The notes: generated from the letters alone by a model not told the origin. Shown: positions 1-64,000, counted from the first letter of the stretch. The stretch is DNA of 64,000 nt from an uncultured Candidatus Binatia bacterium (GCA_965242525.1 OZ251459.1:3648001-3712000); one strand, 5' to 3'. Numbers and translations: made by a program.

Positions 1-1
1 G

Positions 2-1039
2 GGCATCGACTTCGAGGTCCGGGAGGGGGAGTTCTACGTGCTGCTGGGCCCCTCCGGCTGCGGCAAGAGCACGACCCTGCGCTGCATCGCCGGTTTCGAG
101 GATCCCACGGGCGGCGCGATCCGTATCGGCGACCAGGTGGTGTTCTCCGCCGCCCACGGGGTCAACGTGCAGCCGGCCCGGAGGGACTTCGGCATCGTCT
201 TCCAGTCCTACGCCATCTGGCCGCACATGGACGTGTTCCACAACGTGGCCTTCCCGCTGGTGCACGGACAGGGGAGCCGGCCGCCGCGGCGGGTGGTGCG
301 GGAACGGGTGATGCGGGCGTTGGAGCTGACCCAGCTCCAGGACCTGGCGGAGCGGCCGGCCCCGTTCCTGAGCGGCGGCCAGCAGCAGCGGGTGGCGCTG
401 GCCCGGGCCCTGGTGCGCGAGCCCGGCGTGCTCCTGCTCGACGAACCCCTGAGCAACCTGGACGCCAAGCTGCGGGAGGAGATGCGGGTGCAGATCCGCG
501 ACATCACCAAGCGGCTCAACATCACCAGCATCTACGTCACCCACGACCAACTGGAGGCCCTCACCATGGCCGACCGGGTCTCGGTCATGAGCGGCGGGAA
601 GATCATGCAGGAAGACTCGCCCCTGGAGATCTACAAGCACCCGGCCGGCCGGTTCGTGGCCCAGTTCATCGGCGTGGCCAACCTGATACCGGGCCGGGTC
701 GAGTCCGTGGACGGCGCCGGCATGGGGCGGGTGGCCACCGACCTGGGCGCCTTCGCCTGCACCCTGTCCGCAGGACTCCGGGCGCAGGACTCGGTGTCGC
801 TGATGATCCGTCCGGAGGACGTGGTGGTCCGCCCGGAGGACGCGGATGGCGCCGAGAACGTGGTGCGGGGGCAGGTCCGGTCCGTGGTCTTCGTGGGCGA
901 GATGCTGGACTGCACCCTGTCGCTGCCCGGTACGGAGCTTCGCCTCAAGGTGCATCCCTCCACTCCCATGACGGTCGGGGACACGGTGTCGGTCCAGGCC
1001 CCGCCGGAGCGCTGCCACGCCATCGCCGGCGCGGTCTGA
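2..1039 (+). CDS. ABC transporter ATP-binding protein (PotA/MalK/FbpC-type, TOBE domain), 5'-truncated by window edge
   Basis: Walker A GPSGCGKS, signature LSGGQQQR, Walker B LLLDEP; frame is open from position 2 (GIDFEVREGEFYVLLG). Confidence 0.93.
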   Translation, partial: GIDFEVREGEFYVLLGPSGCGKSTTLRCIAGFEDPTGGAIRIGDQVVFSAAHGVNVQPARRDFGIVFQSYAIWPHMDVFHNVAFPLVHGQGSRPPRRVVRERVMRALELTQLQDLAERPAPFLSGGQQQRVALARALVREPGVLLLDEPLSNLDAKLREEMRVQIRDITKRLNITSIYVTHDQLEALTMADRVSVMSGGKIMQEDSPLEIYKHPAGRFVAQFIGVANLIPGRVESVDGAGMGRVATDLGAFACTLSAGLRAQDSVSLMIRPEDVVVRPEDADGAENVVRGQVRSVVFVGEMLDCTLSLPGTELRLKVHPSTPMTVGDTVSVQAPPERCHAIAGAV

Positions 1040-1136
1040 GAAACTCGAAACCACATCCCCGTTCGTCCTGAGCGTAGCGAAGCGAAGTCGAAGGACGCGC
1101 TTTCCCAAGGGAGAGCCGGCATGGACCAGACGTTCC
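1040..1136 (-). mobile_element. IS5-like MITE (family A) with REP hairpin core
   Basis: Core CCCCGTTCGTCCTGAGCGTAGCGAAGCGAAGTCGAAGGACGCGCTTTCCC at 1057-1106; degenerate ends gaaactcgaaac...cagacgttcc. Confidence 0.7.
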
Positions 1137-1158
1137 GCAAACGGAAAGGAGACGCCCC

Positions 1159-2163
1159 GTGATCATCGACGTCCACAACCACATCGTCGCGGGCGAGGAG
1201 TTGAGCCGCTACCAAGCCAGCCTCATCAACAGCCGCGGCTTCCACGGCAAGCGCAAGTCCGGCGTCACCGAGGAGACCATCGCGGGCGCCACCTGGCAGG
1301 GCCACAAGCACACCGAGGTGCTGGACCAGGTGGGCACGGACATGGCCTTCATCTCCCCCCGCCCCTACACCATGATGCACTCGGAGAAGCCCGACAAGAT
1401 CGTCCACTGGTACTGCGAAGCGGTCAACGACGCCATCGCGCTCCAGGTGAAGGCGGAACCCCAACGGTTCCGCGGCATCGGGGGGCTGCCGCAATGCGCC
1501 GGGGTCGGACCCGGGAACACCTTCGACGAGCTCCACCGCTGCATCGACGAGCTGGGCATGGTGGGCGTCATGATCAACCCGGACCCGGGCGAAGGCGACG
1601 GCCTCACCCCGGGCATGGGCGACGAGTACTGGTACCCGCTCTACGAGAAGATGGTCGAGATGGACGTGCCCGGACTGGTCCATTCCGCAAGCTGCCGGAA
1701 CCCCCGGGAGTCGTTCCACGGCCACTTCATCACCGAGGAGAGCATCGCCATCCTGTCCCTGATGAACTCCAACGTGTTCACCGACTTCCCCGGGCTGAAG
1801 CTGGTCATCTCCCACGGCGGCGGGTCCGTGCCCTACCAGGTGGGGCGCTGGCGCTCGCAACTCCGGGGTCCCGGCAACACCGAAAACTTCGACGAGCGCC
1901 TGCGGCGCCTCTACTTCGACACCGCGCTCTACAACACCGAATCCCTGGAGCTGCTGTTCAAGGTGGTCCGGCCGGACCGCTGCCTGTTCGGCACCGAGCG
2001 CCCCGGCGCCGGTTCCAAGCCCAACCCCCGCACCGGCCGCTGGTACGACGACGTGAAGCCCCTCATCGACGAGATGGACTGGCTGACCGACGAGGAGAAA
2101 ACCGCGGTCCTCGGAGGCAACGCCGAGAAGGTGTTCAGCCGGTTCGAACCTCGTACCCTGTAA
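1159..2163 (+). CDS. Amidohydrolase_2 family protein, LigJ (4-oxalomesaconate hydratase)-like
   Basis: MIIDVHNH metal motif, SHGGGSVPYQ, YFDT, LFGTE; GTG start with AAAGGAG SD. Confidence 0.82.
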   Translation: MIIDVHNHIVAGEELSRYQASLINSRGFHGKRKSGVTEETIAGATWQGHKHTEVLDQVGTDMAFISPRPYTMMHSEKPDKIVHWYCEAVNDAIALQVKAEPQRFRGIGGLPQCAGVGPGNTFDELHRCIDELGMVGVMINPDPGEGDGLTPGMGDEYWYPLYEKMVEMDVPGLVHSASCRNPRESFHGHFITEESIAILSLMNSNVFTDFPGLKLVISHGGGSVPYQVGRWRSQLRGPGNTENFDERLRRLYFDTALYNTESLELLFKVVRPDRCLFGTERPGAGSKPNPRTGRWYDDVKPLIDEMDWLTDEEKTAVLGGNAEKVFSRFEPRTL

Positions 2164-2174
2164 TACTTACTGGT

Positions 2175-2393
2175 GGCTCTTCCGGCTTTCGTGTGGATAA
2201 GGCAGGAGGGAAGGGGGAACGACAGAGGTCAGGCCGTCATTCCCGCGAAAGCGGGAATCCACTTTCCTCGCCCTCGTTGTACAAATCTTTCGTACAGGGC
2301 GCCCATGGGGTTTGCTCGGAAGGTCTGGATTCCCGCTTTCGCGGGAATGACGGGATGGGAAATGTCGCAACCCACACAAATTTCGGAAGCGCC
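2175..2393. mobile_element. ISL3-like MITE (family B) carrying two inverted GTCATTCCCGCGAAAGCGGGAATCC REPs
   Basis: Imperfect TIRs GGCTCTTCCGGCTTTCGTGTGG (2175) and CCCACACAAATTTCGGAAGCGCC (2371-2393); REPs at 2235-2260 and 2327-2352. Confidence 0.6.
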
Positions 2394-2465
2394 AGGAATC
2401 CTGTCTCCGGTCGTCCTGGGCGAAGCGAAGTCGAAGGAGGATGAACGCCTGGAGGCCAAGCGGAG

Positions 2466-5453
2466 ATGAGTGAGTCGGCGCGCGCCGTCCGGGGTACGCA
2501 ACCCGCGGGAACGAGCCTTCAGGAGCAATGGGAGCAGTTGCTCGACTACGCGCGGGAATGCGTGGCCGCGGAGTCCTCGACCGCGATGGTTCCACTTGCG
2601 GAAGGACGGGGGCGACCGCGCTGGCACGTCGCCCCCGGCGCAGAGCGGCTCGTGACCGGACAGGCGGATTCCGTCCCCGCGCCATCCGATTTGGCCGCGC
2701 TGCTGGAATCTGCCTCGTCGCGGGACGAGCCCCGCCCGGTCGCCGTGGGCTGGCCTGCCATCGTCGTGCGGAACGGGCGCGAGGCGGGTCGTCCCGAGTC
2801 CATCGCTCCCCTTTTCGTCGTACAGGCCTCGCCCGCACGGGAGCGAAACGGGCGCTGGAGGCTGTACGCCGCCACCGAGCCGGAATTCAACCTCGCCATT
2901 GCCGCGGCGGGGTTGCACGACTCCTCCGTTACGGACGAGATCGAGGCGATCGGGGTCGGGACACTGATCGGTGATCCGTCCGCCATCGCACAAGCCGCGG
3001 TTCGCGCCTGCACCCTGCTCGGGCTTCCCGTCTCTGCGAACCTCGACCCCGCAGCCGTCACGGAGCGGCCTGCGGACGTTCCGCACGGCGCACCAGCCGT
3101 GCATAACCTCGCCGTCTCTGTCGCGGCCGAGTTCAGCGGATACCGCCTCTCCCTGCACCGTGAACTGCAAGCGCTGCGGAAACGGGGGGACTGGGGCGGT
3201 ACTGCCGCCGCCCTGCTCGTCAACGGTGCGGAGTCCTCGTCCGGGCAGGACAGGGAACGAAACGCACGGGGACCGCTCTCGGCGCCGCTTCCCGTGAACC
3301 GCTCGCATGAGGAGACGCTGGAGCGGATACGGCACGATCCGTTGACCGTCGTGACGGGGCCGCCCGGCACGGGCAAGACGCAGCTCGTCGTCAACGCCGT
3401 CGCGAACGCATGGCTGGACGGCGACACGGTGCTTGTCACTTCCACCAACAATGCCGCCGTGGACGTCGCCACCGATCGCGCGAATCGCGACGTTGCCGCA
3501 GGGCTGATGCTGCGGACCGGCAACCGCCACGAACGTGAGGCGCTACCGGACCGCGCAAACGCCGCTCGCAACCAGGCCAAGGGCGCCGTCGGCGAGCCGG
3601 AGCACGAGGCGCGCGGCAGGTTGGCCGCTGCTGCTGGCGCGCACACTGCCCTGCTGCGCCGCGTGGCGCGGCTGGCGGAACTCGATCGGGATCTCCTGAT
3701 CGCGAGCCGCTCTCTGGCCGAGGCGCGTATCGTGCTCGCGGGAGCGGCCGGCGCGCTCTGGCCCGACGGCGCTGCACCCATCGGCGTGGATCCCGCCCGG
3801 ACGCACACGCGGGCGTCCCGGCTGGGGAACGCCTGGTTGTTCGGGACTCGGCGGCGAGCCCGCTTACGGAACAAGATCGGCTGCTCGGCCAACGCGGCCA
3901 TGATGGAGGTCGTCCGATGGGCGGAGGCGGCGCTGGCCGAGGCGAGGCGGGCGGCGGACTTTGCGGAAGGGCGCGCCGAACGGGAGAGGCTGGCGGACGA
4001 GATGGGCGCCGAGTCCGTGGCAGAGGCGGCAGCGTCCGACGACTGGGCGGATGCGAGCCTCGCATCCGTTCGCGCACACGTTGCCGGCCGCATTCTGGCG
4101 GCCCCGCCTCCGGCGCTCGGCGCTGCGCTTGGACAACGCGGGATGTTCCCCAGAGCCGTCGCCAACTCGTTCGAGGCGTTTCGCGGCTGGGCGTGCACCA
4201 CGCTTTCCGCCAACCCGAATTTCCCGCTGCAACCGGGCCTGTTCGAACTCGCCATCGTTGACGAAGCCAGCCAGTGCGACCTCGCCGCCGTTCTGCCGAT
4301 TGCCTACCGCGCGAAGCGGCTTGCGGTCGTCGGCGACCCGGAGCAGCTACATCCGATCGCGAACGTCTCTGCCCGTTTTCTCGACGAAATCGCCGCGCGC
4401 CAGGGCTTGGACCCGGCGGAGTTACGACGGAACGGCCGACACCACAGCGAGGGTTCGGCCTACCGTGCGTTCGAGGTCGCGTCCGGGCGGCCCGCGTCCC
4501 TGCTCGACGAGCACTACCGTTGTCACCCGTACATCGCGCGCTGGTTCAACCAAGCCTTCTACGGGGGGCGGTTGACGGTGCTGACCGATGTCTCCCGCTT
4601 CGCATCCGGGCGTGTGATCGCTTGGCGTGACGTGCCCGGCCCTGCGCGTCGACCCACCAGCGGGAGCGGCTGGGAACACCCCGCACAGGCGAAGGCGGCA
4701 GTGAATGAGATCGGCGCGATGCTCGGACGAGGCCTCAGTGTTGGAGTGGTCACGCCCTATGCCGCACAGGCGCGGCTCATCGACCGTCTCGCGCGCCGAG
4801 AATACGGCAAGGAAGCCCTTGGCGAGGCGGATTTCATCTACGGGACGGCCCACGGGCTGCAAGGCGACGAACGCGACGCCGTGATCTTCGTCTCGGTGCT
4901 CTCGCCGGGTATGCCTTGGCGCTCTGCGGCGTGGGTCGAGAAGGAGCGCAACCTCCTGAACGTGGCAGTCAGCCGCGCCCGCCAAACGCTGATCGCCATC
5001 GGGCACCCGGGCGCCGGAACGGTGGACGGAAAGGTGGTCAGTCAGACGCTGGTCTCGTTGCGCGACTACCTGAAGCGGCACGGCGAGAACCGCGCCGCAG
5101 GCATGCGATCTGCCCCGGATCTGCTTGCCAGCGACGCCGAGCTGCGTGCGCTGGAGGCGATGCGGAAAGCCGGACTGGACCCGCTCTCCAAGGTGCACGA
5201 GGAAGGTTACGAACTGGATTTCGCACTGCTGGGCCCCGGCGGCGCCAAACTCGACATCGAGATCGACGGCGACCAGCACAGTGACGCACGGGGCGAGCAG
5301 CGCCGCATCGACCACGCGCGAGACCGCTTGCTGCAGAAACTCGGCTGGCGCGTCCTGCGCATTCCCGCGTGGCGCTGCCATGAAGACCCCGATGGCGTCG
5401 GGGATGAGATATTGCGTGCTTTCCGCGCTACGATTTCCGATCACGGACACTGA
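2466..5453 (+). CDS. SF1B (DNA2/NAM7/Upf1-like) helicase fused to C-terminal DUF559/Vsr-like PD-(D/E)xK nuclease
   Basis: GPPGTGKT, IVDEASQ, VGDPEQL, LDEHYRCHP, HGLQGDE, LNVAVSRAR; C-terminal LDIEIDGDQH...DHARDRLLQKLGWRVLRI. Confidence 0.88.
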   Translation: MSESARAVRGTQPAGTSLQEQWEQLLDYARECVAAESSTAMVPLAEGRGRPRWHVAPGAERLVTGQADSVPAPSDLAALLESASSRDEPRPVAVGWPAIVVRNGREAGRPESIAPLFVVQASPARERNGRWRLYAATEPEFNLAIAAAGLHDSSVTDEIEAIGVGTLIGDPSAIAQAAVRACTLLGLPVSANLDPAAVTERPADVPHGAPAVHNLAVSVAAEFSGYRLSLHRELQALRKRGDWGGTAAALLVNGAESSSGQDRERNARGPLSAPLPVNRSHEETLERIRHDPLTVVTGPPGTGKTQLVVNAVANAWLDGDTVLVTSTNNAAVDVATDRANRDVAAGLMLRTGNRHEREALPDRANAARNQAKGAVGEPEHEARGRLAAAAGAHTALLRRVARLAELDRDLLIASRSLAEARIVLAGAAGALWPDGAAPIGVDPARTHTRASRLGNAWLFGTRRRARLRNKIGCSANAAMMEVVRWAEAALAEARRAADFAEGRAERERLADEMGAESVAEAAASDDWADASLASVRAHVAGRILAAPPPALGAALGQRGMFPRAVANSFEAFRGWACTTLSANPNFPLQPGLFELAIVDEASQCDLAAVLPIAYRAKRLAVVGDPEQLHPIANVSARFLDEIAARQGLDPAELRRNGRHHSEGSAYRAFEVASGRPASLLDEHYRCHPYIARWFNQAFYGGRLTVLTDVSRFASGRVIAWRDVPGPARRPTSGSGWEHPAQAKAAVNEIGAMLGRGLSVGVVTPYAAQARLIDRLARREYGKEALGEADFIYGTAHGLQGDERDAVIFVSVLSPGMPWRSAAWVEKERNLLNVAVSRARQTLIAIGHPGAGTVDGKVVSQTLVSLRDYLKRHGENRAAGMRSAPDLLASDAELRALEAMRKAGLDPLSKVHEEGYELDFALLGPGGAKLDIEIDGDQHSDARGEQRRIDHARDRLLQKLGWRVLRIPAWRCHEDPDGVGDEILRAFRATISDHGH

Positions 5454-5497
5454 GTCGGGGCGCGGGGCGGCGGATGGGAGACTTTCCTCCAAGCCCG

Positions 5498-5549
5498 TTG
5501 AACCTGCGGAGATTACAGGCTATAATCTACGCAAAAGATGCGGAGATTA
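5498..5549 (+). promoter_or_regulatory. sigma70 promoter of fic with three TGCGGAGATTA operator-like boxes
   Basis: TTGAAC (5498)-17 bp-TATAAT (5521); boxes at 5505-5515, 5523-5533 (inverted, 1 mismatch) and 5539-5549. Confidence 0.75.
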
Positions 5550-6652
5550 TGGGTTACCTGTGGGAAGAAAAGGAATGGCCGGTCCTTCGCTGGGACGAAA
5601 AGCGCCTGGGGCCGATGGTGGCGGAAGTGCGGCATCAACAGGGGCGCTTGATCGGGCGCATGGAGGGGCTCGGCTTCGAGTTGCGCGAAGAGTCGGTCTT
5701 TCGGACGCTCACCCGCGAGGTGGTCAAGACCAGCGAGATCGAGGGAGAGATCCTGGACGTCGAGCAGGTGCGCTCGTCCCTTGCCCGTCGCCTCGGCATG
5801 GACACGGGCGCGTTGAAACCCTCGGAGCGGGAAGTGGACGGCATCGTCGAAATCGTGCTGGACGCCACGGCCAACTTCGACCGCCCCCTTACCCGAAGGC
5901 GGCTTTTCGGCTGGCACGCAGCGCTGTTCCCCACCGGTCACAGCGGCATCTTCAGGATACCGACGGGGAGATGGCGCGACGACTCGGAAGGGCCGATGCG
6001 CGTCGTATCCGGCGCCGCGGGACGGGAGAAGGTCCACTTCGTCGCCCCGCCCGCGGAACGGGTCGCCGCGGAGATGAAGGAGTTCCTCTCGTGGTTCAAC
6101 GCTCCTTCTTCCGAGGCTCCGGTGCTGAAAGCGGCGCTGGCCCACTTGAGGTTCGTCACCGTCCACCCGTTCGCCGACGGGAACGGGCGCATCGCCCGGG
6201 CCATCGCGGACATGGCGCTGGCCCGCTCCGAAGGCGAGTCGCAGCGCTTCTACGGCATGTCCGCACAGATACGACAGGAAAGGAGCGCGTACTACAAGGC
6301 GCTGGCGCGGGCGCAGGAGGTCGGCGTGGACGTCACCGAGTGGCTGGCGTGGTTCCTCGGTTGTCTGCAACGCGCCATTGTCGGCTCCTACCAGGAATTG
6401 TCCGTCGTACTGCGCAAGGCCCGTTTTTGGGAGACCCACGCAAGGACGCCGTTCAACCACCGACGGGCAAAGGTCCTGTCCCTTCTTCTGGAGGGTGACT
6501 TCAAGGGCAAGCTCACGTCGTCCAAGTGGGCGAAGATCGCAGGGTGCTCGCAAGACACCGCGCAACGGGACATCGCCGCACTCATGCAACGCAACGTCCT
6601 GAAGAGAGGCGCGTCGGGCGGTCGCAGCACGAGCTACGAACTCGGTCCGTGA
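5549..6652 (+). CDS. Fic family protein (DUF4172 N-terminus, Fic domain, C-terminal wHTH)
   Basis: Canonical HPFADGNGRIAR motif; N-terminal YLWEEKEWP; TSEIEGE; C-terminal LTSSKWAKIAGCSQDTAQRDI. Confidence 0.92.
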   Translation: MGYLWEEKEWPVLRWDEKRLGPMVAEVRHQQGRLIGRMEGLGFELREESVFRTLTREVVKTSEIEGEILDVEQVRSSLARRLGMDTGALKPSEREVDGIVEIVLDATANFDRPLTRRRLFGWHAALFPTGHSGIFRIPTGRWRDDSEGPMRVVSGAAGREKVHFVAPPAERVAAEMKEFLSWFNAPSSEAPVLKAALAHLRFVTVHPFADGNGRIARAIADMALARSEGESQRFYGMSAQIRQERSAYYKALARAQEVGVDVTEWLAWFLGCLQRAIVGSYQELSVVLRKARFWETHARTPFNHRRAKVLSLLLEGDFKGKLTSSKWAKIAGCSQDTAQRDIAALMQRNVLKRGASGGRSTSYELGP

Positions 6653-6734
6653 ACGCCGGGCTTGCGACGAAGCGGGAAACGAGCCGCGGCTATCCGCGCT
6701 CGCACGCCTCATCGAACGCTCTCCATGCGCCGCG

Positions 6735-7676
6735 CTACGAGGCGTAGAGCCGGTCGATGAACCCGGTGCCGTCCAGTTCCCGCAGGTAGTGCAGGTCCCA
6801 CAGGGACATGGGACTCAACTCCTGGGCCTTGGGCGCGTCCATGCAACACAGGCGGTAGGCGTTGGCCACGCCCTGGATGTCCGGGTAGGGTTTGGACGCG
6901 AGCTTGGCCACGCTGGCGTAACGGCCGCCCGAGGCCGGTATGCGTTCCTTCAAGTCGGCGAGGATCGTCTCGGTCTCCGCCCGCCGGGTCTTGGCGAAGT
7001 GGATGCCCATGACCAGGGCCTTGACCAGCCGCTCGCCGAGACCCGGCCGTTCCCGGAGCACGTTCATGGCTGTGGTGATGGTGGGGCCGTTGATCATGGG
7101 CAGGGGCTCCAGCGGCAGGACGTGCAAGCCCGCCCGCTCGTAGGCGTCCGTGTTCCCGGTCACCAGCGCTGCATCGACCTTGCCCGCCTCGAAGGCTTGG
7201 GGGAGCACGCCGCGCAGCGCATGGGTGTCCTCCGCCAGCGGGACCCATTCCACGTCGTCCAGCGCCAACCCGGCCCGCAGGACGTAGAGCATGTGGTTGC
7301 CGCGCGGGTGGTGGTAGCCGCCCGCGGCGTCCCGGATCGCGGTGTCGCCCAGACGGTGCCCCTTGACCTCCGCCAGGGACTGGACCGGCTCCCGGGAGAC
7401 GAGGCGGTCGTTGACGCTGTTGCCCGGCGACGCCAGGGAGACGATGGGCTTGCCTTCGGCCACCAGGGCGTAGGGCGAGATGTGGTTGCCGGACACGAAG
7501 TCGATGTCGCCGCGGAACAGTGCCTCTTCCGTGGTGGCCGAGCTGTTGCAGTACTCGAACGCCGCCACCTTGATGCCCACGTCGCGCCAGATCCCCGCCT
7601 TGTCGAGCACCTCCCATATGGGCAGGTGGGTGGGGGAGCGGTAGATGCCGCGTATCCGGATGGGTTCCTCGCTCAT
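6735..7676 (-). CDS. NMT1/TauA/SsuA-like periplasmic-binding-fold protein with no signal peptide
   Basis: EEALFRGDIDF, SLAEVKGHRLG, AFEAGKVDAA pattern; start MSEEPIR with AAGGAAAGGA upstream; the longer ORF extension is MITE sequence. Confidence 0.7.
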   Translation of the reverse strand: MSEEPIRIRGIYRSPTHLPIWEVLDKAGIWRDVGIKVAAFEYCNSSATTEEALFRGDIDFVSGNHISPYALVAEGKPIVSLASPGNSVNDRLVSREPVQSLAEVKGHRLGDTAIRDAAGGYHHPRGNHMLYVLRAGLALDDVEWVPLAEDTHALRGVLPQAFEAGKVDAALVTGNTDAYERAGLHVLPLEPLPMINGPTITTAMNVLRERPGLGERLVKALVMGIHFAKTRRAETETILADLKERIPASGGRYASVAKLASKPYPDIQGVANAYRLCCMDAPKAQELSPMSLWDLHYLRELDGTGFIDRLYAS

Positions 7677-7695
7677 GGCCGTAGTTCCTTTCCTT

Positions 7696-7797
7696 GGACT
7701 GCGCCGCCCAATCCTGGCTTGAGGCGTGGGAAAGCGCGTCCTTCGACTTCGCTTCGCTACGCTCAGGACGAACGGGGGCAATTGTTCAGGGGTTTCC
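7696..7797 (+). mobile_element. IS5-like MITE (family A)
   Basis: GGGAAAGCGCGTCCTTCGACTTCGCTTCGCTACGCTCAGGACGAACGGGGG at 7728-7778, followed by ATTGTTCAGGGGTTTCC. Confidence 0.7.
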
Positions 7798-7878
7798 TCT
7801 CCGCAGTCCGGCGTGGTCCGCCGCCCCTCTCCTTTCCGCGGTCCGGCGTAACCCGCCGTCCCTCTTCCCGGGCTCCCG

Positions 7879-8631
7879 CTACGGTTCGCCTGACCGGACC
7901 GCCTCCGGGTCTCCTTCGCCCACGAGCGCGCAATAGTAGCGCCAGGAGGACTCCACCGCGTTGCCCCGCTTGCGTTTCTGTCGGGTGATGACCGCGATCT
8001 CGTGGTCGGGGATCACGTGCGGCGCGCCCAGCAGCGCGGCGCGGTAGTTCATCTCCGCCAGCTCATTGACCTTGATGGCGGTGACCGTCGCCTCTTCCAC
8101 GCTGGCCCCTGCGGTGGTGAGGCCGTGGCTGCGCATGAGGCAGGCGGGCTTGTCGCCCATGACCCCGGCGAACTCGCGCCCGAGGTCGTGGTCGGACACC
8201 GTGACGCTCCGTTCGTAGGTGGGGATGCCCTGCGCCAGGAGCCGGATGCTGGTGGGGTCGTAGGCGCCGTAGATGGGCAACAGGGGCTTCCGGCAGATGG
8301 TGAAGAGCACCACCGTGGCCGGGTGCACGTGGATGACGCTGTGCACGTCCGTGCGGGTGCGGTAGAGCCAACCGTGGATGTGGACTTCCTGGGGCGGGTC
8401 CAGGTGGTCCGACCCGGACAGCTTGCGGCCTTCCCGGTCCACCAGGATCACGTCTTCGGGGCGGGTGAACCGCACCCCGGTCTCTCCCGGACCCCGGGCG
8501 CGGACGAGGAAGGTGTCGGTCCCGGGCACGCGCGCGCTCACGTGGCCGCTGGCGGCCTTGGTCAGGTCGAGCTTGCCCAGGATGCGCGAGGCGAGCGCCA
8601 CCCGGGCTCGGAGTTCCTCCGTCGAGTCCAT
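7879..8631 (-). CDS. Class II aldolase/adducin family protein (possible dihydroxy-aromatic acid decarboxylase)
   Basis: GHVSAR, EVHIHGWLY, IHVHP, LMRSHG Zn-histidine motifs. Confidence 0.85.
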   Translation of the reverse strand: MDSTEELRARVALASRILGKLDLTKAASGHVSARVPGTDTFLVRARGPGETGVRFTRPEDVILVDREGRKLSGSDHLDPPQEVHIHGWLYRTRTDVHSVIHVHPATVVLFTICRKPLLPIYGAYDPTSIRLLAQGIPTYERSVTVSDHDLGREFAGVMGDKPACLMRSHGLTTAGASVEEATVTAIKVNELAEMNYRAALLGAPHVIPDHEIAVITRQKRKRGNAVESSWRYYCALVGEGDPEAVRSGEP

Positions 8632-8656
8632 CCCGTCCCCTGCGCCTCGGCCTCCG

Positions 8657-9826
8657 CTACCGGCTGGCGGCCTGGCGCAGGCGCTTGTTGAGCTCGGGAC
8701 CCACCAGGGACTCGGCCAACCTGGTGTCGAGCATCCGGTTCCGCTCCGGGTCGCGCATCACGCCCTTGGGGTCGTCCCCCGCCTCCATCCGGTCCATCTC
8801 CCGGTTCATCATCTCCCGCAGCATGACGATGCCGCGGTCCGAGGTGGCCAGCCGCTCGGTGGTGCGGTCGGCGATGGGTCCCTGGGTCTCCCAGGCCATG
8901 TGGTCCTGGCACTGCACTTGGTCCATGCGGAAGCGGGCGAAGGGGTGCAGCGCGTCGGGCGGGTCCTTGTAGGGGGCGACGTACTCCACCTCGGGCTCCG
9001 CGTCGTCCTCCATGCGTCCGTCTTCGTTGCGGTGGAAGCGGACGAAGAAGATCCGCGTGTGGGTGTCGTCGATGGGGACGCGGATCTGGGTGCAGTTGGC
9101 CTGCCGCAGGATGTTCGGAAAGATCAGCGGGTGCTCGTCGCTGTGGCCGCTGGTGTAGGTGCGGCGCTTCATGATCCCCAGCGGGAACTCGTAGAACTCG
9201 AAGCCGGCCACGTCGTCGGTGAACCCCCGCGCCACGCTCGCCGGCGTCCGTCCCCGCAACGCGGTGTCCTGGTGCAGCACCGGCAGGTGCGCCGGGTCCA
9301 CCGAGTTCTCCATGGCCTGGAACCAGTTGCAGTCGAGCCGGGGCTGCACGTGGATGGCGCGCTTGCCGTCCCGGCGCGCCCAGAGGTCGTAGTCGGGGAT
9401 CAACGGTTGCGGTTGCGGCCCCATGTAGGTCCAGTAGAGTCCGATGAAGCGTCGGACGGGATAGGCTTTCTGCCTGACGGTGAGGCGGAACCGGCTGTCC
9501 CGGGGCTCGGCCGGCGTCTCCAGGCAGTTGCCCTCCACGTCGTAGAGCCAGCCGTGGTAGGCGCAGGCGAGGCCCCGCTCTTCCACCCGCCCGTAGGAGA
9601 GGGAGGCGCCCCGGTGGGCGCAACGGTCGTCGATGAGTCCCACCGCTCCGCTACGGTCCCGGAACAGCGCCAAGTTCTCCCCGAGCATGCGCACCAGGTG
9701 GACCGGCTGCTCCTCCGTGAGTTCCCGGGCCGCCGCCACCGGCAGCCAGTAGCGCCGCAGCAGGTCGCCGGCCGGCGTCCCCGGGCCGACCCGGGTCAAG
9801 CGATCGTTCTGTTCCTGGGTCAGCAT
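8657..9826 (-). CDS. Rieske non-heme iron oxygenase (phthalate 4,5-dioxygenase/LigX-type)
   Basis: CAHRG...CAYHG Rieske ligands; ENSVDPAHLPVLH mononuclear iron motif; MLTQEQNDRLTRVGPGTP N-terminus. Confidence 0.92.
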   Translation of the reverse strand: MLTQEQNDRLTRVGPGTPAGDLLRRYWLPVAAARELTEEQPVHLVRMLGENLALFRDRSGAVGLIDDRCAHRGASLSYGRVEERGLACAYHGWLYDVEGNCLETPAEPRDSRFRLTVRQKAYPVRRFIGLYWTYMGPQPQPLIPDYDLWARRDGKRAIHVQPRLDCNWFQAMENSVDPAHLPVLHQDTALRGRTPASVARGFTDDVAGFEFYEFPLGIMKRRTYTSGHSDEHPLIFPNILRQANCTQIRVPIDDTHTRIFFVRFHRNEDGRMEDDAEPEVEYVAPYKDPPDALHPFARFRMDQVQCQDHMAWETQGPIADRTTERLATSDRGIVMLREMMNREMDRMEAGDDPKGVMRDPERNRMLDTRLAESLVGPELNKRLRQAASR

Positions 9827-9850
9827 GGCTCGCAACTCCTTTCGGCCCCG

Positions 9851-10996
9851 TCAGAAGGGGCACGGCGCCTGGTGCTCCAGGCGGACCTCCCGCCGTTCCC
9901 TGGACGAGCGCAGCATGGCCAGGCAGACCTCCAGGGTCGCCTTGCCCCAGGTCCCGTCCGGGAACACCGGCCGTTCCTCCACCAGGGCCGCGCGAAGCTC
10001 CATGAGCTCCGCGGCCCGGCCGTGGCGCGGCCCGCAGGGCGCCTGCTCCCGGCCCTCCTGGGTATAGACGTAGAGTCCGTCCGGGGACTGGCGTATGACC
10101 CCGCGTTCGCAACTCACGATGGTCAGGCCGAAGAAGGGCTGGCTCATCCGGTCCCCGGACCGGGCCCTCTTTGCGGCGAGTCGATATTTTTCCCCGGGGT
10201 CCATGGCGCCGGCCAGCCGTTCCCCCCGCGCCTTCCGCTCCATCCGATACCCGCCTTCGCCGATGTCCCAGGTGAGCTCGGTCACGTCGAAATAGCCATA
10301 GCCGTTGAAACTCATACTGGCAACGGCGCCGTCCTCGAACTCCAGCATGGCCGCGAAGTTCCCTTCGGTGTCGAAGTTCGGGTCCCACCGCCCGGTGACC
10401 GCGCGCACGCTCCGTACCATGCCCCCGCCCAGGCACCGGACGATGTCGGTCTGGTGGGGGCCCTGGCGGTACACCAGTCCGCCGCCCTTGTCCGTGTCCA
10501 CCTCGGAAGCGATCCGCGGCCGCTGGAGCCAGTCGTTGTAGTTCATGGTCTGGATGTGGATGACGCGCCCCAACCGACCCGAACTCACGATCTCGCGCAT
10601 GCGGCGCACCGGCGGGTCATAGACCTTGGAGTGGCCCTGGAGTAGCTTGACCCCGTTCCGCGCAGCCGCGGCCACCATGCGGTCCGCCTCCTCCAGCGAC
10701 ACCGCCATGGGCTTCTCGGTGATGACGTGCTTGCCGTGCTCCGCGGCCACCACCGTATGCTCCGCATGGAGCACGTTGGGAGTCGCCACCCACACCGCGT
10801 CCACCGCCTCCGACCGGCACATGTCCGCCACGTTGTCGAAGGTCTCCGCCCCATGCCTCCCGGCGAACTCTTCGAGCGCTTCGGGGCGGATGTCCGCCCC
10901 CGCGGCAAGCTCCACCCCCGGCGCCTTGTGGACCACCGAAAGCACCTGCCGCGCCGCGGCTCCGAGTCCGGCAATGCCGAGCCTGAGACGTTCCAA
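9851..10996 (-). CDS. Gfo/Idh/MocA oxidoreductase (phthalate cis-dihydrodiol dehydrogenase-like)
   Basis: GIAGLGAAA, ITEKPMA, YNDWLQRPR, GGGLVYRQGPHQTD; TTG start with GGAGG. Confidence 0.88.
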   Translation of the reverse strand: MERLRLGIAGLGAAARQVLSVVHKAPGVELAAGADIRPEALEEFAGRHGAETFDNVADMCRSEAVDAVWVATPNVLHAEHTVVAAEHGKHVITEKPMAVSLEEADRMVAAAARNGVKLLQGHSKVYDPPVRRMREIVSSGRLGRVIHIQTMNYNDWLQRPRIASEVDTDKGGGLVYRQGPHQTDIVRCLGGGMVRSVRAVTGRWDPNFDTEGNFAAMLEFEDGAVASMSFNGYGYFDVTELTWDIGEGGYRMERKARGERLAGAMDPGEKYRLAAKRARSGDRMSQPFFGLTIVSCERGVIRQSPDGLYVYTQEGREQAPCGPRHGRAAELMELRAALVEERPVFPDGTWGKATLEVCLAMLRSSRERREVRLEHQAPCPF

Positions 10997-11067
10997 CCGA
11001 GACCTCCGAAAACACCCTGGCCAACCGCCTTTAAGCAGAGGGGTTTCGGGCTGTCAAGATTACCCGT

Positions 11068-11085
11068 ACGAAAGCCGGAAGAGCC
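11068..11085 (-). repeat. Isolated ISL3-like end (family B)
   Basis: Exact 18-bp reverse complement of 2175-2192 (GGCTCTTCCGGCTTTCGT). Confidence 0.55.
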
Positions 11086-11098
11086 GTCCTGCTTCAAC

Positions 11099-11329
11099 CT
11101 ATCCGCTGCTCGAAGTTGCAAGTTCCCGCAGCATCTTCTCACGGATTCCCAGGATCGAGATTCCGACGACTTCCCCGCGCGCCTCGTCGTATCGGACAAC
11201 GATACCCTCTCCAATATCGACGCCTACAGCGGGTTTCGGCGTATCGACAGAGATGTAGAGGACATCCGCCTCCCCATCGTAATCCCAATCCAGATTGCGC
11301 TTGCTTTCGAGGATTCTCAACGCTTCCAT
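11099..11329 (-). CDS. DUF2283 domain protein (putative antitoxin)
   Basis: WDYDGEADVLYIS...EGIVVRYD...EVVGISILG. Confidence 0.85.
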   Translation of the reverse strand: MEALRILESKRNLDWDYDGEADVLYISVDTPKPAVGVDIGEGIVVRYDEARGEVVGISILGIREKMLRELATSSSG

Positions 11330-11393
11330 AGGGTTCCGGTCGCATTCCTTTCACTCTTGCGTTGCCACAGCAAAGTTGGAAGATGCCTTTCGT

Positions 11394-12545
11394 TCATCCG
11401 AAGAAACTCAACTGCTGCACATCTATGGGATTCGTCCTGGGCAGGGCCACCTCTCCAACGGTTAGTCCAGATTCAAGCAAGGTGCGAACTTCCGCAATGT
11501 CGGCCGCCACCTTGACTTCTGTGCCTTCTTTCGCTGGAGTGAGCAAAAGGACTTCACGGCCATCGATGCCCTGTTCCATCAGGAGAGCTTCACTGTGTGT
11601 ACTGACGAGGATCTGGCGACGGCGATTGCGCTGCATTCGGGAGATGAGAGCCGCAAGCTGCGAAACAATGGCCGCGTTCAGCGAAAGCTCCGGTTCCTCC
11701 AGCAACAGCAGCGAATCGCCCTCCAGTAGAGACCACAGAAACCCGATCAGCCGAAGGGTGCCGTCGGAAAACTGACCTTCCCTCTGCCAACCTGCCTTCG
11801 GACGCCAATGAGAGTACAGCGCCTGCAGATGCGGACGCCCTGTAGCCGAATCCCGGGTGAATTGGAGTTGTTCGAACTGCAGCACAGCGATTTTCAGCGC
11901 CTTTTCGATCTTGGACAGACGGGATCGGCGGGTTTTCTCGCTCGTTTTCGCCAAACGCTCCAGAAGCCCCTGTCCGAAAGGGTCGTCTTCGACAATACGG
12001 CCTTGTATGGAATCGGCAAAGCGAAGGAGTTGAGGAACCACGTGCAGATAGGTGATCGACTGGAAGAACCGCACAACGTCCCGGAACTCCCCATTGGAGT
12101 TTATCTGTTCCAAGAAAGTCTGGCTGAGTCGGTTCGGGTCCCTTTCGTCATCTTGATTTGGCCTGTCAAGCAGTTGTCGGCCTTCCTTCCACACCCGTTC
12201 ATGGGTGAGGTACGGGAGGCGGGCCCCTCGTGTTTCGTGGCGAAAACCAAGAGCATAGCGCCACAACGGATCCTCGCCCGAGTTGTTGGCAAGGTGGACT
12301 TCCATTGCGATTTCCGGGCGTCGCGCCGTCAGGCTCCGAATCTTCGACACGCCCCCCCGATCCTTGACCGCCTTCTGAAGCCCTCCCCCCTCGGACTTGG
12401 CGATGTCCCGGAGGAAACGGAATACGTCCAGCAGGTTCGACTTGCCCGAAGCGTTGGCTCCAACAATGAACTGGCGCTTGCGGAGATCGACATCCACTGC
12501 TTGGAAATTGCGCCAGTTCTTGACCCATATTCGGCTGACGATCAT
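11394..12545 (-). CDS. AAA_21/ABC-type (SMC-head-like) ATPase
   Basis: IWVKNWRNF, GANASGKSN, FSDGTLR signature, LLLEEPE, VSTHS. Confidence 0.9.
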   Translation of the reverse strand: MIVSRIWVKNWRNFQAVDVDLRKRQFIVGANASGKSNLLDVFRFLRDIAKSEGGGLQKAVKDRGGVSKIRSLTARRPEIAMEVHLANNSGEDPLWRYALGFRHETRGARLPYLTHERVWKEGRQLLDRPNQDDERDPNRLSQTFLEQINSNGEFRDVVRFFQSITYLHVVPQLLRFADSIQGRIVEDDPFGQGLLERLAKTSEKTRRSRLSKIEKALKIAVLQFEQLQFTRDSATGRPHLQALYSHWRPKAGWQREGQFSDGTLRLIGFLWSLLEGDSLLLLEEPELSLNAAIVSQLAALISRMQRNRRRQILVSTHSEALLMEQGIDGREVLLLTPAKEGTEVKVAADIAEVRTLLESGLTVGEVALPRTNPIDVQQLSFFG

Positions 12546-12680
12546 GTCTGGTATCCTATCATTGGTACGACCAGGCCAAGGATTCGATCCTGACGGCGCC
12601 GTTATCCACCATGTCTATTTCCAGGTGATGCCCCTTGAGTAATCCCAGCGTGTGACGGGAAAATGTAGTGGGGTGGGCGG

Positions 12681-13610
12681 TCAAGGCCGCGCCGGTTCGC
12701 GGAAGACCTCCGTCTGATGCCATTTTACGAATTCGGGTTCGGGATCATGGCGGCGGTTTTGAGGGGTCCGGAGCGGTTTGTCGTGGAAGTCGAGGAACCA
12801 ATGGACCGGATAACTGCGGCCATTGACGTCGCTGGAAACGACGATCCGATAGCCTGAATCGCCCGCCTTCAGCCCCACGGCTCCCCGGTCGAAGGCCTTG
12901 TGGTGAAGCCCGCACAACGCCAATCCATTGGTGATTTCGTCCGGACCGCCAGCCGCATGCCACTTGATGTGAGCGGCTTCGAGACCGATCAGTTCGTTTC
13001 CGAGACGCACGTCGAAGTCGCAGATGGCGCAACGTTGCTCATATTCACGCAGGACTTCGACCCGGAAGGCCCGGTCACGCGGGCGAGCGGGACTGTCCCG
13101 CATTTCCCAAGAGTACGGAATACCGGTGACGTCACGGATCTCTTGATGCAGAGACTCGGGGAAGTGGCTGTCCAGGAGTCGCTGCGCGGCTTCGCGTGCG
13201 AGGTCCGGCCGTTGACGCAGAAGATCATACACCGGCTCAGGGAATCCGCCTTCCACGCCGCCCTTGTGCAGCTCCCGGACGAGAAGGTCTCCTCTGGCCG
13301 TGCGGGACAATTCCTCGCTGCTGGCAATCTCCCATAGCCCATCGGCGGGCAGACGACCGAACGGACGCTCCGGTTGCGGGCGTGTCCCCGGGCGCGTCTC
13401 GCGAGGCCGACCAAACCGTTGCAGCAGCTTCGTCAGCATCTCCTCGATCTCCCGATAGGGAGCGAAGCGTTCCCGTTCGTTGAGGAACCGACCGAGCGCC
13501 AGCAGGAGAAGCAGCGGCTTGTGCGGCGCGCGCTGCCCACGCTTCTTCCAGACGTTGATCCGCTCGATCCTCTCGAGGAAGTCGCTGCGCGTCGTGGGTA
13601 CAGGGGCCAT
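12681..13610 (-). CDS. HNH endonuclease with N-terminal sulfur-binding-domain (SBD)-like region (phosphorothioated-DNA restriction endonuclease family)
   Basis: RAPHKPLLLLLAL...PFGRL...DGLWE N-domain; CAICD...EAAHIKWH...NGLALCGLHHKAFDRG HNH. Confidence 0.8.
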   Translation of the reverse strand: MAPVPTTRSDFLERIERINVWKKRGQRAPHKPLLLLLALGRFLNERERFAPYREIEEMLTKLLQRFGRPRETRPGTRPQPERPFGRLPADGLWEIASSEELSRTARGDLLVRELHKGGVEGGFPEPVYDLLRQRPDLAREAAQRLLDSHFPESLHQEIRDVTGIPYSWEMRDSPARPRDRAFRVEVLREYEQRCAICDFDVRLGNELIGLEAAHIKWHAAGGPDEITNGLALCGLHHKAFDRGAVGLKAGDSGYRIVVSSDVNGRSYPVHWFLDFHDKPLRTPQNRRHDPEPEFVKWHQTEVFREPARP

Positions 13611-13668
13611 GAGCTGGTCTTGGAGCGCCTTTCACTGACCAAGGCGCACCGCGCCGCTCTCGAGGGCG

Positions 13669-14391
13669 TCAACGACCGGCAACGCCATTCCCGAGACTCT
13701 CCGAGACGTGGGTTCGTAGCCGGGGCTCGATGTGTTCCTTGCCGACACCCTGCATGGAGGCGTGGAAACGCTCGTCGCCGACAAGCCTGAAGAACCTGGA
13801 CCCGAGACGACCGGTCGCGCCGTAGAGGCCCAACCGTTCGATGCCGGATGCCAGGATCGAAGCCCTGGCTGCCTGCGTGAGCCTGCCAAGTTCCTCGACA
13901 TTCTCCTCGGCTACCGAGCCAAGGAAAACGTAACGTTTTCGGATTATCGGACGCATGCCCAGGATTTCGTCTATGCACGCTTCCACAGATCGCCCCGATC
14001 GTTCCCGGAGCTGTACGACTTGCTGAACTTCGCTGCTGTTGAGTCCGTGCGAGAGGATGGCCCGAGCGACGACGCGTTGTTCTTCGGCGTCTCGAACCCT
14101 CGCTAACTCTACAGCGGACGTGAAGCCAATAAAATGCTTTCCGGCGCCCCAACCGACTAGCCGCTGAAGGTCGTCGGGTAAGTCGAGAATGCGCAACAGA
14201 CGGCGGATGTGTCCAGTCCCGTTGAGGTGAATGGCCTTAGCGCAATCTTGCAGGGAAACACCTTCCTCACGAGCCTTACGAATAAGCGAGCCTACCGCTA
14301 TCGGTGATAGCGGCCGGCCTTTCTTGTGCGTCCCGTAACCAACGGACATTCGCAGATTCCCAAGCTCCAGAGCGTTCAACCCGGCGAGCAT
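13669..14391 (-). CDS. Hypothetical protein with ParB/KorB-like helix-turn-helix
   Basis: LSPIAVG...GVSLQDCAKAIHL...HIRRLLRILDLPDDLQRLV...IGFTSAVELAR resembles the ParB HTH; start chosen at MLAGLN. Confidence 0.6.
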   Translation of the reverse strand: MLAGLNALELGNLRMSVGYGTHKKGRPLSPIAVGSLIRKAREEGVSLQDCAKAIHLNGTGHIRRLLRILDLPDDLQRLVGWGAGKHFIGFTSAVELARVRDAEEQRVVARAILSHGLNSSEVQQVVQLRERSGRSVEACIDEILGMRPIIRKRYVFLGSVAEENVEELGRLTQAARASILASGIERLGLYGATGRLGSRFFRLVGDERFHASMQGVGKEHIEPRLRTHVSESLGNGVAGR

Positions 14392-14455
14392 TCGTTCTAC
14401 TTTCCAAGGAAACACAAGATTTCCGAGACGAGATACACGTGGGAAGCAACCTTCG

Positions 14456-15652
14456 TCATGCCGCGACTCCGGTCTCCTCCGGTTCTTCGACCCCGGAGAA
14501 ACTCCGTTCGAGCGCCTGCCGTGCATCCTCGCGGATTTCGTCCCGCCACCAGACGTCTTCAATGGAGTCGATTTCCGCGGGCAGGATCAACGATTCTCCA
14601 ATCCGCCGTTCCAAAGTGCGGAGTCTTTCGAGTATCTCGCGCCGTACCGCCAAGGTGAAGGGGCCGAACACGAGGGACCCGTCGTCCCTTTGCTTCGGGT
14701 TCCCGTCTCTCCGAACCGGCAGGCGGTTGGCGTTGTCTTCCCGCAGTGCGATCAGCCACTCCCGGAAGTCGAACAGGGCCTCCATCTTCTCGGCTTCGGA
14801 GTGCCCGGAGTCGATCAGGCCGCGCAGGCTGCGGTCCTTCTTCACCACCGTGCAGGTCCAGCACCCGAAGCGGGGCGAAGTGCTGCCGCACGAAGGCGCC
14901 TGCTCCTTCGTCATCACCAGTGGGCATTCTCCGCCGCCCGCATTGCGGTAGAGCGTGATGAGGCGGCGGTGGGTCCCGCCCCACGGGGGTCTGCGCTGCA
15001 TGAGCGTCATCCAGACGTCATCGTCGTCCAGATCCGCGAGCGGAGCGAACATCCGGCAGCCGTCCACCGAACCGTGCGGGTTCATCCGATCCGCGGCCAC
15101 CTTGCGCCGGTCCATGGTCCGCTGCCGGTTCTGGGATTCGGCGCGCCGCGTGCCCACGAGGAGAACGGAGTGCTTGGTATCTCGCGTGATCCGTTCCAGG
15201 AGCTTGGTCGTGGGCAGGATCTTCATCCTGTCCGTGCACCACCGGAAGTTCCTCGTGGGCGGGATGTAGCCGCGTCCGATGACACAGACCCAGAAGGTCT
15301 GGTCGATGCAGGGTTCGGTGACGTGCGTCTCAATGGGAAGCTCTCCCTTTTCCGCGGCCTTGTCGATCATCTTCAGCGAGTCCCTGAGATGCCGGATGAC
15401 CAGGGGCGACTCCACCAAGGTGTCGTTCCCGACGACGTGCACTGGACGACGCTTTCGCTCTTCGGCGGGCAACTCCGCGACGGTCTCCCAGACCAACTGA
15501 AGCAGCAGGGTGGAGTCCTTCCCGCCGGAGTAGGCGACGACCCACGGGTGGCGGTGCCGCTTGCCGTACTCCTTCCGAAGCACGCGCCGGACGGCTTCGA
15601 GGCGACCCGGCAAGGTCGCGATGGCGTTGCTCGAACCTGCGGATGCGGTCAT
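14456..15652 (-). CDS. dndC: DNA phosphorothioation sulfurtransferase DndC
   Basis: PWVVAYSGGKDS, DTLVESP, FWVCVIGRGY, FRWCTDRMKI, LYRNAGGGECP, RFGCWTCTVV. Confidence 0.93.
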   Translation of the reverse strand: MTASAGSSNAIATLPGRLEAVRRVLRKEYGKRHRHPWVVAYSGGKDSTLLLQLVWETVAELPAEERKRRPVHVVGNDTLVESPLVIRHLRDSLKMIDKAAEKGELPIETHVTEPCIDQTFWVCVIGRGYIPPTRNFRWCTDRMKILPTTKLLERITRDTKHSVLLVGTRRAESQNRQRTMDRRKVAADRMNPHGSVDGCRMFAPLADLDDDDVWMTLMQRRPPWGGTHRRLITLYRNAGGGECPLVMTKEQAPSCGSTSPRFGCWTCTVVKKDRSLRGLIDSGHSEAEKMEALFDFREWLIALREDNANRLPVRRDGNPKQRDDGSLVFGPFTLAVRREILERLRTLERRIGESLILPAEIDSIEDVWWRDEIREDARQALERSFSGVEEPEETGVAA

Positions 15653-16878
15653 CGTCCGATCCTCCTTAGGGCCGTCACCGTTTCCCGGACCGACCGTCCC
15701 GCGCGGTCGATCTCCCTGGCCGTCGTGAAGCGGCCAAAGCTGAACCGCACCGAGGACAGGGCCCGGTCCGTGTCGTAGCCGAGGGCGAGCAGCACGTGCG
15801 ACGGTTCGATGTCGGCCGAGGTGCAGGCGGAGCCCGACGAAACGGCGACGACGCCGAGGGCAACCATCAGCGCTTCCGCTTCGACGCCGGCAAAGGAGAC
15901 GCTGAGGATCCCGGGAACACGGTGCTGTGCGTTACCGTTGATTTCGACCTCCTCGACCCGGTCCAGGTGGGCGCGGAACCGGCGGTCCAGCGCTCGGACG
16001 TGCTTCGCGTCGGTCGTGCGGCGCTGCCGCACGAGGCGGGCTGCGTGGCCCATGCCCGCGATCTGGTGCGTGGGAAGCGTGCCCGAGCGCAGCCCGAACT
16101 CCTGCCCGCCCCCGTGAACTTGGGGAACCAACTCGGCGCGGAGGCGCCCGCGGACACGGAGCGCGCCGACCCCCTTCGGGCCGTACATCTTGTGCCCGCT
16201 GATAGAGATCATATCGGCAGCCGCGAGGGTTTCCATAGGGAGCCGCGCCGCACCCTGTACCGCGTCCACGTGGAGCAACGCCCCGTGCTGGTGGACGAGG
16301 GGCTCCAGGGCCGCAATGTCCGTGACGGTCCCGGTCTCGTTGTTCACGTGCATCAACGACACCAGGATGGTGCCCGGCCGCAACGCTTTCGAGAGGTTTT
16401 CCGGGGTGATCCTCCCGGTATCGTCAGGCTTGACACGGGACGCAGCGAACCCCTGCGTCTCCAGCCAGGCGGTCGAGTCCAGGACGGCCCGGTGTTCCAG
16501 CGCGGACGTGACTACGTGGTCGCCCCGGTCCCGGCGGGCGAGCGCGGCGCCCTTCAGGGCCAGGTTGATGGCTTCCGTCGCGCCGGAAGTCCAGACGACC
16601 TCCTCGGGTTGCGAGGACAGCAGCGCCGCGACCTCCCCCCGGGCGCTCTCGACCGCTTCCGACGCCGCATGGCCGAAGGCATGGGTCACCGACGCGGGGT
16701 TCCCGAAAGCCCCGTCCACCGTGAGGAAATCGCTCATGGTGCGGGCCACCGCAGGGTCCACGGGCGTGGTCGCCGCGTAATCGAGATAGATGGCGTCCCG
16801 GTCCGCAGGCTCCGCGGCCGGACCGGAAACGGCACAGGATGTTGATGAGTCGGCCTGCTGGAGAGGCATGTGGGTCAC
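15649..16878 (-). CDS. dndA: Cysteine desulfurase DndA/IscS
   Basis: YLDYAATTP, SGHKMYGPKG (PLP Lys), SSGSACTS (catalytic Cys); ATGA overlap with dndC. Confidence 0.88.
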   Translation of the reverse strand: MTHMPLQQADSSTSCAVSGPAAEPADRDAIYLDYAATTPVDPAVARTMSDFLTVDGAFGNPASVTHAFGHAASEAVESARGEVAALLSSQPEEVVWTSGATEAINLALKGAALARRDRGDHVVTSALEHRAVLDSTAWLETQGFAASRVKPDDTGRITPENLSKALRPGTILVSLMHVNNETGTVTDIAALEPLVHQHGALLHVDAVQGAARLPMETLAAADMISISGHKMYGPKGVGALRVRGRLRAELVPQVHGGGQEFGLRSGTLPTHQIAGMGHAARLVRQRRTTDAKHVRALDRRFRAHLDRVEEVEINGNAQHRVPGILSVSFAGVEAEALMVALGVVAVSSGSACTSADIEPSHVLLALGYDTDRALSSVRFSFGRFTTAREIDRAGRSVRETVTALRRIGR

Positions 16879-16909
16879 CGGGGTCTCCCTCGGGAGGCGG
16901 CCTGAGACA

Positions 16910-16918
16910 ATTGTACCA
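16910..16918 (-). promoter_or_regulatory. Extended -10 element upstream of dndA
   Basis: TGGTACAAT (TGn-TACAAT) on minus strand, ~30 nt upstream of the GTG start. Confidence 0.45.
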
Positions 16919-16920
16919 CC

Positions 16921-17152
16921 CTAGCACGGTCCGGGCCACCCGCGTCAACCGGCCCCCGGTAGCGCCCCATTCCCTGTGGACCGACGCTGCCGGAACGGCG
17001 TTGCTTGAAAACGGATCGGTTTTCGTTCAGGGTCCAACCGTGGGAGTTTGCCGGGAACGTCGCCTGCGCCGCGTGGGGCGGCGCAGGCGCGGCGGCTTCG
17101 TTGGGACGTTTCTCGTCCGCGGCATCACCGAGCCTGGAAACCTGCTCCCGTC
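16921..17152 (+). pseudogene. Internally deleted duplicate of the promoter and gene of the DUF4143 ATPase (18557-19251)
   Basis: Translates VGVCRERRLRRV/GRRRRGGFVGTFLVRGITEPGNLLPS versus MEVRRERHLRRV...SRRWRDSFVRTFLTRDLPELGNLVPS; upstream DNA is also similar. Confidence 0.8.
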
Positions 17153-17164
17153 ATGGAGGGTCCC

Positions 17165-17659
17165 ATGTACACAAGGGCTTCGAAGATCGCCCTCGTCTGG
17201 GCGGTTGCGTTCTTCTCCACGCTGGTGGTGTGCAACAACGTCACCGATTACGACTCCAACTACCAGTTCGTCGTGCACGTGCTCAAGATGGATACGACCT
17301 TCCCCGACAACCGGGGGATGTGGCGGGCCCTGGATTCCCCCTTCGTCCACCACGCGCTGTATGGCCTCATCATCCTGGTGGAGGCGGTGGTCGCGGTCCT
17401 GTGCTGGCTGGGAGGCTGGCGTCTCTTCCGCTCCGTCCGTGACCCCGCGGATTTCAACCGGGCCAAGGGCATCGCCATCCTCGGTCTGACCCTGGGGATC
17501 CTCCTGTGGTTCTCCGGGTTCATCACCATCGGCGGGGAATGGTTCCTGATGTGGCAATCGGACGTATGGAACGGACAGCAGGCCGCCTTCCGCCTGGTGG
17601 TGGTCCTGGGCCTCACGCTCCTGTACCTCGTGCAACCCGACCACGAGAACCACGCCTGA
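17165..17659 (+). CDS. DUF2165 family membrane protein
   Basis: NNVTDYDSNYQFVVHVLKMDTTF, GGEWFLMWQS..WNGQQAAFR; GGAGG SD. Confidence 0.9.
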   Translation: MYTRASKIALVWAVAFFSTLVVCNNVTDYDSNYQFVVHVLKMDTTFPDNRGMWRALDSPFVHHALYGLIILVEAVVAVLCWLGGWRLFRSVRDPADFNRAKGIAILGLTLGILLWFSGFITIGGEWFLMWQSDVWNGQQAAFRLVVVLGLTLLYLVQPDHENHA

Positions 17660-17681
17660 CCGTCGAGGCAGTTGCCGGAAG

Positions 17682-17838
17682 GCGTCCTTCGACTTTGCTT
17701 CGCTACGCTCAGGATGAACGGGGGGACTTCGCTTCGCTACGCTCAGGACGAACGGAGGGATTTCACTTCGCCATGCTCGGGACGAACGGGGGACTTCGCT
17801 TTGCCATGCTCAGGACGAACGGGGATAATTGTTCAGAG
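17682..17838 (+). repeat. MITE family A with four tandem ~34-bp copies of the REP core
   Basis: Head-to-tail ACTTCRCTTYGCYAYGCTCRGGAYGAACGG units ending in ATAATTGTTCAGAG. Confidence 0.8.
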
Positions 17839-18201
17839 CTTTTTCAGTCGCACCGCGGGCAGCTTCTTCAGTTGCTGGTTGAGCGGATCGACCTGGATAC
17901 CGAGGGACTCCAGCGCCGTTACTCCGAGCAGCGGCTCGGTGTCGATGTCCCCGAAAAGGACCGTTCCCCCGACCATCTCGCCCATGAGTTCGATTCGCAC
18001 CACCGCGACGTCCATCACGACTTCGCTGCCGTCCGCCAACAGATACGTCCGCCGTGCTTCGGGTTGAACGCCGATGGCGGCCAGATGCTGCCGCGGGACC
18101 AGGCTGTCGGTGGCCCCCGTATCGACCAGGAAACGCCCCTCCCAGCGCTTGGCTCGATCTGCCGGATTGCTGATGGTTACGTTGGCGTTGACCACACCCA
18201 T
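17833..18201 (-). CDS. Clan AA aspartic protease (AF_0612-like)
   Basis: FLVDTGAT, EPLLGVTALESLG; GGAGG SD. Confidence 0.9.
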   Translation of the reverse strand: MGVVNANVTISNPADRAKRWEGRFLVDTGATDSLVPRQHLAAIGVQPEARRTYLLADGSEVVMDVAVVRIELMGEMVGGTVLFGDIDTEPLLGVTALESLGIQVDPLNQQLKKLPAVRLKKL

Positions 18202-18217
18202 GTTCGGCCTCCCTTGA

Positions 18218-18328
18218 GGAACGTCTGTTCCATTCCGGCTTGAACTCCCTCTCTCCTGTGGGAAAGCGCGTCCTTCGACTTCGCTTCGCTACGCTCAGGA
18301 CGAACGGGGACAATTGTTCAGAGTTTCC
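18218..18328 (+). mobile_element. IS5-like MITE (family A1)
   Basis: Ends GGAACGTCTG...TTGTTCAGAGTTTCC; flanks TTGA/TTCA; REP core inside. Confidence 0.75.
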
Positions 18329-18415
18329 TTCAGACGGATCCTCCCTTCGGAACCGCACCCACGACAGGCCCCGGCCCGTGTCGTAACCGAGGTAAGCCAT
18401 AGGCAACTGTACTAG

Positions 18416-18556
18416 GCAACCTCTGAACAATCGAGACATCCGGGATGGATTCCCGATTCCCTCACCCTGACGCCCCTATTCCCGTTCGTCCTGAGCGTAG
18501 CGTAGCGAAGTCGAAGGACGCTCTCATGCTCTCTGTCCCGATTGTTTAGAGGTTCC
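18416..18556 (-). mobile_element. IS5-like MITE (family A2) with CTAG target duplication
   Basis: TIRs GCAACCTCTGAACAATCG / CGATTGTTTAGAGGTTCC; CTAG at 18412-18415 and 18557-18560. Confidence 0.85.
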
Positions 18557-18656
18557 CTAGCATAATCCGGGCCAACCGCGTGAACCACACCCGGCGGCGC
18601 CCGATCCGGCGCTACGACAGGGACCTGCGGATGGACGCTGGCGGAACGGCGTTGCC

Positions 18657-18689
18657 TTGAAAAATGAGCGGTTCCCGTTCATATTTCAA
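18657..18689. promoter_or_regulatory. Imperfect inverted repeat (candidate operator) immediately before the ATPase start
   Basis: TTGAAAAATGAGCGG-TTC-CCGTTCATATTTCAA. Confidence 0.55.
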
Positions 18690-18691
18690 GG

Positions 18692-19852
18692 ATGGAAGTT
18701 CGCCGGGAACGTCACCTGCGCCGCGTGAGCCTGTTGTTGCGGGAGTTTCCGGTGGTGGCGCTCCTCGGAGCGAGGCAGGTGGGGAAATCGACCCTCGCCC
18801 GGCAACTCGTGGCGTCGCGCCGCGGGCCCGCCACATGGTTCGACCTGGAGAACCCGGCCGACCTCGCCCGCCTGGAGGACCCCGGCCTGGAGTTGCGGCC
18901 GTTGCGGGGACTCGTGGTCCTCGACGAAATCCACCGGCTCCCCGGCGTGTTCCCGCTCCTGCGGGTCCTGGCGGACCGGCCCCGGACGCCGGCCCGCTTC
19001 CTCGTGTTGGGCAGCGCCTCTCCCGACCTCCTGAACCAGACATCGGAGACCCTCGCCGGGCGCGTGGCCTTCCACGAGCTCGACGGCCTCGGGTTGCACG
19101 AGGTCGGCGACCTGGAACGGCTCTGGTTGCGCGGCGGCTTTCCGTTGTCCTATCTCGCCCGGTCGGCGCCCGCGAGCCGGCGCTGGCGCGACAGCTTCGT
19201 TCGGACGTTCCTCACCCGCGACCTCCCCGAGCTGGGGAACCTGGTCCCGTCCACGACCTTGCGCCGCTTCTGGACGATGCTCGCCCACTGGCATGGCCAG
19301 TTGTGGAACGGCGCCGAATTCGGCCGCGCCTTCGGCGTTTCCCACACGACCGTAAGGCGCTACCTCGACCTCCTGTCGTCGGTCTTCGTGGTGCGCCAGT
19401 TGCAGCCTTGGCACGAGAACCTCGGCAAGCGGCAGGTGCGCTCCCCGAAGGTCTATATCGGCGACTCCGGCATCCTCCACGCGTTGCTGGGCCTGACCAC
19501 TCGCGAGGAAGTGGTTTCCCATCCCAAGGTAGGCGCATCCTGGGAGGGTTTCGTGATCCAGCAGGTGGTCCATCTGCTCGCCGCGGACAACGACCAGTGT
19601 TTCCACTGGAAGACGCATTCGGGAGCGGAACTCGACCTGCTGGTAGTGGCGGGCAACCGACGTTACGGCTTCGAGGTCAAGCGTACGGAGGCCCCGCGGT
19701 TGACGGCTTCCATGCACTCGGCCTTCGAGACCCTGGGACTCGATTCCCTGGACGTCGTGCACGCCGGGACCGAAGCCTACGCGCTGGCCCCCCGCATCCG
19801 GGCCGTGCCCGCCGCAGGGCTCGCCGCGAGGCTGCGTTCCCTGCGCCGGTAA
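18692..19852 (+). CDS. AAA_14 ATPase with DUF4143 and C-terminal PD-(D/E)xK-like region
   Basis: GARQVGKST, VVLDEIH, LGSAS, RGGFP, SPKVYIGDSG, AELDLL...FEVK. Confidence 0.92.
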   Translation: MEVRRERHLRRVSLLLREFPVVALLGARQVGKSTLARQLVASRRGPATWFDLENPADLARLEDPGLELRPLRGLVVLDEIHRLPGVFPLLRVLADRPRTPARFLVLGSASPDLLNQTSETLAGRVAFHELDGLGLHEVGDLERLWLRGGFPLSYLARSAPASRRWRDSFVRTFLTRDLPELGNLVPSTTLRRFWTMLAHWHGQLWNGAEFGRAFGVSHTTVRRYLDLLSSVFVVRQLQPWHENLGKRQVRSPKVYIGDSGILHALLGLTTREEVVSHPKVGASWEGFVIQQVVHLLAADNDQCFHWKTHSGAELDLLVVAGNRRYGFEVKRTEAPRLTASMHSAFETLGLDSLDVVHAGTEAYALAPRIRAVPAAGLAARLRSLRR

Positions 19853-19874
19853 CCACGACCGACGACCATCCTCG

Positions 19875-20054
19875 GGAACGTCTGATCAATTCCGGCCCGA
19901 ACTCCCTCTCCCTGTGGGAAAACGCGTCCTTCGACTTCGCTTCGCTACGCTCAGGACGAACGGGGGAGGACTTCACTTTGCCACGCTCAGGACGAACGGG
20001 GGGACTTCACTTTGCCGTGCTCAGGACGAACGGGGACAATCGTTCAGAGTTTCC
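19875..20054 (+). mobile_element. IS5-like MITE (family A1) with three tandem REP units
   Basis: GGAACGTCTGATCAAT...ATCGTTCAGAGTTTCC. Confidence 0.78.
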
Positions 20055-20055
20055 T

Positions 20056-21804
20056 TCAGAACCTGAGGCTGGCCTTCACGCCGACGTTGCCTTTACTTTT
20101 GACGTTGCCGGTCCGCAGCTTGCCGAAGACCTCCACCGCGCCGAGGCCGCGGCCGAAGCTGCGCTTCACTTGGCTTTCGAGTACGGCATGGCGGCCGGAG
20201 GCATTGCCCGGGACTCCGATCTTCTGCTCGCCGTAGATCTTGAAACTGAAATCCAGGCCGGGCAAGGCGGACGGCATCTTCAGGCGTGCGCCCATACGCA
20301 CCTTCGAAGGCCTGTGGGAAACCCTCAACTCGCTGAACGGCGTCAACCGGCTGCGTCCGTCCATGAACTTCACTTTGTAACCTGACCGCGCCTTCAGGGT
20401 CATGCGGGAGCCGTTCGGTCGAGCCTCCGCGGGCCAGGCCCCCTTCCACAGCGCCTCCTTGTCGAGGGACGCATTGCCCCAGGAGGGGGCGAGCGAGAGG
20501 TAGAGGCCCCGGCCGCGAGCGCCCGGGTCGAACACCGCAGTGACGCTTGCCCTCCACTCCCGCAGAGCCGAGGCCCGGTGCGCCGCCAGGAAGCGCCCGC
20601 GCGCCTTCAGGTCGATGCCCAGACTCCGGTCGGCGTAGTCCGCGGCCCCGCCCACCTCCAGGCCCGCGCCCGACTCCAGGTCGCCGCCGTCCAGGCGCCC
20701 GCCGAGTTCGAGGCTGCCCGAGAGCTTCCTCCTCCCGGCGAACCTTGCGCCCTTGCGGACCTCCAGGGCCAGACGCATCCGCCGGTAGTCGGCCTCGGTC
20801 TTCGGCAACAGGCCTTCCCGTTCCTCCGACCGGACCCGCACCAGGAAGCCGTCGGTCTTGAGCGCCCAATCGACGCCCGCGGCGTGCGCCAACACCCTGC
20901 GTCCGCCCGCCGCGGCCATCCACAGGTCCATGTCCGTGTCCCCGCCTTCGCCGAACGTGGCCTTGCCCCAGCCGTAGCCCAGCGTGGCCCACATCCCGAG
21001 TCCCGCCGCGGGCGACCAGTGCACGTAGGGATGCACGCTGGTGAGCGTAGCGTCCCCCTTGCCCCCCACCTCCCCGGCGCGGTAGTCCGTCTTGCCCTCG
21101 CTATAGCCCGCGGCGACGCCTGCGAGCAGGTCCCCACGCGTGCGGAAGTCGATGCCCGTCTGGCCGGACCAGGCTTTTCCGTCCATGGAGAAGTCCTCTT
21201 CCGGTCGGTCCTCGAAACCGGATGCGGCTCCGCGGCCCCACAGGGTCCAGGCCGCTCCGGCGCCGGCCGCGGTCCCGTCCTTCCCGTCGAAGGGGAGCCG
21301 GAAGGAGGTCCCGGACAGTGCGCCGACGGGGTTGCGGCGTCCGTTGCCGCCTGCACCGGCGCCGAGCACCCGCTCCAGGCGCCGCGCCAGCGCCGCAGGG
21401 CGGCCGCCCGAACCGAGCCGTTTCCCGGCCAGCTTCGCATGCAGGCCCCCGGGCGACAGGGCCGCCGCGGCGCGGTCGCCGATGGCGTCCGCCACGTCCG
21501 TCGCCACCGAACCCCCGAATGCTCCAAGCACGTACTCCTCCCCCGGCGTCGCCGCGTAGCCGGGACAGGAAGGATCGGGGTCGTCGGGGCCGCAGTGGTC
21601 CGGTATCGATCCGGTCACCCCCCAACCGAGGGCTGTCGCCTCGGTCTCTCCGGCCGCGGCGATCCGGGGAGTCGGACCGGGTTGCGCGGCCGCATTTCCG
21701 GGCAACGAACCCGGGAAGAGGAACAGAAGGAGCAGCGTCCCCGCGGCGCACGCCTCCGAAACGCGCATCATGGCGTCGTACTTCTCGGGCAAGCTCGGAA
21801 CCAT
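20056..21804 (-). CDS. Autotransporter-like outer-membrane beta-barrel protein
   Basis: Hydrophobic N-terminal signal-like stretch, WTLWGRG, amphipathic strands, terminal Phe (VKASLRF); TGATG overlap with the pgi stop. Confidence 0.75.
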   Translation of the reverse strand: MVPSLPEKYDAMMRVSEACAAGTLLLLFLFPGSLPGNAAAQPGPTPRIAAAGETEATALGWGVTGSIPDHCGPDDPDPSCPGYAATPGEEYVLGAFGGSVATDVADAIGDRAAAALSPGGLHAKLAGKRLGSGGRPAALARRLERVLGAGAGGNGRRNPVGALSGTSFRLPFDGKDGTAAGAGAAWTLWGRGAASGFEDRPEEDFSMDGKAWSGQTGIDFRTRGDLLAGVAAGYSEGKTDYRAGEVGGKGDATLTSVHPYVHWSPAAGLGMWATLGYGWGKATFGEGGDTDMDLWMAAAGGRRVLAHAAGVDWALKTDGFLVRVRSEEREGLLPKTEADYRRMRLALEVRKGARFAGRRKLSGSLELGGRLDGGDLESGAGLEVGGAADYADRSLGIDLKARGRFLAAHRASALREWRASVTAVFDPGARGRGLYLSLAPSWGNASLDKEALWKGAWPAEARPNGSRMTLKARSGYKVKFMDGRSRLTPFSELRVSHRPSKVRMGARLKMPSALPGLDFSFKIYGEQKIGVPGNASGRHAVLESQVKRSFGRGLGAVEVFGKLRTGNVKSKGNVGVKASLRF

Positions 21805-23408
21805 CAACCCCGCCGCTCGCGGTAGCGCCGGATCAGGGCGTTGGTGGAGCTGTCGTGGCGCAGTTCCGGCGAGCCCTCGCTCTCCAGTTCCGGGACGATG
21901 CGGTTGGCCAGGGCCTTGCCGAGCTCCACGCCCCACTGGTCGAAGGAGTTGATGCGCCACACCGCGCCCTGGACGAAGACCTTGTGCTCGTACAGGGCGA
22001 TGAGCCGGCCCAGGGCGTCCGGGGTCAGGCGCTCCGCCAGCAGGGTGTTGGTGGGGTGGTTGCCCGGGAAGGTCCGGTGCGGCGCCTGCGCGGCCGGAAT
22101 GCCCTCGGCCGCGGCCTCCTCCGCGGTCTTGCCGAAGGCCAGCGCCTCGGTCTGGGCCAGGAAGTTGGCCATCAGCAGGTCGTGGTGGTTGCCCAGGGGG
22201 TCCAGGGGCTGGCAGAAGCCGATGAAGTCGCAGGGGATGAGCCGGGTGCCCTGGTGGATCAACTGGTAGTAGGCGTGCTGCCCGTTGGCGCCGGGCTGTC
22301 CCCAGATCACCGGTCCGGTGTGGTAGTCCACGGGCGCGCCGTCGAGATCCACCCCCTTGCCGTTGCTCTCCATGTCGAGCTGCTGGCAGTAGGCGCTGAG
22401 CCGCCAGAGGTACTGGCTGTAGGGCAGGATGCAATGGGTCTCGGCGCCGAAGAAGTTGTTGTACCAGATGCCCAGGAGGGCCAGCAGCACCGGCAGGTTG
22501 CGCTCGAAGGGGGCGGTGCGGAAATGCTCGTCCATGGCGTGCAGGCCATCGAGCATGGCGCGGAAATGGGCCGGGCCCACCGCGACCATCAGTGACAGGC
22601 CAATGGCGGAATCGACCGAGTAGCGGCCTCCCACCCAGTCCCAGAAGCCGAACATGTTGGCGGTGTCGATGCCGAAGCGCTGCACCTCCCCGCGGTTGGT
22701 GGACACGGCCACGAAGTGCCGGGCCACCGCGTCCTCGTCCCGGAGCGCGCCGAGGCACCAGTCCCGCGCGGTGTGGGCGTTGGCGAGGGTCTCCTGGGTG
22801 GTGAAGGTCTTGGAGCTGACCACGAACAGGGTCTCCGCGGGGTCCATGTCCCGGGTGGTCTCGGCGAAGTCGGCGCCGTCCACGTTGGACACGAAGCCCA
22901 GGCGCAGGCTCCGGCGGCTGTAGTGCTTGAGCGCCTCGTAGCACATCACCGGCCCCAGGTCCGAGCCGCCGATGCCGATGTTGACCACGTTGCGGATGGG
23001 CCGTCCCGTGTGGCCGCGCCATTCCCCGTCGCGCACCCGATCCGCGAACGAGGCCATGCGGTCGAGCACCGAATGCACGGCCGGGACCACGTCCCGGCCG
23101 TCCACCACCACGGCTTGGCCCCGGGGCGCCCGCAACGCCACGTGCAGCACCGGGCGGCCCTCGGTGACGTTGATCCGGTCGCCCCGGAACATGGCCTCCG
23201 CGCGTTCTCCCACCCCCGCGGCCCGGGCCAAGTCCAGCAGCAGCCCCAGGGTCTCGTCCGTGACCCGGTTCTTGGAGTAGTCCAGGTAGATCCCCGCGGC
23301 GTCGAGGGCCAGCCGCTCCCCCCGCCGGGGGTCCTCGGCGAAGAGCGTGCGCAGGTGCAGGTCCCCGACCTTGCGGTAGTGCTCGGCGAGGCTCTGCCAC
23401 GCCGGCAA
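21804..23408 (-). CDS. pgi: Glucose-6-phosphate isomerase
   Basis: [40 protein letters not shown]. Confidence 0.97.
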
Positions 23409-23454
23409 CTCGGTGGGACGACGAGCGGCGATGATGCCCCCCTCTCTCGGTTCA

Positions 23455-23563
23455 GGAATCTCCGGTCAGTTCCGGCTCGATGCGCCTCTGCCTGCGGGAA
23501 AGCGCGTCCTTCGACTTCGCTTCGCTACGCTCAGGACGAACGGGGTGATGGTTCAGGGTTTCC
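23455..23563 (+). mobile_element. IS5-like MITE (family A1) with TTCA duplication
   Basis: TTCA at 23451-23454 and 23564-23567; REP core at 23496-23545. Confidence 0.78.
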
Positions 23564-23567
23564 TTCA

Positions 23568-23740
23568 GGAACCGCTGAACCATCGAGACATCCAGGATGG
23601 ATCCCGATTTTCTCACCCTGATACCCCTATTCCCGTTCATCCTGAGCGTAGCGAAGCGAAGTCCCCCGTTCATCCTGAGCGTAGCGAAGCGGAGTCGAAG
23701 GACGCGCTCATGCCCCCTGTCCCGATTGTTCAGAGGTTCC
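23568..23740 (-). mobile_element. IS5-like MITE (family A2) with two REP units, abutting the previous MITE
   Basis: GGAACCGCTGAACCATCG...CGATTGTTCAGAGGTTCC; body similar to 18416-18556. Confidence 0.8.
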
Positions 23741-23750
23741 TTCGGTCGGT

Positions 23751-25217
23751 TCAGTCCGTGCGGTCCAGGGTCAGGGCGATGTCGCCCTTGGCCACGCGCA
23801 CGTGCCCCAAGTCGTCCCTCTTGACCAATTCCTCCACCAGCGACACCACCGGCGGACGGGTGCTCACGTAGGCCCGGGGCGGCGCGGCCGCGCGCATTTC
23901 CGCGATCTCGGCCTCGCTCAGGAGCCAGCGCAGCAACAGCTCTTCGTCCGAGACCCCGTCGCCCCCCAGCCTCGCGCGCATTTCGGAGAGGGACGGCTCC
24001 ACCGGCTCCTGCGCGGCCAGTTCCCGGGCCCGGGGGCGGTCGAGGATCTTGTCCTTCACGTCCGGGTCCATGAGCCGGGCCCCTTCCTCTCCGGCCCGGC
24101 CCAGGGCGTAGCGGATGACCTGGTCGGTGACCTCCTTGTAGCGCTCCCCCACGATGACGTTCAGCGCCGCCTGGCTGCCCACGAACTGGGACAGCGGCGT
24201 CACCATGATGGGATAGCCGAACTCGGCCCGCACGCGGATGGTCTCTTCCAGCGCCTGTGGGAAACGGTCCCCCAGCCGCACCTTGTCGAGCTGGTGCTGG
24301 AGGTTGGAGCGCATGCCGCCGGGCACCTGGTGCTGGTACTGGGCGTAGTCGTACTCCACCGGCTTGCCCACGGGAAAGCCCTCGCGTTTGGCGATGGCGG
24401 TGAAATGCGCGGCCACGGGCTCCAGCACGGACTCGTCCACGAGGGGGTTGTAGCCCAGGGCCCGGGCGTTGCGGGCGACGTTGAAGACCGAGGGGTTGGA
24501 GGAACCGTCCGCCAGCGGCGGCACCGCGGTGTTGACGCTGCGGATGCCCAGGTCCATGGCCTCCAGGCAGCACAGGGGGCCGAGGCCGGTGGTGCAGTGG
24601 GTGTGGAGCTCGATGGGGATGCCGTTGCAGTTATCGAACATGGCCGGCACCAGCGTGCGCATGCGCTCCGGCGTGAGCAGCCCTCCGGGGTCCTTGAGGC
24701 AGATGACCGGCACTTCCAGCGAGGCGGCCTCGCGCGTCTTCCGGGCGTAGTACTCATCGGTGTGCTTGGGCGACACCGAGTAGATCATGTTGATGATGGG
24801 CTTGATGCCGACTTCGCGCGACACCTCCGCCTTGCGCTTCCAGCCCGCGAAGTCGTTCCATTCCTCGGAGATGCGCGCCTCCCGGACGCCGTTGGCGGCC
24901 ATGCGCTCCATGAACAGGCGGTACATGGACAGGGGGTTGAACTCGAAGGTGTTGACGCGCCCGGCGATGACCCGGAGCGGCGTCACGGTGATGCGTCGGG
25001 CCACCAGCCGCACCCGCTCCCAGGGGTCTTCCTTGAGCTCCCGCACGCACTTCTTCAAGTGCGAGCCGGAGATGAGCTCCATGGCCTCGAAGCCCGCCCG
25101 GTCCATTTGCTCGGCCACGGAAAGCATCATGCCCGTGGTCATGTTCTCCGCCCACAGGCTCTGGTGCCCGTCGCGCAGGGTGGTGTCAACGAAGCGGATG
25201 TCCTTGTTCACGTTCAC
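23751..25217 (-). CDS. Pyruvate carboxylase subunit B / oxaloacetate decarboxylase alpha-like carboxyltransferase (no biotinyl domain)
   Basis: DTTLRDGHQSL, CLKDPGG, LHTHCT, HQVPGGM, GYPIMVTPLSQFVG. Confidence 0.9.
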   Translation of the reverse strand: MNVNKDIRFVDTTLRDGHQSLWAENMTTGMMLSVAEQMDRAGFEAMELISGSHLKKCVRELKEDPWERVRLVARRITVTPLRVIAGRVNTFEFNPLSMYRLFMERMAANGVREARISEEWNDFAGWKRKAEVSREVGIKPIINMIYSVSPKHTDEYYARKTREAASLEVPVICLKDPGGLLTPERMRTLVPAMFDNCNGIPIELHTHCTTGLGPLCCLEAMDLGIRSVNTAVPPLADGSSNPSVFNVARNARALGYNPLVDESVLEPVAAHFTAIAKREGFPVGKPVEYDYAQYQHQVPGGMRSNLQHQLDKVRLGDRFPQALEETIRVRAEFGYPIMVTPLSQFVGSQAALNVIVGERYKEVTDQVIRYALGRAGEEGARLMDPDVKDKILDRPRARELAAQEPVEPSLSEMRARLGGDGVSDEELLLRWLLSEAEIAEMRAAAPPRAYVSTRPPVVSLVEELVKRDDLGHVRVAKGDIALTLDRTD

Positions 25218-25414
25218 GGCCTCCTTCCGTACGCGCTGACTTTATTGCCCTGCGCCGCAAATCTCAACCGCTCTCGAACGCCGGCGGGCGCCGCGCCGGA
25301 CGGGACGCGGTGCGGAAGGCCGGCAGGCCGACGATTCCGTTTGACTGGCTCGGGCGGACGGGGATAAATGTCGGGGGCGGACGACGGTCGCCTCGCACGG
25401 AAGGAGGGCGTTCG

Positions 25415-26524
25415 ATGGGATGGGTTGACGCCGACGCGCACGTGGTGGAAAGCCCGAGGACGTGGGACTACCTCACGCCGTCGGAGCAGAAGCATCGGCC
25501 TTCCCTCTTCGATCCCGACGACGGGACGCAGCGGCAGAACTGGGTCATCGACGGGAAGATCCGCGGCCTGTTCCGGTTCGCCTTCACCGAGGAGGCGCTG
25601 GTGGAGCGGTCGCGGAAAGTCGGCCGGCAGATGACCACCAGCACCGAGACCCGGGACGTGGCCAACGTGGGCGCGCGCCTGCGGCACATGGACGAGCTCG
25701 GCATCGACGTGCAGGTCCTCTACCCCAGCATCTTCCTCGACCAGTGCACCGAGCGCACGGAAGTGGAAGTGGCGCTTTGCGGCGCCTACAACCGCTGGCT
25801 CGCCGACATCTGGAAGGAAAGCGGCGACCGCCTGCGCTGGATGTGCGTGCTCCCCTTCCTCAGCATGCCGGACGCACTGGACCAACTGCGCTTCGCCAGG
25901 GAGAACGGCGCCTGCGGGGTCTTCATGCGGCCTCTGGAGGGACCCCGGGGCGTGGACGACCCCTACTTCTTCCCGGTTTACGAGGAGGCGTCGAAACTCG
26001 ACCTGGCCATGGGCCTGCACCAGTCCAACGGCAACGCCGGCGTGGTGGACCTGCTGGCCAACTCCGACGGCACCCGCGACTTCTTCAACCAGTACCGCAT
26101 CTTCAACGTGGGCGCGTTCTTCCGGCTGGTGAACTCCGGCGTGCCCAAGGCCTTTCCCAAGCTCCGGTTCGGCTTCATCGAGACCGCGGCTTCGTGGATC
26201 CCCTGGGTCATCTACGAGCTGCGGCGCCGCATGGACACGGTGGACCACCGGCTGCCCGACGACCTCCTGGAGCAGTACGGCCTGTACGTCACCTGCCAGA
26301 TCGGCGACGACGTGCCGTACCTGATGCAGCACGCCGGCGAGGGCGCGCTGATGATCGGCACCGACTACGGACACGCCGATTCCTCCACGGAACTCGAAGC
26401 CCTCGCCTCGCTCAGGGAGACCGGCGGCATCAGCGCGGCCATGCACGCGAGGATCGTGGACGACAACCCGCGCCGCTTCTACGGGCTGCAGGACCACGGC
26501 GAACCGGGAAGGAACCCGCCATGA
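25415..26524 (+). CDS. Amidohydrolase_2 family protein
   Basis: VDADAHVVE, RLRHMDELGIDVQVLYPS, GTDYGHAD; AAGGAGG SD. Confidence 0.9.
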   Translation: MGWVDADAHVVESPRTWDYLTPSEQKHRPSLFDPDDGTQRQNWVIDGKIRGLFRFAFTEEALVERSRKVGRQMTTSTETRDVANVGARLRHMDELGIDVQVLYPSIFLDQCTERTEVEVALCGAYNRWLADIWKESGDRLRWMCVLPFLSMPDALDQLRFARENGACGVFMRPLEGPRGVDDPYFFPVYEEASKLDLAMGLHQSNGNAGVVDLLANSDGTRDFFNQYRIFNVGAFFRLVNSGVPKAFPKLRFGFIETAASWIPWVIYELRRRMDTVDHRLPDDLLEQYGLYVTCQIGDDVPYLMQHAGEGALMIGTDYGHADSSTELEALASLRETGGISAAMHARIVDDNPRRFYGLQDHGEPGRNPP

Positions 26525-27555
26525 TCGGCTACCCTGTCATCGACGCGGACGGACACCTGACCGAGCCCATGACGGCCTACCGGGAACGGATACCGGAGCC
26601 TTACAACACCGCCCGGGAGTTGTTCCCCCAGGACGGCTGGGACCGGGACCTGGGGCGCATGGGGCACCGGGTGGCGGACCCCGAGCGGGAGCTGTCGGAC
26701 ATGGACGCGGAGGGCATCGACACCGCGGTGCTCTTCCCCACCGCGGGCCTGAGCATCGGCAACGTGCGCGACCCGGCCCGGGCCCGGGTGCTGGCCAGCG
26801 CCTACAACCGGTGGCTCCACGAGTTCTGCAGCGCCGACCCCGCCCGCATCAAGGGCGTGGGCATCGTGGCGCTGCAGGAAGTCGAGAGCGCGGTGGAGGA
26901 GCTCGGTCGGCTGGTGGAGCTGGGCATGGTGGCGGTGCAGGCGCCGACCTACGTGGCTTGGCGCAAGCTGTCGGACCGGGAACTAGACCCGTTCTACGAG
27001 GCGGTGGAGCGGCTGGACGTGCCCATCGCCGTCCACAGCCAGCCCCGGGACGCCGCGGGCACGGACCGGTTCGACAAGTTCCTGGCCATCCATGCGGTGA
27101 CCCATCCGTTCGAGCAGATGATCGCCATGACCCAGCTCATCTTCGGCGGCGTGCTGGAGCGCTATCCCGGTTTGCGGGTGGGGTTCCTGGAGTCCGGCGC
27201 CGGTTGGGTCCCTTACTGGATGGACCGGCTGGACGAGGAGTGGGAGAAGCGGGGCGACGTGGAGGCGCCGCTGTGCACGCGCCCGCCCAGCGAGTACGTG
27301 CGCAGCGGCCGGTGCTACTTCGGCGTGGAGTGCGGGGAGCTCACCCTGCCCGACGCCATCCGACACATCGGCGACCGCTGCCTGTTGTATTCGTCGGACA
27401 ACCCCCACTGGGACACGGACTGGCCCCACTCGGTGGCGAAACTGCGCAAGCGCGACGACCTCACCGACGAGAACAAGCACCGCATCCTGTGCCGGAACGC
27501 CGCGGACTTCTACCGCGTGCCCGTATGCGAGACGGCCGCCGCGCCCGCGGCCTGA
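26521..27555 (+). CDS. Amidohydrolase_2 family protein
   Basis: IDADGHLTE, DMDAEGIDTAVLFPT, FLESGAGWVP, SSDNPHWD; ATGA overlap with the previous gene. Confidence 0.9.
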   Translation: MIGYPVIDADGHLTEPMTAYRERIPEPYNTARELFPQDGWDRDLGRMGHRVADPERELSDMDAEGIDTAVLFPTAGLSIGNVRDPARARVLASAYNRWLHEFCSADPARIKGVGIVALQEVESAVEELGRLVELGMVAVQAPTYVAWRKLSDRELDPFYEAVERLDVPIAVHSQPRDAAGTDRFDKFLAIHAVTHPFEQMIAMTQLIFGGVLERYPGLRVGFLESGAGWVPYWMDRLDEEWEKRGDVEAPLCTRPPSEYVRSGRCYFGVECGELTLPDAIRHIGDRCLLYSSDNPHWDTDWPHSVAKLRKRDDLTDENKHRILCRNAADFYRVPVCETAAAPAA

Positions 27556-27561
27556 CCATTG

Positions 27562-27627
27562 CTCCGCAGACGCAACCCTCGTCTCCGCAGACGCCCACCC
27601 CCGTCATTCCCGCGAAAGCGGGAATCC
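27562..27627 (+). repeat. GTCATTCCCGCGAAAGCGGGAATCC REP with upstream CGCAGACGC tandem
   Basis: REP at 27602-27627, between convergent genes. Confidence 0.7.
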
Positions 27628-27667
27628 ATCACCCGAACCGGTCGGAAGGCCGCCGGGGAGCGCCGGT

Positions 27668-27988
27668 TTACAGCGTCCCCGAACTCTTGACCGCGGGCAT
27701 GTGGACTTCCGGCCCTTCGTCCTCGTCGATCCAGCCGCCGGACTCCGCTTCCTTCAGCACGTTCAGGATGGTGTCCACCAGGTTCCGGGCGGACTCGACG
27801 CTCAACTCCACGGCCACGCGGGCGCCCGTCCCCTCCGCCTCGTTGACGAAGTCGATGTTGAGCGAGTGCTCCCGAAAGGCATGGTACGGGTGGTCGTAGG
27901 CGACGTTGGCCTGGTTCACCCGGAACCACTCCTCGGAGCTCTTGCCGCTGCCTTCCATGACGACCTTCCTGGCGATCATCGTGCACAT
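27668..27988 (-). CDS. DUF6295 family protein
   Basis: MCTMI...GSGK...WF...YDHPYHA..EHSLNIDFVNE...RVAVELS. Confidence 0.82.
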   Translation of the reverse strand: MCTMIARKVVMEGSGKSSEEWFRVNQANVAYDHPYHAFREHSLNIDFVNEAEGTGARVAVELSVESARNLVDTILNVLKEAESGGWIDEDEGPEVHMPAVKSSGTL

Positions 27989-28003
27989 GTGATTCTCCTT
28001 CGA

Positions 28004-28207
28004 GGAACGTCTGATCCATTCCGCCTTGGACTCCCCTTCCCTGCGGGAAAGCGCGTCCTTCGACTTCGCTTCGCTACGCTCAGGATGAACGGGGGACTAC
28101 GCTACGCTTAGCACGAACGGGGTACTTCACATTGCTACGCTCAGGATGAATGAAGAACTGCACTTCGCTACGCTCGGGACGAACGAGGATAATCGTTCAG
28201 GGTTTCC
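28004..28207 (+). mobile_element. IS5-like MITE (family A1), four REP units, TCGA duplication
   Basis: TCGA at 28000-28003 and 28208-28211; ends GGAACGTCTG...TTCAGGGTTTCC. Confidence 0.82.
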
Positions 28208-28279
28208 TCGACCGTCCTCGGCGTTCCGGGGAAGCCCGGGCCGAACCTCCGTTCGTGGGCTCGGCCCGGACCGCCCGCG

Positions 28280-29035
28280 CTAGGCAAGCTGTTTCGCGAA
28301 GAAACCGAGGAGCTTCTTCCAGCCGTCCACCGCCTGCTCCTGACGATAGACGGGACGGTCGTAATAGAAGAAGCCGTGGCCCGCTCCGTCGTAGCGATGG
28401 AACTCGTAGTCCTTGCCGTGCTTCTTGAGCTCGGCCTCGTGCTGGTCCACCTGTTCCGGGGTCGGGCTCTTGTCGTCGTTGCCGAACAGTCCCAGGATCG
28501 GGCACGAAAGGTCCGCGGTGTAGTCGATGGGGGCAACCGGCTGCTTCTCGGTGAGGTCGTCCTTGCCCGCCACCACGCGGCCGCCCCAGCACTCCACCAC
28601 CGCGTCGAAGCCCTTGGCGCGGCAGGCGGTCAGAAAGGCGTGGCGCCCCCCCGAGCAGGTGCCCCATATCCCCACCTTGCCGTTGTGGTAGGGAAGCGAG
28701 CGCAGGTAGTTCATGGCGCCGACGCAGTCCCCCACCACCTGGTCGTCGGCCACGCCTCCGTCGGCCCGCACCTTGGCCGCCACGTCTTCCGGCGTGCCGT
28801 GGCCGGCACGGAAGTAGAGGTTGGGCGAAAGGGTGGCGAAGCCGTGGTGCGCCAACCGCCGGGCGGCTTCCCGGTACCACTCGTCCCAGCCGGGCAGGTG
28901 GTGGATGGCCACCACTCCGGGGAACGGCCCCTTGCCCAGCGGACGCGCATAGTAGGCGTTGATGGTGTCGCCGTTGGCGCCGGTCATGGTGATGGTCTCG
29001 GCCAGCATCCCCTCGTATTGGTCGGTCTCGTACAT
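28280..29035 (-). CDS. Dienelactone hydrolase family protein
   Basis: GTCSGG nucleophile motif, GNDDKSP, YDGAGHGF; AAGGAGG SD. Confidence 0.92.
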   Translation of the reverse strand: MYETDQYEGMLAETITMTGANGDTINAYYARPLGKGPFPGVVAIHHLPGWDEWYREAARRLAHHGFATLSPNLYFRAGHGTPEDVAAKVRADGGVADDQVVGDCVGAMNYLRSLPYHNGKVGIWGTCSGGRHAFLTACRAKGFDAVVECWGGRVVAGKDDLTEKQPVAPIDYTADLSCPILGLFGNDDKSPTPEQVDQHEAELKKHGKDYEFHRYDGAGHGFFYYDRPVYRQEQAVDGWKKLLGFFAKQLA

Positions 29036-29171
29036 GGTTTCCTCCTTGAGATTTTCTTTCCCGCGATTCCGAAGCCGCGGCGCCCGGACGCCCGATCCGG
29101 CGCCGCGGCCCGCGGACAGAACTAATAACAAGGCGCACGGAAATTCAACCCCTCGGCCCGGTCCGCGCGTC

Positions 29172-29201
29172 TTGACGCATCGCCGCGCCCTTCGGTAGAG
29201 T
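29172..29201 (+). promoter_or_regulatory. Putative sigma70 promoter
   Basis: TTGACG-18 bp-TAGAGT upstream of 29318. Confidence 0.4.
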
Positions 29202-29317
29202 GGCAGGCGGTTGCCCGACACGGGCCATGACGAAGCCAGTATCCCGAAGCCGACCGTCCGGCCCGCGCATCCCGCGCCCCGGACCATCGGCCGCTCGGGC
29301 GCAAAGGAGGACTACCC

Positions 29318-30430
29318 ATGTTCGTCTGTCTATCCCCTGGAGGCCAGTTGCTGACCCAAGGCGAGAGCCCCTGCGAGAGGCTGCTGGTGGGCACGGTGGA
29401 AGGCGTCTTCTCGTTCCGCCGGGAAAACGGATCGTGGCGCCGCGACGGCGTGCACCTGCCCGGAAAGCACGCCAGCTCGGTCATCTTCGAGCCCGTCACC
29501 GGGACCCTCTTCGTGGGCACCTACGGCTGCGAGGTCTTCACCAGCGCCGACCGGGGCCGCACCTGGGAGAAACGGGACCGCGGCATCGGCGACAAGGAGG
29601 TCTATTCGTTGGCGGCCCAGACGGTGCGCGGCAAGCCCAGGGTCTATGCCGGCACCCAACCGGCGCACCTCTACTACAGCGACGACCTGGGCGAGAGCTG
29701 GACCGAGTTGCCGGGGCTGCGCCAAGCGCCGGGGGTCGAGAAGTGGACGTTCCCCGCGCCGCCGCACCAAGCCCACGCCAAGAGCATCACGTTCCATCCC
29801 GAGGACCCAGACGTCATCCACGTGGCGGTGGAAGTAGGGGGCTTCCTGCGCAGCACCGACGGCGGCGCCACCTGGACCACCATCGACAACATCAACCCGG
29901 ACGCCCACCGCGTGCTGATTCCATACAACGACCCGGACAAGCTGTACGGCACCGCGCCCACCACCAACTGCGGACCGGAGGTCACCGCGGGTTTCTGCGT
30001 CAGCAGCGACGGGGGCGCCACCTGGAAGAGCATGACGCCCCGGGACTTCCGTATCGGCTACGTGGACCCGTTCTTCGTCCACCCACAGGACCCCAACCTG
30101 TTGTTCGTGGCCGGCGCCAAGACCGGCCCCGGGACTTGGCGCAAGCTCCACACCGCGGACGCCCGGGTCGCCCGCAGCCGCGACGGCGGCGCCACCTGGG
30201 ACATCCTCGGCGAGGGTCTCCCCGAGCACATCCGCGCCAACATCGAGGGGATGGCCATGGACGCATGGAACGGCGGCTACGCCATCTTCGCCGGCACCAC
30301 CGACGGCGACATCTTCTACAGCGACGACGAGGGCGACCACTGGACCACCCTCGCCGCAGGCATCGGGCCGGTCTCCAAGTCCCACCACCACGTCAACCTC
30401 TCCCTGGAGGCCGCCGCGGCGCATCACTAG
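29318..30430 (+). CDS. BNR/Asp-box repeat beta-propeller protein
   Basis: Repeated SxDxGxTW motifs (SADRGRTW, STDGGATW, SSDGGATW, SRDGGATW). Confidence 0.88.
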   Translation: MFVCLSPGGQLLTQGESPCERLLVGTVEGVFSFRRENGSWRRDGVHLPGKHASSVIFEPVTGTLFVGTYGCEVFTSADRGRTWEKRDRGIGDKEVYSLAAQTVRGKPRVYAGTQPAHLYYSDDLGESWTELPGLRQAPGVEKWTFPAPPHQAHAKSITFHPEDPDVIHVAVEVGGFLRSTDGGATWTTIDNINPDAHRVLIPYNDPDKLYGTAPTTNCGPEVTAGFCVSSDGGATWKSMTPRDFRIGYVDPFFVHPQDPNLLFVAGAKTGPGTWRKLHTADARVARSRDGGATWDILGEGLPEHIRANIEGMAMDAWNGGYAIFAGTTDGDIFYSDDEGDHWTTLAAGIGPVSKSHHHVNLSLEAAAAHH

Positions 30431-30501
30431 CGCCGCACCGAACCGTACCGCGGGCATGGCCCTGCCGTTCCCGTTCCCACGAGGAACAAGGGCCATGATT
30501 T

Positions 30502-30867
30502 CGCTCTTCCCGCTTCGTGTAGGCAGGTTTCACGGGTGTAGGCGCCCTCTCCCCTGAGACAGACGCGGCGAGAACTGGAGGCAGGCGGCAACGTTCCCTC
30601 CCCCCTTGAGGGGGAGGGCAGGGAGGGGGGTACGGCGAGGTTGCGGAGGGAGTCCTCTACACGGACCGATCCAACCCGTTTCAGCCGTCCGTCTGTTGGC
30701 GCTGACGTCGATCGGTCCGGTTGCACTGGGGACCCCCCACCCTAACCCTCCCCCTCAAGGGGGGAGGGAATCGGAGTTCTCCGCAATGCCGAACCGGGAC
30801 AGCAAAATGGGAATCGGACCTCATCGCATGGGAGGGAGACACAACCCACTCGAAATCCTGAAGCGCC
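30502..30867. mobile_element. ISL3-like MITE (family B) carrying paired CCCTCCCCCTYRAGGGGGAGGG REPs
   Basis: Ends CGCTCTTCCCGCTTCGTGTAGG / CCCACTCGAAATCCTGAAGCGCC; hairpins at ~30596-30618 and ~30746-30769. Confidence 0.55.
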
Positions 30868-30896
30868 ACAAGGGATTACCCGGTTGACTGCATTGA

Positions 30897-30957
30897 GGAA
30901 ACTCTGAATCAATAACCCCGTTCGTCCTGAGCGTAGCGAAGCGAAGTCGAAGGACGC
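30897..30957 (-). repeat. Partial family A MITE/REP
   Basis: GGAAACTCTGAATCAAT followed by the reverse REP core. Confidence 0.7.
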
Positions 30958-30979
30958 CGGAACCGGCGGCGGGGCGTCC

Positions 30980-32107
30980 GTGGAAACGGTTGTGCTCATC
31001 CTGTCATACGTGCGGATTGCGGTCCTGAGCCTGCTGCTGCTTCTCGAGCAGTTGGGCGGCGAGGGGTTCCGGAGGCTCCGGCGGCGCTGGCGCCGGCGGC
31101 CCTCGGTGCGCTCGTTGACCGTGGTTTCACGGGGCCGGCGGCTGGCCGCGGACCTCCATGGGGTGGAGGGGACGGGGCCGCGTCCGGGCATCGTCCTGAC
31201 CCACGGTGTGATCGAGTCGGGCAAGGACGACCCGCGCCTGGTGGACTTGGCCGCACGGCTTGCGGGCTGCGGGTTCGTGGTCCTCGTGCCCGAACTCCCG
31301 GGCCTCAAGTCCCTCCGGCTGGAGATGGAGGAGTCGGAAGACGTGGCCGCGGCCTTCCGCCTGCTCCTGTCGCTGGACGAGGTGGACGAGGACCGGGCCG
31401 GCCTGTTCGGCTTCAGCTTCGGCGTCGGTCCCGCGCTCAAGGCGGCGACGGACCCGTCCATCCGGGAGAAGGTGAAGTTCGTGGTGTCGTTCGGCGGTTA
31501 CTTCGACGCCGTCAACGTGCTCCGCTACGTCACCACCGGCCGGGACGAGTTTCGGGGCCACCGGCACCTCCAGCCGCCGGCCGCGTACGCCCGCCGCGTA
31601 TTGACGGAGAACCTCCTGCACCGCGTACCCGGAGACCGGGACCGCGCCATCCTGTCCGGCCTGCTCGACCACGGACCCTCCGACCCGGAGCGGGAAGTCC
31701 CGCGGCCCTCGCCGGACCAGCTCACGGAAGGCGGGAGGGCCGTGTACGAGCTGATCCGCAACCGGGACCCGGCCCGGGTCCCGAGCCTGGCGGAGGCCGT
31801 GGACCCCGCGGTGCGTGACTACCTGGAGAGCCTTTCCCTGCGCACGGTGGCGCCGCAGGTCAAGGCCCGGGTGCTCATGGGCCACGGCGACACCGACCCG
31901 CTGGTTCCCTCCACCGAGAGCCTGCGGCTGGCGGACGCGCTGCCGGACCCGGGGCGGGTGCACACCGTCATCCTGAACGTGGTCACCCATGTGGACGCGC
32001 GCCTGTCCGTGCGCTCCATCAGCGAGTTCCTGACCACGTCGATCCCGTCCTGTTGGCGCTTCTACGGCCTGATATTCCGAATCCTGAAGCAACAGATCGC
32101 ACCGTGA
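30980..32107 (+). CDS. Alpha/beta hydrolase fold protein
   Basis: VLTHG, GFSFG nucleophile elbow, HGDTDPLVP. Confidence 0.8.
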   Translation: METVVLILSYVRIAVLSLLLLLEQLGGEGFRRLRRRWRRRPSVRSLTVVSRGRRLAADLHGVEGTGPRPGIVLTHGVIESGKDDPRLVDLAARLAGCGFVVLVPELPGLKSLRLEMEESEDVAAAFRLLLSLDEVDEDRAGLFGFSFGVGPALKAATDPSIREKVKFVVSFGGYFDAVNVLRYVTTGRDEFRGHRHLQPPAAYARRVLTENLLHRVPGDRDRAILSGLLDHGPSDPEREVPRPSPDQLTEGGRAVYELIRNRDPARVPSLAEAVDPAVRDYLESLSLRTVAPQVKARVLMGHGDTDPLVPSTESLRLADALPDPGRVHTVILNVVTHVDARLSVRSISEFLTTSIPSCWRFYGLIFRILKQQIAP

Positions 32108-32169
32108 GCCCGGCGCGGTCCGGGATCCGCTGTCCCGAACTCCGTTTGGCGTCGCGGACGCCCCACCGT

Positions 32170-32245
32170 GTCATTCCCGCAGACGCCCACCCCCGTCATT
32201 CCCGCAGATGCCCATCCCCCGTCATTCCCGCGAAAGCGGGAATCC
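32170..32245 (+). repeat. Three tandem GTCATTCCCGC units, the last a full REP
   Basis: GTCATTCCCGCAGAYGCCCA... twice, then GTCATTCCCGCGAAAGCGGGAATCC. Confidence 0.75.
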
Positions 32246-32329
32246 GTCCATTCTTATGAAAACTCCCCGTGTTTCCATCCTTCCGACCAAACATTAGGGC
32301 GCCCTGCCTCACTGTGCACAGGTTGGTTG

Positions 32330-32428
32330 AAAGCGCGTCCTTCGACTTCGCTTCGCTACGCTCAGGACGAACGGGGTTCTTCGCTACGCTACGCTCAGGA
32401 CGAACGGGGATAATTGTTCAGGGTTTCC
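32330..32428 (+). repeat. Family A MITE with two REP units
   Basis: AAAGCGCGTCCTTCGACTTCG...ATAATTGTTCAGGGTTTCC. Confidence 0.75.
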
Positions 32429-32517
32429 GATGGTTGTCCAGAGGTTCCTTTTCTCGAACGAACGCCTTAAGATCACGGTTCGCATCACTGCGACGCGGAC
32501 GCCACCGAGGAGGAAAC

Positions 32518-33780
32518 ATGAGCTTTGACCCCAAATCGCCGGAGTTCTGGGACGAGAAGGCCACGCGCAAGGAACTCGAACGGGTGTTCGACATCTGCTA
32601 CGGCTGCACCTTGTGCCACACCCTGTGCCCTTCCTTCGTGAGCCTGTTCCGGATGATGGACGAGAGCTTCGGCGACGCCGGGTCGCTCCAGGACGAGCAG
32701 ATGAAGCTCGTGGTGGACCAGTGCTACCAGTGCAAGCTCTGCGACCCCATCTGTCCGTACGTGCCGCCTCACGAGTGGGACATCGACTTCCCCAGGACCA
32801 TGATGCGGGCCAGTCTCAACGCAGCCCGGAAGGACGGCGTCCCCTGGGCCGACCGGCTGATGGGGGACGCGGACCGGGTGGGGCGGTGGGCCGGTTGGGC
32901 CGCTCCTCTGGTCAACCGGGCCAACCGGAACCCCTTCGTGCGCCGGCTGATGGAGAAGTACATGGGGATCCACCGGGACCGGCTGCTCCCCATCTGGCAC
33001 GGACGGACCTTCGCCAAGTGGCTGCGCCGGCGTCCCGCGGCCCCCAAGGGCAAGGGCGAGGAGAAGGCGGCGTTGTTCTACACCTGCACGGTCAACTACA
33101 ACGAGCCGGAGATCGGCAAGGCCGCGGTGGGCGTCCTGGAGAAGAACGGCATCGAGTGCGCCGTTCCCGACCAGCAGTGCTGCGGCCTGCCGTTCCTCGA
33201 TGTGGGGTTGCTGGACCGGGCGGTGAAGAAGGTCGAAGCCAACGTGGCTAGCCTGAGCCGGGCGGTTCGCCAGGGATACAAGGTGGTGGCGCCCAGCGCG
33301 AGCTGCAGCTACATGCTCAGGCAGGACTACCCGCGGCTGCTCCCCACCGACGATGCCAGGCTGGTGGCGGAGAACACCCTGGACCTGTCGGAGTACCTGG
33401 TCCAGGTCCACGGGCGCGGCCGGCTGGACCTGGACTTCACCGAGGCCATCGGAAAGATCCGCTACCACCAGCCATGCCACCTCAAGGCCCAGGACATCGG
33501 GTTCAAGGCCCAGGAGTTGATGCAGCTCATCCCCGATGCGGAGGTCTCCCGCATGCAGTGCTGCAGCGGTCACGACGGAAGCTGGAGCGTCAGGAAAGAG
33601 AACTTCGAGGCGTCGATGCAGGTGGGGAGGCCGCTGTTCAAGTTCCTGCGGCCCGACGACGCCTGTACGGTGACGGACTGCCCGCTGTCCGCGATCCAGG
33701 TACAGCAGGGCACCGGCAGAAAGCCGGTGCATCCCATCGTGGTCATGGCGCGGGCCTACGGTCTGGAAGTAGAGCCGTAA
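32518..33780 (+). CDS. Fe-S oxidoreductase, GlpC/HdrD-like with CCG domains
   Basis: CYGCTLCHTLCP, CYQCKLCDPICP, QCCG, CCSG; GAGGAGG SD. Confidence 0.88.
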   Translation: MSFDPKSPEFWDEKATRKELERVFDICYGCTLCHTLCPSFVSLFRMMDESFGDAGSLQDEQMKLVVDQCYQCKLCDPICPYVPPHEWDIDFPRTMMRASLNAARKDGVPWADRLMGDADRVGRWAGWAAPLVNRANRNPFVRRLMEKYMGIHRDRLLPIWHGRTFAKWLRRRPAAPKGKGEEKAALFYTCTVNYNEPEIGKAAVGVLEKNGIECAVPDQQCCGLPFLDVGLLDRAVKKVEANVASLSRAVRQGYKVVAPSASCSYMLRQDYPRLLPTDDARLVAENTLDLSEYLVQVHGRGRLDLDFTEAIGKIRYHQPCHLKAQDIGFKAQELMQLIPDAEVSRMQCCSGHDGSWSVRKENFEASMQVGRPLFKFLRPDDACTVTDCPLSAIQVQQGTGRKPVHPIVVMARAYGLEVEP

Positions 33781-33798
33781 GCCCGCGCCGCCTCCCGG

Positions 33799-34920
33799 CT
33801 ACCTCTGGACGGGGTCGAGGATCCAGCCCCCTTCCTTCTCCATGCCGATGACGAACTCGTCGTCGTCGTCCGAGGGAAGGACCTCCGCCAAGTGCTTCCG
33901 GTACTCGTCCTCGGAGAGCAACTCCCCGTCCACGCTGTAGGGCTGGCCCGCGTAGTTGCCGATGTAACGGCGGAACTTGTCGCTGGGGATGGCCAGCCTC
34001 GGCTGGTCGTCGGCCACGTTGTGGTTCAGGGCGTCCACCAGTGCGGCGACCTCCTTGAAGAAGGTCTCGCGCGACAGCTCGTTCAACCGCTCCATGTCCG
34101 CGGGCTTGTCGAACAGGTGCTCGTCGTAGCGCCCCTTCAGGCCCCACACGTAGGCCCAGTGGGCCGAGCTGGACTCGTCCTGGCCGAACAGGTCGAACGC
34201 GGTGGAGAGCCACTTGTTGAAGTACTTCTGGATGGTGGCCATGGGGATCTTGCCGGCCTTGACGATGCGCATCAGGCCGATGTTGCCCTGAGCCAGGTGG
34301 TAGGCCTCTTCCTTCAGCATGGGCAGGGTGCTGCGCCCGAGGGGGGCGAAGGCGCTGCGGCTCAGCATGTTCAGTTGGTACTTGCCGTCGCGGTCGATGA
34401 AGCTCGTGTAGGTGAAGAAATCCAGCCAGTTCCGCACCGGCTGGTTGAAGGAGTCCAGCAGGCGCGAGCCCTCGGACGCGCGCCGCTCCAGCAGCCGCTG
34501 GGACTGGCGCTTGCCCGAGTCGCCGAACTGGCTCACCAGCACGTAGGCCATCTGCCAGCCGTGCCGCATCTCTTCCCGGTTGATGCGGATCAGGTTCTTC
34601 AGGTCCACGTCGGTGGGCGCCCGCTCGATCAGGTTGGTCTGCTGCTCCACCGAGGCGAACTCCGTGTCTCCCTGGAACTCGATCAGGTGGGCCAGGGCGT
34701 CCTGGATGCGCTGGTCGGGGATGTCCGTCACCTTCTCCCACTTGGGCCGGCCGGCATACTCGCCGAACTCGATCTCGTTGCTCTCCACGTCGTCGAGCTT
34801 GGTCTCGAAGGTGTAATCGCCTCCGATGAGGTCCATGGGGTAGCCGATGTCGTCGTGCCACTGGTGAAACGCCTCCACCCAGTCGTCGAACGTGTCGATC
34901 CTCGATTTCTTTATCAACAT
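33799..34920 (-). CDS. BoxB/PaaA-like diiron acyl-CoA epoxidase subunit
   Basis: QGDTEFASVEQQ, EEMRH, FIDRDGKYQL, EEAYH diiron ligands. Confidence 0.85.
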   Translation of the reverse strand: MLIKKSRIDTFDDWVEAFHQWHDDIGYPMDLIGGDYTFETKLDDVESNEIEFGEYAGRPKWEKVTDIPDQRIQDALAHLIEFQGDTEFASVEQQTNLIERAPTDVDLKNLIRINREEMRHGWQMAYVLVSQFGDSGKRQSQRLLERRASEGSRLLDSFNQPVRNWLDFFTYTSFIDRDGKYQLNMLSRSAFAPLGRSTLPMLKEEAYHLAQGNIGLMRIVKAGKIPMATIQKYFNKWLSTAFDLFGQDESSSAHWAYVWGLKGRYDEHLFDKPADMERLNELSRETFFKEVAALVDALNHNVADDQPRLAIPSDKFRRYIGNYAGQPYSVDGELLSEDEYRKHLAEVLPSDDDDEFVIGMEKEGGWILDPVQR

Positions 34921-35180
34921 GGCCTGCTCCTTCTTCGCGTGGTGAGGGCGCTCCGAGGGCCTGACCCGCCACCGCGTATCGGCCTCCCTGCGGCAAGACG
35001 GCAACCCCCCGGAGAATCCCGGGCGTGTCGCCTCCTTTTAATGCGTGAGGCGCCGTTTTACAAGGGCGGACCGCCTTGGGCGACGGAAAACCCGCGCGAA
35101 GGATCGAGGGGTCCGGGACATCCCGCCACCCCTTCGGTGCCCGGAAGATCCGGTCCCCCGGCATCGGAGGCTCCGGGGGC

Positions 35181-35209
35181 TTGACCCGCGGGATACGGTG
35201 CGCTATACC
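35181..35209 (+). promoter_or_regulatory. Putative higBA promoter
   Basis: TTGACC-17 bp-TATACC. Confidence 0.5.
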
Positions 35210-35260
35210 CCTAAAAGGGAGCTTTGTACTATAAGTTTTAATGGGATCGCTCGCAGCACC

Positions 35261-35554
35261 GTGCGGATCATCGCCAAGAGAACGCTCAGGGAGTTCTGGG
35301 AACGTCACCCTGATGCAGAAGGACCATTGCTTGCCTGGTACCGTGCGGTGGAAGGCGAGGCATGGGAAGCGCCGGTTGAGATCAAGACCCGGTTCCCAAG
35401 CGCCAGCATCGTTGAAGGAAACCGGGTGGTCTTCAACATCAAGGGAAACAGCTATCGGTTGGTCACGAGGGTCAACTATCCGAAACGCATCGTTTACATA
35501 AGGTTTGTCGGCACACACTCGGAATATGACCGTATAGACGTAAAGGAGGTGTAG
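35261..35554 (+). CDS. higB: HigB family toxin (mRNA interferase)
   Basis: RIIAKRTLREFW...RVVFNIKGNSYRL...FVGTHSEYD. Confidence 0.93.
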   Translation: MRIIAKRTLREFWERHPDAEGPLLAWYRAVEGEAWEAPVEIKTRFPSASIVEGNRVVFNIKGNSYRLVTRVNYPKRIVYIRFVGTHSEYDRIDVKEV

Positions 35555-35556
35555 CA

Positions 35557-36783
35557 ATGGCCGCCATCAACCCGATCCGTACCGAGGAAGACCTGGATCG
35601 TGCGCTGGCGCGGATCGACGAGATATTCGATGCCGAGGTGAACACCCCGGAGAGCGACGAACTCGACGTCCTCGTCGATCTCGTCGAGCACTACGAGTCC
35701 AAGCACTACCCCATTGGGTATCCGAGCCCCATAGACGCCATCAAGTTCAGGATGGACCAAGCCGGGTTGACTCAGCGGGACCTCATCCCGTTCATGGGGA
35801 GCCGCGCCAAGGTCTCGGAAGTTCTGTCCGGCAAGCGGGCCATCACCATGTCCATGGCCCGCGCGCTTCACGAACACCTCGGCATACCCGCGGAGGTCCT
35901 TCTCCAGAAACCGACAGGCTCCGTTGGCGCTTCGCTTGGAGACCTCGAGCCGCGGCGCTTCCCGTTGAAGGCCATGGCCCGACGAGGATGGGTTCCCGAC
36001 GTATCCGACCTGCGTGACCGCGCCGAGGAGTTGATCGCCGGGCTGATAGACCGGGCTGGTGGACCCCGCGTGGCAACCGCAACGGCGCTGTACCGCAAGA
36101 ACGACGCCCGCCGCGTCAATGCCAAGACCGATCCCTATGCGCTGATGGCCTGGTGCTGGCATGTGCTTGCGACCGCCAACGACAACCTTCTCGACGCAGG
36201 ATATGACACACGTGCAGTGACTCCCGAGTTTCTCAGGGAGGTTGCGCAGTTGAGCAAGTCGGAGCAGGGGCCACGGCTGGCGCAGGAGTGTTTGGCGGAG
36301 GAAGGGATCGCGATGGTGGTGGCGCCGCATCTTCCCAGGACGCACCTTGATGGCGCAGCCCTCCGGCTCGCCGACGGACGACCCGTGATCGGCCTTACCT
36401 TGCGCTACGACCGGATCGATAACTTCTGGTTCTGCCTGCTCCACGAACTCGCCCACGTAGGCCGCCACCTTGACGAGCACCATGCAAACTTCATCGACGA
36501 CTTGAGCCTGCGGAGCGACGACTCGAAGGAATCTGAAGCCGATGAGTCGGCAAAAGAGGCGTTGATACCCGAATCAGCCTGGAACGCGAGCGCAGTACGG
36601 CAAGCGCCGACAGCGATGAACGTCATCGACCTCGCCAACGAGGTAGGAGTCCACCCCGCCATCGTTGCGGGCAGAGTGCGGCATGAGCGAGGCAACTACC
36701 GCTTGCTCTCCCAGTTCGTCGGTAACCGACAGGTCCGGCGTCAGTTCGGGACCGGACGTGGCGCGGACGACCGGAGAATCTGA
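35557..36783 (+). CDS. higA: HigA antitoxin HTH fused to ImmA/IrrE (M78) metallopeptidase
   Basis: PIDAIKFRMDQ...VSEVLSGKR HTH; RYDRIDNFWFCLLHELAH. Confidence 0.9.
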   Translation: MAAINPIRTEEDLDRALARIDEIFDAEVNTPESDELDVLVDLVEHYESKHYPIGYPSPIDAIKFRMDQAGLTQRDLIPFMGSRAKVSEVLSGKRAITMSMARALHEHLGIPAEVLLQKPTGSVGASLGDLEPRRFPLKAMARRGWVPDVSDLRDRAEELIAGLIDRAGGPRVATATALYRKNDARRVNAKTDPYALMAWCWHVLATANDNLLDAGYDTRAVTPEFLREVAQLSKSEQGPRLAQECLAEEGIAMVVAPHLPRTHLDGAALRLADGRPVIGLTLRYDRIDNFWFCLLHELAHVGRHLDEHHANFIDDLSLRSDDSKESEADESAKEALIPESAWNASAVRQAPTAMNVIDLANEVGVHPAIVAGRVRHERGNYRLLSQFVGNRQVRRQFGTGRGADDRRI

Positions 36784-36908
36784 CGCGAGATCGTTCGGTC
36801 CATGGCGGATTGCAACAAGGTCCCCCTTGACAATCGCAGCCCGTTTCGCCAACCTTGCTTCTGCACGTGGGAGAGCGAGTTTGAGGGAAGATAAGGGAGG
36901 TTAAGGAA

Positions 36909-38453
36909 ATTTCTGAAATACTGACCCGTTCCGAGGCTGCGGCGTTCATTCGCGTGAGCGAGAAGACGCTGGGCGAGATGGCCCGAACCCGACGTATCCC
37001 GGCACAAAAGGTGGGCCGGGAGTGGCGTTTCCTGCGTAGTGCGCTCGAAACATGGCTGGTCGGGAAATCGGTCCGTGGAGATGACGGTCGGACGAACGCC
37101 GCGGCTTACTATCAGCCGAATGCCGCTGAGCCTGCGGAGCAGTACGAGCTGCCGATCTCGGGCTTTCGCGACACCGCTTTTTCCGAGAACCACGACCGCA
37201 CCCTGCATCGCTGGGTACCCTGGATCGCGGGCTTTTCCGGCTCCTTCGTTGCCGGGGTCCTCGAAAAAGTCGGACGGGAACGGCACAAGCTGCGGGTCCT
37301 GGACCCGTTTGCCGGCGTTGGCACCACGCTGATCGAAGCCCTCAAGCACCAGGATGACGCCATCGGGTTCGAGATCAATCCATACGCAGCACTGGCCTGC
37401 AAGGTAAAGACCCAGGCGGGTCATTATGACGCGGAAGCGCTTGCCGCGATGCTCGACCACTTCGAGGAATACGGCGAGGAAAGGCTGTCGCTGGACGCGG
37501 AGGCCATATCCCGTCCCCCCAAGGGCTTCTCGAGCAGGGTGCCGTTCTTCAGCCCGGAGGTAGAACGGCAGGTCCTGGTGTGCCAGGACTTCATCGAACA
37601 GGAAACGACGGATTGGGTCCGGGACCTGTTCCGGGTGGCGTTCGGGGCGGTCATGGTGAGCTTCTCCAACTATTCCTACGAGCCAAGCCTCGGCACCCGG
37701 GCCGGCGCAGGAAAGCCCAACGTGAACCACGCCGACGTGTTCAGCATCGTCAAGCGCAAGCTGCGGGAAATGCACGCGGACATCGCCACTTTCCAGCGCT
37801 GGATGAGCCGATACGAACGCACACCGCAGGCCACCGTACATCCCCTTTCGTATCTCGACCATGGACGACGAGTCAGACCGCACAGCATCGACGTGCTCAT
37901 CACTTCTCCGCCCTACCTCAACAACTACCATTACATCCGCAACACCCGGCCGCACCTGTTCTGGCTCGGGATGGTGCAGGCGTCGTCCGAGTTGAAATCC
38001 ATCGAGCACCAGAGTTTCGGCCAGTTCTGGCAGACCGTTCGGGCCGGGCCGGAGGTCTCGTTGCGGCCGCACCTGCCTCATCTGGCCGAACAACTCCGGG
38101 AACTCAGGATGCGCCACACCGAGAAGGGCGCCTACGGCGGCAGCGGGTGGGCAAACTACGCGGCCACCTACTTCAACGACTGCCAGCGCTTCTGTGCGCT
38201 CACGCGGACCCGCATGCGCCCGGGCGGGACGGTGGTCGTGGTCATCGGCAACAACATCCTGCAGGGCATGGAGTTCCGTACGGACAGGTTGTTCGCCGAG
38301 ATCGCAGAGCAGGAAGGTTTCGAGACCGTCGCCCTGCACGAAGTGCGCAAAAAACGCACGGGCGACAGCATCGTGAACTCGTCCGTGCGCGCCGGCACGG
38401 TGAAGCAGCGGACGCGCCTCTACGAGACGGCCGTCGAGCTTCGGGCGCCGTAA
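36909..38453 (+). CDS. HTH_17 (excisionase-like)-fused amino-DNA methyltransferase, probably m4C
   Basis: LDPFAGVGT (motif I), ITSPPY (motif IV); the full HTH only reads from ATT at 36909 (alternative GTG at 36954). Confidence 0.85.
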   Translation: MSEILTRSEAAAFIRVSEKTLGEMARTRRIPAQKVGREWRFLRSALETWLVGKSVRGDDGRTNAAAYYQPNAAEPAEQYELPISGFRDTAFSENHDRTLHRWVPWIAGFSGSFVAGVLEKVGRERHKLRVLDPFAGVGTTLIEALKHQDDAIGFEINPYAALACKVKTQAGHYDAEALAAMLDHFEEYGEERLSLDAEAISRPPKGFSSRVPFFSPEVERQVLVCQDFIEQETTDWVRDLFRVAFGAVMVSFSNYSYEPSLGTRAGAGKPNVNHADVFSIVKRKLREMHADIATFQRWMSRYERTPQATVHPLSYLDHGRRVRPHSIDVLITSPPYLNNYHYIRNTRPHLFWLGMVQASSELKSIEHQSFGQFWQTVRAGPEVSLRPHLPHLAEQLRELRMRHTEKGAYGGSGWANYAATYFNDCQRFCALTRTRMRPGGTVVVVIGNNILQGMEFRTDRLFAEIAEQEGFETVALHEVRKKRTGDSIVNSSVRAGTVKQRTRLYETAVELRAP

Positions 38454-38573
38454 GTCAGGGCGCCGGCGGCGTGTCCGCTCTCCCGGTTCGTCGATAGCGG
38501 AAGGTCCGACGCCGTTCCGAGGCCGGACGCGGCGACAGCCCCACGGCGCCGCGGTCGAACCTGCGCCCGCGGC

Positions 38574-39824
38574 TTAGCCCACCACCGTGATCTCTTCGAT
38601 GGGGAACTGGGTGGTGACCTGGGGACCTTCCTCGGTCACCACCAGCATCTCCTCCAGCCGCACGCCCCATTGGAGCGGACGGCCGTGCTGCGTCTCCAGG
38701 GCGAAGCTCATGCCGGGCTCGATCTCCACCGGGTGGTCCAGGGAGTAGATGCGCGAGACCACCGGGGTGTCGTACTGGGCGAGGCCGAGGCCGTGCCCCC
38801 ACAGGTTGGCCGCGGCCTGGTCCTCTTCCTCGTAGCCCCAGGTGTCCCTGGCCGAGGGCCACACCTCGGCGATGTCCCTGGTGGTGGCGCCCGGGCGCAC
38901 CTTGTCGATGGCCTTGTAGAGCCACTCGTAGGCGATGTCGTAATAGCGCCGCTGCTCGTCGGTGGGCTTCTTGCCGACGCAGTAGGTGCGGTACATGCAG
39001 CTCTTGTAGCCGTTCCAGGTGACCGCGGCCATGTCGATGATCACCAGGTCGCCGGGCTGGATGATCCGGTCGGAGAAGTGCCGCCAGTTGGGCCAACTGT
39101 TGGGCCCGGACGACACGATGACGTCCTCCACGTCCTCGACCCCGGGAATGTTGTAGAGGAAGTTCATGGCGAACGACGTGATCTGGTGCTCCTGCATGCC
39201 TGCCCTGAGGAAGTGCGAGATGGCGGTGTGGCAGGCGTCGCAGATGGCCGCCACGATGCGCATGGCCTCCAGCTCGTCCTCGTTCTTGATGGCGCGGGCG
39301 GAGACCATGGGCGACATGCCGTCGGTCCACTGGATACCGTGGGCGTCGAACGAGCGGATCATGTTGAGGTCGATGAAGTCCACGCCCAGGGGCGCCTTGT
39401 CCACCCCGTACTTCTTCATCTCGTCCAGGATCGCGCGGGTGAACTTGGTCACCTGCTGCTCGGCCGCGCCGCCCACCGCTCCCTTGATCCACGAGTAGGC
39501 GTAGCGCACGTTGTCCCCGGGTATCCACGGACAATGGCGGTTGATCTGGGTGCCGATGTCCCCCTGCTCGAACAGCACGGGTTCGGCCCCTTCGCACAGC
39601 AGGGCGTAGCGCAGGCCCGGCTTGAGCCGGCACCAGCCGGGGGTCACGGTGCTGGTGACGTAGCGGACGTTCTCGTCGTACATCACGAGCATGGCCCCGA
39701 GCCCGGCCCGCTTCATGGCCTCCCGGGCGCGGTCGAGACGGTACTCGCGCAGACGGTTCCAGTTGATGCGCTGTTGCCAGTCCGTCCCCACCAGACCGAA
39801 GCTCGACGTCGAACGGGTGACCAT
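38574..39824 (-). CDS. M24 (Xaa-Pro peptidase/creatinase-like) family protein
   Basis: ARAIKNEDE, IIDM, GHGLGL, FALET, GVRLEE. Confidence 0.9.
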   Translation of the reverse strand: MVTRSTSSFGLVGTDWQQRINWNRLREYRLDRAREAMKRAGLGAMLVMYDENVRYVTSTVTPGWCRLKPGLRYALLCEGAEPVLFEQGDIGTQINRHCPWIPGDNVRYAYSWIKGAVGGAAEQQVTKFTRAILDEMKKYGVDKAPLGVDFIDLNMIRSFDAHGIQWTDGMSPMVSARAIKNEDELEAMRIVAAICDACHTAISHFLRAGMQEHQITSFAMNFLYNIPGVEDVEDVIVSSGPNSWPNWRHFSDRIIQPGDLVIIDMAAVTWNGYKSCMYRTYCVGKKPTDEQRRYYDIAYEWLYKAIDKVRPGATTRDIAEVWPSARDTWGYEEEDQAAANLWGHGLGLAQYDTPVVSRIYSLDHPVEIEPGMSFALETQHGRPLQWGVRLEEMLVVTEEGPQVTTQFPIEEITVVG

Positions 39825-39846
39825 GGAAGACTCCTTTCGCCTGCGG

Positions 39847-40830
39847 TTACGGCCGCGGCGCCTGCAGCACTTCACGGTTGACGAGGGAATAGGGCAACTC
39901 TCCCTCGAGCACGCTGACCACCTGCCCCACGGCGCGCCGGCGCATCTCCGCCCTCGCCTCCTCGGAGTACCAGGCAGAATGAGGCGTCAGGACCACGTTG
40001 TCGAGGGTCGCGACGGGGTCGCCCGGCTCCGGCGGCTCCCGCTCCAGCACGTCCAGCCCGGCCCCGGCGATGTCCCCTTGCCGCAAGGCCCGGACCAGGT
40101 CCGCCTGGTTCACGATCCTGCCCCGGGCCACGTTGATGAGGAAGGCCGTGGGCTTCATCCGGGCGAACATCCCGGCGTCGATCATGCCCTCGGTCTCGGG
40201 CGTCAGCGGCGTGTGGACGGAGACGTAGTCCGACGTCCGGAGCAGCGTGTCCAGGTCCGTCAACTCGGCGCCAGCCTCCCGGGCCGCGGCTTCGTCCACA
40301 CGGGGGTCGCAAGCAACGACTCGAAGCCCGAAGCCCCGGGCCCGGGCGGCCACGGCCGCACCGATGCGGCCGATTCCCAGGAGCCCCAGCGTCCGGCCCC
40401 GGAGCCGCCGCAGCACCGGCATCTTCGCCAGGTCCCAGGTCCCGTCCCGGGCGATGCGGCCGGCCGGGAACAGGCCCCGGGCGCAAGCCAGGAGCATGGC
40501 CATCGCCTGGTCCGCCACCTCGTCGATGCAGTAGTCTGTGGTGTTGGCCACCATGATGCCGCGCCGGGTGGCTGCGTCCACCGCCACGTTGTCGTAACCG
40601 ATGCCGAACCGGACGATGACCCGGCAGCGCTCCAGGTTCTCCACGACCCTCGGGGTCATGCGCGCGTAGGTGTTGAGTATGGCGTCGGCCCGCCGGCACA
40701 ACTCGATGACGTCGTCCTCTTCCCTGCACTGGCCCACCACCAGTTCCGCGTCCATGCCGCGGAACATCCGGGCTTCGTCCTCCATGGACGGGAAGAGGTG
40801 GTCGGTGACGACGACGTTGTAGCGCGGCAT
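39847..40830 (-). CDS. D-isomer specific 2-hydroxyacid dehydrogenase (CtBP/SerA-like)
   Basis: GIGYDNV, GIGRIG, INVARG, GLDVLEREP, TPHSAWYS. Confidence 0.92.
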   Translation of the reverse strand: MPRYNVVVTDHLFPSMEDEARMFRGMDAELVVGQCREEDDVIELCRRADAILNTYARMTPRVVENLERCRVIVRFGIGYDNVAVDAATRRGIMVANTTDYCIDEVADQAMAMLLACARGLFPAGRIARDGTWDLAKMPVLRRLRGRTLGLLGIGRIGAAVAARARGFGLRVVACDPRVDEAAAREAGAELTDLDTLLRTSDYVSVHTPLTPETEGMIDAGMFARMKPTAFLINVARGRIVNQADLVRALRQGDIAGAGLDVLEREPPEPGDPVATLDNVVLTPHSAWYSEEARAEMRRRAVGQVVSVLEGELPYSLVNREVLQAPRP

Positions 40831-40917
40831 GGAGAGGGGTTTCCGCAACGGCCGGAGCAACTTACTACACGCACGCCGCGCGGTTCAACGTCGGGGCACC
40901 CCGGACAATCGGAACAA

Positions 40918-41157
40918 CCATCCCTGCCCCATCCAGGGAACCTCGACAACTATCCCCGCTCCCATCGAAGAAACCTCGAACAGCCATCCCCAGCGTGTCG
41001 CCAAGGGTATGCTCGTTGTGCAAATCCCCACTCCCATCGAGGAAACCTCGAACAGCCATCCCCGTTCGTCCTGAGCGTAGCGAAGCGAAGTCGAAGGACG
41101 CGCAGCGAAGCCGAAGGACGCGCCCATGTCCCTCCATCCCGATCATCCGGGGTTTCC
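40918..41157 (-). repeat. Family A MITE with tandemly amplified end
   Basis: 40-bp near-identical copies at 40952-40991 and 41024-41063; REP core at 41060-41102. Confidence 0.7.
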
Positions 41158-41158
41158 G

Positions 41159-41848
41159 TCAGTCCTCCACCAGCGCCACCGCCCGGGTGGGTCCGCCGTG
41201 GGAGCCCCGGAGCCGGAGAGGGAACCCGATGAACGTGAACCGCTTTCCCGCCACCTCGGTCAGCACCAGGTTCTCGTAGTGGGTGATGTGGTGGAAGCGA
41301 CACATCATGTGGCACGGGTAGGTGCGGCTCACGGGGTTGTCCGGGGTGGGCGTGTCCACGCCGAAGGTCTTGACGCCCTTCTCCACCAGCCACATGCTGC
41401 CTTCCTCGCCCAGGCCGGGAAACGTCGTGAGGTACTCCGGCTGCCCCTTGTAGCGGTCACAGGTCCCCGTGTAGAGCAACAGGATGTCGCCCTTCCGGAG
41501 TTCGTGGCCGGACTTGGCCACCGCGGCGTCCAGCTCTTCGGGCGTGATGTCGGTGCAGGGTTCCTTGTGGGAGACGTCGATGCACAGGGCGTCCCCGTAG
41601 AACAGGTCCAGCGGCATCCGGTCGATGGTGAGGGCGCCGGGACGAGGGTCCAGGTGGCTGAAGGAATCCACGTGGGTGGGGCCGTTGTCGTTCAGCAGTA
41701 TGCCCGTGGTCTGGAACGAGAAGCCGCCCTCGAACCGCTGCTTGGTTTCCTCATGGGTGGCGTGCTGGAAGATGACGGTCTTCAGGTGGCCGGGATAGAC
41801 GTTCATGCCCTGGTATATCTCCACCGACAGATCCACGAGACGAGCCAT
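41159..41848 (-). CDS. Cyclase family (kynurenine formamidase-like) protein
   Basis: LVDLS, NGPTHVDSFSH, FGVDTPTPD, GSHGGPTRAVA. Confidence 0.9.
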   Translation of the reverse strand: MARLVDLSVEIYQGMNVYPGHLKTVIFQHATHEETKQRFEGGFSFQTTGILLNDNGPTHVDSFSHLDPRPGALTIDRMPLDLFYGDALCIDVSHKEPCTDITPEELDAAVAKSGHELRKGDILLLYTGTCDRYKGQPEYLTTFPGLGEEGSMWLVEKGVKTFGVDTPTPDNPVSRTYPCHMMCRFHHITHYENLVLTEVAGKRFTFIGFPLRLRGSHGGPTRAVALVED

Positions 41849-41871
41849 GGGAGCACCTCCTTCCATGCTTT

Positions 41872-41967
41872 GGAACCTTTGATCCATCCTGATTCGAGGC
41901 GCCAAGCGCGTCCTTCGACTTCGCTACGCTACGCTCAGGACGAACGGGGGTAATTGCTCAGGGTTCC
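41872..41967 (+). mobile_element. IS5-like MITE (family A)
   Basis: GGAACCTTTGATCC...REP core...TTGCTCAGGGTTCC. Confidence 0.7.
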
Positions 41968-41992
41968 CCCGGTTGGCGCGCGGGATGCGGCG

Positions 41993-42778
41993 TCAGTACG
42001 TCACGAGTCCCGCGGACACGTTCAAATCCTCGCCCGTAATGGACCGGGCCCGGTCGGAGGCCAGGAACGCCGCGGCCGCGGCCACGTCCCCGGCCGCCAC
42101 CAGACGGTTGAGGGGCGACCCCCGGGCGAGCTCGGCCCTCACCTCTTCCACCGTGACGCCCCGTCCCTCGGCCTGCTTCCGCATCATCCACTCGATGCGT
42201 TCCCCTTCCACCGCCCCCGGGGAGACCAGGTTCACGCGGACGCCGTGGGGTCCCGTCTCCAGGGCCAGCGTGCGGGTCAGGCCCACCAGCGCCAGCTTGC
42301 TCGCCGCATAGGGAGACCTTCCCCGCAACGGCCGCTTTCCGGTCATGGAGCCGATGATCACCACCGCTCCCGAACCGCGCTCGACCATGGAAGGCAGGAA
42401 CGCCCGGCAGCACAGGAAGGTCCCGGTGACGTTGACCGCGAAGGTCGCCTCCCAGTCCGCGGGGTCGGTTTCCCAGAGGGCCGCGGAAGGACCGCCCACG
42501 CCGCTGTTGTTCACCAGCACGTCCACGCGGCCGAAGCGCTCCAGCACCCTTCGCGCCGAGTCATCGACGCTGGCGGCGTCGCTCACGTCCGTGACCGCTG
42601 CCAGCCCCTTCCGTCCGAGTCCCTCCACCAGGGTGAGGGTCTCCTGCAGCGCCGCCTTGTCACGGGACGCCAACGCCACGTCGGCCCCTTCCCGGGCCAG
42701 GGTCACCGCGATCTCGCGTCCGATGCCGCGGCCGGCGCCGGTTACCACCGCCACCTTGTCTTCCAACGTCAACGACAT
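41993..42778 (-). CDS. SDR family oxidoreductase
   Basis: TGAGRGIG, NNSG, YAASK. Confidence 0.93.
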   Translation of the reverse strand: MSLTLEDKVAVVTGAGRGIGREIAVTLAREGADVALASRDKAALQETLTLVEGLGRKGLAAVTDVSDAASVDDSARRVLERFGRVDVLVNNSGVGGPSAALWETDPADWEATFAVNVTGTFLCCRAFLPSMVERGSGAVVIIGSMTGKRPLRGRSPYAASKLALVGLTRTLALETGPHGVRVNLVSPGAVEGERIEWMMRKQAEGRGVTVEEVRAELARGSPLNRLVAAGDVAAAAAFLASDRARSITGEDLNVSAGLVTY

Positions 42779-42802
42779 CCACCGCGCTCCCTGTCCCTCC
42801 CC

Positions 42803-44098
42803 CTACGGACCCTCCCCGGGCACGTCGTCGAAGCGGCGCGGGTCGAGCCTGAGCCGGGCCGTGATGGCGTGTCCCTGCATGTGCTCCGCCTCGGAGATGG
42901 CGTCCGCCGCGGGCGCCACTCGGCGCGAACCCTCCGCGGCCACCCTCTGGTAGGTCACGGTCTTGAGGAACTTCCCCACCCACAGGCCGCCGGTGTAGCG
43001 CGCGGCGCCCGCGGTGGGCAGCACGTGGTTGGTGCCGATGGCCTTGTCCGAATAGACCACGGTGGAGTGCCGGCCCAGGAACAGCGTCCCGTAGTTGGTC
43101 AGCCGCTCCAGGAACCAGTCGGGGTCCCGGGTCTGCACCTCCAGGTGCTCGGGGGCAAAGGCGTCGGCCTCCCGCGCCATCTCTTCGTCGGTGTCGCACA
43201 CCGTGATGCTGCCGTAGTCGCGCCAGGCCGGTCCGGCCACGTCCGCGGTGGGCCAGGTCTCCAGCCATCGTTCCACTTCCCGCGCCGCGGCCCGGGCCAG
43301 TTCCCGGGACGTGGTCACCAGCGCCGCGGGGGAAGTGGGGCCGTGCTCCGCCTGCCCCAGGAGGTCCGCGGCCACCACTTCGGGGTCCGCGGAGTCGTCC
43401 GCCAGGATCATGATCTCCGTGGGCCCGGCCAGCAGGTCGATGCCGGTCCGCCCGAAGAGTTGCCGCTTGGCCTCCGCCACGTAGGCGTTGCCCGCGCCCA
43501 CCAGCATGTCCACGGGCTCCAGGTCCTCGATGCCGAAGGCGAGGGCGGCCAGGGCCTGCACGCCGCCGATGCAGAAGATCTCGTCGGCCCCGGACGACGC
43601 CATGGCGAAGAGCTGGGGGGGATGCATGCCCCGGCCCTTCCGGGGAGGGGCGCAGGCCGCCACCCGCGGCACCGCCGCGGCCTTGGGCGTCACGATGGTC
43701 ATGATCGCCGACGCGACGAGGGGATAGGCCCCTCCCGGGGAGTACGCTCCCACCGAACCCACCGGAATGGACTTCTGCCCCAGCACCACCCCGGGAAGGG
43801 TCCGTCGCTCGAAGTCCCTCAGGCTCTCCCGCTGGAGGCGCGCAAAGCGCCGCACCTGGTCCTGGGCGAAACCGATGTGCCCCCTGAGGCCGGCGTCGGT
43901 CAGCGACTCGGCCTGCCGGACCTCTTCTTCCGGCACTCGGAAGGAGGGAGGACTCCAGCCGTCGAACCGCTCGGAGTACCTGCGCACCGCGGCCTCGCCC
44001 TCGCTCTCCACCGCGCCCAGGATCTCGCTCACCGTGGCGCGGATCCGGTCCGTGACCGCTCGCGGCTTGGGTTTGGGGGTCTTGAGGCGTTCGACCAT
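42803..44098 (-). CDS. Histidinol dehydrogenase homologue, HpsN (sulfopropanediol 3-dehydrogenase)-like clade
   Basis: GQAEHG, APEHLE, YSDKAIGTNHVLPT, ARYTGGLWVGKFLK. Confidence 0.85.
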   Translation of the reverse strand: MVERLKTPKPKPRAVTDRIRATVSEILGAVESEGEAAVRRYSERFDGWSPPSFRVPEEEVRQAESLTDAGLRGHIGFAQDQVRRFARLQRESLRDFERRTLPGVVLGQKSIPVGSVGAYSPGGAYPLVASAIMTIVTPKAAAVPRVAACAPPRKGRGMHPPQLFAMASSGADEIFCIGGVQALAALAFGIEDLEPVDMLVGAGNAYVAEAKRQLFGRTGIDLLAGPTEIMILADDSADPEVVAADLLGQAEHGPTSPAALVTTSRELARAAAREVERWLETWPTADVAGPAWRDYGSITVCDTDEEMAREADAFAPEHLEVQTRDPDWFLERLTNYGTLFLGRHSTVVYSDKAIGTNHVLPTAGAARYTGGLWVGKFLKTVTYQRVAAEGSRRVAPAADAISEAEHMQGHAITARLRLDPRRFDDVPGEGP

Positions 44099-44149
44099 GG
44101 CGTGTCTTCCCCGGCGCCGCGTCCCCGAAGCGGGGCGGCACCCCGGACG

Positions 44150-45325
44150 CTACTCGAAATCGAGGGTCCTGGCTTCCATGCCGAGGGCGATCTTGCCCAC
44201 GGTCTCCAGGCACCGGTCGTTGGCCGGCGGCATGACCACCCCGGCCAGGGCGTCACGGAAGTGGCGCTCCAGGGGCAGGGAGCGAAGCAGCCCCCGGCCC
44301 CCGGTCAGGCGGACGGCCCGTTCGGCGATCTCCTTGGCCGCCTCCGTGGCCAGGTACTTGGCCTGGTTCAGTATGAAGGTGAGCTCCGTCTTGCTCGCGT
44401 TCCCCCGCAACATCCCCAACCGTTCCACCGCCCGCCGGGCGCTTTCCAGCAGGGTCGCCATCTCGCCCACCTGGCGCTGTATCCGGGGGTCGAACGCGAG
44501 CGTTTCGCTCATGCCGCGGAACTTCGACTTCTTGACGTACTCCACGCAGAACTCGTAGGCGGCTTCCGCGATGCCGAAATAGACGCCGGTGTAGCCCAGG
44601 GACCAGATGCTCATGTCCTTCCCCAGGATGGCCCCCGGCTCTCCCACCACGTCCTCCGGCAGGATCTCCACGTCGTGGAAGCGGATGGAGTTGGAGACCG
44701 TGCCCCGCATGCCCAAAGTGTCCCAGTCGTGCACGATCTCGACGCCCGGCTGGTCGGCGCGTATGAGCACGTTCAGGAGGCCGTCGGTGATGTCCTCGGA
44801 CCCGTCCAGCAGGCTCCAGGTGAAGTAGTAGGTGGCGCCGGTGGAAAGCGAGCAGAAGTGCTTGGTGCCGTTGAGCCGGTACCTGCCGTCCTCGCGCCGG
44901 ATGGAGGTGCGTATGGCCAGCTTGTCGCGGAACGAGCTTCCGGGCTCGCTGGTAATGGACGCGAAGACGGCGCCGTCGCGGACCACCTCGCCGAAATAGC
45001 GCTGCTGCTGCTCCGGCCCCGCGATCTGCAAGAGGAAATCGACGATGGCGCAGTGCATGTTGAAGGTGAGCCCGGTGGAGGCGCACCCCTTGGCGATCCG
45101 GGACAGGACCACCGCGTAGGTGAGGGAATCGGCCCCGATGCCGCCGTGCTCCCGGGGCACGGTCAGCGCCAGCAGCCCGGAGTCCCGCAGGTCCTGGTAG
45201 TTCTCGAAGGGGAACCGCGCCTCGCGGTCGATGGCGGAGGCCCGGGCGGCGAACTTCTCCCGGCCCAGGGAGTCGGCCACCTCCACCCAGTCGCGGAACT
45301 CTTCGGAGACCCGGAAAGCCATCAT
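44150..45325 (-). CDS. Acyl-CoA dehydrogenase-family flavoprotein
   Basis: ITSEPG, LNGTKHF, WDTLGMRGT, LERHFRDA. Confidence 0.92.
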   Translation of the reverse strand: MMAFRVSEEFRDWVEVADSLGREKFAARASAIDREARFPFENYQDLRDSGLLALTVPREHGGIGADSLTYAVVLSRIAKGCASTGLTFNMHCAIVDFLLQIAGPEQQQRYFGEVVRDGAVFASITSEPGSSFRDKLAIRTSIRREDGRYRLNGTKHFCSLSTGATYYFTWSLLDGSEDITDGLLNVLIRADQPGVEIVHDWDTLGMRGTVSNSIRFHDVEILPEDVVGEPGAILGKDMSIWSLGYTGVYFGIAEAAYEFCVEYVKKSKFRGMSETLAFDPRIQRQVGEMATLLESARRAVERLGMLRGNASKTELTFILNQAKYLATEAAKEIAERAVRLTGGRGLLRSLPLERHFRDALAGVVMPPANDRCLETVGKIALGMEARTLDFE

Positions 45326-45789
45326 GGACGCGGGGCGGACGGCTCCTCACGGACCGCCCGGTTGCAGCGGCAGGTTCCGATCTGGTGCAACTCGATGACG
45401 TTGTCGAAGGGGTCCCGGAGGAAGATCTGTTGCGAGTCCGCGCCCACGAGGCCGTCGATGCTCCAGTACCGGACCCCCTGCGCGTCCAGCTCCCGGCGCG
45501 CTTCCGCGACGTCCTCCACCGCCAGCGCCACGTGGGGCAGGGTCGGGTCGTCCCGCTCGCTGCGCGCCGGCGGCGACTTTCCCGCAGCGCCCATGAGATG
45601 GATCTGGGCGGACCGTCCCGGGCGGCCCACGTCGAGCCAGAGCCCCGGCACGCCGGGGATGTCCGGTCGTCCGTCGTCCACCGGGATGCCGAGCACCTCC
45701 ACGTAGAAACGCCGGGCGTCGGCCACCGCTTCCGCGGCGGGACCGATGCGGACCCCGTGGTGGTGCAGCTCGAGGACCTTGATGGGCAT
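45322..45789 (-). CDS. VOC/glyoxalase family protein
   Basis: LHHHG, FYVEVLG, HVALAVED, LRDPFDNVIEL. Confidence 0.9.
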   Translation of the reverse strand: MPIKVLELHHHGVRIGPAAEAVADARRFYVEVLGIPVDDGRPDIPGVPGLWLDVGRPGRSAQIHLMGAAGKSPPARSERDDPTLPHVALAVEDVAEARRELDAQGVRYWSIDGLVGADSQQIFLRDPFDNVIELHQIGTCRCNRAVREEPSAPRP

Positions 45790-45840
45790 GGCGGCCGCGC
45801 CCCGCTCGATTCGGGTGGACCCGGGGTCCCGTCCACGCCC

Positions 45841-46224
45841 TCACGCGGGCCGTTTCACGCTCCGGTCCGCGCCCACCTGGACCCGATAGACGAGACAGTC
45901 GCTGCCCGGCGCCGAGTGGATGTTGTGGGGCTCGCCGGCGTCGAAATAGACCACCGACCCCGGTCCGCAGCGCTGCTCGTTGCGCTGGCTGTCGATGCCC
46001 ACGGCCTCGCCTTCCACCACGTAGTAGATCTCGATGGCGCCCGGGTGGCTGTGGAGCGCCTCGCCCGGGGTCTCGCCGTCGCGGAAACAGGCGATGGTGA
46101 CGGAGCACTTGTCGTTGGAGACCACGCGGTTGCGGATGTAGCCCCCCTCCGCGCGTTCCGAGTAGGGCTGGTCGAGCTTCTGGTCCGAGAACTTGCCGAC
46201 TTCCCTGACGTTGAAGACTTCCAT
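45841..46224 (-). CDS. Cupin domain protein
   Basis: HSHPGAIEIYYVVEG...GEPH; GAGGAGG SD. Confidence 0.85.
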   Translation of the reverse strand: MEVFNVREVGKFSDQKLDQPYSERAEGGYIRNRVVSNDKCSVTIACFRDGETPGEALHSHPGAIEIYYVVEGEAVGIDSQRNEQRCGPGSVVYFDAGEPHNIHSAPGSDCLVYRVQVGADRSVKRPA

Positions 46225-46256
46225 GGAGATCCTCCTCCCTCGAACGGGATTCGCCT

Positions 46257-47237
46257 TCAGTCCTTGGTCAGGAACCACGTGACCAGGCTGTTGAACTCCT
46301 GCCACTGGTCCAGCCACAGGAAATGGTTGGCCTTGTCGAACACGTGCATCTGGGCGTCGGGGATGCGCTTGTACAGCGCCAGGCCCGGGTCCACCCCCTT
46401 GTTGGAGTTCTTGCCCCACACCACCAGGGTGGGCCGCCGGATGTCCTTCACGTGGTCCCGGATGTGCTTGCCGTCGAACGCGTACATGTCCGAGTGCCCC
46501 GCCAGGCCCTGGTCGCCCCAGTACTCCTTGCCCTTGTGGTCCATGTAGAGTTTGTTCCACTTCTTCGACAGGTCCATGAGGTAGTCGAGGAACTCCTCCG
46601 ACACCATGGACTTGTCGTGGAAGAAGACCCCCGCGTACTTCCGCAGCCCTTCCCGGGTGGTGGTCAACCCCTCCTTGGGCATCATGCTGTTGGGCTCGAA
46701 GACCTCCTTGAAGTAGGGCAGTTCGCCCGTGCCCACCGGCGTCTTCACCCCGTCGATCTCCACGAACTCCCGGGAGGAGGCTTCGCCCTCGGTCTTGAGG
46801 GCCGAGCCCGCGGTGCTGCCGCTGTCGATGAGTATGAGCTTCTTCACCAGGTCCGGCCGCTTGAGGGTGATGTAGGTGACGATCCAGCCCCCCTGGGACT
46901 GGCCGGCCAGGTTGACGGGGCCGAGACCCAGCTCTTCGATGAAGCTGATGACGTGCTCGGCGCGCACCCGCACGTGGCCCAGCATGTCCAGGTCCCGGGG
47001 CGGGTCGGTGTCGCCGTGGCCCAGCTCGTCGATGGCATAGACGTGGAAGCGCTCGGACAGCGGGATGACGTTGGGATACCACCTGTAGAGGCCCATGCCC
47101 ACCTCGATGGAGCCGCCGTGCACCAGCAACAGCCGGTCCGCGTCCTTGTCGCCGGCCTCCACGTAATGGGTCCTGTAACCGTCCGCGGTCACGAACTTGC
47201 TCTCGAACTTGTCGGGGCTGTTGAACAGGGTCTCCAC
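46257..47237 (-). CDS. Alpha/beta hydrolase (MhpC/BphD-like)
   Basis: VHGG, GQSQGG, ANHFLWLD. Confidence 0.9.
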   Translation of the reverse strand: METLFNSPDKFESKFVTADGYRTHYVEAGDKDADRLLLVHGGSIEVGMGLYRWYPNVIPLSERFHVYAIDELGHGDTDPPRDLDMLGHVRVRAEHVISFIEELGLGPVNLAGQSQGGWIVTYITLKRPDLVKKLILIDSGSTAGSALKTEGEASSREFVEIDGVKTPVGTGELPYFKEVFEPNSMMPKEGLTTTREGLRKYAGVFFHDKSMVSEEFLDYLMDLSKKWNKLYMDHKGKEYWGDQGLAGHSDMYAFDGKHIRDHVKDIRRPTLVVWGKNSNKGVDPGLALYKRIPDAQMHVFDKANHFLWLDQWQEFNSLVTWFLTKD

Positions 47238-47273
47238 GGCTTCCTCCTGTGCGGTTTGCGGGGCGGCGCGCCC

Positions 47274-48260
47274 TCAGTTCCTGGACAGGTACCAAGTGAC
47301 CAGGCTGACGAAATCCTTCGGGTGGTCGAGCCACAGGAAGTGGTTGGCCTTGTCGAAGATATGGAGCTGCGCATCCGGGATGCGCTTGTACAGGGCCAGT
47401 CCGGGGTCCACGCCCTTGTTGGAGTTCTTGGCCCAGATGACCAGGGTCGGGGTGCGGATCTCGTGGACCCGGTCCCGGATGTGCGCGCCGTCCACGTAGA
47501 ACTCCCTGGAATGCTCCCTCATGCTGGTCTTCTCCCAGAACTCCTTGCCCTTGTGGGTGAAGTAGAGGTCGTTCCACTTCTTCGAGAACTCGTAGAGGTG
47601 CTCGACCCATTCGTCGGTCACCATGGACTTGTCGTAGATGTAGGTTCCCACGAACTTGCGGATGCCTTCGCGGGTGGTGGTCAACCCCTCCTTGGGGTGC
47701 ATGGTGCCCTCTTCGAACACCTCCTTCATGTACGGCAGCACCCCGTCCCCGACCGGGACCCTGGCCCCGTCCACCTCCACCTCCCCGGGCGCGTCGGACT
47801 CGCCGCCGGTGTCCAGGGCCGAGCCCGCGGTGCTGCCGCTGTCGATGAGCACCAGCTTCTTCACCAGGTCCGGCCGCTTGATGGTGATGTAGGTGACGAT
47901 CCAGCCGCCGGTGGACTGGCCCACCAGGTTGACGGGCCCGAGCCCCAGGGTCTCGATGAAACGGATGACGTGCTCGGCGCGCACCCGGGGCCGCCAGAGG
48001 TCTGCGGTGTCCCGGGGCGGGTCGGTCTCGCCGTGGCCCAGCTCGTCGATGGCATAGACGTGGAACTTCTCCGCCAGGGGCAGGACCACCGGGTACCAGC
48101 GGTACAGGTCCATGCCGATGTCGATGCCGCCGCCGTGCACCAGCAGCAGGCTGTCCGGGTTGCCCTTGCCCGCCTCCACGTAGTGGGTGCGGTAGCCGTC
48201 CACCGCGGCGAAGCAGCTCTCGAACTTGTCGGGACTGTTGAACAGGGTTGGCGTCTCCAT
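47274..48260 (-). CDS. Alpha/beta hydrolase, close paralogue of 46257-47237
   Basis: VHGG, GQSTGG, ANHFLWLD; long identical peptide blocks shared with its neighbour. Confidence 0.9.
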   Translation of the reverse strand: METPTLFNSPDKFESCFAAVDGYRTHYVEAGKGNPDSLLLVHGGGIDIGMDLYRWYPVVLPLAEKFHVYAIDELGHGETDPPRDTADLWRPRVRAEHVIRFIETLGLGPVNLVGQSTGGWIVTYITIKRPDLVKKLVLIDSGSTAGSALDTGGESDAPGEVEVDGARVPVGDGVLPYMKEVFEEGTMHPKEGLTTTREGIRKFVGTYIYDKSMVTDEWVEHLYEFSKKWNDLYFTHKGKEFWEKTSMREHSREFYVDGAHIRDRVHEIRTPTLVIWAKNSNKGVDPGLALYKRIPDAQLHIFDKANHFLWLDHPKDFVSLVTWYLSRN

Positions 48261-48354
48261 GGGACCCTCCCTCACCGGCACGGTCTGCACGGCGCCCGAA
48301 CCCGCGCCGGAGCGGGAGGCCCCGGAGCGGGTTCGGCGGAACCGTTTACACCGT

Positions 48355-49905
48355 TTACTTGTCCAGCCAGGCGTGCGACACGCCCCCCTCCGACCACCGG
48401 ATGTCGCCGCGGCAGTTGGTCTTCATGCCCTTCAGGTGCGCGCGGCTCGCCTGGAAGATCGGCAGGTGCCCCAGGAACAGGTGCGGCAGGTCCCGGTTGA
48501 TCATGTCGAGAGCCTTGCGGTACATGACCCTCCGCTGCGCGGAGTCCCGGCTCTGGCGCGCTTTCTCCACCAGCTCGTCGTACTCGGGCAGGTTCCACCT
48601 GGCGTAGTTGTTCCTCTGGCCGGACTGGAAGAACCGGTAGTACAGGCCGTCGGGGTCCGGGACGTAGGTGAGGTGGCCGGGGTTCACGTCGAACTCGCCC
48701 TTCCCCTGCCTCGACCGATGGGCCGCCCGGTCCATCACCTGGAACTTCAGGTTGATGCCGACCTTCTTGAGCTGCGCCTGGGCCAGCGTAGCCAGGTTCA
48801 GGATGACGGTCTCGTTGCGGACGATGGTGACCAGGTCCAGCCCCTTCTCGTGGCCCGCGGCCTTCAGCAACTCCCGGGCCTTGTCCAGGTTCGCCTCCCG
48901 GTAGGGGTCCGGGACGTCCTCGAAGTACCAAGTGGAACCCGGATAGTAGGGCTGCGCTTCCGGCGTGGCGATGCCCCAGGTGAGCCCGTCCATCAGCCCC
49001 TTCTTGTCGATGGCGTAGGCGATGGCCTGACGCAGCCGGATGTCCTTCAGGGGACCCTTGGACAGGTTGAGGTTGAGGTAGAACCAGCGCGCCCCGGGCT
49101 TGAAGGAAGGCGTGACGCCCTTGGGCGGGTTGGCCCGTATGGGCTGCAACTGCTCGAACGGCACCGTCCACACCCAGTCCACGTCCGCGGTCCTCAAGGA
49201 CGTGTAGCGCACGGTGTCGTCGGTGATGGGCCTCAGTATGACCTCGTCCACGAAGGGGAGTTGGTTCCCCTTGGCGTCCTTCTTCCAGTAGTCCTCGAAC
49301 CGTTTCACCTTGACGTACTGCTTGGGCTTCCACTCGACGAACTCGAACGGACCCGTGCCGATGGGATGCGGCGGCTTGGACTCGAAGCTGTCCGAGTGGG
49401 TGATGAACGCCACCAGCGGACGGAACTTGACCAGGAACCCGGCGTCCGGCGCCTTGAGCGTGAACTTCACCCGGTACTTGTCCACCACCTCGATGTCCGA
49501 GATGGAGTTGAAGTTGCCCCGCCGGGGGGACTTGGTCTCCTTGTCCAGGAAGTGCTCGTAGTTCTTCTTGACGTCCTCGGCCGTAAGCTCCTTGCCGTTG
49601 TGGAACTTGACGCCCTTGCGCAGCAGGAAGGTGTATTCCTTGCCGTCCGGGGAGACCTCCCAGGACTCGGCCAGGCCCGGCACGATGTCGCACTTCTCGT
49701 CGTAGTCCACCAGGCTCTCGGCCACCAGGATGCCCATCTGGGCCGTGGGGTTGCCGACGGTCCGGTGCAGGTCCGGGGTGTGCAGGTCGGCGTACATGCC
49801 GAGGTTCAGGGTCCCGCCGTACTTCTGGGCCGCGCCTTCGTCGGGCGCCCCCAAGCCCAAAGCCACCAGCAGGGCGGCCAATGACAGGGAAAGTTTCGTA
49901 ACCAT
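48355..49905 (-). CDS. ABC transporter substrate-binding protein, peptide/nickel family 5
   Basis: Signal peptide; PGLAESWEVS, LRKGVKFHNG, PIGTGPF. Confidence 0.95.
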   Translation of the reverse strand: MVTKLSLSLAALLVALGLGAPDEGAAQKYGGTLNLGMYADLHTPDLHRTVGNPTAQMGILVAESLVDYDEKCDIVPGLAESWEVSPDGKEYTFLLRKGVKFHNGKELTAEDVKKNYEHFLDKETKSPRRGNFNSISDIEVVDKYRVKFTLKAPDAGFLVKFRPLVAFITHSDSFESKPPHPIGTGPFEFVEWKPKQYVKVKRFEDYWKKDAKGNQLPFVDEVILRPITDDTVRYTSLRTADVDWVWTVPFEQLQPIRANPPKGVTPSFKPGARWFYLNLNLSKGPLKDIRLRQAIAYAIDKKGLMDGLTWGIATPEAQPYYPGSTWYFEDVPDPYREANLDKARELLKAAGHEKGLDLVTIVRNETVILNLATLAQAQLKKVGINLKFQVMDRAAHRSRQGKGEFDVNPGHLTYVPDPDGLYYRFFQSGQRNNYARWNLPEYDELVEKARQSRDSAQRRVMYRKALDMINRDLPHLFLGHLPIFQASRAHLKGMKTNCRGDIRWSEGGVSHAWLDK

Positions 49906-50013
49906 GAGGTCCCTCCTTCCTGGGTTCCTTGCCGCCGTTGTCGAACTCCCAAAGCCGGACGTGAAGCCGCTACTTACTAGAATTCGACCCCTCCGTCCAC
50001 CACTATCTCGACG

Positions 50014-50964
50014 CTACTCCAGGGTGATCCTGGGGTTGGCGTACTTGTAGAGTATGTCCACGAAGAAGTTCACCGCCACGAAGATCACCGCGAAGATCAG
50101 GATGAGGGCCTGGACCAGTGGATAGTCCCGGCTGTACACCGCGCCCACCACCAGGCTGCCCACCCCGGGCCAGGCGAACACGTGCTCGACGATGACCGTG
50201 CCCCCGAGCAGCCGGCCGAACTGGAGGCCGATGACGGTGATGACCGGCACCAGCGCGTTCTTGAGCGTGTGCTTGAAGATGACCCGGCTCTCGGCCATGC
50301 CCTTGGCCCGGGCCGTGCGCACGTATTCCTTGCCGATCTCCTCCAGCATCTCCGAGCGGGTCATGCGCGCCACGATGGCGGCCATGCCCGTGCCCAGAGT
50401 GATGGAGGGGAGGATCAGGTAGGAGAGCGTGGTCCAGGGAGCGGCGAAGGAAGCCTCGTACCCGGACGCCGGCAGGATGGGCAGATACAGGCTGAAGGCG
50501 AGGATCAGCAGGATGCCCAGCCAGAAGTTGGGGATGGAGATTCCCAGGAGCGCGAACGACATGGCGGTGTAGTCGCTGGCGGTGTTGCGCCGGATGGCGG
50601 CGATGACCCCGGCCGGGATGGCGATCAGGATGGACACGATAGTAGAGAAGATGGTCAGCAGGATGGTGGCCGGGAAGCGTTCGGCGATCAGGGCCAGGTT
50701 CGACCTCTGGTAATGGATGGACTCGCCGAAGTCGCCCACGAGGATCTTTCCGATCCAGGCGAAGTACTGCACGTACAGCGGCTTGTCGAGACCCAGGAAC
50801 TGCTCGAACATGGCCCGCACCGAGGGGTCGTCCAGGTCCTCTTCCGCGAAGATGTAGTCCACCGGGTCGCCCGGTATCAGGTGCAGCAGCGAGAACACGA
50901 TCACCGACACCAGGAACAGGACGGGGACCAGGATCAGCAGGCGGTTGACGATGTATTGGCGCAA
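50014..50964 (-). CDS. ABC permease, DppB/OppB-like
   Basis: GDFGES, EYVRTARAKG EAA loop, RDYP; TTG start after GAGGAAGG. Confidence 0.93.
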   Translation of the reverse strand: MRQYIVNRLLILVPVLFLVSVIVFSLLHLIPGDPVDYIFAEEDLDDPSVRAMFEQFLGLDKPLYVQYFAWIGKILVGDFGESIHYQRSNLALIAERFPATILLTIFSTIVSILIAIPAGVIAAIRRNTASDYTAMSFALLGISIPNFWLGILLILAFSLYLPILPASGYEASFAAPWTTLSYLILPSITLGTGMAAIVARMTRSEMLEEIGKEYVRTARAKGMAESRVIFKHTLKNALVPVITVIGLQFGRLLGGTVIVEHVFAWPGVGSLVVGAVYSRDYPLVQALILIFAVIFVAVNFFVDILYKYANPRITLE

Positions 50965-51002
50965 CGCAGTCCTTCCTCGTCCGGTTCCGGCCCTTCCCTG
51001 CC

Positions 51003-51974
51003 CTAACGCAGGTGGCAGGCCACCTGGCGTCCTCCCGCCTTCCCCTGCAACCGCGGCTCTTCCTCGCCGCACACGGGTTCGGCCACCGGGCAGCGTCCCC
51101 GGAAGACGCATCCCCGGGGCCGGTCGATGAGGTTCACCATCTCGCCCTCGAGCACGCGGGGTCGAAAGGCCCGGCTCGGGTCCGGCTCCGGGATGGCCGA
51201 CACCAGCGCTTCCGTGTAGGGGTGCATGGGCTTGTGGAACAGGTCGTCCACCGGCCCCATCTCCACGATCTTGCCGCCGTACATGACCGCCACGCGCTCG
51301 CAGAAGTACTCCACCACGCTCAGGTCGTGGGCGATGAACAGGTAGGTCAACCCCCGGGTCCGTTGCAGCCTGCGGAAGAGGTTGAGGATCTGCGCGCGCA
51401 CCGACACGTCCAGGGCCGACACCGCCTCGTCGGCGATGATGACGTCCGGCTCCAGCGACATGGCCCGGGCGATGCTGACGCGCTGGCGTTGTCCGCCGCT
51501 GAACTCGTGGGGGTAGCGGTCCCGGTGCTCCGCCTGGAGCCCCACCAGCTCCAGGAGCTCCACCACCCGGTCCCGCACCTGCCCGGCGGGGACCACGCGG
51601 TGGAGCTTGAGGGGGTTGCCGAGGATGTCCCGCACCCGCATGCGGGGGTTCAGGGAGGTGTAGGGGTCCTGGAACACCATCTGGATGCGGCGGCGGAACT
51701 TGTGGAAGTCCGCCCGGGACAACCCCAGGATCTCCTGTCCGTCGAAGTGCACCTTGCCCCGGGTGGCGTCCACCAGCCGGGTGATGAGCCGGGCGGTGGT
51801 GGACTTGCCGCTGCCGCTCTCGCCCACCAGGCCGAAGGTCTCGCCTTTGCCGATGGAGAAGTTGACCCCGTCCACCGCCTTGAGCTCGGCGCCGCTGCCG
51901 CCGAACAGCGAGAAGAACGACTTCATGGAGAAGTACTTGGCCAGGTCGTCCACTCTCAGGATCTCTTCCCGCAT
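51003..51974 (-). CDS. ABC ATP-binding protein, DppF/OppF-like
   Basis: GESGSGKST, FSGGQRQR, HPYT, C-terminal CxFxxRC...CH. Confidence 0.95.
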   Translation of the reverse strand: MREEILRVDDLAKYFSMKSFFSLFGGSGAELKAVDGVNFSIGKGETFGLVGESGSGKSTTARLITRLVDATRGKVHFDGQEILGLSRADFHKFRRRIQMVFQDPYTSLNPRMRVRDILGNPLKLHRVVPAGQVRDRVVELLELVGLQAEHRDRYPHEFSGGQRQRVSIARAMSLEPDVIIADEAVSALDVSVRAQILNLFRRLQRTRGLTYLFIAHDLSVVEYFCERVAVMYGGKIVEMGPVDDLFHKPMHPYTEALVSAIPEPDPSRAFRPRVLEGEMVNLIDRPRGCVFRGRCPVAEPVCGEEEPRLQGKAGGRQVACHLR

Positions 51975-51981
51975 ACGGTCC

Positions 51982-52950
51982 TCAAGCCGTGTGGAGATGG
52001 CACGCCACGTGACGGCCCTCCAGCGGGGCGAGCCTCGGGTCTTCCCGGGCGCACACGTCCATGGCCTGGGCGCACCGGGGACGGAAGTTGCAGCCCGCGG
52101 GCGGGTCCAGCAGGTTGCACACCACCCCCGGTATGGGGTCCAGCAGCCGGTCGCGCTCGCCCCGCCGGGGCAGCGCCCGCAGCAGGCCTTGGGTATAGGG
52201 GTGGAGCGGGTTCTCGAAGATGGACTTCCGGTCCGCCAGCTCCACGATGTGGCCCGCGTACATGACCGCGATGCGGTCGCACAGGACCGCGGCCACGCCG
52301 AGGTCGTGGGTGATGAAGATCAGAGACTTGCCCAACTGCCCCAGCAGCTCGCGCAGGAGGTCGAGGATCTGGGCCTGGATGGTCACGTCCAGGGCGGTGG
52401 TGGGCTCGTCCGCGATCAGCAGGTCCGGGTTGCACGCCAGCGCGATGGCGATCATCACGCGCTGGCGCATGCCCCCGCTGAACTCGTGGGGATAGCTTTC
52501 GAGCCGCTCCCTGGGGTTGGGGATGCCCACCTTGTGGAGCATCTCCTCGGCGCGCCGGTAGGCTTCCTTCCGGCGCAGCTTCTCGTGGATCACGTACCCT
52601 TCCGCCACCTGGTCGCCCACGGTGTACGCCGGGTTCAGCGCCACCATGGGCTCCTGGAAGATCATGGAGATGCGGCTGCCCCGGTAGGAACGCATCTCCT
52701 GCTCGGTCTTGGCCAGCAGGTCCTCGCCCTCGAACCGGATCTGTCCCCGGGTGATCCGGCCAGGCGGTTGGGGCACGAGCCGCATGAGCGACAGGGCCAG
52801 GACGCTCTTGCCCGAGCCGGTCTCTCCCACGATGCCCAGGGTCTGCCGCTCCTCCAGTTGGAACGAGACCCGGTCCACCGCGGTGAGGACGCCCTTGCGG
52901 AGGAAGAAGCGGGTCTCCAGGTCCCTCACGTCCAGAAGCGGCTCAGGCAC
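51982..52950 (-). CDS. ABC ATP-binding protein, DppD/OppD-like
   Basis: [24 protein letters not shown]. Confidence 0.95.
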
Positions 52951-53863
52951 TGCCGGACCTCTCTTCGCTCAGGCGCGGGTCCAGGACGTCCCGGAGGCCG
53001 TCCCCCAGGAGGTTGAGGCCCAGCACCGAGAAGCAGATGGCCAGTCCCGGAAAGATGGCCGCCCAGGGATAGAACTCCATGGTGGAGCGGGCCGCGTGCA
53101 GGATGCTCCCCCAGCTCGGGGTCGGCGGCGGCACGCCGATGCCCAGGAAGCTCAGGGACGCTTCGGCGATGATGGCGTGGGCGAAGTCGAGGGTGGCCTG
53201 CACGAGGACCGGGGCCATGCAGTTGGGCAGGATCTGGCGGAACAGCACCCGCAGGTTCGACTCGCCCTGCACCATGGCCGCTTCCACGTATTCCTTCTCC
53301 CGCTCCTTGAGCACCGAGGCCCGGACCAGGCGAGCGAAGTTCGGCGTGTAGCGAATGGCCAGGGCGATGCACACGTTGGTGAGGGACGCGCCCAGGGCGG
53401 ACATCATGGCGATGGCCAGCAACAGCCCCGGGAACGCCATCACCGCGTCCATGACCCGCATGAGGGCGTTGTCCAGGGTCCTTCCGGCAAAGCCCGCCAC
53501 CGCCCCCAGGAAGATCCCCGCGGCCAGGGCGAGGGTGACCGAGCCCACCCCCGCGATGACCGAGATGCGCGCGCCGTAAACCACGCGCGAGAAGATGTCG
53601 CGGCCGAAGGTGTCCGTGCCGAAGGGATGGTCCGGGGAGAGGGGCGCCAGCCGCGCCGTCAGGTCCACGTGGTCGGGGTCGTAGAGGGCGATCTGGGGAG
53701 CGAAGGCCGCGACCACGAAGACGAACGCCACGAAGCAGAGGCCCGCCACCGCCATGCGGTTCTCCGAGAACCGGACGAACCAGTCCCGGACCGAAGCGAA
53801 GACGCCGCCGACGCGGCCGAGCCCGGTGACGGATGCCGCTTCGGCGCTCACGCCATTGGACAT
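52943..53863 (-). CDS. ABC permease, DppC/OppC-like
   Basis: HPFGTDTFGRD, EYVEAA, SLSFLGIG, GDGLRDVLDPR. Confidence 0.93.
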   Translation of the reverse strand: MSNGVSAEAASVTGLGRVGGVFASVRDWFVRFSENRMAVAGLCFVAFVFVVAAFAPQIALYDPDHVDLTARLAPLSPDHPFGTDTFGRDIFSRVVYGARISVIAGVGSVTLALAAGIFLGAVAGFAGRTLDNALMRVMDAVMAFPGLLLAIAMMSALGASLTNVCIALAIRYTPNFARLVRASVLKEREKEYVEAAMVQGESNLRVLFRQILPNCMAPVLVQATLDFAHAIIAEASLSFLGIGVPPPTPSWGSILHAARSTMEFYPWAAIFPGLAICFSVLGLNLLGDGLRDVLDPRLSEERSGSA

Positions 53864-53997
53864 AGGAAAGCTCCCGCGGTCCCTGAGCCAACGTACCCGT
53901 AAGCTCCATATCGCCTTCCCGCAACCCCCGTCAAGGACAAACGCCAAGCCGGGCAGCCGAAGCCGCAAGACGGGTTCGCCAGCGCCGTCCAGGTGGC

Positions 53998-54038
53998 TTG
54001 CATGACCTGTCGTTGGGGACTATCGTAACCGCCATGAC
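53998..54038 (+). promoter_or_regulatory. Probable leaderless promoter of the phd-vapC pair, with CATGAC direct repeats
   Basis: TTGCAT-17 bp-TATCGT, then ATG 7 nt later; CATGAC at 54001 and 54033. Confidence 0.5.
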
Positions 54039-54318
54039 TACGGTATCCGTTTCGGACTTGAAGGCGAACCTCTCGCGCTACCTGCGCGAGGTTCGTCGGG
54101 GCGGCGAGGTCCAGGTTCTCGATCGAGGCGCACCGGTAGCGAGACTGGTGCCTCCCGCAGGGGAAGACGATGGCGAGGGACTCCGAGGACGGCTGATCGG
54201 CGCGGGCCTTTTGCGGCCGGGCAAGGGAGGCGCCGCGGCCATCCTGGAGGAACCGCCGCTGGCGCTGCCGGTGAGCATCTCCGGCGCGTTGACCGAGGTT
54301 CGGAGCGATCGGTTGTGA
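54034..54318 (+). CDS. Phd/YefM family antitoxin
   Basis: VSVSDLKANLSRYLREVRRGGEVQVLDRGAPVARLVP. Confidence 0.9.
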   Translation: MTTVSVSDLKANLSRYLREVRRGGEVQVLDRGAPVARLVPPAGEDDGEGLRGRLIGAGLLRPGKGGAAAILEEPPLALPVSISGALTEVRSDRL

Positions 54319-54737
54319 GGTACCGGGATGCGTCCGCGATCGTCCCATTGGTCGTCGCCGAACCCGACAGCGAATTGGTCCGTACCTGGCTCTCGGAAGA
54401 CGACGGCATCGCCACGTGGGCATGGACGCGCACCGAGATCATCGCGGCCATAGAGCGGCGCACCCGCGAAGGGACGCTCTCACGGCAGCAGCGTCGTGAG
54501 GTCATAGAGCGGTTCGACGCCTTCGCCCGCAGTTGGGATGAAGTCACGGATGTCCTTGCCGTTCGGGCTCGGGCGACCGCGCTGTTGGCGCGGCATCCGC
54601 TGCGAGCCGCTGACGCGGGCCAGCTTGGCGCAGCCCTGCTGATCCAGGAACAACTTGCGGGAGCGCTCACGTTCGTCTGTCTGGACCGGCGGCTTTCGTC
54701 CGCGGCGGAGTTGGAAAGCCTGAGAGTGCTCCCGTAG
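54315..54737 (+). CDS. vapC: VapC PIN-domain toxin
   Basis: DASAIVPL, TEIIAA, LRAADA, LDRRL; GTGA overlap. Confidence 0.88.
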   Translation: MRYRDASAIVPLVVAEPDSELVRTWLSEDDGIATWAWTRTEIIAAIERRTREGTLSRQQRREVIERFDAFARSWDEVTDVLAVRARATALLARHPLRAADAGQLGAALLIQEQLAGALTFVCLDRRLSSAAELESLRVLP

Positions 54738-54893
54738 GTCCTGACGTTGCGGCGCGACCCGCCCAACCATTCCAAGGTGGGCAAAGAACCCTGACCTGCT
54801 TCACCTTGTGCTCCCCATCCCCTGCCCCAAGACCCCGTCAACGATTTTCCGGAAGTTTGCGATTCCGGGTAACCTTGGGTAACTTCGATTGAA

Positions 54894-56066
54894 ATGGACC
54901 CGCGACGCAATCCATACGCGCCCGGCGCCGGGACGCCGCCGCCGGAACTGGCGGGACGAGACGCGCTGATCGAAGACGCGGGCGTCGCGCTGGACCGTAT
55001 CCGCAACGGCCTGGCGGCCAAGAGCATGCTGATGGTGGGCTTGCGGGGCGTCGGCAAGACCGTGCTGCTCAACCGCATCTGCCACGACGCCCGGCGCCGG
55101 GGTTTCACCACGCTTCTGATGGAAGCGCCGGAAGAGCGGTCCCTGCCGGAGTTGTTGATCCCGCCGTTGCACGCCATGCTGGTGCGCATGAACCGCAGCG
55201 ACGCGGTGCGCCGGGCGCTCAGGGCGCTGGCGGGGTTCGTCAGCGCCGTCAAGGTGGGGCAGGGCGACGTCAACGTGAGCCTGGATCTCGCCCCGGAACC
55301 CGGCCTTGCGGACAGCGGCAACCTGGACGCCGACCTCACCGCGCTGGTGGAATCCGTGGGCGAGGCGGCCCGGGACCAGGACACGGCCGCGGCGCTCTTC
55401 ATCGACGAATTGCAGTACGTCCCGGAACGCGACTTGGCGGCGTTGATCGCCGCCCTGCACCGCGCCGCCCAAAGCCGGTTGCCGGTGACCCTGGTGGGAG
55501 CGGGCCTGCCGCAGCTCGTGGCCCGCACTGCCTCGGCCAAGTCCTACGCGGAGCGCCTCTTCACCTTCCCGGAGATCGGCCCCCTGGACGCCCGGTCCGC
55601 AAGCCTCGCCATCGAGGTGCCGGCGAAGCGTCTCGGCGTCGCCTTCCGACCGGAGGCCCTGACGACGGTGTTGCAGGATACCCGATGCTACCCGTACTTC
55701 CTGCAGGAGTGGGGCAAGCACTGCTGGGACTGCGCCTCGTCGTCCCCGGTGACGCGAGCCGATGTCGAGGCTGCCGGCCGCCAAGCCGCCGCAGAACTGG
55801 ACGCCAGCTTCTTCCGCGCCCGCTTCGACCGCCTGGCCCCCTCCGAGAAACGGTACCTCCGGGCCATGGCCAAGCTCGGCGAAGGCCCGCACCGTTCGGG
55901 TGAAGTCGCCCGCGTCCTCGCCCGGTCCGTGCGCACGATGGCTCCCACCCGCGCCAAGCTCATCCACAAGGGCATGATCTACAGCCCCGCCCACGGAGAC
56001 ACCGCCTTTACCGTGCCCCTGTTCGACGCCTACCTGCGCCGGGTGGTCCCGTTCCCGGAACCGTAG
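54894..56066 (+). CDS. AAA_16 family ATPase with C-terminal wHTH
   Basis: NPYAPGAG..P..LAGRD, GLRGVGKT, FIDELQ, SYAERLF. Confidence 0.9.
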   Translation: MDPRRNPYAPGAGTPPPELAGRDALIEDAGVALDRIRNGLAAKSMLMVGLRGVGKTVLLNRICHDARRRGFTTLLMEAPEERSLPELLIPPLHAMLVRMNRSDAVRRALRALAGFVSAVKVGQGDVNVSLDLAPEPGLADSGNLDADLTALVESVGEAARDQDTAAALFIDELQYVPERDLAALIAALHRAAQSRLPVTLVGAGLPQLVARTASAKSYAERLFTFPEIGPLDARSASLAIEVPAKRLGVAFRPEALTTVLQDTRCYPYFLQEWGKHCWDCASSSPVTRADVEAAGRQAAAELDASFFRARFDRLAPSEKRYLRAMAKLGEGPHRSGEVARVLARSVRTMAPTRAKLIHKGMIYSPAHGDTAFTVPLFDAYLRRVVPFPEP

Positions 56067-56179
56067 CCGGCCGCCGCCGGCGGGATGCAGGAGGCTGTCG
56101 GGCGTCACGTGGCGCAGCCCTTGAACCGAGGCGTTGCCGGACGAGGCGGGCTGTTGACTATCGGGGAAGATGGGATAAC

Positions 56180-57676
56180 ATGGCGTCACCCATGCCAGCC
56201 TCCAAGTCCGAGAAGATCCGCGCGCGTCTGGGCCACCCGATCATCGACTCCGATGGCCATACGGTGGAGCTGACGCCGGTGTTCCTGGATTACCTGAAGC
56301 AGGCGGGCGGCCCGGGAATGGTCGAGCGGTACGTCGAGGCCACCGCGGCCAGGGGGACCAACCGCTGGCACGACATGTCGGAGAGCGAGCGGCGCCGCCA
56401 CTGGACCCGCTGTCCGCCGTGGTGGGCCCGGCCCACGCGGACCCTGGACCGGGCCACCGCGTCGCTGCCGCGCCTGCTCCACGAGAGGATGGACGAGCTG
56501 GGTCTCGACTTCACCGTGCTCTACCCCACCGAGGGCATGGGCGGGCCGCCGGTGTTCCGGGACGAGGAACTCCGCCGGGCGTCGTGCCGGGCCCTCAACA
56601 CCTTCCACGCGGACATCTACCGGGAGTGCGCGGACCGCATGACCCCGGCCGCGGTGGTCCCCTTCGAGAACCCCCGGGAAGCCATCCACGAGATGGAGCA
56701 TGCGGTCGGGGAGTTGGGCCTCAAGGTCATCGTCTTCACCCATCAGCGCCGTCCCATCCCCCGGGCCCAGGACGGGCCGCCGGAGTTGGCCCGGTACGCC
56801 TACCGGCTGGACACCTTCGGGCTGGACAGCGAGCACGACTACGACCCGGTGTGGGCCAAGTGCGTCGAGCTCGGGGCGGTGCCCACGTCCCACGCCGGCT
56901 CCCAGGGCATCGGCGCGCGCCAGTCCATTTCCAACTACGCCTACAACCACATGGGCCACTTCGCCGCGGCCAACGACGCCATCTGCAAGTCGCTGTTCAT
57001 GGGCGGGGTGACCCGGCGTTTCCCCGGCATCCGGCTGGGCTTCCTCGAATGCGGGGTGGGCTGGGCCTGCCTGCTCTACGCGGATCTCGTGGGCCACTGG
57101 GAGAAGCGGGGACCCCAGGGGATCCAGAACCTGAACCCGGACAACCTGGACCGCGAGGAGTTGCTGCGGCTGGTGGACGAGTACGGCAGCCACCGGGTGC
57201 GGGAGCGGCTGGAGGACATCCGCAAGTTCTTCGACGGCACGGACGCCTCGGCCATCGGCAACTACCGCAGCGCCCACGAACTGAGGCGCCCGGACGTCCT
57301 GGACGACTGGGCCCGGTGCGAGATCGAGGAGGCGCGCCAGATCCGGGACCTGTTCGTGCCGCATTTCTACTTCGGGTGCGAGGCGGACGACCCCACCGTG
57401 GCCTGGGCGTTCGACACCCGGATCAACCCCTTCGGCGCCCGGCTGAACGCCATGATGAGCTCGGATCTGGGCCATTGGGACGTGGCCGACATGCGCGAGG
57501 TGGTGCCCGAGGCCTACGAGTTGCTGGAGCGGGGACTCCTCGACGAGGACGACTTCCGCGACTTCGCGTTCACCAACGCGGCCCGGTTCTACACGGAGAT
57601 GAACCCCGATTTCTTCACCGGGACCGTGTGCGAGGACGCGGTGTCCCGCGCCGTGCCCCGGCCAACGGGCGCCTGA
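56180..57676 (+). CDS. Amidohydrolase family protein (long form)
   Basis: IIDSDGH, MDELGLDFTVLYPT, FLECGVGW, SSDLGHWD. Confidence 0.9.
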   Translation: MASPMPASKSEKIRARLGHPIIDSDGHTVELTPVFLDYLKQAGGPGMVERYVEATAARGTNRWHDMSESERRRHWTRCPPWWARPTRTLDRATASLPRLLHERMDELGLDFTVLYPTEGMGGPPVFRDEELRRASCRALNTFHADIYRECADRMTPAAVVPFENPREAIHEMEHAVGELGLKVIVFTHQRRPIPRAQDGPPELARYAYRLDTFGLDSEHDYDPVWAKCVELGAVPTSHAGSQGIGARQSISNYAYNHMGHFAAANDAICKSLFMGGVTRRFPGIRLGFLECGVGWACLLYADLVGHWEKRGPQGIQNLNPDNLDREELLRLVDEYGSHRVRERLEDIRKFFDGTDASAIGNYRSAHELRRPDVLDDWARCEIEEARQIRDLFVPHFYFGCEADDPTVAWAFDTRINPFGARLNAMMSSDLGHWDVADMREVVPEAYELLERGLLDEDDFRDFAFTNAARFYTEMNPDFFTGTVCEDAVSRAVPRPTGA

Positions 57677-57703
57677 CCGAAGGCCGCCCAAGGGAGGACC
57701 GCC

Positions 57704-58759
57704 GTGGTTCGTATCGGCGTCATCGGCGTGGGGTTCGGCGCGAAAGTGCAGGTCCCGGCGTTCCAGTCCGAGGGTTTCGAGGTGACCGCGGTGTGCTCCC
57801 GGAGGGAGGAGCGCGCGAAAGAGGCGGCCGCGAGCCTGGGCATACCCCATGCCCATACCGATTACCGGCGGATGCTGGAGCAGCCAGACCTCGACGCGGT
57901 GAGCATCGTGACCCCTCCCCACCTCCACCACGACATGGCGGTGGCGGCGCTGGACGCGGGCAAGCACGTCCTGTGCGAGAAGCCCTTCGCCATGGACCGG
58001 ACCCAGGCCCAGTCCATGCGGGACAAGGCCCGGAGCACCGGCCTGACCGCCATGGTGGCCCACGAGTTCCGCTTCGCGCCGGCCCGGGCCTACGTGAAGG
58101 AACTGTTGGAGCAGGGGTACGTCGGCCGCTTCCGCACCGCGTCGGTGACCCTCTTCCTGCGGGGCGGGCCGCCGGGGGGCCGGCCCGGTTTCGACTGGCG
58201 CCAGCAGTATTCCTACGGCGGCGGACAACTGGGCGGGCTGGGGTCCCACTACATCGACTGCCTGCGGGACTGGTTCGGGGAGATCCGGAGCGTCAGCGGA
58301 CGGGTCTTCACCCCGGAGGAAGCCGCCCACGGCGCCGACACCTCCGATGACGCCTTCGGGTTGCTGGCGACCTTCGCCCGCGGCGGCTGGGCCTCCCTGG
58401 CGGCCGACTTCGCCGCACCCCTGGGATCGAAGGTGCGGATGGAGGTCCACGGCGCCGAGGGCAGCCTGGGCCTCTCCCACGCGGGCGTCAACCCGCCGCC
58501 CGACGGGACCGTCTTCGGCGCCCGGCACGCCGAGGACGATGCGATGAAGGAGCTTCCGGCGCCGGAACGGTTCCGGGTGGCGCCGGACGAGCGGGACCCC
58601 CGCCTGGGCGCCTTCCGGGTGCTGGCGCAACGGTTCCGCCGGGGCATCGAGGAAGGGACTTCGCCCGCCCCGAGCTTCGAGGACGGTTACCGCTGCCAGC
58701 AGGTCATGGACGCGGTGCGCCTGGACGGCGCCGGCGGATGGATCGAGATCGAGGCATAG
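57704..58759 (+). CDS. Gfo/Idh/MocA oxidoreductase
   Basis: GVIGVGFG, LCEKPFA, GSHYID. Confidence 0.92.
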   Translation: MVRIGVIGVGFGAKVQVPAFQSEGFEVTAVCSRREERAKEAAASLGIPHAHTDYRRMLEQPDLDAVSIVTPPHLHHDMAVAALDAGKHVLCEKPFAMDRTQAQSMRDKARSTGLTAMVAHEFRFAPARAYVKELLEQGYVGRFRTASVTLFLRGGPPGGRPGFDWRQQYSYGGGQLGGLGSHYIDCLRDWFGEIRSVSGRVFTPEEAAHGADTSDDAFGLLATFARGGWASLAADFAAPLGSKVRMEVHGAEGSLGLSHAGVNPPPDGTVFGARHAEDDAMKELPAPERFRVAPDERDPRLGAFRVLAQRFRRGIEEGTSPAPSFEDGYRCQQVMDAVRLDGAGGWIEIEA

Positions 58760-58863
58760 GCGCCGCGGACGGACGCGCGGGTCCCGACGACGATACCTGG
58801 CGCCGCGGCCATGACCGCGGCGCGGCCCCGCGCGCGTGACTCCGCCCCCACCGGGAGTTCCCC

Positions 58864-60012
58864 ATGGCCAAGAACGGCTTCCGAGTGCTCGACAGCGACA
58901 TGCACGTGTTCGAGCCCCACGACCTGTACCTGAAGTACATGGACCCCAAGTGGGGCGACCGGATCCCCCGGGGCGAGCCGCGCAAGCGCCACGGCCAGAT
59001 CCGCTTCACCTATGCGGATGGCGCGCCGGTGCGTCCCGGCGGCGCCGGGCTCCGGTCGCCGCGGAACGCCCAGGAGCAGCGGTTCGAGAAGGCCGCGCCC
59101 CACTACCGGAACGCCCTGGCCCGGGACTACGACCCGGTGTCGCAACTCGACGCCATGGACGTGGAAGGGCTGGACGTGGCCGTGCTGTTCCGCACCTTCC
59201 CGCTCCACTGCGACGACGGCCTCGCGCCGGAGTACGCCATGGCCCTGTGCCGGGCCTGGAACGACTGGATCTTCGACTTCTGCCGGGAGGACCCCGCGCG
59301 CATGAAGTTCGCGGCGCTGGTCACGCTCCACGACGTGGACCTGGCGGTGGAGGAAGCCCGGCGGGCGGTGGCGGAGCTCGGCGCCGCGGGCCTGTGCCTG
59401 GTGCCGGAACCCGTCAACGGCAACCACATCCACGACCCTTGCTTCGACCCACTGTGGGCGCAGGCGGAAAAGACCGGGGTCCCCATCTGCTTCCATCCCG
59501 CGGGCTTCCCTAGGCAGGAGCACGCGGCGCTCCGTTTCGTCGGACACCCCAACGACGGTTTCCTGGTCAGCACCTACAGCAAGGCGCTGGAGTTGATGAT
59601 GGCCATCGGCAGCTTCTGCGGCGGCGGCGTGCTGGAGCGGTTCCCCGCGTTGCGGGCGGTGTTCCTGGAAGGCAACTGCGGCTGGCTGCCGTGGCTGCTC
59701 TACCGCATGGACGAGCGCTGGCAGGACCGCAAGGACCAGCTCGACGAGCCCCTGAGCCGGAGGCCCAGCGACTACTTCCTGCGCCAGTGCTTCGTGTCCG
59801 TGGACCCGGACGAAAGCCTCGTCACCGACGTCATCGGCCGGGTGGGAGACCGGAACCTCGTGATCTCCACCGACTACCCCCACGACGACGCCCACTGGCC
59901 CAACGCCATGGACACCTTCCTCGCCATCGACGGCGTCACCGACGCCTCGCGCAGGAAGATCCTGTGGGACAACTGCGCCCGCCTCTACGACGTGCCCGCC
60001 CCCGGCGCCTGA
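58864..60012 (+). CDS. Amidohydrolase_2 family protein
   Basis: LDSDMHVFEP, FLEGNCGW, STDYPHDD. Confidence 0.9.
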   Translation: MAKNGFRVLDSDMHVFEPHDLYLKYMDPKWGDRIPRGEPRKRHGQIRFTYADGAPVRPGGAGLRSPRNAQEQRFEKAAPHYRNALARDYDPVSQLDAMDVEGLDVAVLFRTFPLHCDDGLAPEYAMALCRAWNDWIFDFCREDPARMKFAALVTLHDVDLAVEEARRAVAELGAAGLCLVPEPVNGNHIHDPCFDPLWAQAEKTGVPICFHPAGFPRQEHAALRFVGHPNDGFLVSTYSKALELMMAIGSFCGGGVLERFPALRAVFLEGNCGWLPWLLYRMDERWQDRKDQLDEPLSRRPSDYFLRQCFVSVDPDESLVTDVIGRVGDRNLVISTDYPHDDAHWPNAMDTFLAIDGVTDASRRKILWDNCARLYDVPAPGA

Positions 60013-60076
60013 CGCGGACGCAACTGCGGCAGGTGTCGGGGGCGGGAGCGCCACGCGAGGGTCTCGGGGCAGCCGC

Positions 60077-60622
60077 CTACAGGCCCTCCATCTGGCGGTC
60101 CTCCAGCTCCTGCTTGCCCTTGTCGTCGATGGAGTGGACCCCGTCTTCGGACGAGATCAGTTCCGGGTCGTAGAACAGCTTCGACACCTCCAGCCCGTCC
60201 TCGTACTCCACCATGCGGATGGCGTCCCAGGGGCAGATCTTCTTGTCGAGGCGGTCCTCGGAGTCGGTGCCCACGAGCTGGAGGTCGCTCTTCCTGGGCT
60301 CCTGTTCCTTCTCCAGGGGCTTCTTGCCGCTGTCGTAGAAACGGTTGCCGTACTCGAAGAAGACCTCTCCGGTGGTCTTGTGCTCGTGGATCTTGGTCAG
60401 GTCGTCGCTGTAGCACATCTGGCAGCCGATGCACTTCTCGTTGTCCACCCACACCCGGTAGGGCTTGAGGCCGCCCCCGGGCATTTCCTCGTACAGCAGG
60501 TTGATGCAGTCGTCCACCGGACAGTGCACCTCGCACAGGGGCGCCCCGGCGCAACTCGTGCAGTTCTCGTTCATCACGGCCAGGAGCGCCGTGCCCTTTC
60601 GCTTCTTCGCAGCTTCAGCCAT
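60077..60622 (-). CDS. 2x[4Fe-4S] ferredoxin-like protein with large insertion
   Basis: CTSC...C...CP and CIGCQMC...CP. Confidence 0.82.
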   Translation of the reverse strand: MAEAAKKRKGTALLAVMNENCTSCAGAPLCEVHCPVDDCINLLYEEMPGGGLKPYRVWVDNEKCIGCQMCYSDDLTKIHEHKTTGEVFFEYGNRFYDSGKKPLEKEQEPRKSDLQLVGTDSEDRLDKKICPWDAIRMVEYEDGLEVSKLFYDPELISSEDGVHSIDDKGKQELEDRQMEGL

Positions 60623-61481
60623 CGAGACTCACCCTTGCCCTTGCCTTGTACCGGAAATAGAAGAACAGGCCCAAAGCCAACAACAGGAACACCCAGTAGT
60701 AGCGAATCAGGCCGACCCTGGCCCATTCGAGCCAGTAGATGAAGTTCGGGGACCGGTGGCCGAGCCGGGCCAGGGCGTCCTGGGCCCCCGAGTAGTCCCG
60801 CAACTCCCTGCGGACCCTGGCCAAGCCGTGCAGCGCCCCTTCGTCGTCGGGGTCGATGCCGAGGGACTTCTCGAAATCGCCCCTGGCCCCCTGCCAGTCG
60901 CCTTGCTCGACCCGGGCCCAACCGCGGTTGCTCGCAGCCTGGGCGAAGTCCGGGTTGGCCTCCAGCGCCCGGGAGAAACTCTCGACGGCCTGCTCCAGGT
61001 CGCCGTTCCGCTTGACCGCCACCCCCAGGTTGTTGTGGGCTTCGGCCAGTTCGGGCCGGAGCTCCACCACCCTCCGGTACGAAGCCACCGCCGCGGCCAC
61101 GTCGCCGGTGACCTCCAGTTCGAGCCACCCCAGGAAGGTCAGCGCCTCGGCATCGTCCGGGGCCAGGGCCGCGGACTTCCTCACGTGCGCCACCGCGGCC
61201 TCCCGGTCCCCCTTCCTGAACGCGGCCAAGCCGAGCACGAGAAGGAGCTGGGACTCTTCCGGGTACTTCTCCAGCAGCTTCTCGAACTTCCCCCGGGCCT
61301 CGGCCACCCTGCCCGCGGCCAAGTCCTGCCGACCCGTCCGCCACGACTCTTCGTCCACCAGGGCCGCTTCCCCGCGGACCAACAGGCCCGCCACGAGGAC
61401 CGCGGCCAGGACGGCGGAGCACCGGAGACCTCGACGCCTACTTCCACATGCGCTCGGGTATTTCGTTCTCTCGACCTTCAT
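60615..61481 (-). CDS. TPR-repeat membrane-anchored protein
   Basis: AEAHNNLG, AQAASNRG TPR motifs; N- and C-terminal hydrophobic segments. Confidence 0.88.
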   Translation of the reverse strand: MKVERTKYPSACGSRRRGLRCSAVLAAVLVAGLLVRGEAALVDEESWRTGRQDLAAGRVAEARGKFEKLLEKYPEESQLLLVLGLAAFRKGDREAAVAHVRKSAALAPDDAEALTFLGWLELEVTGDVAAAVASYRRVVELRPELAEAHNNLGVAVKRNGDLEQAVESFSRALEANPDFAQAASNRGWARVEQGDWQGARGDFEKSLGIDPDDEGALHGLARVRRELRDYSGAQDALARLGHRSPNFIYWLEWARVGLIRYYWVFLLLALGLFFYFRYKARARVSLDG

Positions 61482-61623
61482 CGACCAGCCTGTCGTTCCT
61501 GAGGGCTTGCCGCAGGCCGACCCAGGTGAAGAACAGGACGAGGATCAACATGCCCACGATGGGGATGTTGTCGGGTTTGGTGACGATCTCCATGAAATAG
61601 TACCAGCCGGATTCTTCTTTCAT
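61438..61623 (-). CDS. Small single-pass membrane protein (61 aa)
   Basis: IVTKPDNIPIVGMLILVLFFTW; GAGGTGG SD-like sequence upstream. Confidence 0.7.
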   Translation of the reverse strand: MKEESGWYYFMEIVTKPDNIPIVGMLILVLFFTWVGLRQALRNDRLVDEGRENEIPERMWK

Positions 61624-61751
61624 ACGACTCGACCACCTCGCTTCGTTTTCAGTCGGACCATTGTAAACCATCTCACGACGGAGTACCACACCGGCGAGCA
61701 GGCTTCCCGCCGGCCTCCCGGCCCTGTCGAAACAGACGGAATTATTGTAAA

Positions 61752-61885
61752 GAAACCCCTGGACAATCGAGACATCCGGGATAGACTCCCGCACCCCGAC
61801 CCTCCTATCCCCGTTCGTCCTGAGCGTAGCGGAGCGAAGTCGAAGGACGCGCTCATGCTCCCTGTCCCGATTGTTCGGAGGTTCC
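61752..61885 (-). mobile_element. IS5-like MITE (family A2)
   Basis: GAAACCCCTGGACAATCG...CGATTGTTCGGAGGTTCC; same body as 18416 and 23568. Confidence 0.75.
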
Positions 61886-61892
61886 GCAGGAA

Positions 61893-62007
61893 GGAACTTC
61901 CTGCTTTCGTGTGGGCAGAGTACGGGTAGCGTCCCCTCCCCCCTTGAGGGGGAGGGACAGGGAGGGGGGTACGGCGGGGTTGAGGGGCGGAGGAAACCGG
62001 AGGGCGC
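61893..62007. repeat. Truncated family B element with CCCTCCCCCTTGAGGGGGAGGG hairpin
   Basis: CTTCCTGCTTTCGTGTGGG end, plus sequence shared with ~30596-30650. Confidence 0.6.
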
Positions 62008-62020
62008 GGGGGCAAAGGTC

Positions 62021-63490
62021 ATGCGAGGACTTGGCGTCATCATCCTGGCCGCGGGCCGGGGCAAGCGGATGAGGTCGGCCACCCCGAAGGTGCTGCACCT
62101 CCTGGGCGGCAAGCCCCTGCTGTCCTATCCGCTCCGGGCCAGCGCGGGACTCGGAGCGGAAAAGGTGTGCGTGGTGGTGGGCCACTGCGGCGACCGGGTC
62201 CGGGACGCCTTTCCCGAAACGGACGAGGCCCCTTGGGTCGCGCCGCCGGACCCGCGGGGCGCCCCTTCCCGGGAGCCGGAGCATCCTGCCCGCGTCCGGG
62301 TGGACTGGGCGGTGCAGCGTGAGCAACTGGGCACCGGCCATGCAGTCCTGTGCGCGCGGCAAGCCTTCCGCGGCTTCCGGGGGGACCTGCTCGTCCTCAG
62401 CGGCGACGTGCCCCTTCTCCCGCGGGACCGCCTGTCCGAGTTGCTGCGGGCGCACCGAACGGGGGGCCACGACCTCACACTCGCGACCGCGACGCTGGCG
62501 GACCCGTCCGGGTACGGCCGGGTGCTGCGGGACCCCGAAGGCGCCGTCACGGGCGTGGTGGAGGAGCGCGACGCCGGCGCCGCGGAAAGGGAGGTCCGCG
62601 AGATCAACGTGGGCCTCTACGCGGCGTCCGCGGGCTTCCTCTTCGACGCCGTCGAAGAGGTGGGCAACGACAACAGCCAGGGGGAGTATTACCTGCCGGA
62701 CATCGTGGGGGTCGCCGCCCGCGGGAAGGCCGGGGTCGGCAGCCTCGCCATCGACGACCCGCGGGAATTCCGCGGCGTGAACAACAGGGAGGAACTCGCC
62801 TGGATGGAAAAGGCATTGCAGAAGGACGTGAACCGGAAATGGATGGAGCGGGGGGTGACCCTCAAGGACCCCGAGAGCACCTGGATCGACGCCGAGGCCG
62901 TCATCGGGGAGGACACCGTCATCGGTCCCCACACCCATCTGCTGGGCCGCACGGTGGTGGGGTCCCGTTGCCGCATCGACGGCAGCGCCTACCTCACCAA
63001 CGCGTGCCTGGCGGACGAGGTCCACTTGCGCTTCTCGGTGGTGCTCGACGGCTGCGAGGTCGAGGACGGAGTCAGCGTCGGCCCCTTCGCCCACCTGCGT
63101 CCCGGCGCCGTGCTGAAGCGCAACGTGCACATCGGCAACTTCGTGGAGGTCAAGAACTCCTCGGTGGGGGAGTCCACCAAGGCCAGCCACCTGAGCTACA
63201 TCGGCGACAGCGAGGTCGGCCGGGACTCCAACATCGGGGCGGGCGTCATCACCTGCAACTACGACGGCTTCGTCAAGAACCGGACCACCATCGGCGACCG
63301 GGTCCAGGTGGGCAGCGACACCCAGCTCGTGGCGCCGGTGGCGGTGGGCGACGACGCCTACATCGGGGCCGGGTCCACCATCACCAGGGACGTGCCCCCG
63401 GGCGCCCTGGCCCTGAGCCGGACGCCGCAGCAACACACGAAGGGCTGGGTGGCCGAGTTCCGGGCGCGAAAAGGCCGCAAGGGCCGGTAG
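62021..63490 (+). CDS. glmU: Bifunctional UDP-GlcNAc pyrophosphorylase/GlcN-1-P acetyltransferase
   Basis: [41 protein letters not shown]. Confidence 0.97.
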
Positions 63491-63514
63491 CGGCGGATCC
63501 GGGGCCGGACGGGA

Positions 63515-63611
63515 GGAACGTCCGATGGATGCGGCTCTCCACCGGGAAGGCGCGTCCTTCGACTCCGCTTCGCTACGCCCGGGACGAACGGGGAGGGTCG
63601 TTCCGAATTTC
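63515..63611 (+). mobile_element. Family A MITE between glmU and glmS
   Basis: GGAACGTCCG...GCGTCCTTCGACTCCGCTTCGCTACGCCCGGGACGAACGG. Confidence 0.65.
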
Positions 63612-63623
63612 ACGGAGTCTTCC

Positions 63624-64000
63624 ATGTGCGGAATCGTGGGATACATCGGCGTCCGTGACGCCGGGCGGGTGCTCCTCGACAGCCTGAGGAAGCTCGAGTA
63701 CCGGGGCTACGACTCGGCCGGCATCGCCGTCCTCGACCGGGGGGAGATCGCGCTGCGGCGCGCCGAGGGCAAGCTCGCCAGGCTCGAGACCCTGCTCGCG
63801 GACGCGCCGGTCCGGGGACGCGCGGGCATCGGCCACACGCGCTGGGCCACCCACGGCCGTCCTTCCGAGACCAACGCCCACCCCCACCGCGCGGACGACA
63901 CCGTGGTGGTGCACAACGGCATCATCGAGAACTACCGCGAGATCGAGGCGGCGCTGCTGGCCCGGGGCGCCAAGCTGGCCTCGGACACCGACACCGAGCT
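63624..64000 (+). CDS. glmS: Glutamine-fructose-6-phosphate aminotransferase, 3'-truncated by window edge
   Basis: [43 protein letters not shown]. Confidence 0.97.

Follow-up and report, generated by a model that had tools for sequence, protein, structure and literature searches.

A probable deletion-left remnant of a DNA-sulfur defence operon, with intact dndA and dndC, beside two unrelated defence genes in an uncultured Candidatus Binatia bacterium

The 64,000-nucleotide stretch analysed here (the window; GCA_965242525.1 OZ251459.1:3648001-3712000) carries, on its minus strand, five co-oriented genes encoding DndA, DndC, a ParB-type HTH protein, an SBD-HNH nuclease and an ABC ATPase. All five had been proposed in a sequence-only reading; each was recovered in its place and assigned to its family by profile. 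The ATGA overlap of dndA and dndC described in that reading is genuine, with AAGGAGG upstream, and the intergenic gaps in the row measure 64, 58 and 135 nt. The features are as follows.

15649-16878, minus strand: dndA, PLP cysteine desulfurase of 409 aa, dedicated to the locus
14456-15652, minus strand: dndC, PP-loop sulfurtransferase of 398 aa, ATGA-coupled to dndA
14397-14459, minus strand: relic mini-ORF of 20 codons, GmrSD/DndI-like 5′ end fused with the final 4 ParB_N codons and their stop
13669-14391, minus strand: orphan ParB/Noc-type HTH protein of 240 aa, sole survivor of an SNF2-ParB_N-HTH-MBL block
13639-13668, minus strand: 5′ relic (~30 nt) of an MBL/beta-CASP nuclease gene, homologous to the gene start in relatives
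12681-13610, minus strand: SBD-HNH protein of 309 aa, putative PT-DNA-binding type IV restriction endonuclease, without an SRA domain
11394-12545, minus strand: ABC (AAA_21) ATPase of 383 aa, HEC-01A family
11099-11329, minus strand: small DUF2283 gene of 76 aa downstream of the ATPase (Pfam PF10049, 2.8e-10)
11086-12558, no strand: 1473-bp cassette (ATPase and DUF2283), a presence/absence polymorphism

Two entries are additions to the gene list, namely the 20-codon relic ORF at 14397-14459 and the DUF2283 gene (11099-11329), a sixth small gene that had been overlooked. The HTH protein had been read as 297 aa from a TTG, which is unlikely; the ATG at 14391 (240 aa) is the most likely start, because most of the 120 homologues listed are exactly 240 aa long.

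DndA is a desulfurase of the DndA/IscS type used by Dnd systems, matching Pfam Aminotran_5 (E 1.9e-76) and the PADLOC families DndA (3.7e-138) and SspA (2.9e-141), and carrying SGHK at residue 227 and SGSAC at 348. Its score against the NCBIfam DndA model, 403.5 bits, lies under the equivalog cut-off of 480, and two IscS-like paralogues (47% and 37% identity) are encoded elsewhere in the same genome. DndC, the only one detected in the whole-genome search, is a sulfurtransferase of the PP-loop/PAPS-reductase type with SGGKDS at residue 42 and eight cysteines (PADLOC DndC, 4.5e-109; NCBIfam TIGR03183, 337 bits with the cut-off at 290.4); no solved structure was related to it at E 0.01 or better. 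Among cultured organisms, the nearest DndC shares 49% identity and is just as short at 355 aa; it belongs to a normal dndA-C-D-E cluster on a Mesorhizobium plasmid.

Thus the window resembles DndABCDE in coupling a dedicated desulfurase to a DndC above NCBI's curated cut-off. In contrast to DndABCDE, no DndD or DndE was detected in its own genome, which is 98.96% complete, or in the five related genomes searched, and DndB was not found in its own genome. The best DndD profile match in the genome scored 28 bits on a P-loop stretch (profile positions 2-48 only), whereas the positive control, a Mesorhizobium plasmid annotated as carrying both DndD and DndE, gave full-length DndD matches of 236 and 207 bits. 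With the DndD of the control as query, tblastn gave no match in the genome at or below E 1e-5. PF08870 had no match in the genome and gave 8.1e-10 on the control; DndE is small and divergent, and a very distant form could escape such a search. The absence of DndD and DndE noted earlier for the 64 kb alone therefore holds genome-wide and in the five relatives, with searches backed by a control. One comparative study describes the DndD-DndE pair as the obligate core of Dnd modification (PMC10853773). The locus does not correspond to Ssp either, which comprises SspD, SspB and SspC: the SspD model matched the window DndC at 4.5e-6 against 4.5e-109 for the DndC model, and no Ssp family was among the best 25 of the 47 families matched by 46 other window ORFs. 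A precedent for PT synthesis without DndD and DndE is reported in TdpABC of thermophiles, whose TdpC is a single-gene writer (PMC12914056).

We compared the window with the 80 loci holding its closest DndC relatives, which come from MAGs of many phyla and were classified by tblastn at a coverage of at least 60%. The commonest form (40 of 80, with three more partial) is dndA-dndC-GmrSD(DndI-like)-SNF2-ParB_N-HTH-MBL nuclease, type 1 here, followed by dndA-dndC-GmrSD-DndB-like (23 of 80). The remainder retain GmrSD only (five), the DndB-like gene only (three), HTH only (one) or none of the extra genes (five, two of them at contig ends). An intact GmrSD gene (DUF262+DUF1524) follows dndC in 71 of the 80. 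The closest solved structures to these GmrSD proteins are DndI and SspE; for the GmrSD of the same-genus locus L003, the best is DndI (9JFL, E 4.7e-7). Their PADLOC matches are HEC-06, SspE and 'Orf5', which we take to be the old name of dndI. Unlike IscS-DndBCDE-DndI and SspABCD-SspE, the relatives pair GmrSD with a writer lacking DndD/E or SspB/C, and the window itself holds no intact nuclease of this kind, keeping only a relic of ~16 codons.

Genes downstream of dndC in the window fare unevenly in these loci. The HTH protein recurs in 42 of the 80, in 41 of these 42 within the SNF2-ParB_N-HTH-MBL block, while six loci have an SBD-HNH homologue no more than 10 kb from DndC and one has the ATPase. 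The five-gene order recurs in none of the 80 loci and none of 60 relatives. At L097 the genes ahead of the block encode a DndC of 542 aa, a DndD-like ABC ATPase and DndE (PF08870, 4.5e-24), and L096 has the same layout by tblastn. Since canonical DndC-DndD-DndE is found with the block at these two metagenome loci, the block is an add-on module and no stand-in for DndD or DndE.

Three same-genus genomes share the PGI and GFO/Rieske flanks of the window and differ in between: L003 has the full system, L004 the DndB-like form with the ATPase, and L019 dndA-dndC alone with a 32-codon GmrSD relic. By blastn, window positions 16971-14414 correspond to L003 8691-11236 and positions 14411-13639 to L003 15312-16084. 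Alignment and translations show that the relic at 14397-14459 fuses about the first 16 GmrSD codons to the last four ParB_N codons and the stop; it is the scar of a ~4.1-kb deletion that took GmrSD, SNF2 and ParB_N. Past the HTH stop, ~30 nt of the MBL 5′ end persist, placing a second breakpoint near 13639. This fusion and the MBL relic together indicate two deletions, which removed GmrSD, SNF2, ParB_N and MBL. A search of the rest of the genome for close GmrSD, ParB_N or DndB-like genes found no other copy. The first joint is spanned, at ~97% identity, by an independent 4275-nt contig from another study (sponge metagenome X6), and the form with the deletion has become established beyond a single sample. 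A decayed, rearranged defence island, named earlier as the main competing explanation, gains support from these relics at both joints.

The stranded HTH protein has 419 homologues, none of them named and most of those listed 240 aa long, and a weak Pfam match to HTH_ParB (E 3.5e-4). Its AlphaFold model (pLDDT 90.1) retrieved Noc/ParB/Spo0J DNA-binding domains in Foldseek (rmsd 2.1-2.8 over 106-131 columns, E 4e-3 to 1e-2), and the predicted fold matches the ParB/Noc DNA-binding domain. Two of its 44 conserved columns deviate (F65L and D177A).

No such deviation was seen in dndA (0 of 115 conserved columns) or dndC (0 of 138), that is, at 253 columns in all. For dndA, omega was 0.24 on the branch leading to the window and 0.22 on that leading to L019; the dndC values were 0.19 and 0.18, and flanking genes gave 0.08-0.31. 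These are crude pairwise and parsimony values, which cannot date the deletion and would be no different after a recent one. The L019 branch is long: along it, dndC has undergone 31 synonymous and 17 non-synonymous changes. Both genes are intact and under purifying selection in the window and in the independent deletion L019. The word remnant therefore fits the operon and not dndA or dndC, which show no decay.

Judged by its sequence, the SBD-HNH protein belongs to a recognised family of PT-DNA restriction endonucleases, which also occurs in relatives lacking DndC. It covers the NCBIfam NF045808 profile at full length (positions 3-284 of 284) with 312 bits, where the cut-off is 180, its residues 18-150 align with the ScoMcrA SBD (5ZMM, E 2.2e-12; SprMcrA 7CCJ, 5e-9), and a C-terminal HNH domain follows (HNH_2, 6.2e-10). 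As in ScoMcrA, SprMcrA and EcoWI, the SBD precedes the HNH and the sulfur cavity is kept, with H30, K31 and P83 aligned to H116, R117 and P165. It lacks an SRA domain, like SprMcrA and EcoWI and unlike ScoMcrA. It differs from these enzymes in adjoining intact dndA-dndC and in carrying Arg at the position of Y164, a base-contacting residue reported to vary with sequence context (PMC6224610). Of 27 same-genus genomes, six hold intact copies, four of these six having no DndC match, and five more hold broken ones. One same-genus genome (G007) has a full dnd system together with an intact SBD-HNH, the copy lying ~255 kb from the dnd locus. At the six related loci with SBD-HNH near DndC, its position and strand vary, and in five it sits near a border of the system; for so rare a gene this proximity is above chance and points to some link. 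The sequence-only reading had regarded such nucleases as normally incompatible with a Dnd writer, which is disputed in print: dnd genes are reported to adjoin fewer than 3.6% of SBD-HNH enzymes (PMC7461809), whereas another study reports 698 taxa whose Dnd locus includes wHTH(SBD)+SAD+HNH genes, proposed there as alternative restriction components (PMC10853773).

The ATPase matches AAA_21 (5e-35) and, over residues 1-380, positions 1-379 of 382 of the PADLOC HEC-01A model PDLC04180 (2.3e-154), with Walker A at residue 29 and Walker B at 279. It is thus alike to the ATPase of HEC-01, a PADLOC candidate system of an ABC ATPase and a TOPRIM protein. The TOPRIM partner (HEC-01B) is missing, in that the adjacent SBD-HNH, DUF2283 and GFO oxidoreductase genes gave no TOPRIM match. 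The single reported test of HEC-01 showed no defence (bioRxiv 10.1101/2024.01.29.577857). A Septu pairing finds no counterpart here: PtuA is not among the best 25 of the 105 PADLOC matches of the ATPase, and the HNH protein matches three PADLOC families only, none of them PtuB. The DUF2283 gene next to it scores 40.6 bits against a cut-off of 23. Sponge-metagenome contigs of X6 and X9 lack both genes, running straight from 11085 to 12559, and L004 has an 84% identical ATPase at the same site. No direct repeat was found at the cassette borders.

On balance we favour, with reasonable confidence, the reading that the gene row is a mosaic, a deletion-left remnant of a DNA-sulfur defence operon beside two unrelated defence genes, in which dndA-dndC is still useful. 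The pair would be the sulfur-mobilising part of a Dnd-type system working without DndD and DndE, DndA making a persulfide that DndC would use with ATP. Its usual setting is one of the two common forms described above. In this lineage the ~4.1-kb deletion took GmrSD, SNF2 and ParB_N, and the second break the MBL nuclease, stranding the HTH gene. The lost GmrSD was presumably a PT-sensing nuclease and the lost SNF2-ParB_N-HTH-MBL block probably a restriction-type add-on. DndI, a DUF262+DUF1524 protein, is reported to be toxic without PT (PMC11662687); GmrSD, as its relative, could therefore be lost before the writer and not after it. The SBD-HNH gene would encode an independent type IV nuclease, binding phosphorothioated DNA and cleaving it, and the ATPase with DUF2283 would form a separate insertable cassette. 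What dndA-dndC still does would most likely be thiolation of DNA in a context that the neighbouring SBD-HNH does not read. The situation recalls orphan methyltransferases left after loss of restriction from R-M systems, where toxic or effector genes go and modification genes are kept under selection; here it is seen twice independently, in the window and in L019. In contrast to that case, the mark would be a backbone sulfur, and the writer activity is one that we infer.

The mosaic might instead hold dndA-dndC as inert leftovers of a recent deletion, no longer modifying DNA once GmrSD, SNF2 and ParB_N were gone and too young to have decayed, with SBD-HNH tolerated as host DNA is no longer thiolated; we consider this improbable, but it is the strongest of the alternatives. 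PT writers other than Tdp are described as needing an ATPase and a DNA-recognising partner (PMC12707154, PMC10853773), a mutated dnd cluster is among the published explanations for SBD-HNH beside dnd genes (PMC7461809), and the HTH protein has altered conserved positions. Against it stand the omega values near 0.2, found both on the branch of the window and on the long one of L019, which has only dndA-dndC left, the 253 unaltered columns, the spread of the deleted form beyond one sample, and the genome (G007) in which a full system and an intact SBD-HNH coexist.

Less probable again is a writer-reader pair, in which the nuclease would act on the dndA-dndC mark in its own or invading DNA, with or without the ATPase. 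The six related loci with both genes, the 698 taxa (PMC10853773) and the intact cavity are consistent with it. However, the SAD/SRA domain present in the form known from Dnd loci is missing from the window protein, the HNH gene shifts in position and strand among loci, and four of the six intact same-genus copies belong to genomes with no DndC match. Furthermore, the SBD-HNH enzymes tested are reported to cut PT-DNA and to restrict dnd plasmids by up to 1000-fold (PMC6224610, PMC7461809). The earlier proposal of a compact five-gene PT system, with the HTH protein and the ATPase replacing DndE and DndD, fits the co-orientation, the short gaps and the true absence of DndD and DndE, but is very unlikely and, at the level of sequence, largely refuted by the comparative data: its order does not recur, its ATPase is missing in some strains and accompanies DndC at one locus in 80, SBD-HNH does so at six with varied placement, the HTH gene lies between two deletion scars, and the HTH block occurs with real DndD and DndE. 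The locus itself is a mosaic in decay, built of recognisable parts, and should no longer be claimed as a new compact system; the DndD/E-free relatives of the operon are of more interest.

Returning to the preferred mosaic, a broader proposal for this clade is tentative: DndA-DndC may be a self-sufficient PT writer without DndD/E or a dedicated ATPase, a mesophilic counterpart of TdpC whose downstream cassettes are interchangeable. If so, GmrSD, the SNF2-ParB_N-HTH-MBL block, the DndB-like gene and SBD-HNH would be interchangeable reader or effector cassettes, and the block would be a new PT-linked restriction module serving canonical DndCDE too. The window and L019 would be natural 'writer-only' strains, which would account for selection keeping dndA-dndC intact after deletion of the partners. 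This DndC lineage has spread by transfer across many phyla with no DndD or DndE in the six genomes searched (its own and five others), which runs counter to the published view of that pair as the obligate core (PMC10853773). The block travels with this lineage and with canonical DndCDE, and is a candidate restriction module of which we found no description. Two independent natural deletions retaining dndA-dndC offer a ready test of PT writing by the pair alone. The HTH protein may also have a role of its own, as a second locus, L040, likewise keeps it beside dndA-dndC without the rest of the block.

At 11394-16878 the minus strand holds five co-oriented genes, which are real, as the sequence-only reading had it. 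A small sixth gene follows them directly. The features are as follows.

Genes of the locus in the window
15649-16878, minus: dndA, class-V aminotransferase-fold cysteine desulfurase (Pfam 1.9e-76; PADLOC DndA 3.7e-138)
14456-15652, minus: dndC (PADLOC DndC 4.5e-109; NCBI curated DndC 337 bits, cut-off 290.4)
14391 (start, best placed at this ATG), minus: third gene, HTH protein of a predicted 240 aa, with a weak ParB-HTH match
12681-13610, minus: SBD-HNH nuclease (SBD of ScoMcrA, 5ZMM, 2.2e-12; of SprMcrA, 5e-9), the HNH domain following the SBD
11394-12545, minus: ABC ATPase, AAA_21 (full-length match to PADLOC HEC-01A, 2.3e-154)
11099-11329, minus: small DUF2283 gene, directly 3′ of the ABC ATPase

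DndA carries SGHK at residue 227 (PLP lysine) and SGSAC at 348 (cysteine), and DndC has the PP-loop SGGKDS at residue 42 and eight cysteines. The dndC start overlaps the dndA stop (ATGA) and is preceded by AAGGAGG. The HTH protein has 419 homologues; among the 120 listed, most are exactly 240 aa long, and the nearest of the matches listed are P0001 (92%) and P0002 (88%). A scan found three promoter-like sites, where 0.8 ± 0.8 were expected, and five terminator-like sites, where chance would give 5.4 ± 2.4. With Dnd the locus shares DndA and DndC only; the other known families present are the SBD-HNH type IV enzymes and the HEC-01A ATPase.

Scanning a single genome of each species returned at least 516 DndC relatives, of which the best 80 loci were kept. 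Their source MAGs include Binatia, Acidobacteriota, Gemmatimonadota, Chloroflexota and Nitrospirota, with further labels of Alpha- and Gammaproteobacteria, Bacteroidota, Latescibacterota and Spirochaetia. DndC identity to the window protein of 62-93% across MAGs of these groups points to lateral spread. All 80 were classified by tblastn, with the proteins of the window and of two close loci as queries.

Architecture of the best 80 DndC loci
dndC, then GmrSD, SNF2, ParB_N, the 240-aa HTH gene and an MBL-fold gene: 40
Part of the GmrSD-SNF2-ParB_N-HTH-MBL set: 3
GmrSD and a DndB-like DGQHR protein: 23
GmrSD alone: 5
DndB-like alone: 3
HTH alone: 1 (L040)
No GmrSD, SNF2, ParB_N, HTH, MBL or DndB-like gene: 5 (2 at contig ends)

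dndA adjoins dndC in 62 of the 80. The GmrSD gene encodes DUF262 and DUF1524, and its best solved relatives are DndI (9JFL, 4.7e-7) and SspE, both phosphorothioate (PT)-sensing nucleases (PMC11662687). The SNF2 gene codes for a core ATPase (~455 aa), the ParB_N protein has 274 aa, and the MBL-fold gene is kin to beta-CASP nucleases. The neighbourhood proposed earlier, dndA-dndC-HTH-SBD-HNH-ATPase, is not conserved: the window-type ATPase occurs in one of the 80 loci and SBD-HNH in six, where its position and strand differ, and a DNA search for the HTH-HNH-ATPase stretch recovered separate pieces only, the whole being present in none of 60 relatives.

Three same-genus genomes have the island between the same flanks as the window, namely PGI and, at the other end, a GFO oxidoreductase with a Rieske protein. 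L003 holds all seven genes (dndA-dndC-GmrSD-SNF2-ParB_N-HTH-MBL), L004 holds dndA-dndC-GmrSD-DndB-like followed by an ATPase copy 84% identical to that of the window, and L019 holds dndA-dndC only. Window positions 16971-14414 align to L003 8691-11236 and 14411-13639 to L003 15312-16084, so that 4075 bp of L003 (GmrSD, SNF2, ParB_N) are without a window counterpart. A relic ORF of 20 codons at 14397-14459 consists of the first ~16 GmrSD codons and the last 4 codons and stop of ParB_N. At the other end, some 30 nt 3′ of the HTH stop resemble the start of the MBL gene, and similarity is lost near 13639. As judged from these alignments, the window is a deletion derivative. The joint is no assembly artefact, since a 4275-nt contig from another study's sponge metagenome (X6) spans 13431-17200 at about 97% identity. 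The L019 deletion is independent, because L019 retains 32 GmrSD codons and its breakpoint differs from that of the window. The window's own genome (G000) has no second ParB_N or DndB-like copy and, elsewhere, only distant GmrSD (27%) and SNF2 (37%) homologues. The former (27% identity to the GmrSD of L003) is at G000:C1:3759067-3760830, ~97 kb from dndC and outside the window; a second AAA_21 paralogue (46% identity) is at G000:C1:2002610-2003728.

We consider it probable that the locus is a mosaic, in which a still useful dndA-dndC pair and an HTH gene stranded by two deletions stand beside an independent SBD-HNH gene and an ATPase/DUF2283 cassette. DndA would supply persulfide to DndC. In intact relatives, the PT mark would be sensed by the GmrSD nuclease, in the manner of DndI, with the SNF2 block serving as a second effector. 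DndI harms cells without PT (PMC11662687); such an effector could therefore be lost before the writer but never after it. Loss of the effector first, with the writer kept, would be the order observed twice, in the window and in L019.

The same mosaic with an inert dndA-dndC pair is an unlikely reading, and it is the sequence of the two genes that weighs on it. At columns at least 95% conserved among 61 DndA and 79 DndC sequences, the window deviates at 0 of 115 in DndA and 0 of 138 in DndC; in the HTH protein, 2 of 44 such columns differ. Pairwise dN/dS against L004, L003 and L019 is 0.14-0.21, and flanking genes give 0.13-0.31. Parsimony-polarised counts put omega on the window branch at about 0.24 for dndA and 0.19 for dndC, and on the L019 branch at 0.22 and 0.18, respectively, L019 dndC having 31 synonymous and 17 non-synonymous changes; these estimates are crude and unable to date the deletions, which leaves some room for inertness of recent origin. 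dndA and dndC show no decay, and the omega values, as far as such counts go, speak against long neutral drift, L019 being the clearest case.

A functioning writer-reader pair of dndA-dndC and SBD-HNH, in turn, is improbable. NCBIfam places the nuclease in NF045808, ‘phosphorothioated DNA-binding restriction endonuclease’ (312 bits, cut-off 180), and it keeps the sulfur cavity: H30, K31 and P83 align with H116, R117 and P165 of ScoMcrA. The position of R117 is Lys in most homologues and that of Y164 is variable and base-contacting, as described in PMC6224610; the window protein has Arg at the latter. The literature already describes SBD-type HNH genes at dnd loci, with opposite emphases (PMC10853773; PMC7461809). 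Among 27 same-genus relatives, DndC occurs in 8 and an intact SBD-HNH homologue (63-68% identity) in 6, four of which have no DndC match; G007 has the full system and SBD-HNH about 255 kb apart. SBD-HNH is broken or fragmentary in five further same-genus genomes (G014, G024, G015, G026, G012). These, together with the internal stops in DndC of two loci (L053, L075) and DndA of one (L032), indicate fast turnover of both gene kinds. Under the mosaic reading, SBD-HNH would work alone on incoming PT-DNA, presumably common where the system is widespread. Its coexistence with dndC would mean that it reads a sequence context other than that of the host writer, or that the writer marks no DNA.

An AAA_14-DUF4143 gene neighbours SBD-HNH in five of six other genus loci (L099, L100, L101, L103, L104), and the window has one at 18692-19852 (plus strand), ~1.8 kb upstream of dndA. 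Fusions of a SAM methyltransferase with HNH were also seen, one of 588 aa between dndC and the HTH gene (L040:11243-13009) and one of 625 aa near the SBD-HNH gene of a same-genus genome (L104:7786-9663).

The SBD-HNH gene and the ABC ATPase are independent genes. Contigs of the sponge-metagenome runs X6 and X9 join 11085 straight to 12559, skipping the 1473-bp ATPase and DUF2283 segment, and hence the two genes form a cassette present or absent among strains; no direct repeats were found at its borders. A Septu-like or HEC-01-like HNH-ATPase pair was considered and rejected, as the cassette is missing in some strains and just two of the six other SBD-HNH loci of the genus have an ATPase homologue nearby (about 50% identity), in convergent orientation. 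The true partner of the ATPase may be the DUF2283 gene rather than the HNH nuclease. In the single reported test, the HEC-01A ATPase gave no defence (bioRxiv 10.1101/2024.01.29.577857). A 112-nt fragment upstream of dndA in L003 (L003:8571-8682) shares 79% identity with the ATPase gene of the window, which indicates that the ATPase was formerly part of that island too.

The own genome is 98.96% complete and has a single DndC; no DndB or DndE was found in it, and for DndD nothing beyond a 28-bit P-loop stretch, in agreement with the sequence-only reading, which had recognised none of the three in the window. This absence of DndD and DndE is credible, because identical searches recover both from a Mesorhizobium plasmid annotated as carrying them. 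Five related complete genomes likewise gave no DndE and no DndD above the P-loop match. In tblastn of the 80 loci with three proteins of the control plasmid (DndD, DndE and its second ABC ATPase), two loci (L015, L056) gave a full-length ABC ATPase of this type, L057 gave a weak DndD match, and none gave DndE. PADLOC matched 47 families on the 46 other window ORFs, and the 25 of these that were listed include none from Dnd, Ssp or Pbe. A short DndC was rejected as a sign of independence from DndD/E, since a 355-aa Mesorhizobium DndC adjoins both. A previous report deems DndD-DndE indispensable and blames their absence on poor assemblies (PMC10853773). For this DndC clade, the related genomes searched, several of them single chromosomes, speak against that explanation.

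The HTH gene belongs to a block of its own. In 41 loci the HTH gene comes straight after ParB_N and before MBL, and the block is inverted or relocated as one unit in L018 and L021. The predicted fold of the HTH protein (pLDDT 90.1) superposes over its first ~130 residues on Noc, ParB and Spo0J DNA-binding domains (rmsd 2.1-2.8 Å, 106-131 columns) with weak Foldseek E-values (4e-3 to 1e-2); its C-terminal alpha/beta domain had no structural match in Foldseek. No match to the protein was found among 72,556 plasmids, and a metagenome scan yielded four loci. The metagenome locus L097 has a 542-aa DndC, a 687-aa DndD-like ABC ATPase and DndE (PF08870, 4.5e-24), then the block, with dndA last; tblastn gives L096 the same layout. 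The block thus travels with two writer kinds, the DndD/E-less one and canonical DndCDE, and is best read as a restriction-type module of translocase, split ParB and nuclease; in L096 and L097 it is possibly a new such module of Dnd systems. SNF2, ParB_N and HTH were therefore rejected as DndD/E substitutes. If the block is an add-on, the sole dedicated candidate for a writing ATPase in the DndD/E-less clade is the NTPase domain of GmrSD. The compact five-gene PT system first proposed, with the HTH protein and the ABC ATPase replacing DndE and DndD, accords with the real gene row but is hardly tenable, given a gene order without recurrence, the deletion scars and the co-occurrence of the block with DndD-like and DndE genes.

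One precedent for a writer without DndD/E is TdpC (PMC12914056). The same source places ‘DUF262’ dndC neighbourhoods among putative PT systems, and in sponge Thaumarchaeota dndA and dndC have been noted together with a DUF262/DUF1524 gene termed ‘dndB-like’ (PMC6790972). Full-text literature searches gave no account of the seven-gene architecture, nor of SNF2-ParB_N-HTH-MBL with dnd, and the supplements of PMC12914056 and PMC10853773 may contain the architecture. The moderate interest of the locus lies in the DndD/E-less Dnd variant, with its add-on module, to which it leads.

The other window ORFs matched further PADLOC families: PD-Lambda-2_B (3.1e-144), PDC-S01 (2.1e-86), SoFic (2.2e-44), Mokosh MkoA (2.2e-45) and MkoC (5.7e-51), type II methyltransferases and mad3/mad8-like ATPases. 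A GC-rich element of ~45 nt occurs in both orientations, frequently in tandem, at 7684-7777, 17630-17860, 18216-18340, 18451-18556, 19872-20066, 23452-23579 and 23602-23752, and also in L004. Apart from one site past the Rieske gene, it lies between genes on the dndA side of the island. The element resembles REP/MITE-type repeats and may favour the rearrangements of the locus.
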